The position numbers and the translations under genes are program-made. From Candidatus Thermosaccharophagus tengchongensis (lineage in GTDB: Bacteria > Armatimonadota > Fervidibacteria > Fervidibacterales > Thermosaccharophagaceae), in the NCBI GenBank assembly GCA_032161105.1, contig JAVHTD010000004.1: a DNA stretch of 64,000 nt; one strand, 5' to 3'. This document shows, one piece after another, positions 1 to 64,000 of the stretch (position 1 is the first letter of the stretch; every line of letters starts with the position of its first letter). The notes beneath the pieces are model-generated. The model had not been told where the DNA came from. It was given only the letters and a program-made list of their open reading frames with translations, and did not search any database.

Positions 1-1945
1 CAATGACACCTATGCGCAGCTTCCAACGAAGGCTATTGTGATCAGCTTGTAACTTGCCGCGCTTGCGCACTTGGAATGAGCCTATAAACTGCGGCTGATT
101 AAACAGCAAAACGGCATCGCGTTTTGCGTATACCCAAAATGCCTGCCATGGTGGGAGGAGAACATCATTGCCCGATTTTGGCGGGGTGTAATCCTTTGCA
201 AGATTATCCCAGAAGAAAATGAAGCTGTGGATGTAACCTTCAACGGAGGCATCCTCATAGTTGAGCGCCAGCGGGCTGCCCGGGACTGCAAACTGCAACC
301 CACCAAGGTAAATTGGCTGTGGGAATGGGTTGCCAACTTGATTCCAACCAGCGTATAGCGGGACCGCAACTGGCACCTCTGTATCTTTGAGGAAGCGTGC
401 TCCATTGAGCATTATCCTTGTTGGCGTCTCCAAGTAAATCCAGTAGCCCTCACCGGGGCGAAGTTCCCTGATGTCATATGGGAAGAAACGATACTTTCCA
501 GAGCGTGGATCCCAACGAGCCAATTTAAGCGTTCCAGAGAGACCCAAAGCAGTCGGCGGATAACGATCGCCGACCGGATACGGCAGGCAAAACATATGAA
601 AGCCGCTCACGAAGAAGCGCTGTGCCTGCGCCGGAATTATGAACCTGATCGGGAGGTTGTGCACCCTCCCCGGGAACGCAACCCCGACAATGTTGATAGT
701 CACACAACCCTCAACCCAATTCTCAACGGTCACATCCCATGAGACTTTTGCCTCACTGCCGGCTGGGATATTCCCAATTGATTGCGTTGGTGTTATGCCC
801 TCTACTAAGCTCATTCCGGGTGGGAGTTGAAGTATGAGCGTCGTGTCAGTCAATGGTGTATCGCTGTAATTTAGCACCGTCACATCAATCGTGAACGGGC
901 TCGGCATCGGAAACGATGCCTCAACCTCCGGCGTCAGCGGGTTATCTCCAAAGATGGTGTTCAACTGTGGTGGCATATTGACGAAGATTCCATAGGAGCC
1001 ACCGATGGAAACCGCCGTTGCTATATTCAGTCCGACATAAGTGACAAACTCAACCTTCGCTCCCGGTGTAAGCACAAACGGAAGCCAATAGTAAGCGACG
1101 GCGCTGTCTTGAAACTCAAGGTTGTAAAGGTCGCTCACAGTGAAGTCCCAATTGTCCGATGTTAAGTGACCAGCCTCACCGAACACGAGCCTATCGGGTG
1201 GAGTTGCATCGCCGCCTTTAACAATTCCCTTCAGGCTGAATGCCGTTTGCGCCCTTGACAGCGTCGTCAGCCAGACTTCTGGCATGCCAATTCCAGCGTT
1301 GAACTCCCTCTCCTTAACTATCGGCGGCACACCCGGGACATAGAACGGTCCCCAACTCAACTTTGGGTCAAGCTGCGGGTTGAGGAAGAGGCGCACGCCA
1401 ATTGTGTGCCCAACATTGTCAGTGTTGATTATGCGATGCCGTATCTCAACGAATTCACGGACCAAAGTGACTATGCGTTCAATCACCAAGTCGTCGGGAT
1501 TGGTATCGTAATCTGGATCTGTCCCAAACGGCTCTGGCATCTCAACGACCCAAAAGCATTTGACGGAGTTTTGTGAGACCATCATCGGCGTCCCACGCAA
1601 CTCCCACCTTATCGGGTCTGCACGGCGCTGCCCGAGAGTTTGGGCTGTCCCGTTTGCGCGAATCAAAGCGCTGTAAATTCTATCGGCGTCATCTTCAACG
1701 CGAAGTGTCATTGAGCCGGTGAGTATGTTAAGCTTCGGCGGTATGTTTGGGTCAACGAGGATCGTGGTCACCGTCACATCGCCATTTGCAGCCATCGTCA
1801 CGCTGAGATAGTTGTTGGCTACCGTGACTTGAGCCTCCGCAACCCTAAGGCAAATGAGCAGCAACATGATGAGGGCTATCATTCGCCAAACAATTACGCC
1901 CAATGAGAACCCCTCCAACATTACTCGTGTTGGTCGCCGCGCCAT
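1..1945 (-). CDS. Large secreted protein (3'-partial, at least 648 aa): signal peptide, beta-rich N-terminal domain, Ig-like domain, shared C-terminal module
   Basis: Not in the ORF track. I translated an open frame by hand from ATG 1945 (purine-rich GGGGGAAG upstream) off the window edge: MARRPTRVMLEGFSLGVIVWRMIALIMLLLICLRVAEAQVTVANN...GFHMFCLPY...LARWDP...PGEGYWI...GWNQVGNPF...PWQAFWVYA...RWKLRIGVI. These motifs match the two neighbouring secreted proteins. Confidence 0.85.
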   Translation of the reverse strand, partial: MARRPTRVMLEGFSLGVIVWRMIALIMLLLICLRVAEAQVTVANNYLSVTMAANGDVTVTTILVDPNIPPKLNILTGSMTLRVEDDADRIYSALIRANGTAQTLGQRRADPIRWELRGTPMMVSQNSVKCFWVVEMPEPFGTDPDYDTNPDDLVIERIVTLVREFVEIRHRIINTDNVGHTIGVRLFLNPQLDPKLSWGPFYVPGVPPIVKEREFNAGIGMPEVWLTTLSRAQTAFSLKGIVKGGDATPPDRLVFGEAGHLTSDNWDFTVSDLYNLEFQDSAVAYYWLPFVLTPGAKVEFVTYVGLNIATAVSIGGSYGIFVNMPPQLNTIFGDNPLTPEVEASFPMPSPFTIDVTVLNYSDTPLTDTTLILQLPPGMSLVEGITPTQSIGNIPAGSEAKVSWDVTVENWVEGCVTINIVGVAFPGRVHNLPIRFIIPAQAQRFFVSGFHMFCLPYPVGDRYPPTALGLSGTLKLARWDPRSGKYRFFPYDIRELRPGEGYWIYLETPTRIMLNGARFLKDTEVPVAVPLYAGWNQVGNPFPQPIYLGGLQFAVPGSPLALNYEDASVEGYIHSFIFFWDNLAKDYTPPKSGNDVLLPPWQAFWVYAKRDAVLLFNQPQFIGSFQVRKRGKLQADHNSLRWKLRIGVI

Positions 1946-1960
1946 CGTATCTTCCCCCCA

Positions 1961-4900
1961 TCATCGCAGGCGTATCAATCCGACGCCCTGCGAAACCGTC
2001 TTCGTCTCATCGTCACTTGCTACAACCTTACAAATGTAAACCGAAGGCGCAACTCGCTGTCCGTCGCTGTCTCTTGCATCCCACCGGATGTAATTTAAGC
2101 CGGCTCGGCTGCCACTCAGACTCAGCTTGCGAATAACTCTCCCCGTCAGTGTCATAATGGACACTTCGCACTTTGCGGCTTTTGTCAGCTCAAACCTTAT
2201 GAGCACATCACCGCCTCTCATCGGAACGGCATTAATATTGCTCACGCGCAATCCATATGATGAAATCCTCTCAGCGACAATTCGTAAACTCGCAGCGCCA
2301 GATGGGCTGAGCGCCGTATCGCATGCGTTAACTGCGCGCATATTCAACGGCGATTTGCGAGATGGCTCATAGAGCCACAACCTCCAACCCCTTGGGATGT
2401 TCCCGATGCCATCCCAACTTAGCCTCACCGATTCGCAACTTTTAAGAGCCCGTAAGTTTACATCCCAAACGATCCGCTCCAAACCCATTGGGCGGCAATC
2501 AACCATGAGCGGAATCCTGTTGGCTGTTTCATCCGTTGGCATGAGGCTGATGTGCAACCTTGCCCCGGGAGGCGGTGGCGGTGCCGGTATGTCACGCCCA
2601 AACTCAACACCGGCATTGGCGTTCTCATCCACCGCAAGCGTAACGCTTTGTGGTAGCGCATCACCGGCAGCTTCGGCGACCAACTTCAAACGCCATCCGT
2701 TACCATACTTTGAAGCCCGTCTTGAGCTGCTATAGCGACCTGTCTCACTTGCGCGTGAACGCATTGCTATTGATGGCAAGATGACAAGCCTGCAAGGCTT
2801 GAGCTTCCTAATCCAATAACCATCAAACGGCTCAAGCACAATCTCTGGGGGCGTCATTGCGACATATTGCTGTCCATCCCATCGGTAGAGGATTGGAATG
2901 ATATAGCCTGTCTCTGCAGCGCTGTTGAAGTTGAGCAATTGCGAAGTGTCATCCGCCAACACCTGTATCGCATTCAGGTCAATTTCAAACGGAAACGGGT
3001 TGCCAATTTGCTGCCAACCAATGTCCGCCGCACGAATGGCGTCCCATGATTTCTCATTCCGCATGATGAACGGCTGCTGCCTGTCAATGGTGTGCCCTTC
3101 AATTTGCAAAGGCGTTGGGAGCGTTATCCTGACCCAATATCCTCTTCCGGGGGCGAGCGTGCTCACAAACTCGTCATAGTAGCCCTCCTCGTAGTAATGG
3201 TAGTCGTAGTCACCAACATCGCCCGGTATGTATGGCGGGGTGGCTGTCGCCTTCAAACCATAACGAGCCAATCGCCTGTTTATCGCCGCCCCAAAGACAT
3301 AGGATGGCGAATCGCGCCCGGCGATTAACTCATACGGTATTGAAACCATTTGCAAGCCCGTGCTCAGCACTTTCGGGAAGGTGATGAATGTGACACTCTT
3401 CGGCTCCGCCTGAACACCGCCGTAGTTTGCCGCCCTTATCTCAAGCGTGTGTGAACCTTGTTGCAACGGTTGTGTCAGCTTGAGCTCAAGCGACTGAGTT
3501 GCCGGGTCAAATTCGGTCGTTGCACCCCTGAGGACTTCCTGCCCATCAATGGTGACAACTATGGTTGACGGGTCAATGTTGGTTTTGCCCTGATATGGCG
3601 ATGGGTATGGTCCGGCAAACCTTGCTCTTATTGTCGGAGTGAATGTGAAAAGTATCTCGCCATCCCTCGGTTCAGCAATGTAGATTTCGGGCTTGGTTAA
3701 AACGCCAACTCTGGCATAGATTGAAGTTCCAACCATGCGTATGTCGGTTATGGAAACACCAGAGTCAAGTCCAAAGTAGGTGGCGCTTGATGGCTTGCTC
3801 AAAAATGTGAACTCCGTGTTGTTGGTCAAGCCCGGATATGGGTCGCCTGCATCACCATAGTTGCCCTGAAGCCATCCCAAGAAGCCATAAGTGGAGCAGT
3901 TAAACGCAGCCGGGTCAAAGTTATACTGCGATAGGTCAATGTCATCACGCCCATCAGCTTGAACCATGTGAACGCCCTTTCGCATGTAGTCAATCAGACC
4001 GGTGAGCGGATTGATGTTGACCTGAATTTCATTCTGCAAGTATTTGGTGAGGTCACCGGTTATAGCCTTGTCAATGTGCCAAATGGTCAAGCCAGCACCG
4101 GGAAGGTATTGATCAAACCCCATGAGTTGACGATTGCAAAGCAGGAAATATTCGTTTTGCGCTGTGCTCCCAAATGCCCAAACACGGTAAACAATGGGCT
4201 TTATCTCGTATGGCGGTATTTCAACGACGCCAGCGTCACCGACAACATCAATCGGGGTTATCCAGCGAAACAGGATTTTGCTCCACGGGTCATGCTCTCC
4301 CGGAAGACCAATTGGGCGCAATGGGTTGTATTCCGCAGGTGCAAATCTATCCCCAGCACACATGAGCGCCCAAAGACCCGGGCTGACCGCCTTCGGCGTT
4401 ATCGTATCGTAAAGGTCAAGCAACCCGAATGCGTGCCCTGTCTCATGAGCGTAAGTCCCAACATCAGCTGTGGCTTCGTGAATGAGTATGAATGACTCAA
4501 CAGTCACATTGTCCCTCGTCTGAAATGGCTGCGATGGAATGCCCATCAACCTTTCCCACGGAATGCTCCTGTGGTATGCTCCAAACGATGGATCGTTGTT
4601 GAAATTACCATCGGGGCAGCGTGCATCCTTATCGCATGCGAATGTGATTATCAGCAAATCAACGCGCCCATCCCTATCGCTATCGTAGCGTGAGAAGTCA
4701 ATGATCGGGTCAACAGCCCTTATTGCCTCTTGGACGATCAGGTCACCGCCTGCAGCGGCGTCTGGCATATATGTAACATTGCCAACGGTATCAGTTGGCA
4801 CATCTACGGTGATCCAACCATATGTGTCCCCCGTAATGGTGAACTTGCCGTAAGAAGACTCGTAATAGAAGCGCGAATATGAAAACGGGTTGGTCATGTC

Positions 4901-5287
4901 AAAAAGCAAGCGATTGAAGTAAGCCACTGTGTGTTCATCTGCGGGGACAACATCGTAAGACCTCGGTCTGACAAGCAGATGCAAAACACGCACAGTCCCT
5001 ATAAGACCACCCTGTGGCAACAATCCGGTGCCGAATGTCCCAAAGGCAGAATAGGGCACATCAAGCGCCTGGCGGCTTCTTTCATCACGCGCTTTCACAT
5101 TCGCATTTATTGGGGAGAGCTCAACACCGTATCGCTTCGCAACGGCTTCCAACATTTGTCTCTTTAAACAGCGAATGCCGGGTGAGCGGCGAAACTGCTG
5201 CCCTAATGCATCCCTAAAGCTTACGAGCAATAGGGCTAACCCCACCACTACAACCACTTTGACCCATTCGCCCCTCAATTGCTTCAT
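1961..5287 (-). CDS. Secreted M6-family (immune inhibitor A-like) zinc metalloprotease with Ig-like domain, shared C-terminal module and FlgD-like terminal domain
   Basis: Signal peptide; FYYESSYGKF, DFSRYDSDRDGRVD, HETGHAFGLLDLY (HExxH), GLWALMCAG, GLTIWHID, VQADG and DPYPG motifs typical of M6 proteases. Tail IMTLTGRVIR..GLNYIRWDARDSDG..PSVYICKV. Confidence 0.88.
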   Translation of the reverse strand: MKQLRGEWVKVVVVVGLALLLVSFRDALGQQFRRSPGIRCLKRQMLEAVAKRYGVELSPINANVKARDERSRQALDVPYSAFGTFGTGLLPQGGLIGTVRVLHLLVRPRSYDVVPADEHTVAYFNRLLFDMTNPFSYSRFYYESSYGKFTITGDTYGWITVDVPTDTVGNVTYMPDAAAGGDLIVQEAIRAVDPIIDFSRYDSDRDGRVDLLIITFACDKDARCPDGNFNNDPSFGAYHRSIPWERLMGIPSQPFQTRDNVTVESFILIHEATADVGTYAHETGHAFGLLDLYDTITPKAVSPGLWALMCAGDRFAPAEYNPLRPIGLPGEHDPWSKILFRWITPIDVVGDAGVVEIPPYEIKPIVYRVWAFGSTAQNEYFLLCNRQLMGFDQYLPGAGLTIWHIDKAITGDLTKYLQNEIQVNINPLTGLIDYMRKGVHMVQADGRDDIDLSQYNFDPAAFNCSTYGFLGWLQGNYGDAGDPYPGLTNNTEFTFLSKPSSATYFGLDSGVSITDIRMVGTSIYARVGVLTKPEIYIAEPRDGEILFTFTPTIRARFAGPYPSPYQGKTNIDPSTIVVTIDGQEVLRGATTEFDPATQSLELKLTQPLQQGSHTLEIRAANYGGVQAEPKSVTFITFPKVLSTGLQMVSIPYELIAGRDSPSYVFGAAINRRLARYGLKATATPPYIPGDVGDYDYHYYEEGYYDEFVSTLAPGRGYWVRITLPTPLQIEGHTIDRQQPFIMRNEKSWDAIRAADIGWQQIGNPFPFEIDLNAIQVLADDTSQLLNFNSAAETGYIIPILYRWDGQQYVAMTPPEIVLEPFDGYWIRKLKPCRLVILPSIAMRSRASETGRYSSSRRASKYGNGWRLKLVAEAAGDALPQSVTLAVDENANAGVEFGRDIPAPPPPPGARLHISLMPTDETANRIPLMVDCRPMGLERIVWDVNLRALKSCESVRLSWDGIGNIPRGWRLWLYEPSRKSPLNMRAVNACDTALSPSGAASLRIVAERISSYGLRVSNINAVPMRGGDVLIRFELTKAAKCEVSIMTLTGRVIRKLSLSGSRAGLNYIRWDARDSDGQRVAPSVYICKVVASDDETKTVSQGVGLIRLR

Positions 5288-5357
5288 CTCTTTACCACTC
5301 TCCGTCTTGCATCCGGATCATGCGCTTTGGCACGCATTAAGATAACCCTGCCCGCCA

Positions 5358-7268
5358 TTACTTCCTGCCGCTCTTGGGCGGTGTTGGCGGCACTTCTGCG
5401 GTCTTGAATGCGTGCACGACGCTCCAAACCCATCCATCCGGGTATGGCGGCGCCATATCACGGCTGTTCCTATACCCAACTCGCCAATAAAATGTCGTTG
5501 GACCTGTGACCCTGAAGAATTGATTCAGTTCGTTCACCAAACGCATCTCAATCGGCACTCCATCCTTATCCTGCGTAAACCTCGTCTGCTTCATGAAAGC
5601 CTTCCCGGGAAGCAGGCTTGCCGGGTCCGTCCCGACGAAAATTGCATACTCATCGGCACCCTTAACGCTGAGGAAGCGAAATGTTACATCCGCCAAGTTG
5701 ATGTTATCGCTCCCGGGTTGACCCAGATTTGGCGGCAGAACAAGGTCTGTATCGGACATTTTTCTCAGTGCTGTCGCAGGACCTATGACCGATGAGAATT
5801 GGCTCAGGACAATTTCCCATGCCACACCAGCACCGCCACCAACGCCACCAACACCAGTTATGACTGACATCGCTGGGCGGCGGGCAGTTATCCTGCGAAT
5901 GATATACCAATACTGGCGACCAAACTCAAGCGGCGTATGATAGAACTCCTCATCATAATCGCTGACCACAATTTGCCTTGAACGATTAACCCTCAATCTG
6001 GCTCGCCCGCGAACTTCAACTTCCCTATCAAGCCATGGCGTCCTGTCCGGGTCATCCACATCTTCAGCGGTCGCACTCCCCTCAAAATACTGTGCGGTAT
6101 CAACATACTGGGTGACATTGCCGGGGACTATATCAATCATCGTGGCATTGGATGGTGAGAAACCGGCGGTATCGCCGCGGTAAATTTCAACGCCAAGGAC
6201 CGTCCCAGAACCACTCCCAAAGCGAACTATGATGCCCTCACCCCATGAGAGTGATTGGGCTGAGAGCACAGATGGTGCTTTTTCCGGCTTCCTGCTTTGC
6301 CCCACAACAGCAACGAGTGCCCCCAATGCGAGCAACGGGAATATGATGCCTTGCACCCAAGATGTGACCGTCGGGCGCTCACGCCTTATAGGCGGCATCG
6401 CCACTTTACCAACGGGAGGCAGCATAAACTGGGCTCTAACCTTGTCCATTTGTTGGATGCCTTGTGTCTCCCAATCAATATCGGCATATGACTGGCGCTG
6501 CTCAACCCGCTTAACGACGATCTCACCGATCTTCCTCGTCTCACCGGTTTTCAAGTCGGTGTGTATAACGCTCATCCTCATCCCCGCAGTAACGGCGTCC
6601 TTTGCGCCGATGTTGAGAAGCACCCTATTTTCCGGCATCCTGATCAACACCTGACCCATTGGGAGCCTTGTTGCACGCATGTTCTCTTCAGCGCGCCTTG
6701 CAGCTCTGTTTAGCGCATCGGCAATCAACCTTGTCTCTTCAACACCCTCGGGGCTCCTTTCCATCACATTTGCGCCGTTGACCGGCTCACCGGTCTCGGT
6801 ATCGTAAACGAGCACCTGCATGTGGACAACACCAACTTTGGGGCGGCTCGTAACGGTTGCCGACACAACTTTTCCGGTAGCCACATATTGCGCATTGAGA
6901 TATGCACCGATGCGCTGTATGTCAGCAATTCCCGGCGATGGCGGGATCTTAAGCTCGCTCAATGCATCCTGCACCTGCTGGCGCGGAACAACCTCCCACT
7001 GCGGCTCCTCCGGAAGCATGATGGCATACGCAAGTGCGTCCGCGGCAGCCCTGCCAAGCCAAGCCGGCACATTCCGCTCAACATCAAAGTCAAGGATGGC
7101 TATGCGCGGCTTTGCCCGCCCGACTTCTCTTGCGCCAGCTTGCTCGGCAGCTCCCGGCCGAGGGGCTTGAGTGTTCGTCGGCTCAACTGCAATCCCGACA
7201 AGCACAAGAGCTGCGATGAGCAGATAAGCAACACCCTTCGTAGCGCGATAACGCCTCAGTGCCTTCAC
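5358..7268 (-). CDS. CsgG/FlgT-like envelope protein with internal hydrophobic helix and C-terminal Fn3-like beta domains
   Basis: N-terminal signal; RIAILDF..GRAAADAL..VVPRQQVQDAL..IGAYLNAQYVATGKV (CsgG/HfaB-like); VLLNIGAKDAVTAGMRMSV..IGEIVVKRV (FlgT C-terminal-like); hydrophobic WVQGIIFPLLALGALVAVVG; GVEIYRG and FYWRV Fn3-like strands. Confidence 0.6.
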   Translation of the reverse strand: MKALRRYRATKGVAYLLIAALVLVGIAVEPTNTQAPRPGAAEQAGAREVGRAKPRIAILDFDVERNVPAWLGRAAADALAYAIMLPEEPQWEVVPRQQVQDALSELKIPPSPGIADIQRIGAYLNAQYVATGKVVSATVTSRPKVGVVHMQVLVYDTETGEPVNGANVMERSPEGVEETRLIADALNRAARRAEENMRATRLPMGQVLIRMPENRVLLNIGAKDAVTAGMRMSVIHTDLKTGETRKIGEIVVKRVEQRQSYADIDWETQGIQQMDKVRAQFMLPPVGKVAMPPIRRERPTVTSWVQGIIFPLLALGALVAVVGQSRKPEKAPSVLSAQSLSWGEGIIVRFGSGSGTVLGVEIYRGDTAGFSPSNATMIDIVPGNVTQYVDTAQYFEGSATAEDVDDPDRTPWLDREVEVRGRARLRVNRSRQIVVSDYDEEFYHTPLEFGRQYWYIIRRITARRPAMSVITGVGGVGGGAGVAWEIVLSQFSSVIGPATALRKMSDTDLVLPPNLGQPGSDNINLADVTFRFLSVKGADEYAIFVGTDPASLLPGKAFMKQTRFTQDKDGVPIEMRLVNELNQFFRVTGPTTFYWRVGYRNSRDMAPPYPDGWVWSVVHAFKTAEVPPTPPKSGRK

Positions 7269-7274
7269 GGGTGC

Positions 7275-9617
7275 TCACCTCGCTGTTACGCTTACTTTAA
7301 CTGCGGCACTTACAGATGCCCCACTGTCAATATCGGATGCTTCAACACGCCCAACATACCATCCACTTGGGATGTTACTCGGCAATCTTATTGCAATTGT
7401 GTTTTCGCCGCGCTCATAAACTTTTGACGGCTCAAAATGCGTGATGAGCCTTCCGGTGAGCGTCATCAAGCTGAATTTGATGCGGGCTGACTGAGTTAGA
7501 GCAAACCCAACCATTAGTGCCCCACCGCGACTCGGCAGCTGGCGCAGATTCAATATGCGCAATGGTGAGCGCATGCCGTTTGATAACTCCAACTTGAAAT
7601 GGCGTCTCCCACTCGCCCCCATTGGGAAGGTGTAGGTGCGCTGCGTAAGCGCATCAATGTGAGTGCCCATTTCACTGTCAATCAAAATCGCCCTTGTGCC
7701 TTTCGGCAGCTTGCCCAATGGCTCAAATGACAATGTAGCAACTCCACCACAATCGCCCTCAACAAGGATGAGGAAGGTTTGCGCTCTTGAGCGGTTGGAG
7801 CGCAAGTCAACAGCGCATTTCAATTCGCCACTTGAAACTTGCTGGATGAGTGAGAGGTTAAGATGGCGCAAGCCAAATGGCTGTGGTGGTTCAGGGATGT
7901 CAAGCATGTCAAAGCCATCACGAGCACCGCTTACAGCACCGATGAAGTTGTCACTATCAACTGATGCGCCACATGTCACCCTCAGCCTTAAAAACCATCC
8001 TTCTTTGGCATGTGCCGCCAACAGCCTCAGAGCTTCATCCTGCGGTGATTGGCGCAGCCCGCCATGGCGCACCGGTTGGTTGTCCACAAGTAACTCAACC
8101 GGCTGAAGCGCATAAACCCAGTAGGCTCTATACGGCTCAAGCGTTGTTGCGAGCTGATAATATCCAGCTACAGTTTCAGCGCCACCCCACTCCTCACGGA
8201 GTGTGAAAAGAGCCGTGTTGACGAACGCCCTTGCCCTTAGGTCCGTTATTGGGATAGCCTCAAGCCCAGCCGGCTTGATGTATGAGCGCAACCAATCAAC
8301 TGTGAATGTGAATGGTGCGCCTATAAGGTTCCAACCAGCTTCAAGCTTGATTGGAAATCGGTAGACAGACGGCGCCGGTGAACCCTCCTGAGTGAAGTCC
8401 AAATATGCACTGGTCAGCAGGAAGTAACCGCGCCCAATCTGAAACGCATATGCGGGTGAGTTGATGTTTATCGGGTCAAAGTATGCATACTCCCCACCGA
8501 GCGGCTTTCTCGGGTCTGTGATCCATGTGGCGAGCTTGATTTTCTCCACGCCAAACACTTGTGCCGCATTCAACCCAACCTTAGTGTAGTCATACGGAAG
8601 CGACATCATATGTAGCCCCGGCTTAAAACTCTTGAAGGCATTAACAGCGAGGTTAATGCCCCTCGTCTCACGCCCGGAAAGAACACTCACATTGCTCCTC
8701 TCGGTGGATGTATATCCGGGTGTTGTGACGCGCACAGTGTAAATCCCAGCCGGAACGGTAAGGCGATAGTTAAAGCGATAACCATCCTCCTCATTAACCT
8801 GCGATGTCGTAACAGCAAATGCCACCACCCTGCCGGTTGAATCAACGACTTCAATTCTCACACCGCCGACAGCTGAGCCATCAATCGCCCTCGTCACCAA
8901 TCCCGATAGCGTCCCGTATGGCAATGCCACCAGCCTAAAGTTGACGCCGGTGACGATGCCCCCCGGAGGGACAGTTACAACCCTTGAGAGAATTGCATAA
9001 CCAGCTGCATTTACCCTCACTTCAACCTCTCCGGCGGGCACATTGGTCAGCGTGTAAACCCCGCTTGACGCCGTTCTCGCCGAGGACACCACCACGCCAC
9101 CATAAAGTGCTTCAACGAGGGCATTGTCAATGGGTGAGTTGTCCACATCACGCACAACTACGCCTTCAATGATGCCCGGCTGAGGGAGCAAGATGATATC
9201 AACTGTCACTGTGGCTGCAGGGTCTACACGCACATTCGGTTTTGTAACCGGCTGGTAGCCGGGCGCATTCGCAGTCAAGTTGTAAAGACCCGGTGGCAAA
9301 TCCGCTATCCGGTATGCTCCGTTTGCATCCGTCTTTGCGGACTTCGTAACCGGTTGCTCGCCGGGGTATGGCGCAACCGGTATTGCGGTAACTGTGGCAC
9401 CGTAAACGCCCGTCCTTCCATCGGATTGATAAACTCGCCCAACAATTGCCCCCGGAGTTTGCTGCCCTGCTTGCTGTGCCGCCAAGCAGTTGATTGCGAG
9501 AAATGTAGCGCATATGATCCGAAGGGGAATTGTAAAGCCATCCACACAACCACATTTATGAGTGCGAAGGCACCTTAAGTGCATCTGCAGCACCCCCACA
9601 TTGGCACAGCACGACAC
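7275..9617 (-). CDS. Secreted protein with about three carboxypeptidase-regulatory-like (CnaB-type) Ig repeats and the shared C-terminal module
   Basis: Repeats G(A/I/T)(I/L)xG(R/V/L)V...GxY..xPxGxY...xxGY, then GLHMMSLPY..GRGYF..GWNLIGAPF..LEPYRAYWVYA..GWFLRL..DIPEPP..LMTLTGRLI. Start uncertain (GTG 9617 or ATG 9584). Confidence 0.8.
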   Translation of the reverse strand: MSCCANVGVLQMHLRCLRTHKCGCVDGFTIPLRIICATFLAINCLAAQQAGQQTPGAIVGRVYQSDGRTGVYGATVTAIPVAPYPGEQPVTKSAKTDANGAYRIADLPPGLYNLTANAPGYQPVTKPNVRVDPAATVTVDIILLPQPGIIEGVVVRDVDNSPIDNALVEALYGGVVVSSARTASSGVYTLTNVPAGEVEVRVNAAGYAILSRVVTVPPGGIVTGVNFRLVALPYGTLSGLVTRAIDGSAVGGVRIEVVDSTGRVVAFAVTTSQVNEEDGYRFNYRLTVPAGIYTVRVTTPGYTSTERSNVSVLSGRETRGINLAVNAFKSFKPGLHMMSLPYDYTKVGLNAAQVFGVEKIKLATWITDPRKPLGGEYAYFDPININSPAYAFQIGRGYFLLTSAYLDFTQEGSPAPSVYRFPIKLEAGWNLIGAPFTFTVDWLRSYIKPAGLEAIPITDLRARAFVNTALFTLREEWGGAETVAGYYQLATTLEPYRAYWVYALQPVELLVDNQPVRHGGLRQSPQDEALRLLAAHAKEGWFLRLRVTCGASVDSDNFIGAVSGARDGFDMLDIPEPPQPFGLRHLNLSLIQQVSSGELKCAVDLRSNRSRAQTFLILVEGDCGGVATLSFEPLGKLPKGTRAILIDSEMGTHIDALTQRTYTFPMGASGRRHFKLELSNGMRSPLRILNLRQLPSRGGALMVGFALTQSARIKFSLMTLTGRLITHFEPSKVYERGENTIAIRLPSNIPSGWYVGRVEASDIDSGASVSAAVKVSVTAR

Positions 9618-9631
9618 ACCCCTATCCTACC

Positions 9632-10276
9632 TCATCCCCCTCTCTTACACCTCATGCGAGCATGCCTGCAACACAGCGCATATTTTACAGCGGCACGAAC
9701 AGCATTCGCCGTTTCTAACATGCTTCTACTGCAGATGATTACCCTATCAGCCATACGCATAAACTCGTTCGGTGAGATTTGCGAGCAAACCCTTGCATGC
9801 GCTTCATGCACGGTCATGCCGCGCTCAGTTAACCTTCGCAGTATTGTCTTTCTGTCAGCATAAGTCACCCAGACTTCATCGGTGGTTTTTTGCATCCCCA
9901 TCTCAAAAAGCACTGCTGCCTCCACAACAATCAACTTCGCACCCCTTCCGCATGCGCTGTTTATTTCTCTCTCAATCCTTTCAACCATCGGCGGGTGAAG
10001 CAATCTGTTGAGGCGCTTTAAAGCTGTCTCATTTGAGAAAACGCACATTGCAAGCTTGCTCCTGTCAACATCGCGGTGTGAGTTGAGCACGCCTGTCCCA
10101 AAGTTCCCAACAACCCGCCCCCAACCAACCTCGCCTCTGCTGAGCAGTTTGTGTCCGACGGTGTCAGCGTTGATCACCAAAGCACCGCAGCGCTCAAGCA
10201 TTCGTGAGACTGTGCTCTTACCGGAAGCGATAGTTCCACTTAAGCCAACAACGATTGAATCAGCCCTCACATGCAC
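9632..10276 (-). CDS. coaE: Dephospho-CoA kinase
   Basis: VGLSGTIASGKSTVS P-loop, INADTVGH, VDRSKLA, LNRLLHP, EAAVLFE. Confidence 0.93.
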   Translation of the reverse strand: MHVRADSIVVGLSGTIASGKSTVSRMLERCGALVINADTVGHKLLSRGEVGWGRVVGNFGTGVLNSHRDVDRSKLAMCVFSNETALKRLNRLLHPPMVERIEREINSACGRGAKLIVVEAAVLFEMGMQKTTDEVWVTYADRKTILRRLTERGMTVHEAHARVCSQISPNEFMRMADRVIICSRSMLETANAVRAAVKYALCCRHARMRCKRGG

Positions 10277-10391
10277 CGTTGGCTGTCACTCCAACAAAAG
10301 ATTAAACCGTGGAGGGAGCATCATGGGCTGGCACCGTGCAAGGCAATCTGTCGCAATGAAGCTTGTGGTGAACTTAACCTCAAATCAAATC

Positions 10392-11732
10392 TCACCTTTG
10401 CTCTTCGTCACCCTTCTTTTGGCTCCCCTCTCCTGTGGCACCCGATGCTGGCTTTGATGGTGAGACCCTGTCAAACACATCCTTAAGCGCTTCCCCAAGC
10501 GTAACCCTCGGCACTTCCTGCTGCCTCATAAGCTCTTGAAGCTGCCTTCTCTCTTCCTCTTGTGCGACCTGCCTCAAGCTGAGCACCAAACGCCTTTGTG
10601 CACTGTTCACCTGTATGACCTTCGCTTCCACTTCCTGCCCAACTGTGAGCACATCGCTCACCCTTGCAATGCGTCTTTCCGAAACTTCGCTTATCGGGAC
10701 GATGCCTTCAATGCCATTCGGCATCCGCACAAAAACGCCCGCCGGAACAATGCGCGTCACCTTCCCCTTAACCCTTGAGCCAACTGGGAAGTCCCTCTCA
10801 GCCGTCTTCCATGGGTCTGGAAGGAGCTGGCGCATGCCCAAAGAGAGGCGCTCTGTCTCGGGGTCAAAATCAAGCACTACAACTTGAACGACATCGCCCT
10901 CCTTCAGCATTTCAGATGGATGATCAAGGCGAGTCCATGACATCTCACTCACATGAAGCAAACCCTCAATCCCACCGACATCAATGAACGCACCGTAATC
11001 CCTAATCCTCCTGACGACGCCCTGAAGCACTTCACCAACTTTGATCTTCTTGAGCGTCTCCTCTTTCATCCGCTGCCTTTCCTCTTCAAGCGCTATCGTG
11101 TTTGAGCAGATAACCCTCCTTCGCTCCCTGTCAAGCTCAATTATCTTGACTCGTATGGCTCTCCCGATGAAGTTTTCAAGGCGCTTTCTTCTCCCAAGGT
11201 AAACTTGCGATGCCGGCACAAAGCCATCAATGCCAAGGTCAACCACTAAGCCACCCCTCACCCTGTCCTTGACCATCGCCGTCAATATCTCTCCCTTCTC
11301 ATACGCCTCAACAATCCTTCGCCATGTGCGCTCATAGTCAGCGCGCCTCTTTGAGAGGACTATCAATCCCTCACGCTCATCCCTCTCCTCCTCAACGCGC
11401 AAAACATAGACCTCAACCTTCTCTCCCACCTTAGCCTCGGAGAGCATATCCCCTCCCCACTCATCGGCTGGTATGAATCCCTCCGACTTTGCGCCGATGT
11501 CAACCATCACGCCATCTTGGCGGACTTGAACTATGGTGCCGATGAGTATGTCACCGCGCTTTATCTCGGGGAGCGATGTGACCACTTCCTCAAACGGCAC
11601 CTCATCAGAAACTGCCTCTTCAAGTTGAGCATCTGGCTCGCCCTCAAGTTGGGCGCGCCGCTTCAGCCTCTCTTCCTCCTTCAAAACCTTTTCCACGAGT
11701 TCGCTCTCGTCCCTATCACTGATGTCGCTCAT
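10392..11732 (-). CDS. rpsA: 30S ribosomal protein S1 (four S1 domains)
   Basis: VDIGAKSEGFIP, LSKRRA, GGLVVDLGIDGFVPASQ, YGAFIDVGGIEGLLHVSEMSW, LSLGMRQL. ATG 11732 preferred over the track start at 11768. Confidence 0.93.
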   Translation of the reverse strand: MSDISDRDESELVEKVLKEEERLKRRAQLEGEPDAQLEEAVSDEVPFEEVVTSLPEIKRGDILIGTIVQVRQDGVMVDIGAKSEGFIPADEWGGDMLSEAKVGEKVEVYVLRVEEERDEREGLIVLSKRRADYERTWRRIVEAYEKGEILTAMVKDRVRGGLVVDLGIDGFVPASQVYLGRRKRLENFIGRAIRVKIIELDRERRRVICSNTIALEEERQRMKEETLKKIKVGEVLQGVVRRIRDYGAFIDVGGIEGLLHVSEMSWTRLDHPSEMLKEGDVVQVVVLDFDPETERLSLGMRQLLPDPWKTAERDFPVGSRVKGKVTRIVPAGVFVRMPNGIEGIVPISEVSERRIARVSDVLTVGQEVEAKVIQVNSAQRRLVLSLRQVAQEEERRQLQELMRQQEVPRVTLGEALKDVFDRVSPSKPASGATGEGSQKKGDEEQR

Positions 11733-11836
11733 CCTTAACACCACCCTTAAACAATGGAATGATTGCACTTCATCACCGCCGCGATCACAAGCCGATAACT
11801 CGCAGCCGGATTGGCATCATCTACTGCATGTGCAAT

Positions 11837-14620
11837 TCACTGCACTTTATCCATCTCAAGCCAGTTGCTGCCGACCTTGATGTCAACTTTGAGCGGCACA
11901 CGCAACTCAACCACGCTCTCCATGATATCGCGCATGAGCTTGATAAGCTCATCAACCTCATCATCACTGGCTTCACATACAAGCTCATCGTGCACCTGCA
12001 TTATGAGTTTTGAGCGCATTCCCCTTCTCCTCATTTCGCTCCACAGGCGCACCATCGCCAGCTTCATTATATCGGCAGCACTGCCCTGTATCGGTGCATT
12101 GATTGCGACCCTCTTTGCGGCTTCCCTCTCACGCTCATCCGAGCTCGTTATGCCCCTTATGTATCTCCGCCTGCCAAACATCGTCGCCACATAGCCATGT
12201 TCGCTTGCGTGCGCAATAGTTCCCTCAATGTAGCGGTGCACATCCGGATAGCGGTTCAAGTAGCTGCGTATGTAACTTGCAGCTTCATCCTCACTTATAC
12301 GAAGCTGTTGCGATAGCCCAAGCGAGCTCATCCCATATATGATGCCGAAGTTTATCACCTTGGCTTTTCGGCGCATGTCCTCATTGACTTGCTCCAATGA
12401 GACGCCGAATATGCTTGCCGCAGTGGCTGCGTGGATATCCTCCCCGCGCATAAATGCATCGCACAGCGCTTCATCGCCGGAGATGTGCGCGAGCACGCGC
12501 AACTCTATCTGCGAATAGTCGGCGCTGATGAGCTTATACCCTGGCGGCGCTATGAAAGCGCGCCTTATGCGCTTACCCCAATCCGTCCTTATCGGTATGT
12601 TTTGCAAGTTGGGGGAGCTTGAACTGAGCCTGCCAGTTGAGGCGCCGGCTTGGTCATAGTTCGTGTGCACCCTGCCGGTTTGCGCATCGGCAAGCTCAAG
12701 CAAACCTTCAATGTAGGTGTTGTGCAACTTCTCAAGCTCTCTATACTCAAGCACCCTTGCGGCAATTTCATGCTGTGGTGCGAGTGCCTCAAGCACATCT
12801 GACGCCGTTGAGTAGCCCGTCTTTATCCTCCTGCCCCTTGGCAGCTTCAGCCTCTCAAACAGCACATGCCCAAGTTGCTTTGGGGAGCGTATGTTAAACC
12901 TGATGCCGGCAAGCGAGTAAACGACCTCTTCAAGCTTGCGCAACTCGGCTTGTGCCTCCTCGGACAGCTGCTGAAGGTATTGAATGTCAATGAGCACGCC
13001 GTGACGCTCCATGTCCGCAAGCACGAATGATAGTGGCTGTTCAATGCTGCACAGCAGCTCTTGCATGCCGCATGAGGTCAAGTGCGGCTCAAAGCGCTCG
13101 CAGGCAATGTGGGTTATGCAAACAGCCCTTGCAAGGCGCATCATCAAATCCTCATCGCCGCGCGCTGCACCGATGCATCGCACATTCACATTGATGCTCA
13201 GCCACCTTGCGAGGTCATCCAATTCATAGTCGCCTTTATCTGGGTCGTAAAGGTATGCCATCAATCTGGCATCCCGCCATGCACCGCTGAGCGCAGCTTC
13301 AGTTGAGATATCATCCAATAGCTCGCCACAGTGGCGCAGCATCCCCTTCAAGTCGTGAACTCGCTTTTGCAAGCTGGTGTCGTTTAGCAGCTGCACAAGC
13401 CATGAGGGTAAACTGAGGTCTCGTTTCACCTCTTCCCGCTGCAGATCAAACAGGGAGGGTTGTATCGGTTTGTGGCTAAGTGGCTTTGAGCCAGTTGGCA
13501 AGCCTTCTGGAGACGCATCTTGGGCACTGCTGAGCGGAATGCAATAAACATGCATCCCATCAATGCTCATTGCCACACACTTCAACTTGCCATCGGCACA
13601 GAGTGAAATCGTCACCGAGCCATGTTGACGAATGGTTGAAAGCAAGTCAGCTGCAGTGCTCGCATCCACAACCTCACATGAGGCTGTGACCTCTTGCAAG
13701 ATGAACTTGCGCAACCCGAGCTCATCAATCAGGCGCTCAAACTCAAGCCTCTGGAAAAACCTCGCCACTTCCTCACTTTGCAATCTGAGGCGCTCAATTG
13801 AGCACCTATCCCAATCAACATCAATCGGCGCATCATCACGGAGCAAAGTTAGTTCACGCCAGCGGCGCGCTTTATCAGCGTGCTGCAGTATCGCTTCCCT
13901 GAGGCGCTCGTCGGCTATCCTCGGCGCAGACTCAATCACTTTCTCAAGGTCGCCGAATTCCGAAATGAGCCTTTGCGCCGTGCGCTCACCGATGCCGGGT
14001 ATTCCAGGGATGTTGTCGGAAGCATCACCGCTCAGGGCTTTCAAGTCCGGTATCTGCTTCGGTGACACGCCAATTTCCCTCTCCACCAAAGCGACATCAT
14101 AAACGACTGTGTCACTTATCCCGCGCCTGCATGAGATCACCTTCACCTTATCGCTCACGAGTTGAAGCGCATCCATATCGCCGGTCACAAGATAAACTTC
14201 CATACCGCTCTCTTCCGCGCGCCTCGCCACAGTCGCCATCAGGTCATCAGCCTCATATCCGGGGACTCGCCATACCTCTATACCGGCGAGCCTCAAAAAC
14301 TCCTCAGCTAACTTGACCTGCTCTCGGAAGCTCTCAGGGGCACGCTCACGCTGCGCCTTGTAACCTTCATAAGCCTCATGACGGAATGTCGCTCCGGGCG
14401 CATCAAACACAACCGCTATGTGCGTTGGCTTGTGCTCACGGAGTATTTTCAAAAGCATCCTCACAAAGCCATAGACGGCATTCGTGTGTATGCCCTCCCT
14501 CGTTATGAGCGGTGTGATTGCATGGAATGCCCTGAAGAGCAAGTTATGCCCGTCAACGATGAAAAGTCTCCCTTGAGATTTGCCACCTTCGGCAGCGCTG
14601 TCATGGTTAAGTTGAACCAA
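11837..14620 (-). CDS. polA: DNA polymerase I
   Basis: 5'-3' exonuclease IVDGHNLLFRAFHA, YEADD, GDASDNIPG; polymerase TGRLSSSSPNLQNIP, ADYSQIELR, AKVINFGIIYG, QVHDEL. Confidence 0.97.
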   Translation of the reverse strand: MVQLNHDSAAEGGKSQGRLFIVDGHNLLFRAFHAITPLITREGIHTNAVYGFVRMLLKILREHKPTHIAVVFDAPGATFRHEAYEGYKAQRERAPESFREQVKLAEEFLRLAGIEVWRVPGYEADDLMATVARRAEESGMEVYLVTGDMDALQLVSDKVKVISCRRGISDTVVYDVALVEREIGVSPKQIPDLKALSGDASDNIPGIPGIGERTAQRLISEFGDLEKVIESAPRIADERLREAILQHADKARRWRELTLLRDDAPIDVDWDRCSIERLRLQSEEVARFFQRLEFERLIDELGLRKFILQEVTASCEVVDASTAADLLSTIRQHGSVTISLCADGKLKCVAMSIDGMHVYCIPLSSAQDASPEGLPTGSKPLSHKPIQPSLFDLQREEVKRDLSLPSWLVQLLNDTSLQKRVHDLKGMLRHCGELLDDISTEAALSGAWRDARLMAYLYDPDKGDYELDDLARWLSINVNVRCIGAARGDEDLMMRLARAVCITHIACERFEPHLTSCGMQELLCSIEQPLSFVLADMERHGVLIDIQYLQQLSEEAQAELRKLEEVVYSLAGIRFNIRSPKQLGHVLFERLKLPRGRRIKTGYSTASDVLEALAPQHEIAARVLEYRELEKLHNTYIEGLLELADAQTGRVHTNYDQAGASTGRLSSSSPNLQNIPIRTDWGKRIRRAFIAPPGYKLISADYSQIELRVLAHISGDEALCDAFMRGEDIHAATAASIFGVSLEQVNEDMRRKAKVINFGIIYGMSSLGLSQQLRISEDEAASYIRSYLNRYPDVHRYIEGTIAHASEHGYVATMFGRRRYIRGITSSDEREREAAKRVAINAPIQGSAADIMKLAMVRLWSEMRRRGMRSKLIMQVHDELVCEASDDEVDELIKLMRDIMESVVELRVPLKVDIKVGSNWLEMDKVQ

Positions 14621-14626
14621 CCAGCA

Positions 14627-16138
14627 TCACCTCACATTCGTTGCCCATTCACCTTGGGTGCGCGGCGCTCCCCTAAGGCGAATGGCGAGCCATTTTACAC
14701 CATGTCCAGCAGCAGCACATAACAATGGCTCTATCGGCATGCGCAGGCGCGAGAGATTGAAGTGACCGGCAATGCCCCCGGTCAAAGTGAAGTAAAGCAT
14801 CATCGCCACTGTAAGCGATGCGGCAAGAGCATTCCCTCCCGCCACAAAGAGACCAATTGCAGCGAAGGCATAAACGCAGAGCTCAACCAGCAGCATTACA
14901 AGCCATAACAATGTCACCAAGGGATAGCGCAAAAAGCGCTCTTCCATTGCGAGCTCAAATGCCTCTTTAAACCTGAACTTGAGCAACCTGCGAAGGACTT
15001 GAGCGCTTAAACCGCCCACACCTCTTGGCGGTGGCACTTCACCATAGAGCGTCCCAAGCAGCGTTGAATAGGAAACAAATGGCACCCACATTAGCAGGCA
15101 ACCATGCAAGTAACGGCGAAGTGATTCCTTCCACTCCGTCAATACAATATGCCGACTGACTTGGGATAGCTCTATCGCTTTCTCCGGGTGGCGCTCACAA
15201 AAGATGTGCAAGTTGAGCGCATCTGACGGAGTATAACTCCACCCAAAGCGCATTGAAGCCAGCTTGAGCAATGCCTCATCAGACTCATCCAAGCTCATCC
15301 CGTAGCGCTCACTCAAAATTTGACTGGCAAAGAATGTGAGGGTGACTTGCCCATTGGTGTCAATGAGATACCTTCCGAGAGTAAAGCGGTTGCGCAGCAT
15401 CCATGGTAAGACAATGAGCAGTGCTGTTACAACCAACACCAATGATTGCATCACGCGCGCACGATATGAGCACTGCCGGCATGCGAACAATGTAAGCAAC
15501 GCAAGCAGCGGTAAAGCGCCGATGGCTACAGAGCGGCATAGCACTGCGATGCCGGATAGCACACCGCAAATTACAAACCATCCAATCGCATTAGCGTGCC
15601 TATTGCGAGCATGCATCAAATATCCATGCAAGAATGCCGCCAACGCACCGCAGATGAGGGCGCTAAACAAAGTTTCGCTCATGAGCACAACGCACATCGC
15701 TATGCTGAGCGGATTAATGGCAAACAACAGCATTGCATGCACAGCACCGCTACCAAACAGCGCTTTTGTGAGCATCCCCAAAAGCGCAACTGTGATTACG
15801 CTCACAACAATTTGCGCTAACACTGCAATGCGCTCATTAGCTCCGAATGCGCGATACAACAAAGCCAAGAATGCAGGGTATGCTGGCGGGCGAAGGAAGT
15901 ATGGCTCATCGTTGATGGAGAAGCTCCCCCTGAAGGCAACATTTATCGCCAGACGATGATAGCGCTCCGAATCGCCTGGCACAAAGCTGCGCTCAGGATG
16001 AACCAACACAGGGAGGGCAAACAAAAGGCGCAGCAGAAGGGCAAGCACGATGGGCACCATGCGGCAAAAGGGATCCATAACATTCTCACTTGCAACCCCG
16101 CCAAAGAGCACATTTAAACGAGGCATTTGCATCGGCAA
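14627..16138 (-). CDS. GT-C fold membrane glycosyltransferase (ArnT/PMT, GT39-like)
   Basis: Multi-TM protein with GDSERY, RPPAYPAFL, LMSETL, PWMLRN and RLRMPIEP motifs. Start uncertain. Confidence 0.75.
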   Translation of the reverse strand: MPMQMPRLNVLFGGVASENVMDPFCRMVPIVLALLLRLLFALPVLVHPERSFVPGDSERYHRLAINVAFRGSFSINDEPYFLRPPAYPAFLALLYRAFGANERIAVLAQIVVSVITVALLGMLTKALFGSGAVHAMLLFAINPLSIAMCVVLMSETLFSALICGALAAFLHGYLMHARNRHANAIGWFVICGVLSGIAVLCRSVAIGALPLLALLTLFACRQCSYRARVMQSLVLVVTALLIVLPWMLRNRFTLGRYLIDTNGQVTLTFFASQILSERYGMSLDESDEALLKLASMRFGWSYTPSDALNLHIFCERHPEKAIELSQVSRHIVLTEWKESLRRYLHGCLLMWVPFVSYSTLLGTLYGEVPPPRGVGGLSAQVLRRLLKFRFKEAFELAMEERFLRYPLVTLLWLVMLLVELCVYAFAAIGLFVAGGNALAASLTVAMMLYFTLTGGIAGHFNLSRLRMPIEPLLCAAAGHGVKWLAIRLRGAPRTQGEWATNVR

Positions 16139-16254
16139 CTCATCACCTCGGGATCTGAAAGCTCATTTTTGAGCCAGCCACAATAGAATTTTGATGGGCA
16201 ATGACTTGAGAGACAACGCGGCGTCTCTCTCAATGATTCCATTCGCACAGTCAC

Positions 16255-17820
16255 ATGATTGAGGGTGCGCACTCGCATGTGCCAGCCAACTATGGGGATG
16301 CTATCATGTGCAATTTCAAGCGGCATTGTGTGCTTGTAAGCGAGGTCCTCGCTTACACGGCAATCTTGCGCCACAGCACTTTTGCAAGCGGATATGACCT
16401 CGCCACCCATTCGCAATTCTGTTGGTTGATAAGTCACTACGGCTTCCTTGAACCGTCCACAATCTTATCCTCAGCGGCGCCGAATTTCCATGTAAGCCCA
16501 TTAGCCGATCACTTTTCGGTCGTCCTAATGCCCCTCGCAATCATTTATGGACTTATCCCTTCCCCTCTAACCCTCGTCATCGCTCAAGCCATATGCGCTT
16601 GGCTTTTCATCATTGGCATCGCTCACATAATTCACAAGCGCCTGAGCAATCAATTCGCCGCCATCATTGCCTCAATAGCTCTGTCGCTTTACCCTCCGCT
16701 TCACTTCCAAGTCAGGAATGACTTTCATACCGACGCTTTCATCATGCTCGCAATCCCATGGCTTTGGGTGGGCATCACTGAGCAAAGGCATTGGTTGTTC
16801 TTTTTGTCGCTTCTCCTTGCGCTCTCTGCGAAGGAGACATGCGCACTGGTGATGTTGATGTTTGGGATGGCGCTGTTAGCCAAAAGGCAATATCGCAAGT
16901 TTGGCGTGTGGATGTGCACCGCTTCAATGGCATGGCTTTTCGCGTCTCAAATTTTGCTCCATATGCTGCGCAACGGCAAACCGCAACCTGCGACGGTTTG
17001 GTATTACGGCTACCTTGGAAACAACCTGATGGAAATCACCCTTAACGCTATTTGTCACCCATCAAAGCCGCTGAGGCTTTTGTTCTCCGAGGATGCTCTG
17101 CTTTCAGCCGCACAAATGCTCCTTCCGTTGCTCCTTTTGCCAATCATTCGCCCGCTTCTCTTTGTGCCGTCACTTGTGCCATTCGTGCAGGCTTTTATCT
17201 CCAGATGGCAACCGACAAGGAACATCATCTATCAAGGCATGATGCAATGTTCTGGGTTGCTCATTCTCGGATGCGTTGAGGCAATCGGATTTATTGCCGA
17301 CACGGTCAAGAAGGGATGTAAGGACAACGAAGCGAAAGCGCACAACTTTTGCGAATTCGCGGTTGCATGCTGGCTTCTCTTCAGTGCTCTGCTCTCTTGG
17401 CAATTGTGCTTCCCGCACCAGTTATACTTGAGGCGTGAGGTGAAGCTCGCAAACATCACAAGAGTGCAAGCCATAAGGGAAGCATTGAACCTCATACCAG
17501 AAGATGCGCCTGTAATAGCTTCGTGGCATCTCTTACCACACCTTGCAAATAGGCGTTTTGCTTGGTTATTTGAGTGGCACAACCCGCTGCGAAACGAGCG
17601 CGGCAAATTAACGCCGAAGTGGCGCGGTAAAATGCCACACGATGAAGTCTACATCGCCATTGAGCTGATGCCATTGGATGCATGGAAGCCAATCACGCCG
17701 CAGCAACTTGACGAAATGAAGCGCTGGCGCGAAATTGAGACATTGGTTGAAAATGAGTATATTGCCCTGTTCAGGTATCGTTGCACCACAGGGCATTCTG
17801 ACAAGGAACACAACGGTTGA
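16255..17820 (+). CDS. DUF2079-like polytopic membrane protein (probable GT-C glycosyltransferase)
   Basis: RH..F.SGYDL, DHFS, DFHTD, KE and YYGYLG motifs, plus C-terminal LIPEDAPVIAS..LPHLANR. Confidence 0.7.
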   Translation: MIEGAHSHVPANYGDAIMCNFKRHCVLVSEVLAYTAILRHSTFASGYDLATHSQFCWLISHYGFLEPSTILSSAAPNFHVSPLADHFSVVLMPLAIIYGLIPSPLTLVIAQAICAWLFIIGIAHIIHKRLSNQFAAIIASIALSLYPPLHFQVRNDFHTDAFIMLAIPWLWVGITEQRHWLFFLSLLLALSAKETCALVMLMFGMALLAKRQYRKFGVWMCTASMAWLFASQILLHMLRNGKPQPATVWYYGYLGNNLMEITLNAICHPSKPLRLLFSEDALLSAAQMLLPLLLLPIIRPLLFVPSLVPFVQAFISRWQPTRNIIYQGMMQCSGLLILGCVEAIGFIADTVKKGCKDNEAKAHNFCEFAVACWLLFSALLSWQLCFPHQLYLRREVKLANITRVQAIREALNLIPEDAPVIASWHLLPHLANRRFAWLFEWHNPLRNERGKLTPKWRGKMPHDEVYIAIELMPLDAWKPITPQQLDEMKRWREIETLVENEYIALFRYRCTTGHSDKEHNG

Positions 17821-19067
17821 GCGTGACAATCATGCGCCTGATGCTAATTTCCCATGCTTGCGTCCATCAGTCATACCTTCACAGCAAGCTTTTGCCGATG
17901 CTCAAGGCTGCAAGGGATTTGCACGCCATCATCGTAACGCCAAAGTGGTGGATTGAGGGCAGCACCAAGGTGAACGGGAAAACCGTCTCATTGCGCCATA
18001 ACAACAGCCTCGCAATTTCACTCCCGCTGCCAACACTGTTTACTGGACTGCAGTTTGCCCACTTTTATCCGATGCTCCATTCCCTTATCCTCAGGTGGAG
18101 ACCAGAGATTGTCCATGTTGAAGAAGAGCCAATGAGCCTTTCGTGTGCGCATGCAGGGCTGCTCACAAAAACGCTCATTAGCCATTCTCCGTTCATCTTC
18201 TTCACATGGGAGAATTTGCACCAGCGTTGGAAGATGCCGAATTTGCGCTCCATTTTTTACCCGCTGTTTGAGCGCATCAGCTACGCATGCGCTGACCTTG
18301 CAATTGCTGGGACTAAGATGGCAATGCGCATACTGCGTGAGCGCGGCTTTGATAAGCCAGTCATCGTATGCCCACAGTTTGGCGTTGACATCAGGCGCTT
18401 CTCGCCAATGACACCCTCTCAAAGGGCTTCCCTGAGGGCAAAATTTGGTTTGGCGGAAGAAAGCGGTTCGTTCATCATCGGCTATGTTGGGCGCATTATC
18501 CCAGAAAAGGGGATTGACTTGCTAATGCATGCCGTAGCTGGGCTTGAGAAGGCTCAATTGGTAATAGCTGGCGATGGCTGGATGCTTCCGATGCTGAAGA
18601 GGCTTTCCAAGGAAATTGGTCTGCAAGGGCGCGTCAAATTCATCGGCGCTATCCCACATGAAAATTTGCCACAACTGCTCAATGCCATTGATGTCCTCGT
18701 CCTGCCATCACGCTCAATGCCACATTGGAAAGAGCAATTTGGAAGAGTCCTTGTTGAGGCAATGGCATGCGGAACACCAGTCATAGGCTCTTCATCGGGT
18801 GCAATACCTGAGGTCATTGGAGATTGCGGGCTCGTATTCCGAGAGGGAAACATTGACGAGCTGCGCTCGCATATTTTGAGGGTTGCAAACGATTACGAGC
18901 TGCGAATGGAATTATCACAAAGGGGCAGGATGCGCGCCATCAGCCAATTTAGCAGTGAAGTCGTCGCCAAAAAGACACTCAAAGCATACGAACAGTCATT
19001 GCGGGCAAAATGGGAAACTTCCAGAGCTTGTGAAGCCGTCCATCAAACGCCCACTGATTGCCCTTAA
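17817..19067 (+). CDS. Glycosyltransferase family 4
   Basis: VHVEEEP, PQFGVD, YVGRIIPEKG, LVLPSRS..WKEQFGRVLVEAMACG. Overlaps the upstream stop codon (TTGA). Confidence 0.9.
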   Translation: MSVTIMRLMLISHACVHQSYLHSKLLPMLKAARDLHAIIVTPKWWIEGSTKVNGKTVSLRHNNSLAISLPLPTLFTGLQFAHFYPMLHSLILRWRPEIVHVEEEPMSLSCAHAGLLTKTLISHSPFIFFTWENLHQRWKMPNLRSIFYPLFERISYACADLAIAGTKMAMRILRERGFDKPVIVCPQFGVDIRRFSPMTPSQRASLRAKFGLAEESGSFIIGYVGRIIPEKGIDLLMHAVAGLEKAQLVIAGDGWMLPMLKRLSKEIGLQGRVKFIGAIPHENLPQLLNAIDVLVLPSRSMPHWKEQFGRVLVEAMACGTPVIGSSSGAIPEVIGDCGLVFREGNIDELRSHILRVANDYELRMELSQRGRMRAISQFSSEVVAKKTLKAYEQSLRAKWETSRACEAVHQTPTDCP

Positions 19068-19148
19068 AGCATTCGCCCCCGTGACGCTCAAATGGCATAT
19101 GATACATACGCATCTTGACAAGCCAAAAGTCTCGCACAACCGCTCGTC

Positions 19149-19538
19149 TTAAAAAGGCGGCTTCTCAGGAGGTAAAGGCGCTGGGACGGCGAATTCTTTG
19201 CCATCACTCGGCTCACCCGACTCGGGAGTTTCATTCCCCTTCGCATCCTTCGCCCTAACCCAAACTTTGTAAGTCTCTTCCACCCCATCATTACGAGTAT
19301 TCGCCCCTGCCATTATTGTCCCTTGATAAACTTCACCAGCCAAATTCATCGTCACTTTCACCATTGTCCCATCAGGCTTTTTAACCTCTGCCCAAACTCC
19401 CGCCACCCCAGATGGGTCACTAACTTGAGCAGAAATTTTCACCTCACCACCTGTGAAGTGTGGAAGTAGGGCACCCGATTTGGCTTTGGACTGCAATGAC
19501 AAGCGTAGCACGACAACCCTTTGGATTATGGGCTGCAT
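19149..19538 (-). CDS. Ig-like domain protein, possibly a 5'-truncated relic
   Basis: GGEVKISAQVSDPSGVAGVWAEVKKPDG...YKVWVRAKDAKGN looks like a real Ig-like beta domain with a Pro-rich tail. The track's N-terminal extension to 19607 runs through a terminator hairpin, and no signal peptide is present. Confidence 0.5.
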   Translation of the reverse strand: MQPIIQRVVVLRLSLQSKAKSGALLPHFTGGEVKISAQVSDPSGVAGVWAEVKKPDGTMVKVTMNLAGEVYQGTIMAGANTRNDGVEETYKVWVRAKDAKGNETPESGEPSDGKEFAVPAPLPPEKPPF

Positions 19539-19539
19539 C

Positions 19540-19592
19540 AAAAAGCGCCGTCGGCGCTCGGGCGCATTACTATGCGCCCCCACCGACGGCGC
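19540..19592 (-). terminator. Rho-independent terminator of the NHL-repeat gene
   Basis: Minus strand reads GCGCCGTCGG-TG-GGGGCGCAT-AGTA-ATGCGCCC-GAGCG-CCGACGGCGC-TTTTT: a nested GC-rich stem plus U-tract, about 60 nt after the stop at 19651. Confidence 0.8.
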
Positions 19593-19650
19593 AATCAATA
19601 TGGTCACCGTGCCCCCATACTAAGGTAGCCACCAGTGTCCACCGAGATTC

Positions 19651-22532
19651 CTATTGTGGCTTTGACATTGAGACTCCCAAACTGATGACCCGTTGAATTA
19701 TGCGAACGCGCTCCGTCCCAGCACCATCGGAGACATAAAGGTTTCCGGCAGCGTCTACCGCAATAGCGGTGGGGCTGGTAAAAGTCGCCACATTCCCCGG
19801 ACCGTCAGTGCAGCCCATAGTGCCTGTCCCTGCTATCGTCGTCACCACTCCGCTGGGGCTAACCCTTCGGATGCGATCGTTGCCTCTATCCGCAACGTAA
19901 AGGTAGCCAGCAGTGTCAACTGAGATGCCACATGGGCCATGGAATTTAGCCGATGTGCCTATTCCATCAGCATAGCCAGAAGTTGAACCTGCCAGGGTGG
20001 AAACCGTCACACCATCATATGCCAAAGCGTTGACGATTTTTCGGATGCGATCGTTGTCATTGTCGGCAACATACAAGTTGCCCGCACGGTCAACGGTGAT
20101 GCCATGAGGGTGATTAAACCTTGCCGATGAGCCTGTCCCATTGGTATCGCCACTGGCGCCAGCCGTTGCGCTGTTGTCCCCAGCAACCAGACTGACCTGC
20201 CAGTTGCTTGCAATTCTTGGATCGCCGCCTTTGAATTGCAGCCTCCTGACACGGTTGCCTTCACACTCCGTCACATAAACATTGCCCCACTGGTCTATCG
20301 CCACACCCCAAGGGTAACAGAAAGTAGCGAGGTTGCCAGGTCCATCGTCTTTCCCAGCCGTTCCTGTCCCTGCTATTGTGCTCACCGTCCAGTTGGCAGG
20401 GTTCGTAGGGTCTGCCCCTGGGGATAATTCAATGCGTCTAATTTTGTGGTTGCTCGTGTCAGCGACGAACAGCACTCTCCCATCCGAAGTGACAGCAATC
20501 CCTGCTGGGTTTCTAAACCGAGCTACCGTCCCACTTCCGTCCACATTGCCAGAAGCCGGAGACCCAACATTCCCAGCCACCGTGCTTACAATCCCGGAAG
20601 CGCTGATGCGCCGGATAGCGTGGTTGTAAGTGTCAGCGACATAGACATTCCCAAAAGCATCCACAGCAATCCCAATGATGCCATTAAACCTCGCTTGTGT
20701 TGCGACGCCATCGGCAAAGCCTGTTGAGCCACTTTGACCTGCAAAAGTTCTCACCAGAACATTGGCAGAACCTTGCCCACTCGCCGCCTCCGGCGCTGCC
20801 AATCCTGTCGTGTTCGCCTCTACACGAACGGTGAACTCAAAAGCCGTCACACCCTCTGGAACTGAAAAACACCATTCTTTCACTGGACTCGTATCCCCAG
20901 GACCCAACACTACCTCATACACAACATACGGCAAGTTCTCACCAAAGTCCGAGTTCGGTATCACCCCATCGGCATTGCTCAATTGAACCTTCTCCGTTGG
21001 GGCACTCCCAGTAGCTATCCCTATCGGGAAGAAACCACTCGTAGGCGTTACCCGCCTAACCTTGTGGTTGTAAGCATCTGCCACATATACATTCCCACTT
21101 GCATCCGCTGCCAAAAGCCTTGGAACATTGAAACGAGCGTCAACCCCTGAGCCATCTGCGCTACCACTTGTCCCTGAAGAGCCTGCCAAAGTCTGAACTA
21201 ACCAACTCGTTGCTCTCACTTCACTAACATTTGGCTCCTTTAGCCGAACCTGCCTAAGCACACATGCCGATGACTCACTCACAATCAATGCCCCATTCAC
21301 CCAAACTATCCCGTAGGGACTGCTAAAGCGGGCTACATCCCCTGAACCGTCCACAACACCTGATGTCCCATCGCCTGCTATTGTTACAACCTCCCCAGTC
21401 GGACTGACCCGGCGAATACGACGGTTCCCATTATCAGCGACATAAATTGCCCCATCTGGCGAAATGGCTAAGCCAAAAGGTCCATTAAACCTTGCCCCTG
21501 TCCCAATCCCATCGGCAAAGCCTGGAGCGGCTGAAGTTGAACCAGCTAAAGTGCTAACCGTGTAACTTTGTGGCAAGGAAGGATTTGCCCCTGTCAGCTT
21601 AATCTTTCGGATACGATGACCACTTGCCTCAGCGACATAGATACCGCCGCTTCTGTCTACAACGACACCAGCTGGATTGCGAAATTGAGCGACATTTCCT
21701 GCCCCTTCAGCATCACCTGCTACACCTGTCCCTGCCACCGTTGTCACCCTACCATCAGGGGTAATCCGACGAACCCTATGCCCCCAATATTCTGTGACGA
21801 TTATAGAGCCATCAACTGGGTTAACGGCAATGCCAAAGGGTCCATTAAAAGAGGCAGCAACTCCAACACCATTAGCTGACCCTGCTGCCCCGCTTCCCGC
21901 CAAGGTGCTGACGAAATTCCCCCTGACTTTCCTAATGCGATGACCCGTGTAATCGGCAACATAAAGATTGCCTTCATTGTCAACGGCGACACCGCTTGGA
22001 TGAGAAAAGGTGGCACTTCCAACATGACCATCGCTTCCACCTTGCACTCCTGTCCCAGCAAATGTGCTGACATTTACTTTGGAGCGCAAATCAGAGAAGG
22101 CACTGACATTCACGAAATCGCTAAACAAAACCCTAATCCCTGTTACTTGCCCATTTGGAAGTTCTCCAATCGGAAGATTCCATCGGTTGACCAAGGAAAC
22201 TTGAAGCACTTTGATGCCAGTGTTTCCTGGTTGGTCTAATAGGGTGCTGCTTTGGAAGCCGACGGCAGTGCCCGTAAAAACTGCCCTCCCTTTCGTCACT
22301 TTTGGCTCCCCCTCCGTCAAGGGGGGTGATGGTGACTTGTCTGGTCTTGACATCAACATGGAAACGAGCAGTGGCGAGCCTCCATTGCGCACTGGGATGA
22401 CTCCCAATTGGAGGGTTTACTGAAAGGTCAGGTAAGGTGGAACTGCTCTTGCTGCCCCCCTCCACAACCGGCTACAACCGTGAGGATGCTAAAGGCACTA
22501 ACCCAAATCAGGCTAACAACCACTCTCTTCAT
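19651..22532 (-). pseudogene. NHL-repeat (double beta-propeller) lipoprotein gene with two apparent frameshifts near its 5' end
   Basis: RBS AGGAGG and ATG 22532 give MKRVVVSLIWVSAFSILTVVAGCGGG (lipobox), then a stop at 22428. A second frame carries SKSSSTLPD..ATARFHVDVKTRQVTITPL. A third frame carries the NHL body (repeats FxxPxGIAVD.GNxYVAD..N.RIR). Could be an assembly artefact. Confidence 0.7.
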
Positions 22533-22533
22533 C

Positions 22534-22656
22534 TCACTTCCCCTCCTTTTCACCCCACCTTGGGGAAATTGGTTTTGGTATCAAATTGATGCTCTGCTCA
22601 ACAGTCAGTGTCAAAAGCAAAGCACCTACAACCGCCATCCATACCAAACAAACCAT
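22534..22656 (-). CDS. Putative 40-aa hydrophobic small ORF
   Basis: GGAGGTGA RBS, then MVCLVWMAVVGALLLTLTVEQSINLIPKPISPRWGEKEGK*. The stop lies 1 nt before the NHL gene start. Confidence 0.35.
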   Translation of the reverse strand: MVCLVWMAVVGALLLTLTVEQSINLIPKPISPRWGEKEGK

Positions 22657-22982
22657 CCATCACCTCCTTCCGTCCTTGCATTACCTTTCGCCTCCCTTTA
22701 GCCCTGCAGGTTCACTTTACCATTTTGTGCCCTCAATTCTATCGCACATTTTCATCGCTTTATCGCACTCACCTCCTCTACCCTGACCGATGAACTGGCT
22801 CATCAATCAAGCTCGCCTTTCTGAGTTTTAATTTTAGCGCGCATTTCTATTTGTCAAGTCCCCTTCAAGAAGCTGAATATGCTCAGGCATGCACCTGTGC
22901 TTTATACAACAACATCAAATTGATGCGTTGTCCGATCGTCATCGTCAGTGTCAAAAGCAAAGCCCCTGTAGCTGCCATCCAT
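22581..22982. repeat. Imperfect direct repeat of about 60-65 bp (copies at about 22581-22642 and 22916-22982)
   Basis: Both copies share TCAAATTGATGC...GTCAGTGTCAAAAGCAAAGC.CCT..A..(C/T)GCCATCCAT. Confidence 0.8.
22831..22857 (-). promoter_or_regulatory. Possible sigma70-type promoter upstream of the small ORF and NHL gene
   Basis: TTGACA-15 nt-TAAAAT on the minus strand; the spacer is shorter than optimal. Confidence 0.3.
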
Positions 22983-23069
22983 CTCAACTATGCAACTATT
23001 AACCCACCCCTCTCATCATGTCAAGGATTTTGGTTTCACCTGTATGCCATGGAAAGATTTTTTGGCAAA

Positions 23070-23840
23070 CTACCCAGATATTCCCGCCTCCTTTATCCAC
23101 CTTAACACCTGCTCATATGCCCTGTCACCTTCCATTTGCAATTTCCCATCCAAACCGTAGATTTTGAAGTGCGGGATGGATTGCAGCCTATATTGCCGAG
23201 CAACAGGCGATTCCCAGTCAATGCCTCTTACTCCCGGACGATTAATGTCAACTTTAATGACCACTATGTCATCCCTCTTTTCCGCCAATTTCTCAAGGAG
23301 TGGTGCTATCCGCCTGCATGGTGGGCAGTATTCGCTGTAGAAATCAAAAATTGTTATCTTCCCTTTGACCACATAGGAAGCAATGTCTACCTCCTCGCCA
23401 TGAGAAATGACTTGAACCCTCTTAACCGCCTCAGCAACGGGTGCTGCTTTCTTCCATATGTTGTCCCTCCACCTTTGGCATATCTCGGCTATTTTCGGCT
23501 CTAATACGCCAGATTTTATCGCCTTGTCAAAAGCATCAGCCATCAGATGCATATGAGCTATCCCTAAGGCGAAATATTCTTGAGCACTTAACTCGTGCTT
23601 CTGCGATGCAAGTTCCAAAATCCTCCTGAAGTGCGGAATGGCTTCCTGATACCTGCCCTCATCCGCCAAAGATTGTGCCTTTTTAAGTTCAGATTCAATG
23701 CTTGCTGCTTCAACCCCCGCCTTTGCCTCCACCCCCTTCCCTTCCTGCGCTGATAGCTGACGGGTCATTGCAAACTGCAAAAATGAAGCCGCCAATGCCA
23801 ATGTGAAAACTAACCCCATTACCTTTCCCATCTCACTCAC
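23070..23840 (-). CDS. Exported thioredoxin-domain protein with TPR-like helical region
   Basis: Signal peptide; GRYQEAIPHFRRILEL TPR-like segment; FDFYSEYCPPCRRIAP (CxxC); YRLQSIPHF cis-Pro loop; GAGGTGA RBS. Confidence 0.85.
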   Translation of the reverse strand: MSEMGKVMGLVFTLALAASFLQFAMTRQLSAQEGKGVEAKAGVEAASIESELKKAQSLADEGRYQEAIPHFRRILELASQKHELSAQEYFALGIAHMHLMADAFDKAIKSGVLEPKIAEICQRWRDNIWKKAAPVAEAVKRVQVISHGEEVDIASYVVKGKITIFDFYSEYCPPCRRIAPLLEKLAEKRDDIVVIKVDINRPGVRGIDWESPVARQYRLQSIPHFKIYGLDGKLQMEGDRAYEQVLRWIKEAGISG

Positions 23841-24304
23841 CTCACTTTTAGTTATTGAAGGCTAAGCCACCAACTTTGCGCCATTCGTTCGGTAAGCAAA
23901 ACATTCACACTGTCTCCCCCACTCACAAGCCACCACGATATTTGCGAATTCCCTCCCTTTCCAGCAGCAATACCATCTTGGAACCCAATAGACCGGAAGC
24001 TGCATCTCCTGCCGCTAACACCTTCCATCTCATCACCATTGCTCTACCTCCACTAATCAATGGCACAACCAACTTTAGCCCTCTTAAACCAACTTGGCAG
24101 GGGCATGGAGTAGAGGGCGAAGAGAAAGCTCAACCAACAACCACTTCGCCCAACTGACTCCGCCATTCCATCATCGCTCTACCTTCCCTCGCTCAATCCA
24201 ACCAACGCAACCAACTTTTGCACCCTCAACCGTTGAAATGGGGTGAAGAGGAGAGAGCAAGCGTTTCTGTCCCGTGCCCTTTCCTTTTCCCCTCACGCTT
24301 TCAC

Positions 24305-24332
24305 ATTTAACTCACTCCGTTCAATTTGTCAA
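24305..24332 (-). promoter_or_regulatory. Possible sigma70-type promoter for the thioredoxin gene region
   Basis: TTGACA-16 nt-TTAAAT on the minus strand. Confidence 0.3.
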
Positions 24333-24526
24333 CCTCGTTGGAGGGTGAGGTTTCCACTGACCTCTGATTTTCATGTTGCATTGAATTTCTGCACTCTCAC
24401 ATTCGCAAACAGGAGTGTAGCACCACTCCATTCATCGTTCCTCGCATCGGTCAAAATGGGCAAATGAAGTGTGTGGAGTGTTTCAACGATCCAGGTAGGA
24501 TTGCCACACGCTTGCTGTTGGTAAAT

Positions 24527-25483
24527 TCAATTACCCAAAAACTTTCTTGCCCCAACGAAGATGAAGTGCAGCAGTGTTCGTCCGACAATCCTCAGGCTCT
24601 CTTGGGAGCACCTATCCGGTGTGTCCTTTGTCGTATGCCAGTATGGGTAGTCAAAATCAATGAGGAGTATGGCGGGCTTGCCCGCTTCAATGAATGGAAC
24701 ATGGTCATCAAGTATGCGCAAAGAGCTGCCTTCAAAGTGCCTCTCGTATCTCAGCGCCCGTGCACTTTCCATCACAGCATCCCAAAGCCGGCGTGAATGC
24801 TCAATTGAGTTAATCTCACGAGTGATGTTTAAATTTGCGTCGCCGATCATGTCAATGATGATAGCGGCATCGGGCATATATGGGATTGGGTTTGAGGCAA
24901 AGTGCCTGCTGCCGTAAATCCAATCACCGAAGTCCTCGCCATCAAACAGCGCTATGATGACGCTGACCGGTGGCGTGTGATTGCTTAACACCCTCGCAAG
25001 CTCAATGAGCACAGCCGTCCCCGAGGCACCGTCATTTGCCCCCGGAACTGGCTCTTTGCGCTTTGATTCATCTTCGTCATTCTCCGCCGTAGGATGACAA
25101 TCCCAATGCGTCCCAATCAGCAATGTTTCCCCTGAAGACCCTGCGAACACACCAATCACATTCGTGAGCTTAAATTTCTCGTTGCGCCAAGTGACTTCAA
25201 AATGTTGCTTATACACTTGCGCTGTGTGCTTGCGCAGCTGTGCTTCAAGCCACTTGGCACACCTCTCGTGCGCGCTCGTATTTGGCACCCTCGGACCCAT
25301 TGCAACTTGTTCCTCAAGCAATTTGAAGGCTCTCGCCTCGTCAAAGGAACGAAGTATAGCCTCAATGCCTGTTGGTTCGCCGAAGCGAATGGCAACGCTG
25401 CTTGAACATCCCTTGAGTGAAGTGAGCAAACCAAAAAGCACAGCAGCACACAATGCTGCAGCAAGGACGATGCGATGCGACAT
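24527..25483 (-). CDS. M28-family Zn metalloenzyme lipoprotein (glutaminyl cyclase-like or aminopeptidase)
   Basis: Likely start ATG 25483, MSHRIVLAAALCAAVLFGLLTSLKGC (lipobox). Motifs GPRVPNT, GTHWD, GANDGASG, FDGEDFG, DMIGD, DDHVPF, YWHTTKDT. Confidence 0.85.
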   Translation of the reverse strand: MSHRIVLAAALCAAVLFGLLTSLKGCSSSVAIRFGEPTGIEAILRSFDEARAFKLLEEQVAMGPRVPNTSAHERCAKWLEAQLRKHTAQVYKQHFEVTWRNEKFKLTNVIGVFAGSSGETLLIGTHWDCHPTAENDEDESKRKEPVPGANDGASGTAVLIELARVLSNHTPPVSVIIALFDGEDFGDWIYGSRHFASNPIPYMPDAAIIIDMIGDANLNITREINSIEHSRRLWDAVMESARALRYERHFEGSSLRILDDHVPFIEAGKPAILLIDFDYPYWHTTKDTPDRCSQESLRIVGRTLLHFIFVGARKFLGN

Positions 25484-25645
25484 TAAACCACCCCCACTAT
25501 GCGGGAGAGCGAACTCTAAAACGGCGACTTGCAAAAGATGTGACGAGTTCGCCGCACCCATGTTGCGAGCCGAACATCGCACACTATAATATTGCGAAGC
25601 GGTTTTGCGCATCGCCAGTCCACATCGCAAGGGGATGGTAACGGC

Positions 25646-26404
25646 ATGGAGGCACTGAGCCTATCGCTTTCGGGCAAGGTGGCATTTGTCACCGGCGGAA
25701 GTAGGGGGATAGGAAGGGCGATAGTGATAAAGCTCGCAGCACACGGCGCTGATGTGGCATTCACATACAGGCAAAATGAAGATGCCGCAAGAAGCGTCGT
25801 TGAGGAAGTGAAGCTGCTTGGCAGACGCTGCATATGTTTCAAGGCGGATGTATCCGACAGGGAACAAGTTGAGGGTGCAATTGAGGAGACAGTTAGGCAA
25901 CTTGGGCGGGTTGACATACTCATCAACAACGCGGGCATAACGAGGGATGCATTGCTCCTGCGCATGAGCGACGAGCATTGGGAAGAGGTGATCCGAGTCA
26001 ACTTGACTGGCGCATTCTATTGCTCTCGCGCTGCCGCAAAGCACATGCTTAAAAACCGTTGGGGGAGAATCATCAACATCACTTCGGTTGTGGCGCTTGC
26101 TGGCAATGTTGGACAGGCAAACTATGCTGCAGCGAAAGCGGGTCTTATAGGATTGACCAAATCGCTCGCAAAGGAACTCGGCTCACGCGGGATAACCGTG
26201 AACGCGATTGCACCCGGCTTCATCAGGACGGAGATGACAGAGCTGCTCCCCGAGGAGATGAAGAGGAAAGTCCTCTCACAGACCATACTCGGCAGGTTTG
26301 GTGAGCCCGATGAGGTGGCAGATGTTGTTGCCTTCCTTGCATCCGATGCTGCATCGTTTATCACGGGGCAAGTCATAGCCGTTGATGGCGGCTTGATGAT
26401 CTGA
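25646..26404 (+). CDS. fabG: 3-oxoacyl-ACP reductase
   Basis: TGGSRGIG, NNAGITRD, GNVGQANYAAAKAG, APGFI; adjacent to acpP and fabF. Confidence 0.95.
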   Translation: MEALSLSLSGKVAFVTGGSRGIGRAIVIKLAAHGADVAFTYRQNEDAARSVVEEVKLLGRRCICFKADVSDREQVEGAIEETVRQLGRVDILINNAGITRDALLLRMSDEHWEEVIRVNLTGAFYCSRAAAKHMLKNRWGRIINITSVVALAGNVGQANYAAAKAGLIGLTKSLAKELGSRGITVNAIAPGFIRTEMTELLPEEMKRKVLSQTILGRFGEPDEVADVVAFLASDAASFITGQVIAVDGGLMI

Positions 26405-26572
26405 TGTGTCCGTGTGAACGCGATGGGGGTATTTTCCCATTTACCGTGAGCCGACATTGTGTCACAATTTTTGCATAGCCATTTGCTGGTGGCAAGGCGC
26501 GGACATTGCGTGGATGCCTTATTGCGGCTTCGGCATCAAGGCAACATCATTGATTTGGGAGGGTGAAGAGGG

Positions 26573-26830
26573 GTGAGCCAAGACCAACTGTTTGAGAAGG
26601 TTCGCGAGATAATCGTCAACCAGCTAAAGGTCTCTCCAGAGGAAGTCACTTGGGATGCAGCATTCGTTGAGGACTTGCATGCCGACTCACTTGATGTCGT
26701 TGAACTCATCATGCAGTTTGAGGAGAACTTCGGAATTGAGATACCCGAATCCGATGCTGAGAACATTCGCACGGTTGGCGATGCGGTTGAATATTTGCAC
26801 TCAAGGGGTGTCTTAGCCAATCCGGAATAA
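26573..26830 (+). CDS. acpP: Acyl carrier protein
   Basis: [14 protein letters not shown] (phosphopantetheine Ser), [17 protein letters not shown]. Confidence 0.95.
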
Positions 26831-26849
26831 TTCGCCTCTGGGAAACAGT

Positions 26850-26927
26850 CCGAGCATGCAGAAGGAAACGGCAGAGAGAAGGCGGTGATGGGGTTGGCGG
26901 AGTGGACTTCTGCATGCTCGGCTTTTT
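26850..26927 (+). terminator. Long hairpin between acpP and fabF (attenuator, terminator or stabiliser)
   Basis: Perfect 15-bp inverted repeat CCGAGCATGCAGAAG (26850-26864) / CTTCTGCATGCTCGG (26907-26921), followed by CTTTTT. Confidence 0.55.
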
Positions 26928-26960
26928 CGGAATGATTGCTCCTTCGGACACTGCAGCGGG

Positions 26961-28232
26961 GTGATGGAAGAGCATATGAAGAGGCTTTGCGATGACGAGC
27001 GTGTCGTCATAACAGGACTCGGATGCGTGACGCCACTCGGAATAGGAGTTGAGGAGAGCTGGCTCGCCGCAATTAATGGCAAGTCGGGCATAGGTCGGCT
27101 AACGCACTTTGACGCTTCGGAATATACGAGCCAGATAGCCGGCGAGGTGAAAAACTTTGACCCAGAGCAGTTCATGGATCCGAAGGAGGTAAGGAAAGCA
27201 GACAGGTTTGTTCAATTCGCTGTCGCCTCAACGAAGATGGCGCTTGAAGACGCCGGGATAAAAATCAACAGCCACAACGCTGACAGGATTGGAGTATACA
27301 TTGGCTCAGGGATAGGTGGCACTTGGACTTGGGAATACAACCACCGCATGCTGCTTGAGAAAGGACCAAAGGGTGTGAGCCCAAGGTTTGTGCCGATGAT
27401 AATTTGCAACATGGCGGCTGGTCACACAGCCATCATCATTGGCGCACGCGGTCCGAACTTGAGCGCAGTGACTGCATGTGCATCAGCTGGGCATTCAATT
27501 GCGCTTGCTGTGCAAGCAATAAAGAGCGGCATGGCTGATGTGATGATTGCCGGCGGCTCTGAGGCAGCCATATCGCCACTTGCCGTTGCCGGCTTTTGCA
27601 GCATGAAGGCTCTCTCAACGAGAAATGATGAGCCGCAGAAGTCAAGCAGACCATTTGATGCCAAAAGGGATGGCTTCGTCATAGCCGAGGGCGCTGGCGT
27701 GGTTATACTTGAGCGCCTATCGCATGCGATCAAAAGAGGCGCACGCATCTACGCCGAAGTGGTTGGTATAGGCTTTAGCGCCGATGCATATCATGTCACG
27801 GCGATGTCAGAAGACGGCGACGGACCCGCAAGGGCAATGAAGATGGCGCTTGATATAGCCGGTCTATCGCCAACGGAAGTTGATTACATCAATGCGCACG
27901 CTACATCAACTCCGCAGGGAGACAAAGCCGAAGTCAAAGCCATAAAGCGCGTCTTCGGCGAGTATGCATCAAAGGTGGCTGTGAGTTCAACGAAGTCAAT
28001 GACGGGTCACATGCTCGGTGCCGCAGGTGGGGTTGAGCTCATCTTCACCGTGCTCGCAATCAGGGATCAAATAGCCCCACCGACGATCAACTACGAGTAT
28101 CCAGACCCTGAGTGTGACATTGATTGCGTCCCAAACAAAGCACGCCACATGAGGATTGATGTTGCGATGTGCAACTCATTCGGGTTTGGTGGGCAAAACG
28201 CCGTTGTGGTTATCAAACGCTACGAGGGTTAA
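26961..28232 (+). CDS. fabF: Beta-ketoacyl-ACP synthase II
   Basis: RVVITGLG, TACASAG (catalytic Cys), NAHATST, KSMTGHMLGAAG, NSFGFGG. Start may be ATG 26976. Confidence 0.96.
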   Translation: MMEEHMKRLCDDERVVITGLGCVTPLGIGVEESWLAAINGKSGIGRLTHFDASEYTSQIAGEVKNFDPEQFMDPKEVRKADRFVQFAVASTKMALEDAGIKINSHNADRIGVYIGSGIGGTWTWEYNHRMLLEKGPKGVSPRFVPMIICNMAAGHTAIIIGARGPNLSAVTACASAGHSIALAVQAIKSGMADVMIAGGSEAAISPLAVAGFCSMKALSTRNDEPQKSSRPFDAKRDGFVIAEGAGVVILERLSHAIKRGARIYAEVVGIGFSADAYHVTAMSEDGDGPARAMKMALDIAGLSPTEVDYINAHATSTPQGDKAEVKAIKRVFGEYASKVAVSSTKSMTGHMLGAAGGVELIFTVLAIRDQIAPPTINYEYPDPECDIDCVPNKARHMRIDVAMCNSFGFGGQNAVVVIKRYEG

Positions 28233-28350
28233 AAGCAAAGGCAGTGCTTTCGCATCGGCTGCATGCACATTGATCCAGCGCAAGTCAACCACCCCGTGGC
28301 GTGTTCCAATTACAGCCAGATGCATTTCTCATCGGGCAGAGTGAGGTGAA

Positions 28351-29781
28351 ATGGTGCTCCCACAGGGGCAGTTTAATTGGCTCGTTGAGCGGCTTGAGGG
28401 GATTGTCGGCAAAGGTTGGGTGCGGTATGTTCAAGAGGATTTGCTCGCCTATGAGAGTGATGGATTGACATTTGAGAGGGCAAAGCCGGACTTGGTCATC
28501 TTCCCGGATGGCACGGAGCAAGTTGTTGAAGTTGTGAAGCTGCTAAACAGCGTCAAGATGCCATTCACACCACGCGGGATGGGCACTGGGCTTAGCGGCG
28601 GATGCCTCACGCCTCACGGTGGCGCAGTCATCTCGCTTGTGCGAATGAACAGGATACTTGAGATTGATGTGTATGGCAGGAGGGCACTCGTTGAAGCCGG
28701 CGTGATAAACAAGCGCCTCAGCGATGCAGCATCAAAATTCGGTTACACATTTGCGCCAGACCCATCAAGCGAGAGCGTGTGCACCATAGGCGGTAATGTC
28801 GCTGAGAATGCTGCCGGCCCGCATACGCTCAAATATGGTGTGACATCAAATCATGTGCTCGCAGCAGAAATCGTCATGCCAGATGGCGATGTGATTTGGC
28901 TTGGCGGCGATACACGCTGTGAGCCGGGCTACGACCTCATGGGGTTGTTCATCGGAAGCGAGGGCACTTTCGGCATCGCAACGAAGATACTCGTCAGGCT
29001 GACGAAGCTGCCACAAGCCTACAGGACATTGCTTGCGCAGTTTCGGTCACCAAGCGATGCTGCAAGGGCTGTCAGCGAAATCATCAGTAGCGGTATATTG
29101 CCGGCTGCGCTTGAGATGATTGACCATGTGGCGCTTGGGGCTGTTGTGGCGGCGTTTAAACTTGAATTGCCGAGGGAGACAAAGAGCATACTCGTCGTTG
29201 AGCTTGATGGGTTTGATGTGGCACTTGATAGGCAAGTTGAGGGTGTGCGCTCAATCTGCATCGCCAATGGGGCAATTGATGTGAGGGCTGCAAAGGATGA
29301 GGTGGAGCGTGAGGCGCTCTGGTTCGCGCGAAAGAAGGCGTTTGGGTCACTCGGAAGGCTCGCACCGAGCTATTGCACGCAGGATGTGGTTGTGCCGAGG
29401 TCAAGGATTCCGGAGGCGCTTGAGCGCATCTACGAGATAGGCGAAAGGCATGGCATACGGATTGCAAACATGTTTCACGCCGGCGATGGAAACCTTCATC
29501 CATGCATGCTCTTTGATGAGCGCTCAAGTGAACAGGTTGAAGCAGTCATAAAAGCGAGCGGTGAGATCATGCGGATGTGCGTTGAGATGGGAGGGAGCAT
29601 AACCGGGGAGCATGGAGTTGGAGTTGAAAAGAGGCGCTTCCTAAGGTTCATGTTCAGTGAGGACGAGATTGATGTCATGCGCAAGGTTAAGGCTGCCTTT
29701 GACCAAACCGGCCTTTGCAATCCCGGGAAGGTGTTCCCTAACAATGGTGCCGATCAAAACGGCATTCAATGCGCACGGTAG
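28351..29781 (+). CDS. FAD-linked oxidase (glycolate oxidase GlcD / D-lactate dehydrogenase family)
   Basis: PRGMGTGLSGG, APDPSS, TIGGNVAENAAG, GSEGTFG, HAGDGNLHP, TGEHGVG, NPGK. Confidence 0.9.
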   Translation: MVLPQGQFNWLVERLEGIVGKGWVRYVQEDLLAYESDGLTFERAKPDLVIFPDGTEQVVEVVKLLNSVKMPFTPRGMGTGLSGGCLTPHGGAVISLVRMNRILEIDVYGRRALVEAGVINKRLSDAASKFGYTFAPDPSSESVCTIGGNVAENAAGPHTLKYGVTSNHVLAAEIVMPDGDVIWLGGDTRCEPGYDLMGLFIGSEGTFGIATKILVRLTKLPQAYRTLLAQFRSPSDAARAVSEIISSGILPAALEMIDHVALGAVVAAFKLELPRETKSILVVELDGFDVALDRQVEGVRSICIANGAIDVRAAKDEVEREALWFARKKAFGSLGRLAPSYCTQDVVVPRSRIPEALERIYEIGERHGIRIANMFHAGDGNLHPCMLFDERSSEQVEAVIKASGEIMRMCVEMGGSITGEHGVGVEKRRFLRFMFSEDEIDVMRKVKAAFDQTGLCNPGKVFPNNGADQNGIQCAR

Positions 29782-29784
29782 TAG

Positions 29785-30246
29785 TTGCCGTGGATGCAAA
29801 GCCGCTCAGCATCCCATAACACCGCTACGCCGCTTATGGCGGTGATCAAATTGCTTTTCAGGAAGCCGAAGATTCTGACGAATGTTGAGATGGGAAGGGC
29901 TGCGGAGGATGCCGCCGCCAAGTTCCTCAGGAGGAAAGGCTATAGGATACTCCATCGCAACCTGAGGATGAGCGGTGGCGAGATAGACATCGTCGCAGAG
30001 CACCGCGGTGTTCTCGTCTTCGTTGAGGTGAAGGCGCGCTCAAGCGATGAGTTTGGAACGCCATCGGAAGCAGTGGATGGGAGGAAGCAGAGGAAGCTGA
30101 CGAAGCTTGCGCTGCAGTATCTTGCCGAGCATGAGAGCGCTTGGCGCAACTGCCGATTTGATGTCGTTGAAGTCTACATGCGCCGTAATGGCAAGATTGA
30201 GCGTATGGAGCTCATCACCGACGCGTTTGATGCGCAACTGAGATGA
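29785..30246 (+). CDS. YraN-family putative endonuclease
   Basis: GRAAEDAA..FL..KGY.IL.RN..GEIDIVA..LVFVEVKAR..RFDVV. True start is probably downstream (29836 or 29890). Confidence 0.9.
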   Translation: MPWMQSRSASHNTATPLMAVIKLLFRKPKILTNVEMGRAAEDAAAKFLRRKGYRILHRNLRMSGGEIDIVAEHRGVLVFVEVKARSSDEFGTPSEAVDGRKQRKLTKLALQYLAEHESAWRNCRFDVVEVYMRRNGKIERMELITDAFDAQLR

Positions 30247-30301
30247 GATCATCGGCATCAACTTTCAGGCAACCCCGTTACATTAACGGCTGCATTGGAG
30301 G

Positions 30302-31177
30302 GTGAATTGGATGATCAACGCCTCAACCAAATTCATCGCGATAGTCGGCGACCCGATAGAACATTCAATGACGCCGGTTATACAAAACGCAGCCCTTGAG
30401 GCACTCGGCGTCAATGTGAGAAACATCGCTTTCAGAGTAAGGCGGGAGGACTTCACCGAAGCTGTTAAAGGCGCAATGGCACTCGGCATGCTCGGCTTGA
30501 TGGTGACGATACCGCACAAGGAAGCTGCAGCCTCAATCGCCGATGAGCTTGATTGGCTGGCACAGCTCACTGGCAGTGCAAACCTGCTTCACTTCAAAGG
30601 CGGCACTATAGTTGGCTACAACACTGACGGATATGGTGCGAGCCAGAGCTTGAAAGATGCCGGGGTGGATGTGAGCGGTAAGCGCATTGCGATAATCGGC
30701 GCCGGTGGTGCCGGAAGGTGCCTTTGCTTCCAAATGCTGTTGGACGGCGCACGCTGCGTTCACATGTTCAACCGGACGCTTGAAAGGGCGATAAGGGTCC
30801 GCGATGAGGTGAAAGAAAAGCTGTCGTGTGAGAGAGTGCATGTGCATGAGTTGAACCGCGAGGAGCTCAAGGAAGTCCTCAGGGATGTTGACATTCTCAT
30901 CAACGCCACTTCGGTCGGAATGCACCCAAACGAGGATGAGACACCAGTTCCGGCTGACTGCCTACACAGCGGGCTAACCGTCTTTGACATCGTATACAAC
31001 CCGCTTGAGACGAGGCTTCTCAGGGAGGCGAAATTGGTTGGCGCAAAGACGATTGACGGCGTGAGCATGCTCGTTTACACGAATGTCAGGGCTATTGAGG
31101 TGTGCCTGAAATTGACGCCGTCATTTGAGCTCATGAGGCAGCGGTGCATTGAGGCTCTCAAAGGGAGCGCTGGCTGA
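30302..31177 (+). CDS. aroE: Shikimate dehydrogenase
   Basis: GDPIEHSMTP, VTIPHK, GYNTDG, GAGGAG, NATSVGM, DIVYNP. Confidence 0.9.
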   Translation: MNWMINASTKFIAIVGDPIEHSMTPVIQNAALEALGVNVRNIAFRVRREDFTEAVKGAMALGMLGLMVTIPHKEAAASIADELDWLAQLTGSANLLHFKGGTIVGYNTDGYGASQSLKDAGVDVSGKRIAIIGAGGAGRCLCFQMLLDGARCVHMFNRTLERAIRVRDEVKEKLSCERVHVHELNREELKEVLRDVDILINATSVGMHPNEDETPVPADCLHSGLTVFDIVYNPLETRLLREAKLVGAKTIDGVSMLVYTNVRAIEVCLKLTPSFELMRQRCIEALKGSAG

Positions 31178-31222
31178 AGCGGGACATGTAGCGGCTCTGC
31201 TGATCCGCCCTCGTTGCCTTTT

Positions 31223-32470
31223 TCAACTGTTCTCCTCAACTGGTGTGTTGGCTGCTTGGCATAGCCTCATCCTGCGCGTTGCCATGCGTTCGTTAATTAT
31301 CGGCATTAACCTGTGCAGCGCCTCAATGACATGTTCGGCTGTTATGGAACTCATGCACGGGTGATTCGGCAGCGGGCAAACTGGCAGCTCACATCCGGCA
31401 CAATCTGGCGGCGCATGTAGCAGGACATGATGACCTTGAATTGGCGCCCATTCAACTGCATGCACTTGCGATGAGAAAATGACAACCTGCGGTGTGCCCA
31501 GAGCTGCTGCAAAATGCATTGCGCAGGTGTCCACAGTGATAACGCAATCGGCAAGCGAGACGAGCGCAATCAAGTCATGCAAGCTGAGCGCTCCGGCGAG
31601 GTTGAAAGCCACTTCGCCGGATAGCTGCCTTATACGCTCAACCATTTGGCGCTCATTTGGCGAACCAGTGAGGATGATTGCAGCCCCGATGTGCCTGCGC
31701 AAGTAACGGCAGAGCTCCACAAAGCCATCCACCGTCCACCATTTTGCCGGGTTGCCACCGAATGGATGGATGACAACCAAAAATGGCGCCTCATCAAGAC
31801 CGAGTTTGGACAGCATCATTGCGGTCCTATGGAGCGCTTCACTTGGCGGATGCAATTCAATGGTTCCATCCTCGGAACCGTTACAACCAATTGCCCGCAC
31901 GACACTGAGTGCTCGGAAGACCTCGTGCTGCCAACGGTTGCGCCTAACCGGATGCGTGAGCATGAACTTGCCACCGACATCGCTGTAGCCAACCCTCATC
32001 GGTATGCGAGAGAGCGCCATCAGGAGTATGTTTCTCAGGTCGCCGCGCAAGTCCACTGCAGCATCAAATCGCCTTTGTGAGAGCATCCTCGCTCCAATGA
32101 GCATAATGCCGATGGAGACCAATGGATGATTGCTTTCCCTCTGGCGATCAAACCATGGTGCCCGATAGATGATGACCTCATCAACATCTTCGGTGAGCTG
32201 CGCCATCTCCTCACACCAAGGACCAACGAGAAGCGAAATATGGGCACTTGCAAACTTGCGCCGCAATGCCCTTATGGCGGGGAAGGAACAGAGTAAGTCG
32301 CCGATGTGATCCAACCTTATAACCAACAACCGCTCAATCGCCGATTTACGGTATGCACGGGCTTTTACAATCCTGCCGACGGGAGAGATAGCCGTATCAA
32401 CAACCTTGGCTAAGATTGCCCACCTCGGCTTCTTGTATCGGTAGCCAAGCCTTTCACCCCATGGAATCAT
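31223..32470 (-). CDS. Glycosyltransferase family 9 (heptosyltransferase-like)
   Basis: RLDHIGDLL, DLRGD, HP.G..PAKWW, TVDTCAMHFAAALGTP, C..C..C..CM.SI. Confidence 0.85.
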   Translation of the reverse strand: MIPWGERLGYRYKKPRWAILAKVVDTAISPVGRIVKARAYRKSAIERLLVIRLDHIGDLLCSFPAIRALRRKFASAHISLLVGPWCEEMAQLTEDVDEVIIYRAPWFDRQRESNHPLVSIGIMLIGARMLSQRRFDAAVDLRGDLRNILLMALSRIPMRVGYSDVGGKFMLTHPVRRNRWQHEVFRALSVVRAIGCNGSEDGTIELHPPSEALHRTAMMLSKLGLDEAPFLVVIHPFGGNPAKWWTVDGFVELCRYLRRHIGAAIILTGSPNERQMVERIRQLSGEVAFNLAGALSLHDLIALVSLADCVITVDTCAMHFAAALGTPQVVIFSSQVHAVEWAPIQGHHVLLHAPPDCAGCELPVCPLPNHPCMSSITAEHVIEALHRLMPIINERMATRRMRLCQAANTPVEENS

Positions 32471-32489
32471 GTGCTGTCACCAGCGTCAT

Positions 32490-33473
32490 TCAATGCTCAC
32501 ACTCAACCGAAAATTGCTTTCTTGCGACCACCCAAAGGTCTGGACCAAAGCCGAGCCGATAACAGAGCCAAACAAAGGGCAGTAGAGGCATCCACACCAT
32601 GAGCGATGCAAACCGAAATGCCCATTTGAGAGCTGCGGCTGGTTTGCTCAGCTCCGTCTTGCCTCGTAAGCGCGATGCGCCACTCCTCAACCCGAGCTTG
32701 CTAAGGGCGTTAGCAGCAACCCTTGATGAGTCCCAGAGCATACGCCCATGGTGTGTTTCGGTATGTATCGGCTTGAAGCCGCACATCTCAAGGAGGCGTG
32801 ACATCGTCGTCGGCGTGAAATGGTAAAGGTGTAACTCACCGAACCAAACCCATTCTCTCCCGGCTAACCTCGCCGACAAGCTGGCTGCATTTGGGACGCT
32901 CAATAAGAGCAGCCCGCCGTCACGCAAAAGCTGGTTGGCTTTGCGAAGCGCCTGCTTCGGATGACGCAGATGCTCAAGCACATGATGAAACATGATCACA
33001 TCAAACGGTGGTTCAAGTTCGGCATGCTCAAAGTCACCCGTAACAACTTGCAATCCGAATTGCCTCCTTGCAAACTCCGCAACTGGCTCTGCAGGCTCAA
33101 CACCGACAGCCTCCCAACCGTGTTGGCGAGCAACTTGCAAATAGAAGCCATGACCACAACCCACATCAAGCAACCTCCCAGCGGTTGAAGTGCCGCCAAA
33201 CCTGCGAATGAGCTTGAGACAGCGTCCTGCTCTCCTCATAGCGCGGTGTCGTTCAGCCAAGTAATGGGCGTAGTCGTATGCATCGGATGTGCCGGAGTAA
33301 ATTCCCTTCAACACCGGTTCGGTGAGCCTCGGTGAGTAATAAAGTAAACCGCAGCGCTTGCATCGCCGAAGCACGGATTCTCCGTAGCCAAAGCTATCCA
33401 TCGCCCATAGCGTTTCAGCATCGTCACTTTCGCATATAGCACATGGCACCACTTCAAGAGCCTCATCCGTCAT
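32490..33473 (-). CDS. Class I SAM-dependent methyltransferase with N-terminal Zn-ribbon
   Basis: CAIC..CKRCGL, LLDVGCGHG, HVLEHL, SVPN, HLYHF. Confidence 0.85.
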   Translation of the reverse strand: MTDEALEVVPCAICESDDAETLWAMDSFGYGESVLRRCKRCGLLYYSPRLTEPVLKGIYSGTSDAYDYAHYLAERHRAMRRAGRCLKLIRRFGGTSTAGRLLDVGCGHGFYLQVARQHGWEAVGVEPAEPVAEFARRQFGLQVVTGDFEHAELEPPFDVIMFHHVLEHLRHPKQALRKANQLLRDGGLLLLSVPNAASLSARLAGREWVWFGELHLYHFTPTTMSRLLEMCGFKPIHTETHHGRMLWDSSRVAANALSKLGLRSGASRLRGKTELSKPAAALKWAFRFASLMVWMPLLPFVWLCYRLGFGPDLWVVARKQFSVECEH

Positions 33474-34911
33474 GAGAACTCACTCCCTCACAGACCCGGC
33501 CATGTAGGATTGGGCAATGCCAAATGAGCAATGCCACCGAAGATGATAAAACCCCAATGGCAATCTCAAGCGTGGCGCTCTGCGCCACCCACCCAAACGC
33601 AGATGATGCGGAAATGAGTGCGCATGATGTTAACGCCGGTGGCGTGATCCACCTCAAAGGCACAAGCTTATCATCCAAGTGACGGAGCATGATGGCTGAT
33701 GTGATGAGCGCAATCAGGCACGCAATTGACATCCCAAACGCACCCCCAAGTGCCCCCATGAGTTTTCCGAGGGATGTGGTGAACACAAATGTGGACATCA
33801 CTGCAATGCATGCCGATGAGAGATATTGGGAGCGCCCTCCGAGCGATATGAGCGCATGCGCGATGTGTGATGATGCGAACATGAACACCAGAGCCGGAGA
33901 GAGCGCAATTAACACTTTATGCGCTCCGGCAAACTGGCTCCCGAATGTTAACCGCATTAAAGCGCCGCTGCATGATGAGACTAAAACAGAGATTGCCGTC
34001 CCGAATGCGCACATCATCGCAAGCCCTCTAACGAAGCGCCGCCTGAAGAGCTCCCTATCATTAACCACCTCGGACATAGACGGATAGAGCGAGAGCATGA
34101 ATGTTGAAATGGTCCAATCGGCAACTGCTATAAACTTGCTTGCGGCTGCGAACAAGCCGGCTTGGAAACTACCGCATGCCCAATAGACCAAGCTCATCGG
34201 CGATTGCAAGTGCACCCGCCAGATTGTGCTCGCAATGCCGAACGCGAGTGACTGGCGAAGCAAATTAAGCGCCGGCACAAGTGATGGCATTTTAAAGCGG
34301 ACCTTTCTGCGCGCTGCTGCAAATGTCAACACGCTATAAAGCCAAAGTGACAGCACATTCGCCCACATGAGCCAAAGCACACCCCTGCCCGCAAAGACAA
34401 TTGCGACCGTGAGAATGAGCAAAGCAGCGTGTGAGACGACGCGAAAGATATTCGGGAGCGTCAGGTCAATCGCCGCCACAAACCAGACTTCGCCAGATTG
34501 CGGTATCCATGCCGGCAACTGGAGCATCGCGAGGAATAGCAACATCCGTGTAACTGGGTCACTCACAAACGGCATTGCGAGCAGGATGATTGCGCACGCA
34601 GCGAGCACGGAGAGAAACCTTGCGCCAGTGAGCGAGGACAAGTGAGCTGATGCCATCTCCCTTTTAAGCGCTATTTCCCTTGTGGCGATTGTGCCAGCCA
34701 TCAATTCAGTGATACCGATAGCGAGCGTTGCAAAGCCGATGGCAAAGTTGAGCTTGCCAAAGTCATCCGGACCGAGGTATCGTCCGGCGATGATCGTTGC
34801 AATGACTGTGCACACAAATGCAACTGCCCTCGTTAAAGCCGTCAATGTTATGTTCCGTATGACCCTGTCCTTAAACAGGACAGCGAGCTTCAATGTGATC
34901 CGATGCACCAT
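33463..34911 (-). CDS. Polysaccharide flippase (Wzx/MOP family)
   Basis: Many TM segments; GRYLGPDDFG, TREIA, AGLFAAA, LYPSMS. Confidence 0.85.
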   Translation of the reverse strand: MVHRITLKLAVLFKDRVIRNITLTALTRAVAFVCTVIATIIAGRYLGPDDFGKLNFAIGFATLAIGITELMAGTIATREIALKREMASAHLSSLTGARFLSVLAACAIILLAMPFVSDPVTRMLLFLAMLQLPAWIPQSGEVWFVAAIDLTLPNIFRVVSHAALLILTVAIVFAGRGVLWLMWANVLSLWLYSVLTFAAARRKVRFKMPSLVPALNLLRQSLAFGIASTIWRVHLQSPMSLVYWACGSFQAGLFAAASKFIAVADWTISTFMLSLYPSMSEVVNDRELFRRRFVRGLAMMCAFGTAISVLVSSCSGALMRLTFGSQFAGAHKVLIALSPALVFMFASSHIAHALISLGGRSQYLSSACIAVMSTFVFTTSLGKLMGALGGAFGMSIACLIALITSAIMLRHLDDKLVPLRWITPPALTSCALISASSAFGWVAQSATLEIAIGVLSSSVALLIWHCPILHGRVCEGVSSHDG

Positions 34912-34934
34912 GAGTTTAATCGCTCCGCAAACCG

Positions 34935-35759
34935 TTAATCTCCGCCACTGCTATCGCCATGCAAGCTGCAAGCAGATAGGAGCTGCCCCACTATCTCGGC
35001 ATCCTCGGCAATCTGGTTTTCATACTTCTGGAAGACGCCGACAGCAATGGCATCGTGTGGCTTAATGTTCTCAATCGCATACTTGAATGCCGAACGAAGG
35101 TTCTCTTTGGTGTCGCAGTGTCTTCCGGCAGCAAGCACCTTAAAGGCTATACATGGTTTGCTCGCCATTTGAATCGTCTGACACATCCTCTCCCTATCCT
35201 GCGGCAAATAAACCTCGCCCGGGGGACGGCGCGGATTATAGAAGCAAGCCATGTAGAAGTCAACATCCCAACCATGCTCTTCAGCAAACTCAATCACTTC
35301 GGCTGTGTGCGTTGCGATGCCGGCTGGCAGACCGGCATCGTGTATGAAGTTGATGGCATCAATCAACTCATTGGTCATACCGCAGGAGAAAAGCTCATCC
35401 GTGCGCCCACCGTGAAAGTAAATGGCAATCGGGTTGTGCTCCGAGATGTCCTTGATGTTCTTTCGCCAGTCCTTTATCTCTGGCGCTGTCTGAGCAATCC
35501 ACTGCAGTGTCCCGCCGGCGTCTCGGAATTTGCGCACAACGCGCATTATGTGCTCATCACCGCGAGCTATGAATGTGTTGATGCCACACCTTTGCGCCTC
35601 AAAGAGGGCTTCAATTATGCGCTCGTCAGTGTAATACTCTCGCATCTCCCTGTCCAACTCGGGTGAGATGTGCGAAAAGCCCCTGAACGGGTTGCCACCG
35701 ATTATCAGCTTTGTCACCTCACAGCCACCAATTCGCACCGTTGGTAATTGCCCACTCAC
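34935..35759 (-). CDS. Uncharacterised aldo/keto-reductase-like TIM-barrel protein
   Basis: LPTVRIGG.EVTKLIIGGNPF.GFSH, GIATH, KPCIAFKVLAAGR; GGAGGTG RBS. Confidence 0.6.
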   Translation of the reverse strand: MSGQLPTVRIGGCEVTKLIIGGNPFRGFSHISPELDREMREYYTDERIIEALFEAQRCGINTFIARGDEHIMRVVRKFRDAGGTLQWIAQTAPEIKDWRKNIKDISEHNPIAIYFHGGRTDELFSCGMTNELIDAINFIHDAGLPAGIATHTAEVIEFAEEHGWDVDFYMACFYNPRRPPGEVYLPQDRERMCQTIQMASKPCIAFKVLAAGRHCDTKENLRSAFKYAIENIKPHDAIAVGVFQKYENQIAEDAEIVGQLLSACSLHGDSSGGD

Positions 35760-36009
35760 CTCGCTTCACCTCCATGCGCTGCGGGCTGCGAAAACCTTCG
35801 CGAGTAAAGCGATTGCACTCGTGCTAAAATGATACCGACATTGGAGGCGGACTTTTCAAGGGGCGAAATTCAACGCATGAAAACGGGCTATGGTGAGGTG
35901 TGAGATGCCTCCTCAAGGGGCGGTTAGCTTGGTGCATGGTTGAATTGGGTATGGCTTGCGATGCCTGCCTGAACAATACATTGCGTTCACGAATTCGGGG
36001 CGCGATGCT

Positions 36010-37533
36010 ATGAGTGGGCATGAAGCGAGAGTGAAGTTGCGCCGTGAGGTCAGTGTGTGGGGCTCGTTCTGTTGGGGCTATGCTGATGTTGGTGCGGATG
36101 TGTATGTTGCGCTCGGCTTAGTTATGGCTGCAGCTCAGGGCGCAACTCCGCTTGCCTTTGCCATTGCCGGCTCGGTTTATGTCTTCGTTGGGTTGGCATA
36201 TACGGAGATGGCATCGGCATACCCAGTGGCTGGTGGTGGGCAATATTTTGCGCTGCGCGGTTTGGGCGAAATCTGGAGCTTGCTATGTGGTGCAGGATTG
36301 CTGTTGGATTACACAGTTGATGTGGCACTATTTACGACTGCTTCTGCAGGTTACATCAACTTCTTCTTTCCGGCGGCGAGGGAGTTTGCGATAGACATAG
36401 GTCCGTTCAAAGGTGTCAACTTAATCTGGCTCACCGAGACATTGCTCCTAATCTTGCTGCTCGCCGTGCTCAATGTTAAGGGCATAAGGGAATCATCGCT
36501 GTTCAACGAGACGCTCGGCGCACTTGACCTTGTCCTTGAGACAACGATCATAGTCATAGGGTTTGCGTTTGCATGGCGCCCGGAATACTTCTTGCACCAG
36601 TGGAGGACGCAGTTCCCAACGGCTGAGAACTTGGCTTACGCAACAACCATTGCCGTCATCTCCTATGTCGGTTTGGAATCAATATCGCAAGCTGCTCAAG
36701 AGACAATACGCCCAACGACGGTCGTCCCGAGGAGTTCACTCGCTCTTGTCGTAATCGTGCTCCTATTTGCGCTCACCTTCCCGATTGTGTCACTCGGTAT
36801 CGTTGATTGGCGAACGATTGCGGAGCGAGAAGGTGATCCAATAGCTCACCTTGCAAGCCACCTCCCATTTGTCGGCTTCCTCGCCGGACCGGCAGCTGCG
36901 ATTCTGGGTGCGACGATATTGCTCATTTCGGCAAACACAGGAGTCATGGGCGCATCAAGGCTGGCGTATAGCATGTCCGAGACAAACCTAATAGGGGCGT
37001 GGCTATCGCATGTGCATCCGAAGTTTCGGACACCGGTGAGAACGATAGTCGTCTTTTCAGGTATTGCTGCATTGCAAGCCCTGTGGGCATTCCTGAGCGG
37101 GAGAAGGGCACTGGACATATTGGTTGATGCTTACGCATTCGGCGCTATGCTGGCTTACTTCGTCAGCTGCTTGGCGCTGATTGCTCTCAGGATAAAAGAG
37201 CCGCACACGCCGAGGGCTTTCAAAGCTCCCTTGAACATACGCTGGCGCGGTGCTGAGATACCGCTCATCGGTGTGTGCGGTGCAATCGGCACATTCATTA
37301 TGCTCATCGTCATCCTGTGGACGCATCACGCAGCCAGAATATTGGGACCAATTTGGGTGGCAGCTTGGTTTACGGTATACGCCTGCCATAGGAAGAGAAA
37401 TGGGCTCCCGATATTCCGCAGCACTGAGCAAGATTGGGACAGCAAGCAGCTTGAGATACTTTCAGATGCGGGTGAATGGGAGCTTTACGAGAAGCTGCGA
37501 ATAGAGCTTGAGCGGCGCTCAAGGAGGAGTTGA
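36010..37533 (+). CDS. APC-family permease (possible K+ or amino acid transporter)
   Basis: GYADVGADVY.ALG, YTEMASAYPVAGG, YVGLESISQ, SRLAYSM, HPKFRTP; about 12 TM segments. Confidence 0.88.
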   Translation: MSGHEARVKLRREVSVWGSFCWGYADVGADVYVALGLVMAAAQGATPLAFAIAGSVYVFVGLAYTEMASAYPVAGGGQYFALRGLGEIWSLLCGAGLLLDYTVDVALFTTASAGYINFFFPAAREFAIDIGPFKGVNLIWLTETLLLILLLAVLNVKGIRESSLFNETLGALDLVLETTIIVIGFAFAWRPEYFLHQWRTQFPTAENLAYATTIAVISYVGLESISQAAQETIRPTTVVPRSSLALVVIVLLFALTFPIVSLGIVDWRTIAEREGDPIAHLASHLPFVGFLAGPAAAILGATILLISANTGVMGASRLAYSMSETNLIGAWLSHVHPKFRTPVRTIVVFSGIAALQALWAFLSGRRALDILVDAYAFGAMLAYFVSCLALIALRIKEPHTPRAFKAPLNIRWRGAEIPLIGVCGAIGTFIMLIVILWTHHAARILGPIWVAAWFTVYACHRKRNGLPIFRSTEQDWDSKQLEILSDAGEWELYEKLRIELERRSRRS

Positions 37534-37548
37534 GGGGTAAATCGCATT

Positions 37549-37749
37549 GTGGGTGAAGTTAATGTGACGGCGCTGCGAAAAATGATTTGCGTGGCATTGA
37601 TGGCTGTGGGAATGGCTGTAGCCATAAGAGGCTCGCTGCATTGCCTTTCCCACGGTCTCCCATGGGATTGCATAACCATGAGCGCAATAAGCGGCGGTTT
37701 GATCTTCACACTCGGGTTGCTCAAATTGCGTTGCATAAGCGGCAGGTGA
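37549..37749 (+). CDS. Small two-TM membrane protein
   Basis: GAGGGG RBS; two hydrophobic helices; fills the gap between the permease and the USP gene. Confidence 0.45.
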   Translation: MGEVNVTALRKMICVALMAVGMAVAIRGSLHCLSHGLPWDCITMSAISGGLIFTLGLLKLRCISGR

Positions 37750-37755
37750 ACGGCT

Positions 37756-38349
37756 GTGCACCTTGGAGATCCCAACAGCGTTGTGACTCCGGCTGCTTCA
37801 CATCCCCTTGGTGTGTTGCTCGCAATCTCGTTTATCATCGTCCTTGCCGGATTGCTATTTTGGATGCTTCGTTTGCCACAACCAATGCCGCAAGAGGTGG
37901 CAAGGGCGGTCTACTCGGTTGAAGCTATACGAAACATCGTTGTGCCAATACTTGACCCATATTACAGTGAGAGGGCAGTTGAGCTTGCGTGTCGGTTGGG
38001 TAAACTGCACAACGCCAAGCTCGTGCTTGTATACATAATTGAAGTGCCGAGGTTGCTCACGCTTGACTCACCGCTGCCAAGCCATGTTGAGGAGGGAGCA
38101 AAGGAGGCGCTCAATAATGCGGCGCGCATAGCAGAGAGGCACTCAATAAAGGCTGTCACTGATACCATCCGCGCAAGGGAAGCAAATGAGGGCATAAGGA
38201 AGGCTGTGCAAGCATATCATGGTGACATGGTTGTGCTCGGGATACAGCTGGCGAAGGATAGACCACCGACATTGTTCACGCGCACAGTTGAAGCTTTGCT
38301 TCGCCAACCGCCGTGTGAGGTTATCATTGATAGCGTCCCGGCTGCATGA
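37756..38349 (+). CDS. Universal stress protein with N-terminal TM helix
   Basis: NIVVPI..SERAVELACRL..LVYIIEVP..DMVVLG..LLRQPPCEVII. Confidence 0.85.
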   Translation: MHLGDPNSVVTPAASHPLGVLLAISFIIVLAGLLFWMLRLPQPMPQEVARAVYSVEAIRNIVVPILDPYYSERAVELACRLGKLHNAKLVLVYIIEVPRLLTLDSPLPSHVEEGAKEALNNAARIAERHSIKAVTDTIRAREANEGIRKAVQAYHGDMVVLGIQLAKDRPPTLFTRTVEALLRQPPCEVIIDSVPAA

Positions 38350-38362
38350 GGGGTGATCTTGC

Positions 38363-39541
38363 ATGCGAGCCATAATACTCGGCTGCGGTAGGGTTGGCTC
38401 AACGCTCGCCTTAATGCTTGCTTCCGAAGGGCACGAAGTGTGCGTCGTTGACAAAGACCCGGATGCATTCAAGAGGCTCGGTGAAAACTTCAAAGGGCGC
38501 ACGCTTGTCGGATGGGGAATTGACGAAGATGTGCTAAGGGACGCAGGGATTGTGGGTGCAGAGGCATTCTTTGCCGTCACGAACGGCGACAATACGAACA
38601 TCATGGCGTCACAGATTGCGAAAGTGCGCTTTGGTGTCCAAAAGGTGTTTGCGAGGATTTATGACCCGTTGCGCGCCGAGGTATACCGTGAGCTCGGCAT
38701 TGAGACAATCTGCATGACAACACTCGGTGCGGGGATGCTATTTGATCGGCTGCATGACAAGCCATTCAGGAGTGTTGAGGAGTATCTCAAACTGACCCAT
38801 GAGATGCGCAGGTTATACGCTGCCGACCTGCCAACACCAGACCAAGTTGAAACACACCGATCAAGCTCGCGCGGACAAAAGCCAAGCTACATCATAATCG
38901 CCGGTGGCGGCAAGGTTGGATACTCGCTTACTAAGGCACTCCTGAGCGAGGGCTATGAAGTTTTACTCGTTGAGAAACGCCACCAGCGCTATCAGCTCCT
39001 CCATGACGAACTCGGTGATGCGGTCTACTATGGCGATGCATGTGAGATAAGGACAATGGTGCGCATAGGCATGGAGAGGGCTGATTTGGTTGTGGCTGTC
39101 ACTGGCGACGATGAGGACAACCTCGTAATATGCCAAGTGGCTAAGAATTGGTTTGGCGTCCCGAGGGTCATTGCAAGGGTGAACACGCCACGCAATGAAC
39201 AGACATTCAAGATGCTCGGCATTGATGAGACGATAAGCGCAACGACTGTGCTCTTCCAAATGATTGAGCAAGAGGTGGCGGTGGCAGACCTTGTCCCACT
39301 TGCCCTAATAAGGCAAGGTGGACTTGAGATAGTAGAGGTGAACTTGCCGGCGAACTCACCGATCATAGGAAAGGCAGTGAGGGAGCTGAATTTGCCAGCT
39401 GGCTGCTTGCTTGTGGCATTCATACGGGATTCGCAGGCTCAGGTTGTGACCGGCGATACGATATTCCAACCGGGTGACATAATTATAGCCCTTTCACCGC
39501 CGGACGCAGTTTACAACCTGAGGAACTCGCTACTCACATAA
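38363..39541 (+). CDS. TrkA/KtrA-family RCK protein with two Rossmann RCK_N domains and one RCK_C
   Basis: IILGCGRVG..VTNGDNTN and IIAGGGKVG..VTGDDEDN, then NSPIIGKAVRELNLP. Confidence 0.88.
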   Translation: MRAIILGCGRVGSTLALMLASEGHEVCVVDKDPDAFKRLGENFKGRTLVGWGIDEDVLRDAGIVGAEAFFAVTNGDNTNIMASQIAKVRFGVQKVFARIYDPLRAEVYRELGIETICMTTLGAGMLFDRLHDKPFRSVEEYLKLTHEMRRLYAADLPTPDQVETHRSSSRGQKPSYIIIAGGGKVGYSLTKALLSEGYEVLLVEKRHQRYQLLHDELGDAVYYGDACEIRTMVRIGMERADLVVAVTGDDEDNLVICQVAKNWFGVPRVIARVNTPRNEQTFKMLGIDETISATTVLFQMIEQEVAVADLVPLALIRQGGLEIVEVNLPANSPIIGKAVRELNLPAGCLLVAFIRDSQAQVVTGDTIFQPGDIIIALSPPDAVYNLRNSLLT

Positions 39542-39542
39542 G

Positions 39543-40424
39543 GTGAGAGATGTGCCAATGCGACGCCAACCCGGATGGCTAATTGGCGCCCTGCCAGTTT
39601 GCGTCTCATTTGCAGCTTTGCTATTCGCACAGTTTCATGGCGATGTTGGGATTGCATCAGCGCCCGCAAAGGCTGAAAAAGCGATCACTGCCTTCGTTCC
39701 GTGCGGAATGAGCTTGCCATTTTATGCGTTCAAGAGGGAATTTGAGGGGCAGACAAAATGCACTGTCAACCTCGTGTTTGACAACACCGTAGTTCTGCTC
39801 AGGCGCATACGAAAGGGAGAAAGACCCGATGTGCTCATCACACCCGGCGAACTTGAAATGCGCCAAATGATAAATGAGGGCTACATTGATGGAAGCACGG
39901 TGCGCACATTTGGGACATTTGACCTTGTCCTTGTCGTCCCGAGGGGCAACAGGGCGAATGTGAAGACAGTCTATGATTTGGCAAAGCCATCGGTTAAAAC
40001 CATAGGCATCGCTGATTGGGAGCTTAATTCAGCCGGCTACTACGCTAAGATTGCGCTTGAGAGAGCGGGGCTTTGGGAGAAGGTCAAAGGAAAGCTTGTC
40101 AAGCACTGGCATGCCCTGAAAGCAGCTGAGTTCGTTTGCAACGGCAGAGTGGATGTCGGCATTTACTACGCGACATGCCCATTTGAGAGCGGTCCAGAAA
40201 AGCTTGAAGAGGTTGGCGTGCAAGTTCAGCGCCGCCCATACCAAATCGTCGCACGAGTGCCAATTGACCTATACCCGCCTGTGAAGGTGCAAGCTGGAGT
40301 CCTTAAGAAGGCGCCGAACAGAAAGATGGCGTTAAGATTTATCTCACTGCTCCTTGACAGAAAGGTTCAGAAGCTGCTCGCAGAAAAGGGCATACCAAAC
40401 TATCACGCTTCTGGTAAGCGTTAA
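39543..40424 (+). CDS. ModA-like extracytoplasmic solute-binding protein (Cys variant)
   Basis: Signal peptide; AFVPCGM, PDVLI, LVLVVP.GN, IGIAD..SAGYYA..AL, VDVGIYYATC. Confidence 0.75.
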   Translation: MRDVPMRRQPGWLIGALPVCVSFAALLFAQFHGDVGIASAPAKAEKAITAFVPCGMSLPFYAFKREFEGQTKCTVNLVFDNTVVLLRRIRKGERPDVLITPGELEMRQMINEGYIDGSTVRTFGTFDLVLVVPRGNRANVKTVYDLAKPSVKTIGIADWELNSAGYYAKIALERAGLWEKVKGKLVKHWHALKAAEFVCNGRVDVGIYYATCPFESGPEKLEEVGVQVQRRPYQIVARVPIDLYPPVKVQAGVLKKAPNRKMALRFISLLLDRKVQKLLAEKGIPNYHASGKR

Positions 40425-40549
40425 GCATCCCGGCTCTTGCGGGCTGTTTCAAAAAGACATGTCTATAAGCTCATAGTTAAGCCTTCGCTGGCATATGAGC
40501 GCTCAATTAGGGCGGGAAATGCTTAACTAAGTTCACGAAACAAGGAGGT

Positions 40550-41812
40550 GTGCTGGTGATGCGCCAATCGGCGACGAGGATGCGTGCCATATCGGTAATT
40601 GCGAGCTATGTGGCAATGAGCATCGCAGTGCTGCTCTGCATTTGCATGGCTGCATCGGAGCAAAAGTGGAAGTCCGAGTTCGGCAACCCAAAGGCTAAGG
40701 TGAAGCTTGAAGCGCTTTATCCAATTGGATGGGGTGGGCACGAGTGGGTGATTGAGTATGTGAAGGAAATTGTCGGCTCGTTTCCGGGAAAGGTGTATGC
40801 TGTCATCATTGATTGGTCAACTGAACAAGGCACAAAGGAACTTGAAAAGCGCAAGCTGTCGTGCGGCGCATTCTTGATCAACGGCAAACGAATTGTGAAG
40901 GTTGATGGTGAGCAAGTTGAGTTTGTTAAGTCACCGCTTTTGGGTGGCTGGACGAAGGAACAGCTCAAAAGGGCAGTAGCTGCGGAGGTGCGTAAGGCAT
41001 ACGGGGAGGGTGAGACGAAAGCAAAGGTGGAAGAGGCTAAGAAAACGCTGGGTAAGCAAATTGTGTTGACCGCGTTTGTGCCATGCGGTGTTGCAGGTCC
41101 TTATGTGGACATAAAGCGCATGTTTGAAAAGCACAACCCAAATGTCAAGCTGAAGGACCAAATTGAGAATGTGCTTGTGCTCGCAAAGCGCATTGAAGCC
41201 GGCGAATCGCCGGACATCTACATCACTGTCGGAAGGAGTGAAGTCAGTGAGCTGATAAAAAAGCGCGGCATTAAGCCAAGCGACATAATTACGGTCGCAA
41301 AGACACGCATAGCACTCATAGTGCCTGAGGGAAACCCAAAGAGGCTAAAGTCAGTAAACGACCTTACATTGGGGGATGTGCGCACAATCGGGCTTGCGAG
41401 GGAGGAGACATCGCTCGGTCGCTGTTCACGACAGGCGTTAGAGAACTTGGGCATCTGGGAAAAGGTGAAGGGCAAGGTGGTGTATGCCAAGTTCCCGGCG
41501 GAACTCAAAGGTCGGGTGCAACAGCGCCGCGTGGATGCAGCCATAGTTTACTACCCATGCCTTTTTGAGGCGTATGAAATCGGGCAACGCCCGAAGTTCG
41601 CCGAGAAGGTGGCACTCGTATCTGTCATCCCGTCAAAGCTGCACGATGAGATACCAGTGCTTGTCATCATCATGCCCACATCCGCCAACGCGGAAGCCGC
41701 AAGGAAGTTTGCTCAGTTCATGCTCACTGATGAGGGGCAAAGGGCTTTTGAAGAATGGAAGTTTGAACCAGTCAAACCAATCACGACCGGGAAAGGCATA
41801 CAGCGCAAATAG
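40550..41812 (+). CDS. Fusion of a thioredoxin/DsbA-like domain lacking CxxC with a ModA-like binding domain (Cys variant)
   Basis: Signal peptide; GNPKAKVKL..LINGK..WTKEQL (Trx-like); then AFVPCGV, PDIYI, LIVPEGNP, SLGRCS, VDAAIVYYPC, ARKFAQFM. Confidence 0.7.
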   Translation: MLVMRQSATRMRAISVIASYVAMSIAVLLCICMAASEQKWKSEFGNPKAKVKLEALYPIGWGGHEWVIEYVKEIVGSFPGKVYAVIIDWSTEQGTKELEKRKLSCGAFLINGKRIVKVDGEQVEFVKSPLLGGWTKEQLKRAVAAEVRKAYGEGETKAKVEEAKKTLGKQIVLTAFVPCGVAGPYVDIKRMFEKHNPNVKLKDQIENVLVLAKRIEAGESPDIYITVGRSEVSELIKKRGIKPSDIITVAKTRIALIVPEGNPKRLKSVNDLTLGDVRTIGLAREETSLGRCSRQALENLGIWEKVKGKVVYAKFPAELKGRVQQRRVDAAIVYYPCLFEAYEIGQRPKFAEKVALVSVIPSKLHDEIPVLVIIMPTSANAEAARKFAQFMLTDEGQRAFEEWKFEPVKPITTGKGIQRK

Positions 41813-41948
41813 CATTTGAGAGATTGCAAACGCTGCGTCACTTCGGACAAACCAGAGGCGCACCGAGCCACAAAAACTGTGTAATGTAAACCTTACGCCA
41901 AACCACAACCTCAACGAGCAAACTCATGCCTCAAGCGGGGTGTAGCAA

Positions 41949-43154
41949 ATGCATATAACCTTGGGACAGGTCATTGATGTCTTCAAGTGTTGCATATTCA
42001 CATGGGACTTTCTCCCGGTTGTGCTTCCGGCATTCTTGCTCGCTGGCGCAATATCGGCATTTGTCCCGACAAGGCAAATACTCAGTTACCTTGGATATCG
42101 CGCCAACCCGATGAAGGCATACCTTGCAGCTTCACTTGGCGGCTTCGCCCTTTCAACATGCTCGTGCAACATTGTCCCAATAGCGCTCAGCACCTATAGG
42201 CGCGGTGCTGGAATAGGTCCCGCATTCACCTTCCTGTTTTGTGGTCCGGCTATTAACCTTGTGACATTGGCATGGGCTTTCAAAGTCATCGGGTTCAAGA
42301 TGGGGCTTTGGAGGGCGCTCTCAGTCCCGCTAATCGGAATAGCTATGGGAGTGGTGATGTATCTCCTCTTCAGGCGTGAGGAATTGGAGCGGCAAAGGAC
42401 TGCCAAGGATGACCCGCAAGAGATTGCATCATTGGCTGGTCAAGGTGGCGAAGTCCAGATGAAGCACGCAATGAGCGTCATCATTCTGCTACTTGGCATC
42501 ATGCTGCTTGGTGCTGCCGGCCTCCCATGGGCATTTCGCATACCAGTGCTCCTTGTCTTCGCAATCGCGCTCATCATGGTGCTTGAAAGATGGTTCACAG
42601 TTGAGCACATAAAGCTTTGGATAAGCGAGACATGGCTCTTCATGAGGAGCATACTGCCGGTCATAGTTCCGGCTATACTCGCAGTGGCATTTATTGCGCG
42701 CCTTATACCGATACGGTGGATAACCGAATACCTCTCCGAGAACACGGCTGCAGCTACATATATGGCTGCCGCATTTGGCTCACTGATGTATTTCCCAATC
42801 CTGACTGAGGTGGCTTTCGTAAAAGCTTTCCTGAAGCAGGGTATGGCAGTTGCGCCGGCGTTGGCAATACTTCTCAACGGACCCGGTGTTAGCCTTCCCG
42901 GGGCGATACTCATTGGCAAATTCTTCGGTTGGAAGAAAGCAGTCGTATACGAGTTGCTTGAAATGTTCCTTGGCGGGAGCGTCGGATTCCTCTTCGGCAA
43001 GATACACGGTGACTATGTTTGCCCATGCCAAGTGGGGGGTGTATCACCGCCAAATGTCTGGCTTATCATAGCTATGCTCGTGATGGTGTTTGTAGCGCTC
43101 GTCTCATCGTTCATCCTGCTCCTCAGAAAAAGCGAGAGGGTGTCATGGAGTTAA
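41949..43154 (+). CDS. DUF318/ArsP-family permease
   Basis: PAFLLAGAI, LSTCSCNIVP, GAGIGPAFTFL..GPAIN, GSLMYF..LTEV, GM..APALAILL.GPGVSLP. Confidence 0.85.
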   Translation: MHITLGQVIDVFKCCIFTWDFLPVVLPAFLLAGAISAFVPTRQILSYLGYRANPMKAYLAASLGGFALSTCSCNIVPIALSTYRRGAGIGPAFTFLFCGPAINLVTLAWAFKVIGFKMGLWRALSVPLIGIAMGVVMYLLFRREELERQRTAKDDPQEIASLAGQGGEVQMKHAMSVIILLLGIMLLGAAGLPWAFRIPVLLVFAIALIMVLERWFTVEHIKLWISETWLFMRSILPVIVPAILAVAFIARLIPIRWITEYLSENTAAATYMAAAFGSLMYFPILTEVAFVKAFLKQGMAVAPALAILLNGPGVSLPGAILIGKFFGWKKAVVYELLEMFLGGSVGFLFGKIHGDYVCPCQVGGVSPPNVWLIIAMLVMVFVALVSSFILLLRKSERVSWS

Positions 43155-43196
43155 ACAACCGAGAATATGGCGACTTAGCCGGCTTTATTCCTTTTT

Positions 43197-43217
43197 GGGG
43201 CGCATTTCATGCGCCCC
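43197..43217. repeat. REP-like palindrome
   Basis: GGGGCGCAT-TTC-ATGCGCCCC; same core as the inner stem at 19560-19579. Confidence 0.45.
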
Positions 43218-43270
43218 TGCGAGTCTGCAGAATGAACAAGCGCTCTCCGTTAAAATGGCGGTGATGAAGC

Positions 43271-43999
43271 TTGCGCATGCTGATAGTCATAAGTTTGGTG
43301 GTTACTTTGATGCTCTCCGGCACAATCATGTATGAAATTCTTGCCCACGAACCTTTTCCGAAGGTCGTTGCGTTGACTTTTGACGACGGACCGCACCCCG
43401 TTTACACGCCAAAAATTCTGGACATCCTGCAAAGGTATAATGTCAAAGCGACTTTCTTTTTGATTGGCAAGCAAGTGGAACAGTTCCCAGAAATTGCCCG
43501 GCAAATTGTTTCTGAGGGGCATGAAATTGGCAACCACACCTACTCGCACCCCAATAACTTGCCGAAAGAAAACTGGGATGAGGTCAGGTCTGAGATTGAA
43601 AAATGCTCCACCGCCATAGAGCGTGTCACAGGAATTCGCCCGAAGTTTTTCCGGCCGCCAAGAGGGTTCTTGAACTACAGGGTGCTTACACTCGCGCAGT
43701 TGGAAGGCTACACCACTGTCCTCTGGACGGTCAGCGCCGACCACAAAGATGCTCCTACACCGCAAGCAATGGCGAAGCGTGTGCTGAAACTCGTTCACCC
43801 TTGCGCCATTATCTTGATGCATGACGGTCGCGTCTCTTCCCGCTGGAAAGATGTAAAGGCGCTGCCGCTAATCATTGAAGGCTTGCGAAAGCAAGGCTAC
43901 GAGTTCGTCACTATCTCTGGGCTGTTTCAAACTTTTCGGAAAGCGAGAAATTTGGCTCCCCACAACCCCCTTGCCCTTAACGGCGGAATGCGGAGGTGA
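43271..43999 (+). CDS. Polysaccharide/peptidoglycan deacetylase (NodB homology, CE4)
   Basis: ALTFDDGP, HEIGNHTYSH, FFRPPRG, IILMHD; N-terminal TM segment. Confidence 0.92.
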   Translation: MRMLIVISLVVTLMLSGTIMYEILAHEPFPKVVALTFDDGPHPVYTPKILDILQRYNVKATFFLIGKQVEQFPEIARQIVSEGHEIGNHTYSHPNNLPKENWDEVRSEIEKCSTAIERVTGIRPKFFRPPRGFLNYRVLTLAQLEGYTTVLWTVSADHKDAPTPQAMAKRVLKLVHPCAIILMHDGRVSSRWKDVKALPLIIEGLRKQGYEFVTISGLFQTFRKARNLAPHNPLALNGGMRR

Positions 44000-44096
44000 A
44001 TGAAATCCGCCCCTCTTTCGGGCATGTTCCGTATGCCCCACTTGAGCGGCAGCCAATGATGCTGCCAATTGTGCGAGCCGCAGCAACTAAAGCGCT

Positions 44097-44375
44097 TCAA
44101 AGGTGTCCCTCAACCAACTTCTCTGCCGACTTCGCCATTAGCTCCGCTCTTAAGAGCAAATCCTCACGCCTGTCATCCCCTATGACCTTGTAGTCTTCAA
44201 CCACAAGCCTGCATGCCACTAACGCCTCATAAGCCCTCTCAAGCGCTTCTTGCAACGGTTGTGGAAGGAATACCGCTGTGACGATGTGAGCCATTCTTCT
44301 GATGCGCCTTTGCAATGATGCCCGATGACGCTTATCTCCGTGAAATCCCTTGACCTCGTCCACGAGCGCCCGCAC
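44097..44375 (-). CDS. Small helical hypothetical protein (about 92 aa)
   Basis: GTG 44375 directly after the DGC gene stop; MRALVDEVKGFHGDKRH...KLVEGHL. The longer track ORF overlaps the DGC gene and its N-terminal part is probably spurious. Confidence 0.5.
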   Translation of the reverse strand: MRALVDEVKGFHGDKRHRASLQRRIRRMAHIVTAVFLPQPLQEALERAYEALVACRLVVEDYKVIGDDRREDLLLRAELMAKSAEKLVEGHL

Positions 44376-44379
44376 TTGC

Positions 44380-44952
44380 TTAACCGCCTTCAGCGCCGCC
44401 CTCTGCTCTTTGCTTAGATGTAACTTTGGCAACCCTGCGCACCTCCGAAAGGAGCAACCTGTCAACTTCCTCAACGATCCTCTCGGCGAGCAGCTTGGAT
44501 GCCCTCTGACCGAGCTCTCCGAGGATGTAATTGCTCTCCACACCGAGGTCAATTCCGGACTCACGCAAGAACTCATCGGCGTAAATGACAGCGTTGGGCT
44601 CCTTGCCATATCGGCGGCACATCCTCGTGCCACACGCATATGAGCACGCCTCAATCGCAATGACCGGATACGAGAGCACATAGATGATGTCCTCCTCGGC
44701 GCCAACGAACAGCGCAGGCGCACACCCAAGCACCGTCACCTTCGGGCGCAATTCCTCAGCAACGATATAACAAGCCTGCCTGACAGCAGTCCCAATCGCA
44801 TCCTCCAAACCCAAACATGGCATGAGACAAACCTTCACCCCTCTATCGGCAATCGCCCTTATCAAGCAAGGGCAAGTGCGCCGCTTAACTTGACCACTCT
44901 TTCCGACCGTGTTGCCTGCATCCCTAACCCGCATCTGTCTCACTTCCCGCAA
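44380..44952 (-). CDS. DGC-domain-like putative zinc-binding protein
   Basis: LMPCLG..GTAVRQA..LGCAPAL..IAIEACSYACG pattern; paralogous to the upstream gene. Confidence 0.7.
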   Translation of the reverse strand: MREVRQMRVRDAGNTVGKSGQVKRRTCPCLIRAIADRGVKVCLMPCLGLEDAIGTAVRQACYIVAEELRPKVTVLGCAPALFVGAEEDIIYVLSYPVIAIEACSYACGTRMCRRYGKEPNAVIYADEFLRESGIDLGVESNYILGELGQRASKLLAERIVEEVDRLLLSEVRRVAKVTSKQRAEGGAEGG

Positions 44953-45404
44953 GTGGCAATAAACTCGTCAACGAGCTTGACTACCTCACTTGCAATTGCC
45001 TCAACGACTTTCATTCCCTTTTCGGAATAACGACTCCTCTGCTCACCCTTCAGCGACAAGCCATACTTGACGCATACTTCGGGGATGTAAATTCGCCCAA
45101 TGACCTTCCCTCCGATGTCACTCGGCTTGATGATGCCATCCTTAACCTTTTCGCTATACACGCCGCTTGCGCATTTTGGCTTGCACCCATCAATCAGGAT
45201 GAGCGGATATGAGTTTGCATCCCTCACAGCCTTCGGGTAGTCAACGCCGAGTGTAGCAGCTCCCCACACGATAATGTTTTGTGGGCGAAGTTGCTGTGCA
45301 CGCAATGCGCCAAGCCGGGCTGCCGTTGAAACGAGCATGCCAATGCCATTGCACGAAACCACGACAACCTTAAGGTTTGAACTTGGTTGCATCACCGCTT
45401 TCAC
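44940..45404 (-). CDS. DGC-domain putative zinc-binding protein
   Basis: VVSCNG..STAARLGA..ILIDGCKPKCAS. Confidence 0.75.
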   Translation of the reverse strand: MKAVMQPSSNLKVVVVSCNGIGMLVSTAARLGALRAQQLRPQNIIVWGAATLGVDYPKAVRDANSYPLILIDGCKPKCASGVYSEKVKDGIIKPSDIGGKVIGRIYIPEVCVKYGLSLKGEQRSRYSEKGMKVVEAIASEVVKLVDEFIATCGK

Positions 45405-45459
45405 CCCTTAATTACAGCCGCATTTTTGAGCCGCAAGTGATGATGTTCCCAAAACAGCC

Positions 45460-47232
45460 CTAATTCACGCCACAATTTTGTTCAAACCACCACCGCATCT
45501 CGCTCAGCACTTGCTTCACAATTGGCGCTGCCACTTCACCGCCATGCCCGCTCGCTTCAACGACGACAGCAAAAGCAACCCTTGGTGAATCAGCCGGCGC
45601 ATAGCCTATGATCCAAGCATGCGGCTTCTCACCGCGCCTGTGCTGCGACGAGCCAGTTTTCCCGGCAACGGTCACGGGTGAGCTCGCCAAGACCCTCGCA
45701 GTCCCACCGCTGCCATAGACAGCCCATTTCATGCCGAGCCTTATTGAGCTCAACGCCATTGAACTGACCGCCAACCTGTTGAGCACGACTGGCTCGTGGC
45801 GTTTGATGACACCCCTTGGACCATCCTCAATTGACGATAGCAAATGGGGTCTGTAAACGATGCCACCGTTTGCGATCGCTGAAGCAACGAGGCACATTTG
45901 CAATGGCGTCGCCAATAGGTAGCCTTGCCCGATGGCATAGTTCGCCGTGTCGCCATCATACCACCGCACACCATACCTCGCTTTCTTCCAAGACGGTGTC
46001 GGAACTAATCCACTCCCCTCACCCGGAAGATCAACCCCGCACTTCTTCCCAAGCCAGAATGCACGCGCATACTCGCTCAACTTTTCGGGTCCGACAAGCA
46101 ATCCCACTCGGTAAAAGTAGGCATCACAAGATTGCCCAATTGCTTTAACGAGGTCAACAGTGCCGTGCCTGCGCCAGCACTTGAAAAATCTCCTGCCGAC
46201 ACGCAAACCGCCATCGCATGTGAACCTCGTTTGAGGCGTTATAACTCCGCTTGCAAGCCCCGCAAGCGCTGTCACAATTTTGAATGTTGACCCGGGAGGG
46301 TAGCATCCGCTTATGGCTTTGTTCTGGAGTGGGTGCGACCTATCCGTTCGGAGCTTATGCCATTCGCTCGCGCTCATCCCGTTTGAGAATGAGTTTGGAG
46401 AGAAGGAGGGCGAACTGCACATTGCCAATATGCCCCCATCATGGACATCCACGACCACGATTGCACCATGGCGCCCTCCCAGTGCCCTCTCACAAGCCAT
46501 TTGCCAGTTGATGTCAATCGTCAGGCGCAATGTCTTTCCCGGCTGTGACCTTATCTCGGAGAGCTTGCGCACAAGCGCCCCAGTGGCATCCACCTCAACT
46601 AACCTGTAGCCCTTCTCCCCCTGCAAGAACTCATCGTATGCCTTCTCAACGCCGCTCTTCCCGACTTTATCACCCGGCATAAGCTCACGGCGTTCCTTCA
46701 ATCCATCCTCACTGACCTCTCCGATGTATCCGAGCACATGAGCTGCGAGCCTGTCATATGGGTAGCGCCTTATCGGGACTTCCTCAATGGTCACGCCGGG
46801 CATGGCGTAAATTCGCTCAAGCGCTTCAATCAATGTCTTTTTGTCCAAGCACCTTTTCAGTGCGATCGGCTCAAAGCCCCTATACCGGCTGTCATTGACG
46901 AGCTTAAGGATTTGCTCCTTGGGCTTGCAACTCAGCTTTGAGAGCACATCAAGCACGCCATCGGTCGCTTCAAACTCAGCTGGGATAATACAGAGGTTGT
47001 AGGAGATGATGTTAGTGGCGAGCACATTCCCACCTGAGTCAACTATGAGACCCCTTGGCGGATGAATGATGACGGAGCGCACCCAGTGATGGCGCGCACG
47101 CTCATCGTAATACGATGCCTGCAGGATTTGGAGATACCAAAGGCGCACAGAAAACACGATGAGGGTGAAGAGGAGAACAAGCCGAATAGTGCTTATGCGC
47201 CGCTGAACGGCATCACCGGGACGCCCGTTCAC
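45460..47232 (-). CDS. mrdA: Penicillin-binding protein 2 (class B)
   Basis: RLWYLQI, PPRGLIVD, R.YP..AAHVLGY, GKSGVEK, PGSTFK (SxxK), SCD, IGQG, AGKTGS. Confidence 0.92.
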   Translation of the reverse strand: MNGRPGDAVQRRISTIRLVLLFTLIVFSVRLWYLQILQASYYDERARHHWVRSVIIHPPRGLIVDSGGNVLATNIISYNLCIIPAEFEATDGVLDVLSKLSCKPKEQILKLVNDSRYRGFEPIALKRCLDKKTLIEALERIYAMPGVTIEEVPIRRYPYDRLAAHVLGYIGEVSEDGLKERRELMPGDKVGKSGVEKAYDEFLQGEKGYRLVEVDATGALVRKLSEIRSQPGKTLRLTIDINWQMACERALGGRHGAIVVVDVHDGGILAMCSSPSFSPNSFSNGMSASEWHKLRTDRSHPLQNKAISGCYPPGSTFKIVTALAGLASGVITPQTRFTCDGGLRVGRRFFKCWRRHGTVDLVKAIGQSCDAYFYRVGLLVGPEKLSEYARAFWLGKKCGVDLPGEGSGLVPTPSWKKARYGVRWYDGDTANYAIGQGYLLATPLQMCLVASAIANGGIVYRPHLLSSIEDGPRGVIKRHEPVVLNRLAVSSMALSSIRLGMKWAVYGSGGTARVLASSPVTVAGKTGSSQHRRGEKPHAWIIGYAPADSPRVAFAVVVEASGHGGEVAAPIVKQVLSEMRWWFEQNCGVN

Positions 47233-49166
47233 TTCAACCCCTCCAGCTGGAAGACAAAAACGGGCTTCCTCCTCCCGGAAACAGTGACGGGACCGAGCTC
47301 CCTCACGATGACCCTGTCTCTCACAAGCTCGTAAGTTGTATCGCTTAGCAGTATTTGATCGCCGATAGCCATCTCCTGAAGGCGCTTTGCCACATTAACG
47401 GTATCGCCAACTGCCGTGAACTCAACCCTTACCCTCTCCGAACCGATATAGCCAACTATTGCATCGCCAGTGTTTATCCCAATCCCGACGGTGATGAAGC
47501 GCAACCCCGTGCTGCTTTTCCCCCTCGCAAACTCCGCAACCGATTGCCTCATATCCCACGCAGCCGCTACAGCCCGCCATGCATCGTCCTCATGGCTTTC
47601 TGGAGCGCCAAAGAAAGCCATCATCCCATCACCCAAGAACTTGTCAACCGTCCCCTCATAACGAAATGTGACCGAGGCGAGCAGCGGAAGGAAAGCGTTT
47701 AGCAGCTCAACAACTTGCTCGGGTGTGAGCCTTTCGGAGATGGATGTGAAGCCATGCATGTCGGCAAAGAGCACAGTTATCCTGCGCCTTACGCCGCCGC
47801 TCACGAGCGATGCCGGGTTGTCCATTATCCTGTCGGCAACATGCCTCGGGAGAACTCGGTATAAAGCCTCACGGCGCCTCGTCGCTTCGGTTATGTCATC
47901 GGTCAACAACACGGCACCAATGGCATTGTTTCTCTCATCCCTCAATGGTGCTGCTCGCATGCTCAAAATCTTCGTCTGCCCAAACTGGTTGATGTATTCA
48001 AGCTCAACTCCGGATACGCTCTCACCAAGCTCAAGCACCCTCTCAACCAACCCGACAAGGCGTGGGTTGAATGCGCCACCAAGCGCATCCTTGAAGTGCA
48101 TTCCGATAGCCTGAGCTGCTGACAGGCAGAATATGCGTTCTGATGCAGCATTGAACGCCGTTATATGACCCGCCGAATCAAGCACTACAATGCCGACATT
48201 GACGCTTTCAAGCAGGTTGCGAGTGTAGCTTGAAATGCTCTCGCACTTCAGCCTCCATTGCCAATACCTTATCCCGACTCCGGCGAGCCCGACGAGCAAC
48301 TCGCATGCTTTGAGCAACCCGTCTTCAACTTCGGATGGACACTTCGCCACGAAGATACCCGCCACAATTCCGTCAATCGCGATTGGCGCTACAATTGCGC
48401 ACTCAACATCTCGTGGGAGCCATTCGCGCAACCGAGCAAATGGATAGCTCACACCGCCCTTGAATGAGACCACTTTGAAACCCTGCCGTGCTATCTCGGT
48501 GAGCATATCCACCGTCAATCTAAACTCATCCCTTAAAAGCCACCTGTGAGCATCACCTATGACATGCAGCGTCACGATAAACTGACCAGCCGACACCTCA
48601 ACGATTTCGGGTATGCTCAGCACTTCGGGGCGCACGAGGAAGGCGCACTCGCTTATCCCTGTCAACCCACTGAATAAGCTGCACAGCGAAAGCAAATAGC
48701 TTGATGGCGATTGTGAAGCGCTCAGCGCCTCAATTGCATCTTTGCTGAGCCATCCAAGTATGTCACCCGACGCAGCAACATGTGTTGCCTCTCTAACCGC
48801 TTCAACTTCGGCTTTCAAATCCTCACCCAATTTTCCCTCCCTCTCGCCAACGGGTTCTACCGCCTTCGGGAATGAATGAAGCGCATCCTTAACCATACCC
48901 AATACATCCCCTGTGGCGTTGAAGGAAAACAAATCCGCATCGCCGACTCTGCGAACTATGCCCACACCGATGAGCATGCTGAGAGCCTCAACAATCGCCC
49001 CCTCGCTCTCACCAGTCCACTGAGCCAACCCAGACGGTGTGTCTATCACATGCGGGTTGCGCACAAAGAATTCAAGCAGCCTGCGAACCGAATTTATCCC
49101 GACAAGCCTCCTGAGCGCATGATGGACATCTTCGTCGGTGTGCATCATCATCACCCAACTCGCCAA
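47229..49166 (-). CDS. Class III adenylate cyclase with N-terminal wHTH-like, GAF-like and PAS domains
   Basis: TVLFADMHGFT, DKFLGDG, GIGINTG, FTAVGDTVNVAKRLQ; PAS segment LESVNVGIVVLD..FNAASERIF. Confidence 0.9.
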   Translation of the reverse strand: MASWVMMMHTDEDVHHALRRLVGINSVRRLLEFFVRNPHVIDTPSGLAQWTGESEGAIVEALSMLIGVGIVRRVGDADLFSFNATGDVLGMVKDALHSFPKAVEPVGEREGKLGEDLKAEVEAVREATHVAASGDILGWLSKDAIEALSASQSPSSYLLSLCSLFSGLTGISECAFLVRPEVLSIPEIVEVSAGQFIVTLHVIGDAHRWLLRDEFRLTVDMLTEIARQGFKVVSFKGGVSYPFARLREWLPRDVECAIVAPIAIDGIVAGIFVAKCPSEVEDGLLKACELLVGLAGVGIRYWQWRLKCESISSYTRNLLESVNVGIVVLDSAGHITAFNAASERIFCLSAAQAIGMHFKDALGGAFNPRLVGLVERVLELGESVSGVELEYINQFGQTKILSMRAAPLRDERNNAIGAVLLTDDITEATRRREALYRVLPRHVADRIMDNPASLVSGGVRRRITVLFADMHGFTSISERLTPEQVVELLNAFLPLLASVTFRYEGTVDKFLGDGMMAFFGAPESHEDDAWRAVAAAWDMRQSVAEFARGKSSTGLRFITVGIGINTGDAIVGYIGSERVRVEFTAVGDTVNVAKRLQEMAIGDQILLSDTTYELVRDRVIVRELGPVTVSGRRKPVFVFQLEGLK

Positions 49167-49181
49167 CCATACACGGTCGCA

Positions 49182-50414
49182 TCAGTCTGCGCCGCTCGGC
49201 TTTTCTCCGAGGGCATTCATGACAACCTCAACATCCTTATCGCCGCGCCCCGATAGGCAAACAATGACAACGGTATCGCTGCTGAGCGATTGAGATAGCT
49301 TGACCAAATACGCTACAGCATGCGCCGGCTCAAGCGCTGGCAATATCCCTTCGGTCTCGGCGAGCATCTTGAAAGCGCTCAATGCCTCTTCATCTGTGAC
49401 GGCAACATAAGTTGCCCTACCGGTGGCTTTCAGATAGGCGTGCTCCGGACCGACACCCGGGTAATCCAATCCAGCCGAGATGGAGTGTGTTGTCCGTATT
49501 TGACCATGCTCATCCTGAAGCACGAAGCTATACGCCCCATGAAGGACACCCTCGGTGCCGGCGACGAGCGTTGCAGCGTGCATGCCAGTCTCAATTCCCC
49601 TGCCAGCTGCTTCAACGCCGATGAGCTTGACAGACTCGTCCGACAAGAACGGATAAAAGATGCCCATTGAGTTGCTCCCGCCGCCAACGCATGCAATGAT
49701 ATAGTCCGGCAGCTTGCCCTCAACTGCAAGTATCTGCTCCCTCGCCTCACGCCCAATCACAGATTGGAAGTCGCGCACAATCATCGGATAGGGATGCGGA
49801 CCAACAACTGAGCCAATGACATAATGCGTGTGATGAACATTTGTCACCCAATCTCTCATCGCCTCATTGATTGCGTCCTTCAGCGTCCTGCTACCCGAGC
49901 GAACCGGTATGACCCTCGCACCGAGGAGTTGCATCCGAAACACATTCAATGCTTGCCGCCTCATGTCCTCCTCGCCCATGTAGATGTCGCATTCAAGCCC
50001 GAGCAGCGCGGCAGCTGTTGCAGTGGCAACGCCGTGCTGACCGGCACCGGTCTCCGCAATGAGCCTCCTTTTGCCCATGCGCTTCGCCAAGAGCGCTTGC
50101 CCAAGCGTGTTGTTTATTTTGTGAGCGCCGGTGTGACACAGATCCTCGCGCTTAAGGTAAACCTTAACCCCGAGCCGCTCACTCAACCTGCTCGCAAAGT
50201 AAAGCGGCGTTGGGCGACCAGCGTAATCCCTGAGGAGATGCTCAAGCTCCGCGTGAAACTTTGGGTCGGACTTAGCAGCCTCATACTCCTCACACAGCTC
50301 CTGCAATGGATACATGAGCGTCTCTGGAACATACATCCCGCCATACTTCCCAAACCTGCCTTTGGCATCCGGAAGAGCATATTGAGCCACTGCCAATTCA
50401 ATCACTCCCATCAC
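49182..50414 (-). CDS. trpB: Tryptophan synthase beta chain
   Basis: [64 protein letters not shown]. Confidence 0.97.
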
Positions 50415-51195
50415 AATTTAATCCGAGCAGCTCTCTCATCTTCGCGAGTGGGTCTTCAGAGCGCATTAACGCCTCACCGACTAAGATCGCATCAACACCC
50501 TCTCCATCAAGGATGCGCACATCTTCCCTGCACTTAATCCCGCTCTCGGAGACGACTATGATGCCATCTGGAACGAGCTTCCTCAAGCGCAGCGTCGTGG
50601 CTATGTCAACCTGCATCGTCTTGAGGTCGCGATTGTTTATCCCGATGATGTCTGCGCCACATGAGAGCGCTAAATCAAGCTCTGTCTCATCATGCACCTC
50701 AACGAGCGCATCCATGCCATACTCACGCACGAGCGAGATGAGCTCCCCGAGCTGCTGAGGTTCCAATGCCGCAACGATTAGCAGCACTGCATCTGCGCCA
50801 TAAGCCCTCGCCTCAACAACTTGATACTCGCACAGTATGAAGTCCTTGCGCAGCACGGGCTTGCTCGTAATTTCTTTGGCGAGCTGCAGGTGCTCAATGT
50901 GTCCGCCGAAGAAATGTTCCTCGGTGAGCACTGATATAGCCGAAGCCGGTGAAACCTCGTAAAGGTGAAGCAATTCCGATGGCTCAAAACGCTCCCTTAT
51001 GACGCCCGCTGACGGCGACGAGCGCTTCAACTCCGCTATGAGTTTAATCCCGTTAGTCCGCCTCACCGCCCTTGAGAACGACCTCACTTGATGGGCAAAG
51101 CGCAGACGCTCATGCAACAGCTCAATTGGCACTTCCGCCATGACACTCTCAACTTGCTTTCGCTTCACTTCCAGAAGGTGATGCAATACTGTCAT
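50398..51195 (-). CDS. trpC: Indole-3-glycerol phosphate synthase
   Basis: [40 protein letters not shown]. Confidence 0.95.
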
Positions 51196-51254
51196 CTGTT
51201 GCTCTCACCCTTCGTGGGAATGGAAAGCCGCTCAAGCTGAATCATCATGCGAAG

Positions 51255-52289
51255 CTATCTTGCCGCTCCGCTCACCTTTTCGCTGAACTGGATTACACGC
51301 TTGAGGCACTGAAGCGCCCTTCCGCTATCTATTGCCTCCTCAGCGGCTTTGATTCCGTCGGCGATGTTATCGCACAGCTCCCCGGCAACGATTCCGAGGG
51401 CAGCGTTGAGCAGGACCGAATCTCTCGGGCAGCCATGAACATCACCGCTGAGCACACCGAGCAACAGTCTTGCGCCATCTTCCCTGCTGCTTATGCGCAA
51501 CTCATCCAAGCTGCCACGCCCAAAACCAATTTCACTTGGCACAAGCTCGTATGTGCGCACATCGCCGTGAGATAGCTCGCTGATGAGCGTAGGTGCGCAT
51601 GGTGAAACTTCGTCCAAACCGTCGTGTGAATGAACTACGAATGCCCTCCTCAAGCCCAAGCTGCACAGCACTCTGGCAATCCTCTCAGAAAGGTGCGGCG
51701 AGAACACGCCCATTGTTTGCCCGGTGATGTTTGCCGGGTTTGTGATCGGACCGAGTATGTTGAAGACAGTCCTGATCCCGAGCTGCCGCCTTATGTGCGC
51801 CACATTCCTCATAGCCGGATGGAACTGCGGCGCAAACAGGAAGCCAAATCCAATATCCTCAATGCACTGCTTAACCATCTCAGGCGGCATGTTCAAGTTG
51901 TAGCCGAGCTCCTCAAGCACATCGGCGCTGCCGCATTGACTCGTCACCGACCTATTGCCGTGCTTAGCCACAGCAACGCCAGCACCGGCAACAACGAATG
52001 CTGCTGCTGTTGAGATGTTGAATGTGTGAGCACCATCGCCACCAGTGCCGCATGTGTCAACTAATGGCTGCCTGTCAACTTGGATACGCAAAGCCTTATC
52101 CCGCATTGCCCTCGCAAAGCCGACTATCTCTTCAACACTCTCACCGCGCATCCTCAAGGCTGTAAGCAAGCCGGCAACCTGCACATCTTGCGCCTCACCG
52201 CCAATGACCTGCAACATGACATCGTATGCCTCATCGGCACTGAGATGCCCACCCTCAACAATGCGCTTCAGCGCCCCAGCAATATCCAT
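51255..52289 (-). CDS. trpD: Anthranilate phosphoribosyltransferase
   Basis: DTCGTGGDG, FNISTA, AKHGNRS, GSADVLE, RTVFNILGP, DGLDE. Confidence 0.96.
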   Translation of the reverse strand: MDIAGALKRIVEGGHLSADEAYDVMLQVIGGEAQDVQVAGLLTALRMRGESVEEIVGFARAMRDKALRIQVDRQPLVDTCGTGGDGAHTFNISTAAAFVVAGAGVAVAKHGNRSVTSQCGSADVLEELGYNLNMPPEMVKQCIEDIGFGFLFAPQFHPAMRNVAHIRRQLGIRTVFNILGPITNPANITGQTMGVFSPHLSERIARVLCSLGLRRAFVVHSHDGLDEVSPCAPTLISELSHGDVRTYELVPSEIGFGRGSLDELRISSREDGARLLLGVLSGDVHGCPRDSVLLNAALGIVAGELCDNIADGIKAAEEAIDSGRALQCLKRVIQFSEKVSGAAR

Positions 52290-52780
52290 GATGCATGCTC
52301 ACCTCACGCCAAACGGCGCACTGCCAGTGAAGGCAAAGCCCATGCGCTTCTCAAAGCCAGCCGCGCAAAAGCTGACCCTAAAGCGTTACACCCCTCTCAA
52401 AGAGCACGACATAATGGGGATTGGCAGGCTTCGGTTACAAAGTTTAGCTCAAGCACGAGCGCGTGAAACGCACAAAGGGGTAAGCAACCACTGAGAGCAA
52501 ATCGGATGATTGTTCCCTCGGGCACCGATGTCCGGCGCTTTTGACCGAAGCATTTCATCGCCACAGCAGATTGCTTGCGACAGTTTTCTCCGCTCCCAAT
52601 GCATCATTGACGCGAGAAAGAACCCGCCAATCGCGCATTAAAGGTCGTGGAGGAACTGGCTGAACCAACGCCATTAGTGGGTTTACCATGCCACCACTTG
52701 CGCGATAAAATGCGTAGATAGTTGACCCGCTCAGTTTCAAAGGCATGTTTCAAAGGGCTGCATGCCCTGAGGTGAAGGAA

Positions 52781-54223
52781 ATGAGAACACGCAAAGCTGG
52801 TGATGCTGCATTGCTGTTATGCGCCTGGTTGATTGCGCTCATGTTGCAATCCGCATGGGCACAACTGAGGGCGGGCGTTTACAAATGCATTTCAGTTGAG
52901 GCACCGAATGTCCTTAAGTTTGAAAGGTTGGGGACAGTCACACTTATAGGCGTTCAATCACCGGATGCATCTGACCCCGGATTTGAGAGCGCAATGCAAG
53001 TTGTGCGGCGATATGCTGAGGGTAAGCAGCTTAAGGTTGAGCCATGTCCCGTCCGTCCGAAGGATGATGATGGGAGAATTCGCGCAATCGTTTACTTTCG
53101 GGAGGCTAACGCATGGCACAACCTGAACACAAAGCTTTTAAGGGCTGGCTATGCAACGCTGCGCAGTGAGGAACGCTGTCATGTGAATGTTAAGGCATGG
53201 ACACCGCTTGTTGCGCAGGCGCAATCGCAGGGGAGAGGGCTGTGGGCGAGGTTGCAACCGGAGCGTCAAATTGAGACCGACTATGTGATGGCACTGCAGG
53301 GCTTGCGGATTGCCGAAGCTGTCGCAAGGGCTCCAAAAGCTTACGCACCCGTTGCCTTCCCCATAGCGAGCCCGGAGAGGATGAGCAAGGTTGGCGAGAT
53401 ATTACTTCCGCTTGGACCTGTGCTAAAGGAGCCATATCATGCGCTTGGGAGTGCCACCTCAGCGGCATACACGCAATTGCGCACGCTGATTGATGCCAGG
53501 GAAAGATGTCTCACTCTTGAAAGTGCATTGCGCACCGGCGTCCCAATGAGGGCATTAAACCCGGAGCGCTTAAGAGAGCTCTTCGTTAAATATGATTTGC
53601 CAGCACCAACAAACATGCTCACGGCACCTGTGCGAGATGACAGAGGTAGAACGATTTGGGATGCAATGCAGCAACTATACTTGACTGACGCGCGAGAGCC
53701 CCTTCACGAGATTCTGTTTTGGTTTCCGGGAGTGCAGAACCAATTCAGGAATAGACTGATAGCCCTTGGCGGACAACTCGTTGGCGGTCCAACACCTGCA
53801 GCGCCGGCTGGGGGCGCACCGACAAGCCCGACATTTGGCGCTCCGAGCGGAATGCCCGGTGCACCAATGGGCGCACCAGGTGGGATGCCCGGTGCACCAA
53901 TGGGTGCTCCAGCCGGGATGCCAGGCGCACCGGCACCCGAGGGTGGACCACCAGCGGGGCTTGGTGCAGTAGGTGGCGCTCCAACTGCGGCTCCGGCTGC
54001 TGGATTGCAAGCATACTATGAATTGCTTGGGAGAATAAGGGCGGGGCGAGTTGAGCCGGAGGAAGCATGCCTTCTAATGCTCGCCTTAAGAACCTACCGA
54101 GGTGAATTCCTTGAGGACGAAATTGAAAGGGCGAGGAGGCGTTACGATAAGGCTGTTGAGGAGCAACGCAAGTTTGAAGCCTTCATGCGCAGGCAACTCC
54201 AAAGGACATCCACCAGTAGGTGA
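52781..54223 (+). CDS. Secreted protein with a degenerate thermonuclease (SNase)-like domain and a Pro/Ala/Gly-rich linker
   Basis: Signal ..LQSAWA; TLIGVQSPD..DDDGRIRAIVY..LNTKLLRAGYA..AQSQGRGLW. RBS GAGGTG upstream of ATG 52781. Confidence 0.7.
   Translation: MRTRKAGDAALLLCAWLIALMLQSAWAQLRAGVYKCISVEAPNVLKFERLGTVTLIGVQSPDASDPGFESAMQVVRRYAEGKQLKVEPCPVRPKDDDGRIRAIVYFREANAWHNLNTKLLRAGYATLRSEERCHVNVKAWTPLVAQAQSQGRGLWARLQPERQIETDYVMALQGLRIAEAVARAPKAYAPVAFPIASPERMSKVGEILLPLGPVLKEPYHALGSATSAAYTQLRTLIDARERCLTLESALRTGVPMRALNPERLRELFVKYDLPAPTNMLTAPVRDDRGRTIWDAMQQLYLTDAREPLHEILFWFPGVQNQFRNRLIALGGQLVGGPTPAAPAGGAPTSPTFGAPSGMPGAPMGAPGGMPGAPMGAPAGMPGAPAPEGGPPAGLGAVGGAPTAAPAAGLQAYYELLGRIRAGRVEPEEACLLMLALRTYRGEFLEDEIERARRRYDKAVEEQRKFEAFMRRQLQRTSTSR
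53849..53932 (+). repeat. In-frame 33-bp tandem repeat (about 2.5 copies, GMPGAPMGAP[G/A])
   Basis: GGAATGCCCGGTGCACCAATGGGCGCACCAGGT / GGGATGCCCGGTGCACCAATGGGTGCTCCAGCC / GGGATGCCAGGCGCACCG. Confidence 0.85.
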
Positions 54224-54373
54224 AGTGAATTGGATCTAAGCCGTTACAGGATGCGTTTGTGCATCAAATGTGTTAAGCGAGGATGAGGATTTATCATCGC
54301 TCCAAGGGAAGAATCCACAGGCATCCAAGCGTGCGTGTGGTAAGAAATCTCTCTGAGCAGGAGGGGTGTGAAA

Positions 54374-54718
54374 GTGCCCTTAAGCAAACATGAGAAGTGG
54401 AGAATCATCAGGCAATGGCAGCGCAGCCCAGATGACACCGGTTCGCCGGAGGTCCAAATTGCCATTTTGACTGAGCGAATAAACAGGCTCACAGAGCACC
54501 TGCGCCAGCACAAGAAGGATGTCCATTCAAGGCGCGGCTTAATTCTCATGCACAGCAAGAGGCGCAGGCTGCTTCGCTACCTTGCAGAGAAAGACATAGA
54601 GCGATACCGAAGGGTCGTTGAAGGGCTTGGCATAAGGGACTTCTTCGGCATACTGCGCAAGCAGGTGACTGCGCAGGCTGAGGAAGCCGCACAGGGCGCC
54701 CAAGAATCAACACGATGA
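54374..54718 (+). CDS. rpsO: 30S ribosomal protein S15 with a C-terminal extension
   Basis: [42 protein letters not shown] 54374 is better spaced from GGAGG than 54368. Confidence 0.95.
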
Positions 54719-54746
54719 GATTGACGGCTTAATTACAACGGTCCAC

Positions 54747-56966
54747 TTGGCAGCGAGAGTGATGACGATGCAAGTTGTAAGAGAGACGATTGAGCTCAGC
54801 GGGAGGCAGCTCACAATTGAAACCGGTGTGCTTGCACCGCAGGCAAATGGCGCCGTTACAGTCCGTTACGGTGATTCAATGGTTTTGGTCACCGCGGTCG
54901 CCACTGAGGAGGTAAGGGAAGATATTGACTTCCTCCCGCTCGTAGTTGACTTTGAAGCTCGCATGTATGCAGCGGGACGCATACCGGGGCATAGGTTTTA
55001 CCGCCGTGAGGGTCCACCATCAACTGCCTCAATACTTGCGGCGAGGTTAATTGATAGGGCAATCCGCCCGCTCTTCCCAAAAGGGGCATGCAACGATGTT
55101 CAGGTGATCGTCACAGCACTCGCCTCGGACCTTGAGAACTACTTAGACATTCCGGGGCTCATTGGGGCAAGCGCTGCCCTTTGCATTTCCGACATTCCGT
55201 TTGACGGACCAATCGGGGCAGTCAGAATTGGTTTGATCAACGGTGAGTTGGTTGTCAACCCAACATACCAGCAAATGCAAGCGAGCGAACTTGACCTTAT
55301 CGTCGCTGGGACAAGGGAAGCCGTTGTGATGATTGAAGCCGGCGCAAAGCAAGTCCCGGAGGAGAGGATACTTGAAGCAATCAAGCTTGCACACGAAGCG
55401 CTCCAACCAATCATTGAAATGCAGGAGAGGCTTTGCACGCGAATTGGGAAGCCAAAGCGCGAGCTTACATTGCGTCTACCGAATGACGAACTCGTGCGCC
55501 TCATAAGGGAGCGCTATGGAGAGCAGCTTACTAAAGCGATATGTGTGCCCGAGAAGTTGGAGCGAGAACGCGCCTTTGGAAAATTGCTGCAGGAGATCCA
55601 GAAGGCGCTCCTTGAGGAGTTCCCGGATTTGAGTGAGCAGGTAAAGCCATCATGCTCGGCTGCTGTGAAGGAGTTAATAAACGAGCGCACCGTCAAATTT
55701 GGTGTGCGAGTTGACGGTAGAAGGGTTGATGAAGTGCGTCCAGTGTCATGTAGCGTCGGCATCTCACCGAGGGTTCACGGCAGCTCGCTGTTCATCCGTG
55801 GGGAGACACAAGTCCTCACAATAGCGACGCTCGGCGCAACAACTGATGAAATGTGGGTTGACAGCCTGATGGAGGAAGAAGTGACGAAGCGCTTTATGCA
55901 TCAATACAACTTCCCGCCATATAGCGTTGGCGATGCCAAACCGCTTAGAGCACCATCAAGGAGAGAGATTGGGCATGGTGCGCTCGCTGAGAGGGCTCTT
56001 GAAGCAGTCATACCCCCGGAGGAGGAGTTCCCTTACACAATCAGGCTCGTCACAGAGGTGCTGAGCTCAAATGGCTCAACATCAATGGCGTCAGTTTGCG
56101 GTGGGACGCTCGCATTGATGGATGCGGCAGTCCCAATATCAGCTCCGGTGGCTGGAATATCAATCGGCTTGATGAGCTACGGTGGCACTGATGTGCTATT
56201 GACGGATATCCAAGGGATTGAGGATGCATATGGCGAAATGGACTTCAAAATTGCCGGCACAAGGAATGGCATAACGGCAATCCAACTTGACCTGAAACGC
56301 AATGGGCTCTCATACGAGCTAATTGAGGGCGCTTTTGAGAGGGCAAGGATCGCTCGCCTCTCAATACTGGACATAATGGCACAGGTCATTGATAAGCCAA
56401 GGGAGGAACTTTCGCCATATGCGCCGCGAATAAAGGTCGTGCATATACCGTCGGACAAAATTGGCGACCTTATCGGACCGAGAGGAAAGCACCTGAAGCA
56501 AATTGAGCTTGAGACAGCAGCCAGAATTGAGATTGAACCAGATGGAACAGTTTATATTACTTGCCCAGACATGGAGAAGGCTGAGAAAGCTGAAGCCATG
56601 GTCAAAAGCTTCGTCCAAGAACCGGTCGTTGGCGAAGCTTACAAAGGTAAAGTGACGCGCCTTGGACCATCCTACGCGTTCATTGAGATCCTGCCCGGGA
56701 AAGAGGGCTTCATTCATGTGCGCGACTTGACAACGCAGAGGGTGCAATCAATTTCCGACTTGCTGCGCATCGGCGACGAAATTGAGGTCTGCGTTGAGAG
56801 CATAGACAGCGAGGGGAGGATAAAGCTTCGCTTGAAGGAACCACTGCAACCACAACCAATAAGATGGCAATCATCAACAGCACGAAGAACGCATAGCCGT
56901 TTTAACTTTCCCCCCAGAAGACACCAGACACAAAAGGGAAAGAACACCGATGATAGGGCTTGCTAA
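54747..56966 (+). CDS. pnp: Polyribonucleotide nucleotidyltransferase (PNPase)
   Basis: DFLPL.VD, RLIDRAIRPLFP, RREIGHGALAERAL, SNGSTSMASVC, MDFKIAGT; KH (IGPRGK) and S1 domains. Start is probably 54762 or 54768. Confidence 0.97.
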   Translation: MAARVMTMQVVRETIELSGRQLTIETGVLAPQANGAVTVRYGDSMVLVTAVATEEVREDIDFLPLVVDFEARMYAAGRIPGHRFYRREGPPSTASILAARLIDRAIRPLFPKGACNDVQVIVTALASDLENYLDIPGLIGASAALCISDIPFDGPIGAVRIGLINGELVVNPTYQQMQASELDLIVAGTREAVVMIEAGAKQVPEERILEAIKLAHEALQPIIEMQERLCTRIGKPKRELTLRLPNDELVRLIRERYGEQLTKAICVPEKLERERAFGKLLQEIQKALLEEFPDLSEQVKPSCSAAVKELINERTVKFGVRVDGRRVDEVRPVSCSVGISPRVHGSSLFIRGETQVLTIATLGATTDEMWVDSLMEEEVTKRFMHQYNFPPYSVGDAKPLRAPSRREIGHGALAERALEAVIPPEEEFPYTIRLVTEVLSSNGSTSMASVCGGTLALMDAAVPISAPVAGISIGLMSYGGTDVLLTDIQGIEDAYGEMDFKIAGTRNGITAIQLDLKRNGLSYELIEGAFERARIARLSILDIMAQVIDKPREELSPYAPRIKVVHIPSDKIGDLIGPRGKHLKQIELETAARIEIEPDGTVYITCPDMEKAEKAEAMVKSFVQEPVVGEAYKGKVTRLGPSYAFIEILPGKEGFIHVRDLTTQRVQSISDLLRIGDEIEVCVESIDSEGRIKLRLKEPLQPQPIRWQSSTARRTHSRFNFPPRRHQTQKGKNTDDRAC

Positions 56967-57054
56967 GTTGGCATCCGTCAACATCGGCAATTGGCACCCA
57001 TCCAACACGCCATCGCCAATGAAGAAACCAACAGGGGCACATCGGCAGCGCAAC

Positions 57055-58779
57055 TTATACCTTGAACAGTTCCCCAAGCCGTCTTCCGAGTGTTCTTGAG
57101 GCAATGGAAAGGCTTAAGGCGAGTATTGCCATTCCGATGACACCCATTGCGGATGCGATCCTCGGTCCGTCACCAACTCGCCTGCTGAGCACATAGATGG
57201 CTTTTGTCATCGGGAAGTTTGGCGGGTTGAGAGCGAGTATCAGGCTATCGCTCACCTCAAGCATCGCAAATGCAAATGTGAGTATTGCTCCCGCAGTTAT
57301 GTGCGCATAGATGAGTGGCAATGTCACTTTAATAGTCGTCCTCAGGGGCGATGCGCCGAGGCTCATTGAAGCTTCCTCAAGCGTTGTGCTGACCTGTTGA
57401 AAGCCGGCATAGCAAGCTCTGACCAAGTATGGCATCCTGCGAACTGCGTAGCTTATGATGAGCAGAGGCGCCGCATTAACCCTCGGGTCAAGGATGGTAT
57501 TGGCGTAGCACCCAACATAGCCAAACGCGAGCACCACACCCGGTATCGCCAACGGCATCATGGCAACGATGTCAAGCAACCCCTTAAACGGCACTCGCCT
57601 CCGCGTGAGGATGTAGGCGATGGCGACACCGAACACAACATCCAATGCTGTGCTCACGAGCGAGTAGATGAAACTATTTCGTATGCTCACAGTTGTGATT
57701 GGGTGTTTGACGATGGCTTCGTAATGCTGCAATGTGAATTCGCTTGGCAGCGCGCTCATAGCCCATGACTTGGCGAACGAATTCAAAACGACACACGCAT
57801 GCGGCACCATTGCAATGAGGCACAGAGCCAATATAAATAAGGTGACGAACCACCCCTTCATGCCGATAAGCTGCTTTGGTGAAACGGCGCTCGTTGACAC
57901 AACCGCAACTTGCCTCCTTTCCGATAAGCGCTTTGATAGCGCAAACAGCACCGATGTGATCGCGAGCACAAGCACTATGAGCGCATATCCGGATGGGTCC
58001 TCGGTGGCAGTCTCAACCATGTTGAAGATGCGCACCGGTATAACTTGCGTGTATAGGAATATGAGCGGAGTGCCCAAATCGGTGAATGAGAAGATGAATG
58101 TTAAGATGCAAGCTGCAAAGACGCCGGGGAACATGAGCGGGAGAGTAACGGTTAGAAATCTCCTCATCGGGCTGGCACCGAGCGATTGCGCGGCTTCCTC
58201 AAGCGTCCTATCCACAGAGGAGAGCGCAGCGGCGAGATTTAGGTAAGCGATTGGGTAAAGGTGCAGCGCCTGCACGATGACGACGCACCAAAAGCCCATC
58301 TCAAGCCAATCAATTGGATGAGCGCGGTCCATCAAACCGAGGCTCATTAGCAGGCTGTTGAGGGCGCCATAGCGCGCAAGCAATTGCTTCATCCCGATCG
58401 CACCAACAAATGGCGGCAGTATGAGTGGCATGAGCAACAAGATGCCAAGAGCGCCTTGCAGCGGGAACTTGTATCTGATCATCGCCCATGCGAGCGGCAT
58501 GCTCACTGCCATCGTTAAAGCCGTTGAGGCTGTGGCGAGCTTGAAGCTGTTTAGTATGCATGTGAGCACAGCCGGGTTGCGAAAGAGCAACATGAAAAAA
58601 TCAATGGTGAATTCGCCATCGGAGAAGAATGCCTCACGGAGGCTATATAGCATCGGGTAAATGAGGAAAGCCGCAAGGAATGCGGCAAGCGCAACAACTG
58701 CAAGCACCACATCCGGCTTCAGGTCGTAATCGTGGATGAGCCTGCTCGCAAAATTACTCAGGCGGTATGAGGATGACAT
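57055..58779 (-). CDS. ABC transporter permease, Fe3+/thiamine (FbpB) type with two TM domains
   Basis: Two EAA loops (LEEAAQSLGAS, LEEASMSLGAS), LPPFVGA, DLGTP. Start uncertain. Confidence 0.88.
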   Translation of the reverse strand: MSSSYRLSNFASRLIHDYDLKPDVVLAVVALAAFLAAFLIYPMLYSLREAFFSDGEFTIDFFMLLFRNPAVLTCILNSFKLATASTALTMAVSMPLAWAMIRYKFPLQGALGILLLMPLILPPFVGAIGMKQLLARYGALNSLLMSLGLMDRAHPIDWLEMGFWCVVIVQALHLYPIAYLNLAAALSSVDRTLEEAAQSLGASPMRRFLTVTLPLMFPGVFAACILTFIFSFTDLGTPLIFLYTQVIPVRIFNMVETATEDPSGYALIVLVLAITSVLFALSKRLSERRQVAVVSTSAVSPKQLIGMKGWFVTLFILALCLIAMVPHACVVLNSFAKSWAMSALPSEFTLQHYEAIVKHPITTVSIRNSFIYSLVSTALDVVFGVAIAYILTRRRVPFKGLLDIVAMMPLAIPGVVLAFGYVGCYANTILDPRVNAAPLLIISYAVRRMPYLVRACYAGFQQVSTTLEEASMSLGASPLRTTIKVTLPLIYAHITAGAILTFAFAMLEVSDSLILALNPPNFPMTKAIYVLSRRVGDGPRIASAMGVIGMAILALSLSIASRTLGRRLGELFKV

Positions 58780-59851
58780 CGCTCGAGCTGAACCTGAGGA
58801 TGACCTCATCCCCAATGAGCACCCTCTCCTTCGGATTTGTATGGGTCGCCCTCAAATGCCACTTGCCATGACCGCGCTCCACTGAAAGCTCAAGGAGTTC
58901 CTCATCACCCATGTATACGACATCAACCACTTTCGCACGCACTTCGTTTATGGCTTGCGAATCAGCGCTCGCATTGCGAGCCGATACAACTTGCATAGCT
59001 TCCGGTCTTATAGCGATGGTGGCTCTCATGCCCTCACTCAAACCGGGTGCATCATCACAGCAGCATTCAACGATGCAAAATGGCGTTGATAGGAGCGCCA
59101 CACCGCCTTCAACCCTTCTGACAACTCCCTCAATCACATTCGCGTCGCCAATAAACTCGGCAACATATCTGCTCTTTGGCTTGCGATATAGCTCATGCGG
59201 CGTCCCAACCTGCACAACCCTGCCCGAGCGCATCACCGCAATTCTGTCAGCCATAGCCAAAGCTTCCTTTTGGTCATGCGTGACATAAATCGTCGTTATG
59301 CGCGTTTGCGAATGTATGCGCTTAAGTTCCTGCCTCATCTCCTTGCGCAATTGCACATCCAGATTGCTCAGCGGCTCGTCAAGCAGCAACACATCCGGCT
59401 GAACTGCCAACGCTCTCGCCAGCGCAATACGCTGCTGTTGTCCACCGCTTAACTGCCCGGGGTAACGCCACTTTGTATCGCCCATCCTTACAAGCTCAAG
59501 ATAGCTTTCAACCCTCTCGGCAATCTCGCGCTTGCTCAGCCCCCTCAACCTCAACCCATAGGCTACATTCTCAAATACGGTCATGTGCGGGAACAGCGCG
59601 TAATTCTGAAAGACCATCACTGCGTTTCGCCTGTGTGCCGGAATGCGGTTCATCAACCTGTCGCCAAACCATATCTCGCCCTCATCTGGATCAATGAAGC
59701 CAGCAATCAACCTGAGCAGGGTCGTCTTACCGCATCCTGACGGACCGAGCACGAAAAAGAGCTCACCAGGGGCAACCGTTACGCTAACGCCGTCAACTGC
59801 CACAATATCGCCATACCTCTTTGTCACATTGACCAGCCTGACTTCAACCAC
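58754..59851 (-). CDS. ABC transporter ATP-binding protein (FbpC/PotA type)
   Basis: GPSGCGKT, FQNYALFPHM, LSGGQQQR, LLDEPLSNLD, YVTHDQ; TOBE-like C-terminus. Confidence 0.93.
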   Translation of the reverse strand: MVEVRLVNVTKRYGDIVAVDGVSVTVAPGELFFVLGPSGCGKTTLLRLIAGFIDPDEGEIWFGDRLMNRIPAHRRNAVMVFQNYALFPHMTVFENVAYGLRLRGLSKREIAERVESYLELVRMGDTKWRYPGQLSGGQQQRIALARALAVQPDVLLLDEPLSNLDVQLRKEMRQELKRIHSQTRITTIYVTHDQKEALAMADRIAVMRSGRVVQVGTPHELYRKPKSRYVAEFIGDANVIEGVVRRVEGGVALLSTPFCIVECCCDDAPGLSEGMRATIAIRPEAMQVVSARNASADSQAINEVRAKVVDVVYMGDEELLELSVERGHGKWHLRATHTNPKERVLIGDEVILRFSSSDVILIPPE

Positions 59852-59914
59852 AGCTTCGCACCTGCCCGATGACTTTCAACTTTGCCCAGGTAAACTTTCG
59901 GCTCGCTCATACCG

Positions 59915-60877
59915 CTAACGACTCCAGCGCGCATTGAGCAACTTTCCTGCGCGCTCAACATCAAGAGCAACCTGAGTCGCAAGCTCTTGCAGGCTTCCGA
60001 AACGCCTCTCCGGGCGAAGGAAATGCAGGAGGCGAAGCGTTACCTCACACCCGTGCTTAACATCAATCTCGCCATCCATAATGTGCGCTTCAATTGAAAT
60101 CCCACCATCTCCGACCGTCGGACGAACACCAATGTTGGCAACCACGCGATGCTGAGATGCACAAGATGCCACTTCAGCAGCGCCGGCATAGACGCCGAAG
60201 CGCGGCAGCAACTTATCCTCATCCAACCGCAAATTGATGGTCGGAAAGCCGAGCTGTCTCCCGAGCCCCATGCCGGGCACCACAACGCCAGTCAGCGAGT
60301 AAGGTCTGCCTAACATCATTTGCGCAAGCCTGACATGACCCTTCATCAGTTCCGACCTTATCCAACTGCTGCTGATTATGCCCCTTCCAAAGCACACCCC
60401 TTCAACAACGACGACGCTGAGCCTCAACTCGCCAGCCTCACTTAACTCGCGCAATTTGATTGCCGTCCCCTCACGCCTATATCCGATTGATGAGTTTTCC
60501 CCTATGACCAAAACCTTTGCACACAACGCCTCATGGAGCAGCCGACAAAACTCAATGGCGCGCATAATGGCTAACTCGGAATCAAACTCAACGAGGAGGC
60601 ACTCATCAACACCGAGCTGCGATAGCAAGTGCAGCTTTTCGTTGGCGGTGGTGAGCAACTTTGGCGCATTGCTTGGTGAGAGAACCTTCATCGGGTGATT
60701 CCGGAATGTGAGAATGCAAAGGCTCATCCCGCTTGACTCAGCTACCAACTTAGCCTCCCTGATGAGGCGCTGATGCCCAATGTGCACACCATCAAATGTC
60801 CCAATGCATATGACCCTATTTGTCCTCGGCAAGCTTCGGCTCTCAATCTCACGCAAGCTGACTTCATAGACTTCCAT
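59915..60877 (-). CDS. ribF: Bifunctional riboflavin kinase/FAD synthetase
   Basis: IGTFDGVHIGHQ, ISSS.IR, GRQLGFPTIN, NIGVRPT, IEAH, FLRPE. Confidence 0.93.
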   Translation of the reverse strand: MEVYEVSLREIESRSLPRTNRVICIGTFDGVHIGHQRLIREAKLVAESSGMSLCILTFRNHPMKVLSPSNAPKLLTTANEKLHLLSQLGVDECLLVEFDSELAIMRAIEFCRLLHEALCAKVLVIGENSSIGYRREGTAIKLRELSEAGELRLSVVVVEGVCFGRGIISSSWIRSELMKGHVRLAQMMLGRPYSLTGVVVPGMGLGRQLGFPTINLRLDEDKLLPRFGVYAGAAEVASCASQHRVVANIGVRPTVGDGGISIEAHIMDGEIDVKHGCEVTLRLLHFLRPERRFGSLQELATQVALDVERAGKLLNARWSR

Positions 60878-60885
60878 GATGCGGT

Positions 60886-61854
60886 TCACCTTGGCGGGAA
60901 GACGCACTCCGGCTTGCAAGCAAACTTATGCCCGTCCATGACCACACGGGCAACGCCGATAAATCTCCCGCCCGGAGCATATAGGCGGACAAGCTTGCCA
61001 ACTGACATATTCGGCAGGAGCTCAATCATCCTCGCCCTTGTTATCGCACCGTTTATTGCCCTCTTAGCCTCAACATGCGTCAGCGCGAGCGCCGGGAGGA
61101 AACAAAGCCCTTGGTCAATGCTCAGGATGACATCACGCAAAGTCCCGGACTCACAATGCTCTTGGACCTCCTCAATCGTCAAACAATCGTTGACTGTGAA
61201 TGGACCGACTGCCACTCGCACAAGGAACGAAAGGTATGCCCCACACCCGAGAGCATCACCTATGTCGGAGACAAGCGTCCGAATGTATGTCCCCCTTGAG
61301 CACTCAACTTCAAACAAAGCCCTCTTCGGTTCCCCATCGTAAAACTTGAGCAGCTCAAGGCGCTTGATCGTCACTTGTCGTTTTTTTCGCTCAACCACTT
61401 GCCCCCTCTTTGCAAGTTCATACAATCGCCTGCCGTGATAGCGCAGTGCGGATAGCATTGGCGGAGTTTGAAGTATCACACCGACGAATTGCCCGAAGAT
61501 GGAGCGCAGAGCCTCCTCGCCGATGTGTTCCGTAGGCGAAATTGAGACAACATCGCCCTCGCTATCCTGCGTTGTCGTCCTCATGCCCAAGACCATTTCC
61601 CCCCTGTAGACTTTGTCGCAGTCAATGATGAAGTTTGTGATGCGGGTCGCCCTGCCTATGCAGATTACGAGCACACCACAGGCATGCACATCAAGCGTTC
61701 CGGCATGCCCAATTCGCCGCATGTTGAGCAGCTTGCGCATGAAGTCAACCACATCATGCGATGTCATCCCCGGGGGCTTTATGACCGGGAGCACGCCCTC
61801 AAGTTCACCATCTCGCTCACTTGCATTGGCTCTCATGCTCATGGCTTTGAGCAC
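60886..61854 (-). CDS. truB: tRNA pseudouridine(55) synthase
   Basis: KPPGMTSHD, GHAGTLD, Q.PPM.SA, G.RLYELA, CSRGTYIRTL. Confidence 0.95.
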   Translation of the reverse strand: MLKAMSMRANASERDGELEGVLPVIKPPGMTSHDVVDFMRKLLNMRRIGHAGTLDVHACGVLVICIGRATRITNFIIDCDKVYRGEMVLGMRTTTQDSEGDVVSISPTEHIGEEALRSIFGQFVGVILQTPPMLSALRYHGRRLYELAKRGQVVERKKRQVTIKRLELLKFYDGEPKRALFEVECSRGTYIRTLVSDIGDALGCGAYLSFLVRVAVGPFTVNDCLTIEEVQEHCESGTLRDVILSIDQGLCFLPALALTHVEAKRAINGAITRARMIELLPNMSVGKLVRLYAPGGRFIGVARVVMDGHKFACKPECVFPPR

Positions 61855-61897
61855 TCACCCCTACAGTTGGAGCGATGTGCTGCTTTTGAACGATGCC

Positions 61898-62875
61898 TCA
61901 ATGAGCGTGCATCAAATCTCGCAATGCCCTTATGACGAGCGAGATAGCCCTGCGCAATGTCACCCCTTTCAAGACACACCCCGATGCCTTGATGTGCCCT
62001 CCGCCACCAAATCGCCTCACAACTTCAGCCACATCAACATCGGAGAGCGAGCGCAAGCTCACCTTTATGCTCATATCCTGAAGCTCACGAAATAGCGCTA
62101 CAACTCTTGCACCCTCAATGCCCCTCAACAGATTGATCAATCCCTCGGTATCCTCATCGCTTGCGCCAGCCACTTCAAAGTCCCGTCGCTTAAGCCATGT
62201 CCACGCTATGCCACTTCCCTTATCCAATCGCGCTCGCGCCAATGCCCTTCCCCACAGCTTCAGAGCGCCTACATGGCGCCTCTCAAAGATGTGATGGGCT
62301 ATCAACGCCGGATCTGCGCCGGCTTTTACAAGCTCAGCAGCTGCGCTCAAGCACTCGTGTGTTGTATTCTCAAATCTGAACGCGCCGGTGTCAGTGGCAA
62401 TGGCTGCGTAGAGACATGTTGCAATTTGCGGCGTCACATCAACAGACAGGTGCTTAAAGAGCTTGTAAATCATGAGCCCGGTGGCTGGCATTGATTCGTC
62501 AACCCACACCACATCTCCAAACGGTTGCTCAACGATATGGTGGTCAATGCATACGATGGTTTGAGCGCCCTTAATCAAGCGCTCAAGCGAGCTTGGCGGT
62601 ATAGCAAGCCTGTCACGCCTGCTCACATCAACGGCGATGATGGCATCGCACATGCAATCGCAATCCGGCTTGATGAGCTCGCTCCCCGGAAGGAAGCGAA
62701 GTATGCTCGGAACGCCATCGCTACAAACGGCATCGCATCTTTTCCCGAGCCGCGCAAGCGCATGCATCAGTGCCAGTATGCTCCCAATGCCATCGCCCTC
62801 AGGATGAACATGGCATGTGATGACAAACGAGCGATGCTCAATTAGCACTTTGGCAACTTCGCTCAACGAGCCCAT
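61898..62875 (-). CDS. nrnA: DHH/DHHA1 phosphoesterase (NrnA-like oligoribonuclease/pAp phosphatase)
   Basis: H..PEGD.IGS, IDHH, TDTG.F, KVSLRS, FGGGGH..ASG; located upstream of truB. Confidence 0.88.
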   Translation of the reverse strand: MGSLSEVAKVLIEHRSFVITCHVHPEGDGIGSILALMHALARLGKRCDAVCSDGVPSILRFLPGSELIKPDCDCMCDAIIAVDVSRRDRLAIPPSSLERLIKGAQTIVCIDHHIVEQPFGDVVWVDESMPATGLMIYKLFKHLSVDVTPQIATCLYAAIATDTGAFRFENTTHECLSAAAELVKAGADPALIAHHIFERRHVGALKLWGRALARARLDKGSGIAWTWLKRRDFEVAGASDEDTEGLINLLRGIEGARVVALFRELQDMSIKVSLRSLSDVDVAEVVRRFGGGGHIKASGCVLKGVTLRRAISLVIRALRDLMHAH

Positions 62876-63073
62876 GTTGCATCAGCCGCTCCGTTCAGCG
62901 AGACCTTTGCAAATCATAATCGTAGCGCACAGCATGCCGCAGATGATGCGCACACCAATTGCGGGAGCAAGTGAAAAGGGCGCATTCGTGCGCACGATTT
63001 GAGCTATATCTCGGCATCGGTGCTCATCCGATACAGTGAGATCGCCAACGACTGGTCATCGTTGATGTGGCAC

Positions 63074-63907
63074 TCAAGCCAATCCGAGTTCGTCAATCAT
63101 CCGCCTCATCACCGCCACATAGTGCGGCAATACCTCGCCGATCGGCTCAAGCTCCTTGTGCCATGCCTTCTCCCATTCAAGGGTCAGAAAGCCGTCATAG
63201 CCAACCGAGCTGAGCGCCTTTAGCGCTTCACGAATTGGCACATCGCCTTCGCCCACCTTCACATAGCGCACTTTGCCATCAACGATGCGAGAGTCTTTGA
63301 CATGCGTTGACGCAATCCGCTTACCTACGAGCTCAACTGACTGCTGCATTGTCTCACCGTTGCGATATGAGTGATGAAAATCCCACAGCACGCCGACATG
63401 TTCCGACTTGACCCTTGATAGGACCTTTGCTATGTCGGCGCACCTTGTGAACGCATCGTGCGTTTCAATCGCCACGATAACTTTATACTTGGATGCGAAC
63501 TCGCCAAGCTGCATCAATCTATCAGCCACGCGAGCTATGTGGTCTTCCATTGAGACACCCTTTGGCGGATTGCCACCGAATACCCTGACGACGCTCGCAC
63601 CGAGCTCATGCGCGAGCACGATGAACTCCTGCGCCTCTTGCATTTGCCTTGCAGCTTCCATATCCTCAATGGCGCCCATCCTCGCCGATGAGGATACGCA
63701 GCTTATGCAAAGCCCAGCATCGGTTATCTGGCGTTTGGTGCGCTCAATATTGCCCTCAGAGAACTCAGGCAGCTTGGGCAGGTATAACTCACCCTTGAGC
63801 ATCCTCAATTCAATGCCATCAACATTCGTCTCTTGAGCGATGCGTATGACTTGCTCAAGCGACCACTCGGGGCAGCCGAGCGTGCTGAAGCCGAGTTTGA
63901 ACCGCAT
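63074..63907 (-). CDS. Sugar phosphate isomerase/epimerase (AP endonuclease 2 TIM barrel)
   Basis: FSTLGCP, GIELR, VRVFGG, IETHD, WDFHH, THVKD, LEWEK. Confidence 0.88.
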   Translation of the reverse strand: MRFKLGFSTLGCPEWSLEQVIRIAQETNVDGIELRMLKGELYLPKLPEFSEGNIERTKRQITDAGLCISCVSSSARMGAIEDMEAARQMQEAQEFIVLAHELGASVVRVFGGNPPKGVSMEDHIARVADRLMQLGEFASKYKVIVAIETHDAFTRCADIAKVLSRVKSEHVGVLWDFHHSYRNGETMQQSVELVGKRIASTHVKDSRIVDGKVRYVKVGEGDVPIREALKALSSVGYDGFLTLEWEKAWHKELEPIGEVLPHYVAVMRRMIDELGLA

Positions 63908-64000
63908 CCCATCTCACCTCACACCCGAATTGTTTTCCCATGTGATGCCCAAAAGCCATGTGGCATTCTGTAGTATGATGTCAAGCCGCAGCTTTGCAAA

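Follow-up and report, generated by a model that had tools for sequence, protein, structure and literature searches.

Binding-protein-dependent secondary transporters are represented by the TRAP, TTT and TAXI systems, in which a binder feeds a non-ABC permease. The SAO system, of unknown substrate, combines at least two Cys-bearing binders, an ArsP-family permease with a CSC motif, a thioredoxin-like protein and an ABC module in one operon, and its permease SaoE is reported, in the available text of the preprint, never to occur without ABC parts (Haft and Gwadz, bioRxiv 10.1101/2022.07.06.499078). According to the same text, the characterised members of the ArsP family are exporters. We analysed a window of 64,000 nucleotides from Candidatus Thermosaccharophagus tengchongensis (contig JAVHTD010000004.1), in which two ModA-fold binding proteins, B1 and B2, precede an ArsP-family permease. 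As it occurs in relatives, this cassette resembles SAO in all of the above components, but its binders have the ModA fold, neither SaoB nor SaoX was matched at E 0.01, the permease scores 81 bits where the SaoE cut-off requires 325, Sec was not found, and the ABC permease, of ModB-like type, can be dispensed with. SaoL, SaoC and SaoD were absent among the cassette neighbours scanned. The cassette is apparently a phylum-wide, undescribed system; we found no published description in a literature search whose reach excluded most subscription journals.

The first-pass annotation of the window had placed three open reading frames at this locus, and all three were found where it had put them, on the plus strand (Table 1). 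B1 and B2 match PF13531 (135 and 119 bits) and pass the TIGR01256 modA cut-off of 62.5 (81 and 67 bits), and the permease matches PF03773 ArsP_1 with 175 bits. The motif AFVPCG, which had been read in both binders, is present at C54 of B1 and C179 of B2, and the second Cys lies in YYATCP (C212) and YYPC (C337), respectively, although alignment to ModA gives the same Y-x-x-C spacing in both instead of the variable one proposed. The CC, CSC and CPC motifs of the permease (C14-C15, C71-S-C73 and C358-P-C360) were also recovered, and the locus itself indeed lacks a ModB-type permease and ATPase. The source genome has no ModA-like matches besides B1 and B2, and its sole PF12849 match, tried as a TupA candidate, reads as PstS. 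A promoter and terminator scan gave a signal no higher than background, and the RNA reads over 12.5 kb (32, in one of three runs) were too few to use.

Table 1. Features of the binder-permease locus and other genes of the window.
Feature	Position	Strand	Description
B1	39543..40424	+	293 aa; ModA-fold binding protein; N-terminal hydrophobic leader; Cys54 at the Ala11 position and Cys212 at the Asp173 position of E. coli ModA
B2	40550..41812	+	420 aa; leader, thioredoxin-fold domain and Cys-pair ModA-fold domain (Cys179, Cys337)
B2 thioredoxin-fold domain	about 40655-41020	+	conserved Pro, His and invariant Cys105
ArsP_1/DUF318 permease	41949..43154	+	401 aa; PF03773
DGC-domain protein 1 (DGC1)	44380..44952	-	PF08859 28.5 bits; tandem partner of DGC2
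DGC-domain protein 2 (DGC2)	44940..45404	-	PF08859 30.9 bits; probable accessory component
ABC genes	57055-59851		586-aa two-domain permease, of a type unlike ModB

The two binders belong to a ModA-fold clade of their own, in which they fall into two subclades. The AF2 model of B1 (pLDDT 95.4) found its best structural match in 7tav (Z 26.9, rmsd 2.7, 224 aligned) and reached Z 24-27 with ModA and Z 21.6-23.1 with sulfate-binding proteins, which places it nearer to the former; the binders are ModA-like by both fold and family score. When aligned with E. coli ModA, the first Cys takes the place of Ala11, the site of the A11C substitution in PDB 3AXF, and the second that of Asp173, the conserved Asp of Y-x-S/T-D, in both binders. 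Both Cys are invariant in 25/25 close homologues and occur together in 172 of the 267 distinct domains examined, so the pair is not a matter of chance. Another 23 domains carry Cys173 without Cys11, and there its partner is mostly a Cys at 151-153 or a CxxC near 38-41. The two-Cys domains do not retain the full set of ModA anion ligands (Ser12, Ser39 and Tyr170): position 12 is Gly in 154/172, Ser39 is mostly lost, Ser lying outside the four commonest residues at that position, and Tyr170 is retained in 134/172. Fold and Tyr170 are shared with the ModABC and WtpABC systems, whereas the Ser ligands are lost and Cys is gained at 11 and 173.

The conservation of the Cys, on which the first-pass reading depended, holds, and alignment to solved ModA predicts that the two residues map to the rim of the pocket. 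In P. aeruginosa ModA, Ala32, the equivalent of Ala11, is described as touching the anion and Asn33-Ser188 as an inter-lobe hydrogen bond (PMC9171197); by offset, the latter two would correspond to positions 12 and 172. No Sec variant, that is, TGA at a conserved Cys, was found in 264 binder, 93 ArsP, 100 thioredoxin-like and 32 ModB-like matches, counts that include redundant loci. A second copy, which is broken, holds the one internal TGA seen, and there the codon does not replace a Cys.

As the first pass had read it, the N-terminal domain of B2 is thioredoxin-like without a CxxC. Its model (pLDDT 90.6) takes a thioredoxin fold, and the Foldseek matches listed were almost all thioredoxin-fold chains, consistent among themselves but weak (best E 0.004, TM about 0.5-0.6); in the ESM Atlas, only unnamed clusters were matched. 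In place of the oxidoreductase CxxC, the domain carries a single Cys elsewhere, Cys105, which is invariant in 24/24 such domains. The permease has the PF03773 domain and the CSC motif in common with the ArsP and SO_0444 exporters, but its score for SO_0444 (58 bits), like that for SaoE, is below the NCBIfam cut-off, and it adds an N-terminal CC and a C-terminal CxC; C14-C15, C71-S-C73, MYFPxLxE and C358-x-C360 are invariant in 36/36 permeases. Score and coverage set this subfamily apart from generic DUF318 proteins, and one of its members is fused to a predicted UxxC (predicted Sec) redoxin.

Among 401 Armatimonadota genomes, binders occur in 67, the permease in 62 and both in 60, so that binders are present in 60/62 permease genomes and the permease in 60/67 binder genomes. 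Binders were also found at 31/36 permease-anchored metagenome loci, and the tie of binders to this DUF318 subfamily, suspected from the single locus, is a tight one. B1 and the permease are both present in a relative, Fervidibacter sacchari. A GTDB-wide scan returned 31 loci, a few of them labelled outside Armatimonadota, but it used a DNA pattern from a close alignment and probes the range outside this phylum poorly.

In many relatives, the operon runs ArsP-B1-Trx-B2-B3-permease-B4-ATPase. Its ABC permease passes TIGR01581 (214.5 against 210.3), and the best match of its ATPase is WtpC, below cut-off. The first-pass annotation had proposed that the binders serve the DUF318 permease instead of an ABC transporter, and had named homologues routinely found with modBC as evidence to the contrary. 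The latter is partly the case, because 44/67 carriers have a ModB-like permease and many operons carry both ABC permease and ATPase. The former holds for the source genus only, where a ModB-like permease was found in 0/4 genomes (best TIGR02141 94-104 bits, cut-off 182.6; none with profile A6). The core is kept without the ModB-like permease in 11/67 genomes, including all 4 of the source genus, and the binders there are consequently left without an ABC partner.

Genes within 5 kb of 77 core loci were then counted. Sulfur-type neighbours were NifS/IscS (12 loci), ThiF (7), lipoyl-domain (6) and NifU-like (4) genes, followed by MoaD/ThiS (3), TauE-like (3) and Thi4 (2), whereas arsenic-type neighbours were ArsD (1), MIP (1) and ArsC (0). 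MTH895/ArsE-type thioredoxins lie near 11 loci, and periplasmic CxxC thioredoxins adjoin 8. In 5/5 genomes tested NifS occurs in two copies, and the linked copy is the lower-scoring one in 4; NifS does not lie beside the cassette of the source window, and several of the 12 NifS loci come from related organisms. In five genomes (G075, G167, G175, G214 and G221), generic DUF318 genes have Acr3 within about 4-11 kb, whereas no Acr3 appears among the genes listed near the cassette, when the two listings were compared by eye; the permease is linked to binders and, judged by ArsC, ArsD and Acr3, does not sit in an ars cluster. With direct neighbours more often of the sulfur-trafficking than of the arsenic type, no Sec variant and no association with SelA, the As, Se, Hg or Cu ligand suggested in the first pass was not supported.

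Of the alternatives, molybdenum was approached by comparing 40 carriers with 40 non-carriers. MoeA showed no clear association (24 against 21), and ModA-like molybdate uptake by the system is unlikely because 16/40 carriers lack it. Five carriers (95-98% complete, with the ABC module) are also without MoaC and nitrogenase, so the system reaches beyond genomes that make the Mo/W cofactor. Uptake of molybdate or tungstate by a variant system would agree with the TIGR01256 scores of B1 and B2, their status as sole ModA-like genes in a genome with MoaC and a molybdopterin formate-dehydrogenase-like gene, the family matches of the linked ABC permease and ATPase, and AOR, which is enriched but not required (9/40 carriers against 2/40). 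Even so, such a system seems very improbable, as the full set of genes is kept in carriers that lack MoeA, MoaC and nitrogenase, and canonical ModA genes coexist with the cassette in L033 and L086. Selenite reacts with thiol pairs, and uptake of selenite or selenium, in which the NifS paralogue would act as selenocysteine lyase, would suit the predicted Sec redoxin on one permease and the tRNA-Sec of the source genome. We regard it as scarcely credible, since SelA shows no association (23/40 against 19/40) and no copy of it turned up in the source genome, and no conserved Cys in the scanned loci is encoded by TGA.

As the ligand of the two Cys, As(III), Sb(III), a thioarsenic species or a soft metal, which the permease would export or detoxify, is rather doubtful. 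The family of the permease, its weak SaoE and SO_0444 matches, the MTH895/ArsE-type thioredoxins, and ArsD with CcdA at L033 would fit this, as would the DGC module described below; Acr3 was not found in 7/7 genomes tested of the source order, and AioX binds As(III) via Cys108 (PMC7533571), although AioX is described as a sensor with one Cys in or near the cleft. On the other hand, the ArsC and ArsD counts and the Acr3 comparison given above speak against it, Acr3 is present in 18/40 carriers (26/40 non-carriers; no clear association), and several binders with an import-type ABC module, inherited family-wide, would fit nutrition better than resistance. The pair could also be a structural or redox-switch disulfide stapling the lobes, with the ABC permease fed an ordinary oxyanion and the ArsP-type protein and thioredoxin domain keeping the redox state of the binders. 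The nearly constant partnering of Cys173, the periplasmic CxxC thioredoxins and the permease-redoxin fusion speak for a disulfide, and engineered cross-lobe disulfides alter ModA selectivity (3AXF; PMC11350598), the A11C/R153C protein sharing the first Cys position but pairing it with residue 153, not 173. A. baumannii ModA, too, is described as tuned by a natural redox disulfide near the cleft, at other positions within one lobe (PMC11734730). This explanation appears unlikely when set against the cores that persist without a ModB-like permease and the loss of both Ser ligands along with the gain of Cys.

We consider it fairly probable that the binders are thiol-dependent and work with the ArsP-family permease, whatever the ligand. 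Our leading interpretation, a tentative one, is that the conserved core (B1, B2, thioredoxin-like domain and Cys-rich permease) is a thiol-relay importer. On the outer side of the membrane it would capture a sulfur oxyanion that reacts with thiols, thiosulfate for example, and its cysteines would then relay the anion, or the sulfur from it, to the inside. A tetrahedral anion would still fit the cradle of ModA (helix N-termini and Tyr170), and the bulkier sulfur atom may be accommodated by the Ser12-to-Gly change and the loss of Ser39. The ligand would be bound or attacked by Cys11, which is next to it, and by Cys173, from the opposite lobe; the single-Cys thioredoxin domain and the CC, CxC and CSC of the permease would take it over, and inside the cell the sulfur would be used by ThiS/ThiF-type carriers and by a NifS/IscS paralogue dedicated to it. 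In most relatives the core is joined by an ABC module (B3, ModB-like permease, B4 and ATPase); the source genus keeps the core only. The Cys sites, linkage, independence from Moco genes, sulfur neighbours and NifS copies were counted in favour, together with the precedent of YeeE, a transporter in which thiosulfate passes three conserved Cys (PMC7449682). YeeE/TsuA serves as a working analogy only, as a non-ABC membrane protein moving a sulfur oxyanion past conserved Cys; it belongs to another family, and the accessible account describes no dedicated binding protein for it.

Other observations count against thiosulfate. NifS adjoins just 12/77 loci, a thiosulfate route may already exist because YeeE/YedE-family genes occur in 4/5 carriers, the source genome included, and the PAPS-reductase family is only slightly rarer in carriers (15/40 against 22/40; no clear association). 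The B1 model is nearer to ModA than to sulfate-binding proteins, the ArsP-family members with data are exporters, and Cys pairs are frequent in these exported paralogues, where they may be simple disulfides.

It is possible, if somewhat doubtful, that the cassette represents a new binding-protein-dependent, non-ABC transporter class, in which a Cys-armed ModA-fold protein captures the ligand and hands it via the thioredoxin Cys to a six-Cys relay in the permease. The ligand would then be a sulfur oxyanion or metalloid captured covalently, and the source genus would offer a naturally minimal form that lacks the ABC module. Compared with TRAP, TTT and TAXI, the tie shown here between binder and permease is one of genomic linkage. 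Should the binders indeed deliver to the ArsP-type permease, DUF318 proteins would acquire an import role and a partner, and a new membrane family would be added to binding-protein-dependent transport. Databases name the binders molybdate-binding proteins, and these do score above the ModA cut-off, yet they occur in genomes without Moco genes. The three-gene version of the source genome is small enough for whole expression.

The DGC-domain proteins of the window also gain a testable context. DGC2, downstream of the core, tracks the system, as it was present in 22/40 carriers and 0/40 non-carriers, and at L070 it lies within the operon. Among 15 loci retrieved, most have DGC1 adjoining DGC2, and the module sits with a MIP channel in at least 11/15, with ArsC-like genes in 2/15, and with MerR-thioredoxin regulators, a setting that counts against thiosulfate.

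All three reading frames of the core (the ModA-fold binding proteins B1 and B2, a thioredoxin-like domain on B2, and an ArsP/DUF318 permease of its own subfamily) were confirmed in the window, as was every motif claimed for them in the first-pass annotation. The gap between the stop of the TrkA-like gene and the start of B1 is two bases, and the genes upstream of B1 are common to all three congeners in the same arrangement. Named homologues at 74-76% identity, the nearest, carry the titles Ca. Thermosaccharophagus or Armatimonadota; most at 50-58% come from Fervidibacter and its kin. The genome (G000) is 97% complete. The 5' part of the 210-codon ORF may be spurious.

Features of the locus and related sites (unprefixed, window positions; C, contigs of G000; G235, another genome; L033, a fetched locus)
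Feature	Position	Strand	Remark
APC transporter, small membrane ORF, Usp-domain protein, double TrkA-domain protein	35956-39541	+	directly 5' of B1
B1	39543-40424	+	
B2	40550-41812	+	
Permease	41949-43154	+	
Polysaccharide deacetylase	43271-43999	+	between core and DGC pair
210-codon ORF	44097-44729	-	no family match; overlaps DGC1
DGC1 (DGC domain)	44380-44952	-	
DGC2 (DGC domain)	44940-45404	-	
Two more proteins with B2-type thioredoxin-like domain	C1:239514-240089; C6:65212-66177		one has two copies
ArsC-like LMW-PTP domain fused to ABC ATPase	C22:17434-18594	-	adjoins phosphate-type permease genes
Sulfate/thiosulfate-binding protein gene	G235:C139:42881-43780		same contig as cassette, about 7 kb beyond
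Permease fused in frame to exported redoxin domain	L033:11908-13665	-	via TGA at UxxC position

Among 401 Armatimonadota genomes, surveyed with thresholds that we placed at gaps observed in the scores (E<=1e-65 for binders, E<=1e-110 for the permease subfamily), 67 had the binders, 62 the permease, 60 both and 332 neither; related genomes are not independent in these counts, and the carriers cover about 20 families. Partial or split permease matches were present in four of the seven binder-only genomes, the other three being 61-84% complete, and one of the two permease-only genomes had a binder fragment. Anchoring on the permease gave 79 metagenome loci (49 after dereplication), and a Cys binder lay within 3.5 kb of it in 31 of the 36 with enough flank. 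The cassette is real. One record titled Victivallales, where B1 is followed by a NifS-like gene (L138), is a possible occurrence outside Armatimonadota.

The proposal that the permease replaces an ABC transporter holds in this genus, in whose four genomes no ModB orthologue was found, but not elsewhere: of the 67 carriers, 44 had the ModB-like permease subfamily at full length and 10 in part, 11 gave no match, and two, both incomplete genomes, had another paralogue alone. The subfamily was also present in eight non-carriers, and lay within 6 kb in 7/18 long metagenome loci. The sister family has B2 joined to a third ModA domain (B3, which lacks Cys173), and a ModB-like permease often comes after it. 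A common full gene order is ArsP, B1, thioredoxin-like, B2, B3, permease, B4, ATPase. From the linkage and these counts, therefore, the ArsP-type permease is the constant partner of the binders and the ABC module is frequent but dispensable. B4, a further ModA-fold paralogue, has a CPPC motif around 38-41 as well as Cys residues near 153 and 173; its gene is flanked by those for the ModB-like permease and the ATPase in L080, L082, L088, L093, L095, L096, L099 and L105.

The predicted B1 structure (pLDDT 95.4) matched ModA best (Foldseek E ~1e-22; against 7tav, Z 26.9, rmsd 2.7, 224 aligned), above sulfate-binding proteins (Z 21.6-23.1). Aligned to sequences of solved structures, the first Cys (Cys1) takes the place of E. 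coli Ala11, where 3AXF has its engineered A11C, and the second (Cys2) that of the Asp in Y-x-S/T-D. In 267 distinct domains, taken from fetched loci and from the 150 top-ranking cluster representatives and ungapped at the Cys columns, 172 had both Cys, 23 the second only, 2 the first only and 70 neither. Gly at position 12 (154/172) and Tyr170 (134/172) prevail in the two-Cys domains, and Ser39 is mostly gone. A FastTree analysis of 236 domains, dereplicated at 75%, placed 171 in a single clade separate from canonical ModA (local support 0.98), of which 148 have both Cys; it subdivides into B1, B2 and B4 groups. In P. aeruginosa ModA, according to PMC9171197, the Ala11 equivalent is set against the anion and Asn33-Ser188 forms an inter-lobe hydrogen bond. 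Because a constant offset would put this pair at positions 12 and 172, Cys1 and Cys2 probably lie opposite one another on the rim of the pocket.

Structure prediction and comparison gave the N-terminal domain of B2 a thioredoxin fold, in which CxxC is absent, one Cys is invariant (24/24) and a Pro and a His are near-invariant; elsewhere the domain is free-standing or fused to B1. The permease motifs CC, CSC and CxC are invariant in 36/36. The fusion in L033 is a probable selenoprotein, and its exported redoxin would place the N-terminal CC of the permease outside the membrane.

The nearest described architecture is the SAO system. The cassette is alike in design, but it fails the SAO family scores, its parts are ModA-type, and the loci scanned showed no Sec in place of a conserved Cys of its proteins; the permease scored well under both SaoE and SO_0444 cut-offs. 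No description of the cassette was found in the literature searched, which lacked most subscription journals, and a new class of binding-protein-dependent transporter is conceivable, if doubtful.

By analogy with YeeE (PMC7449682), our preferred, tentative reading is that the core could be a thiol-relay importer, with a thiosulfate-type compound as candidate ligand. Sulfur-trafficking-type genes within 5 kb of 77 core loci, part of them from related organisms, were NifS/IscS (12), ThiF (7), lipoyl domain (6), MoaD/ThiS (3) and Thi4 (2), and the core-linked NifS was a second copy in 5/5 genomes tested. Neighbours labelled NifU-like (4) and TauE-like (3) from their sequence were present as well. 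YeeE-family genes occur in 4/5 carriers, which weakens the need for a further thiosulfate route. Arsenic or soft-metal handling, with a thiophilic ligand as originally proposed, is a live but less probable alternative. The same 77 loci held MTH895/ArsE-type thioredoxin 11 times and CxxC thioredoxin 8 times, with one ArsD, one MIP channel and no ArsC. Acr3 lies near the generic DUF318 subfamily in five genomes, not that of the cassette, and was found in 18/40 carriers versus 26/40 non-carriers in a set that we picked from the 401 genomes (18 of the non-carriers from carrier families). Structural or redox disulfides in binders that serve an ABC importer, for which PMC11350598 and PMC11734730 can be cited, are a further live alternative, of slightly lower probability.

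Molybdate or tungstate uptake is a weak, quite improbable alternative. MoeA, MoaC and nitrogenase were not found in five carriers that have the ABC module and whose genomes are 95-98% complete. Against this, G000 has MoaC and a molybdopterin enzyme, yet no ModA-like gene besides B1 and B2, so that a Mo role is conceivable in this genome. Within the picked set, MoeA was present in 24/40 carriers versus 21/40 non-carriers, AOR in 9/40 versus 2/40 and the PAPS-reductase family in 15/40 versus 22/40. Selenium uptake, likewise weak, is the least likely; SelA was present in 23/40 versus 19/40. In G000 neither MoeA nor SelA was found, though tRNA-Sec is present; these partial Sec and Moco gene sets may be assembly gaps or decaying traits.

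DGC2 homologues were present in 22/40 carriers versus 0/40 non-carriers. Of 15 DGC2 loci, at least 11 contain a MIP channel; MerR- or HTH-thioredoxin regulators and DUF2180 also occur there, and two loci have an ArsC-like gene below cut-off. Loci L141-L154 share a conserved module of such a regulator, two DGC proteins, the MIP channel, DUF2180 and an exported protein, which has no Pfam match and carries an S/T-G-L-N-N-I-P-T motif.
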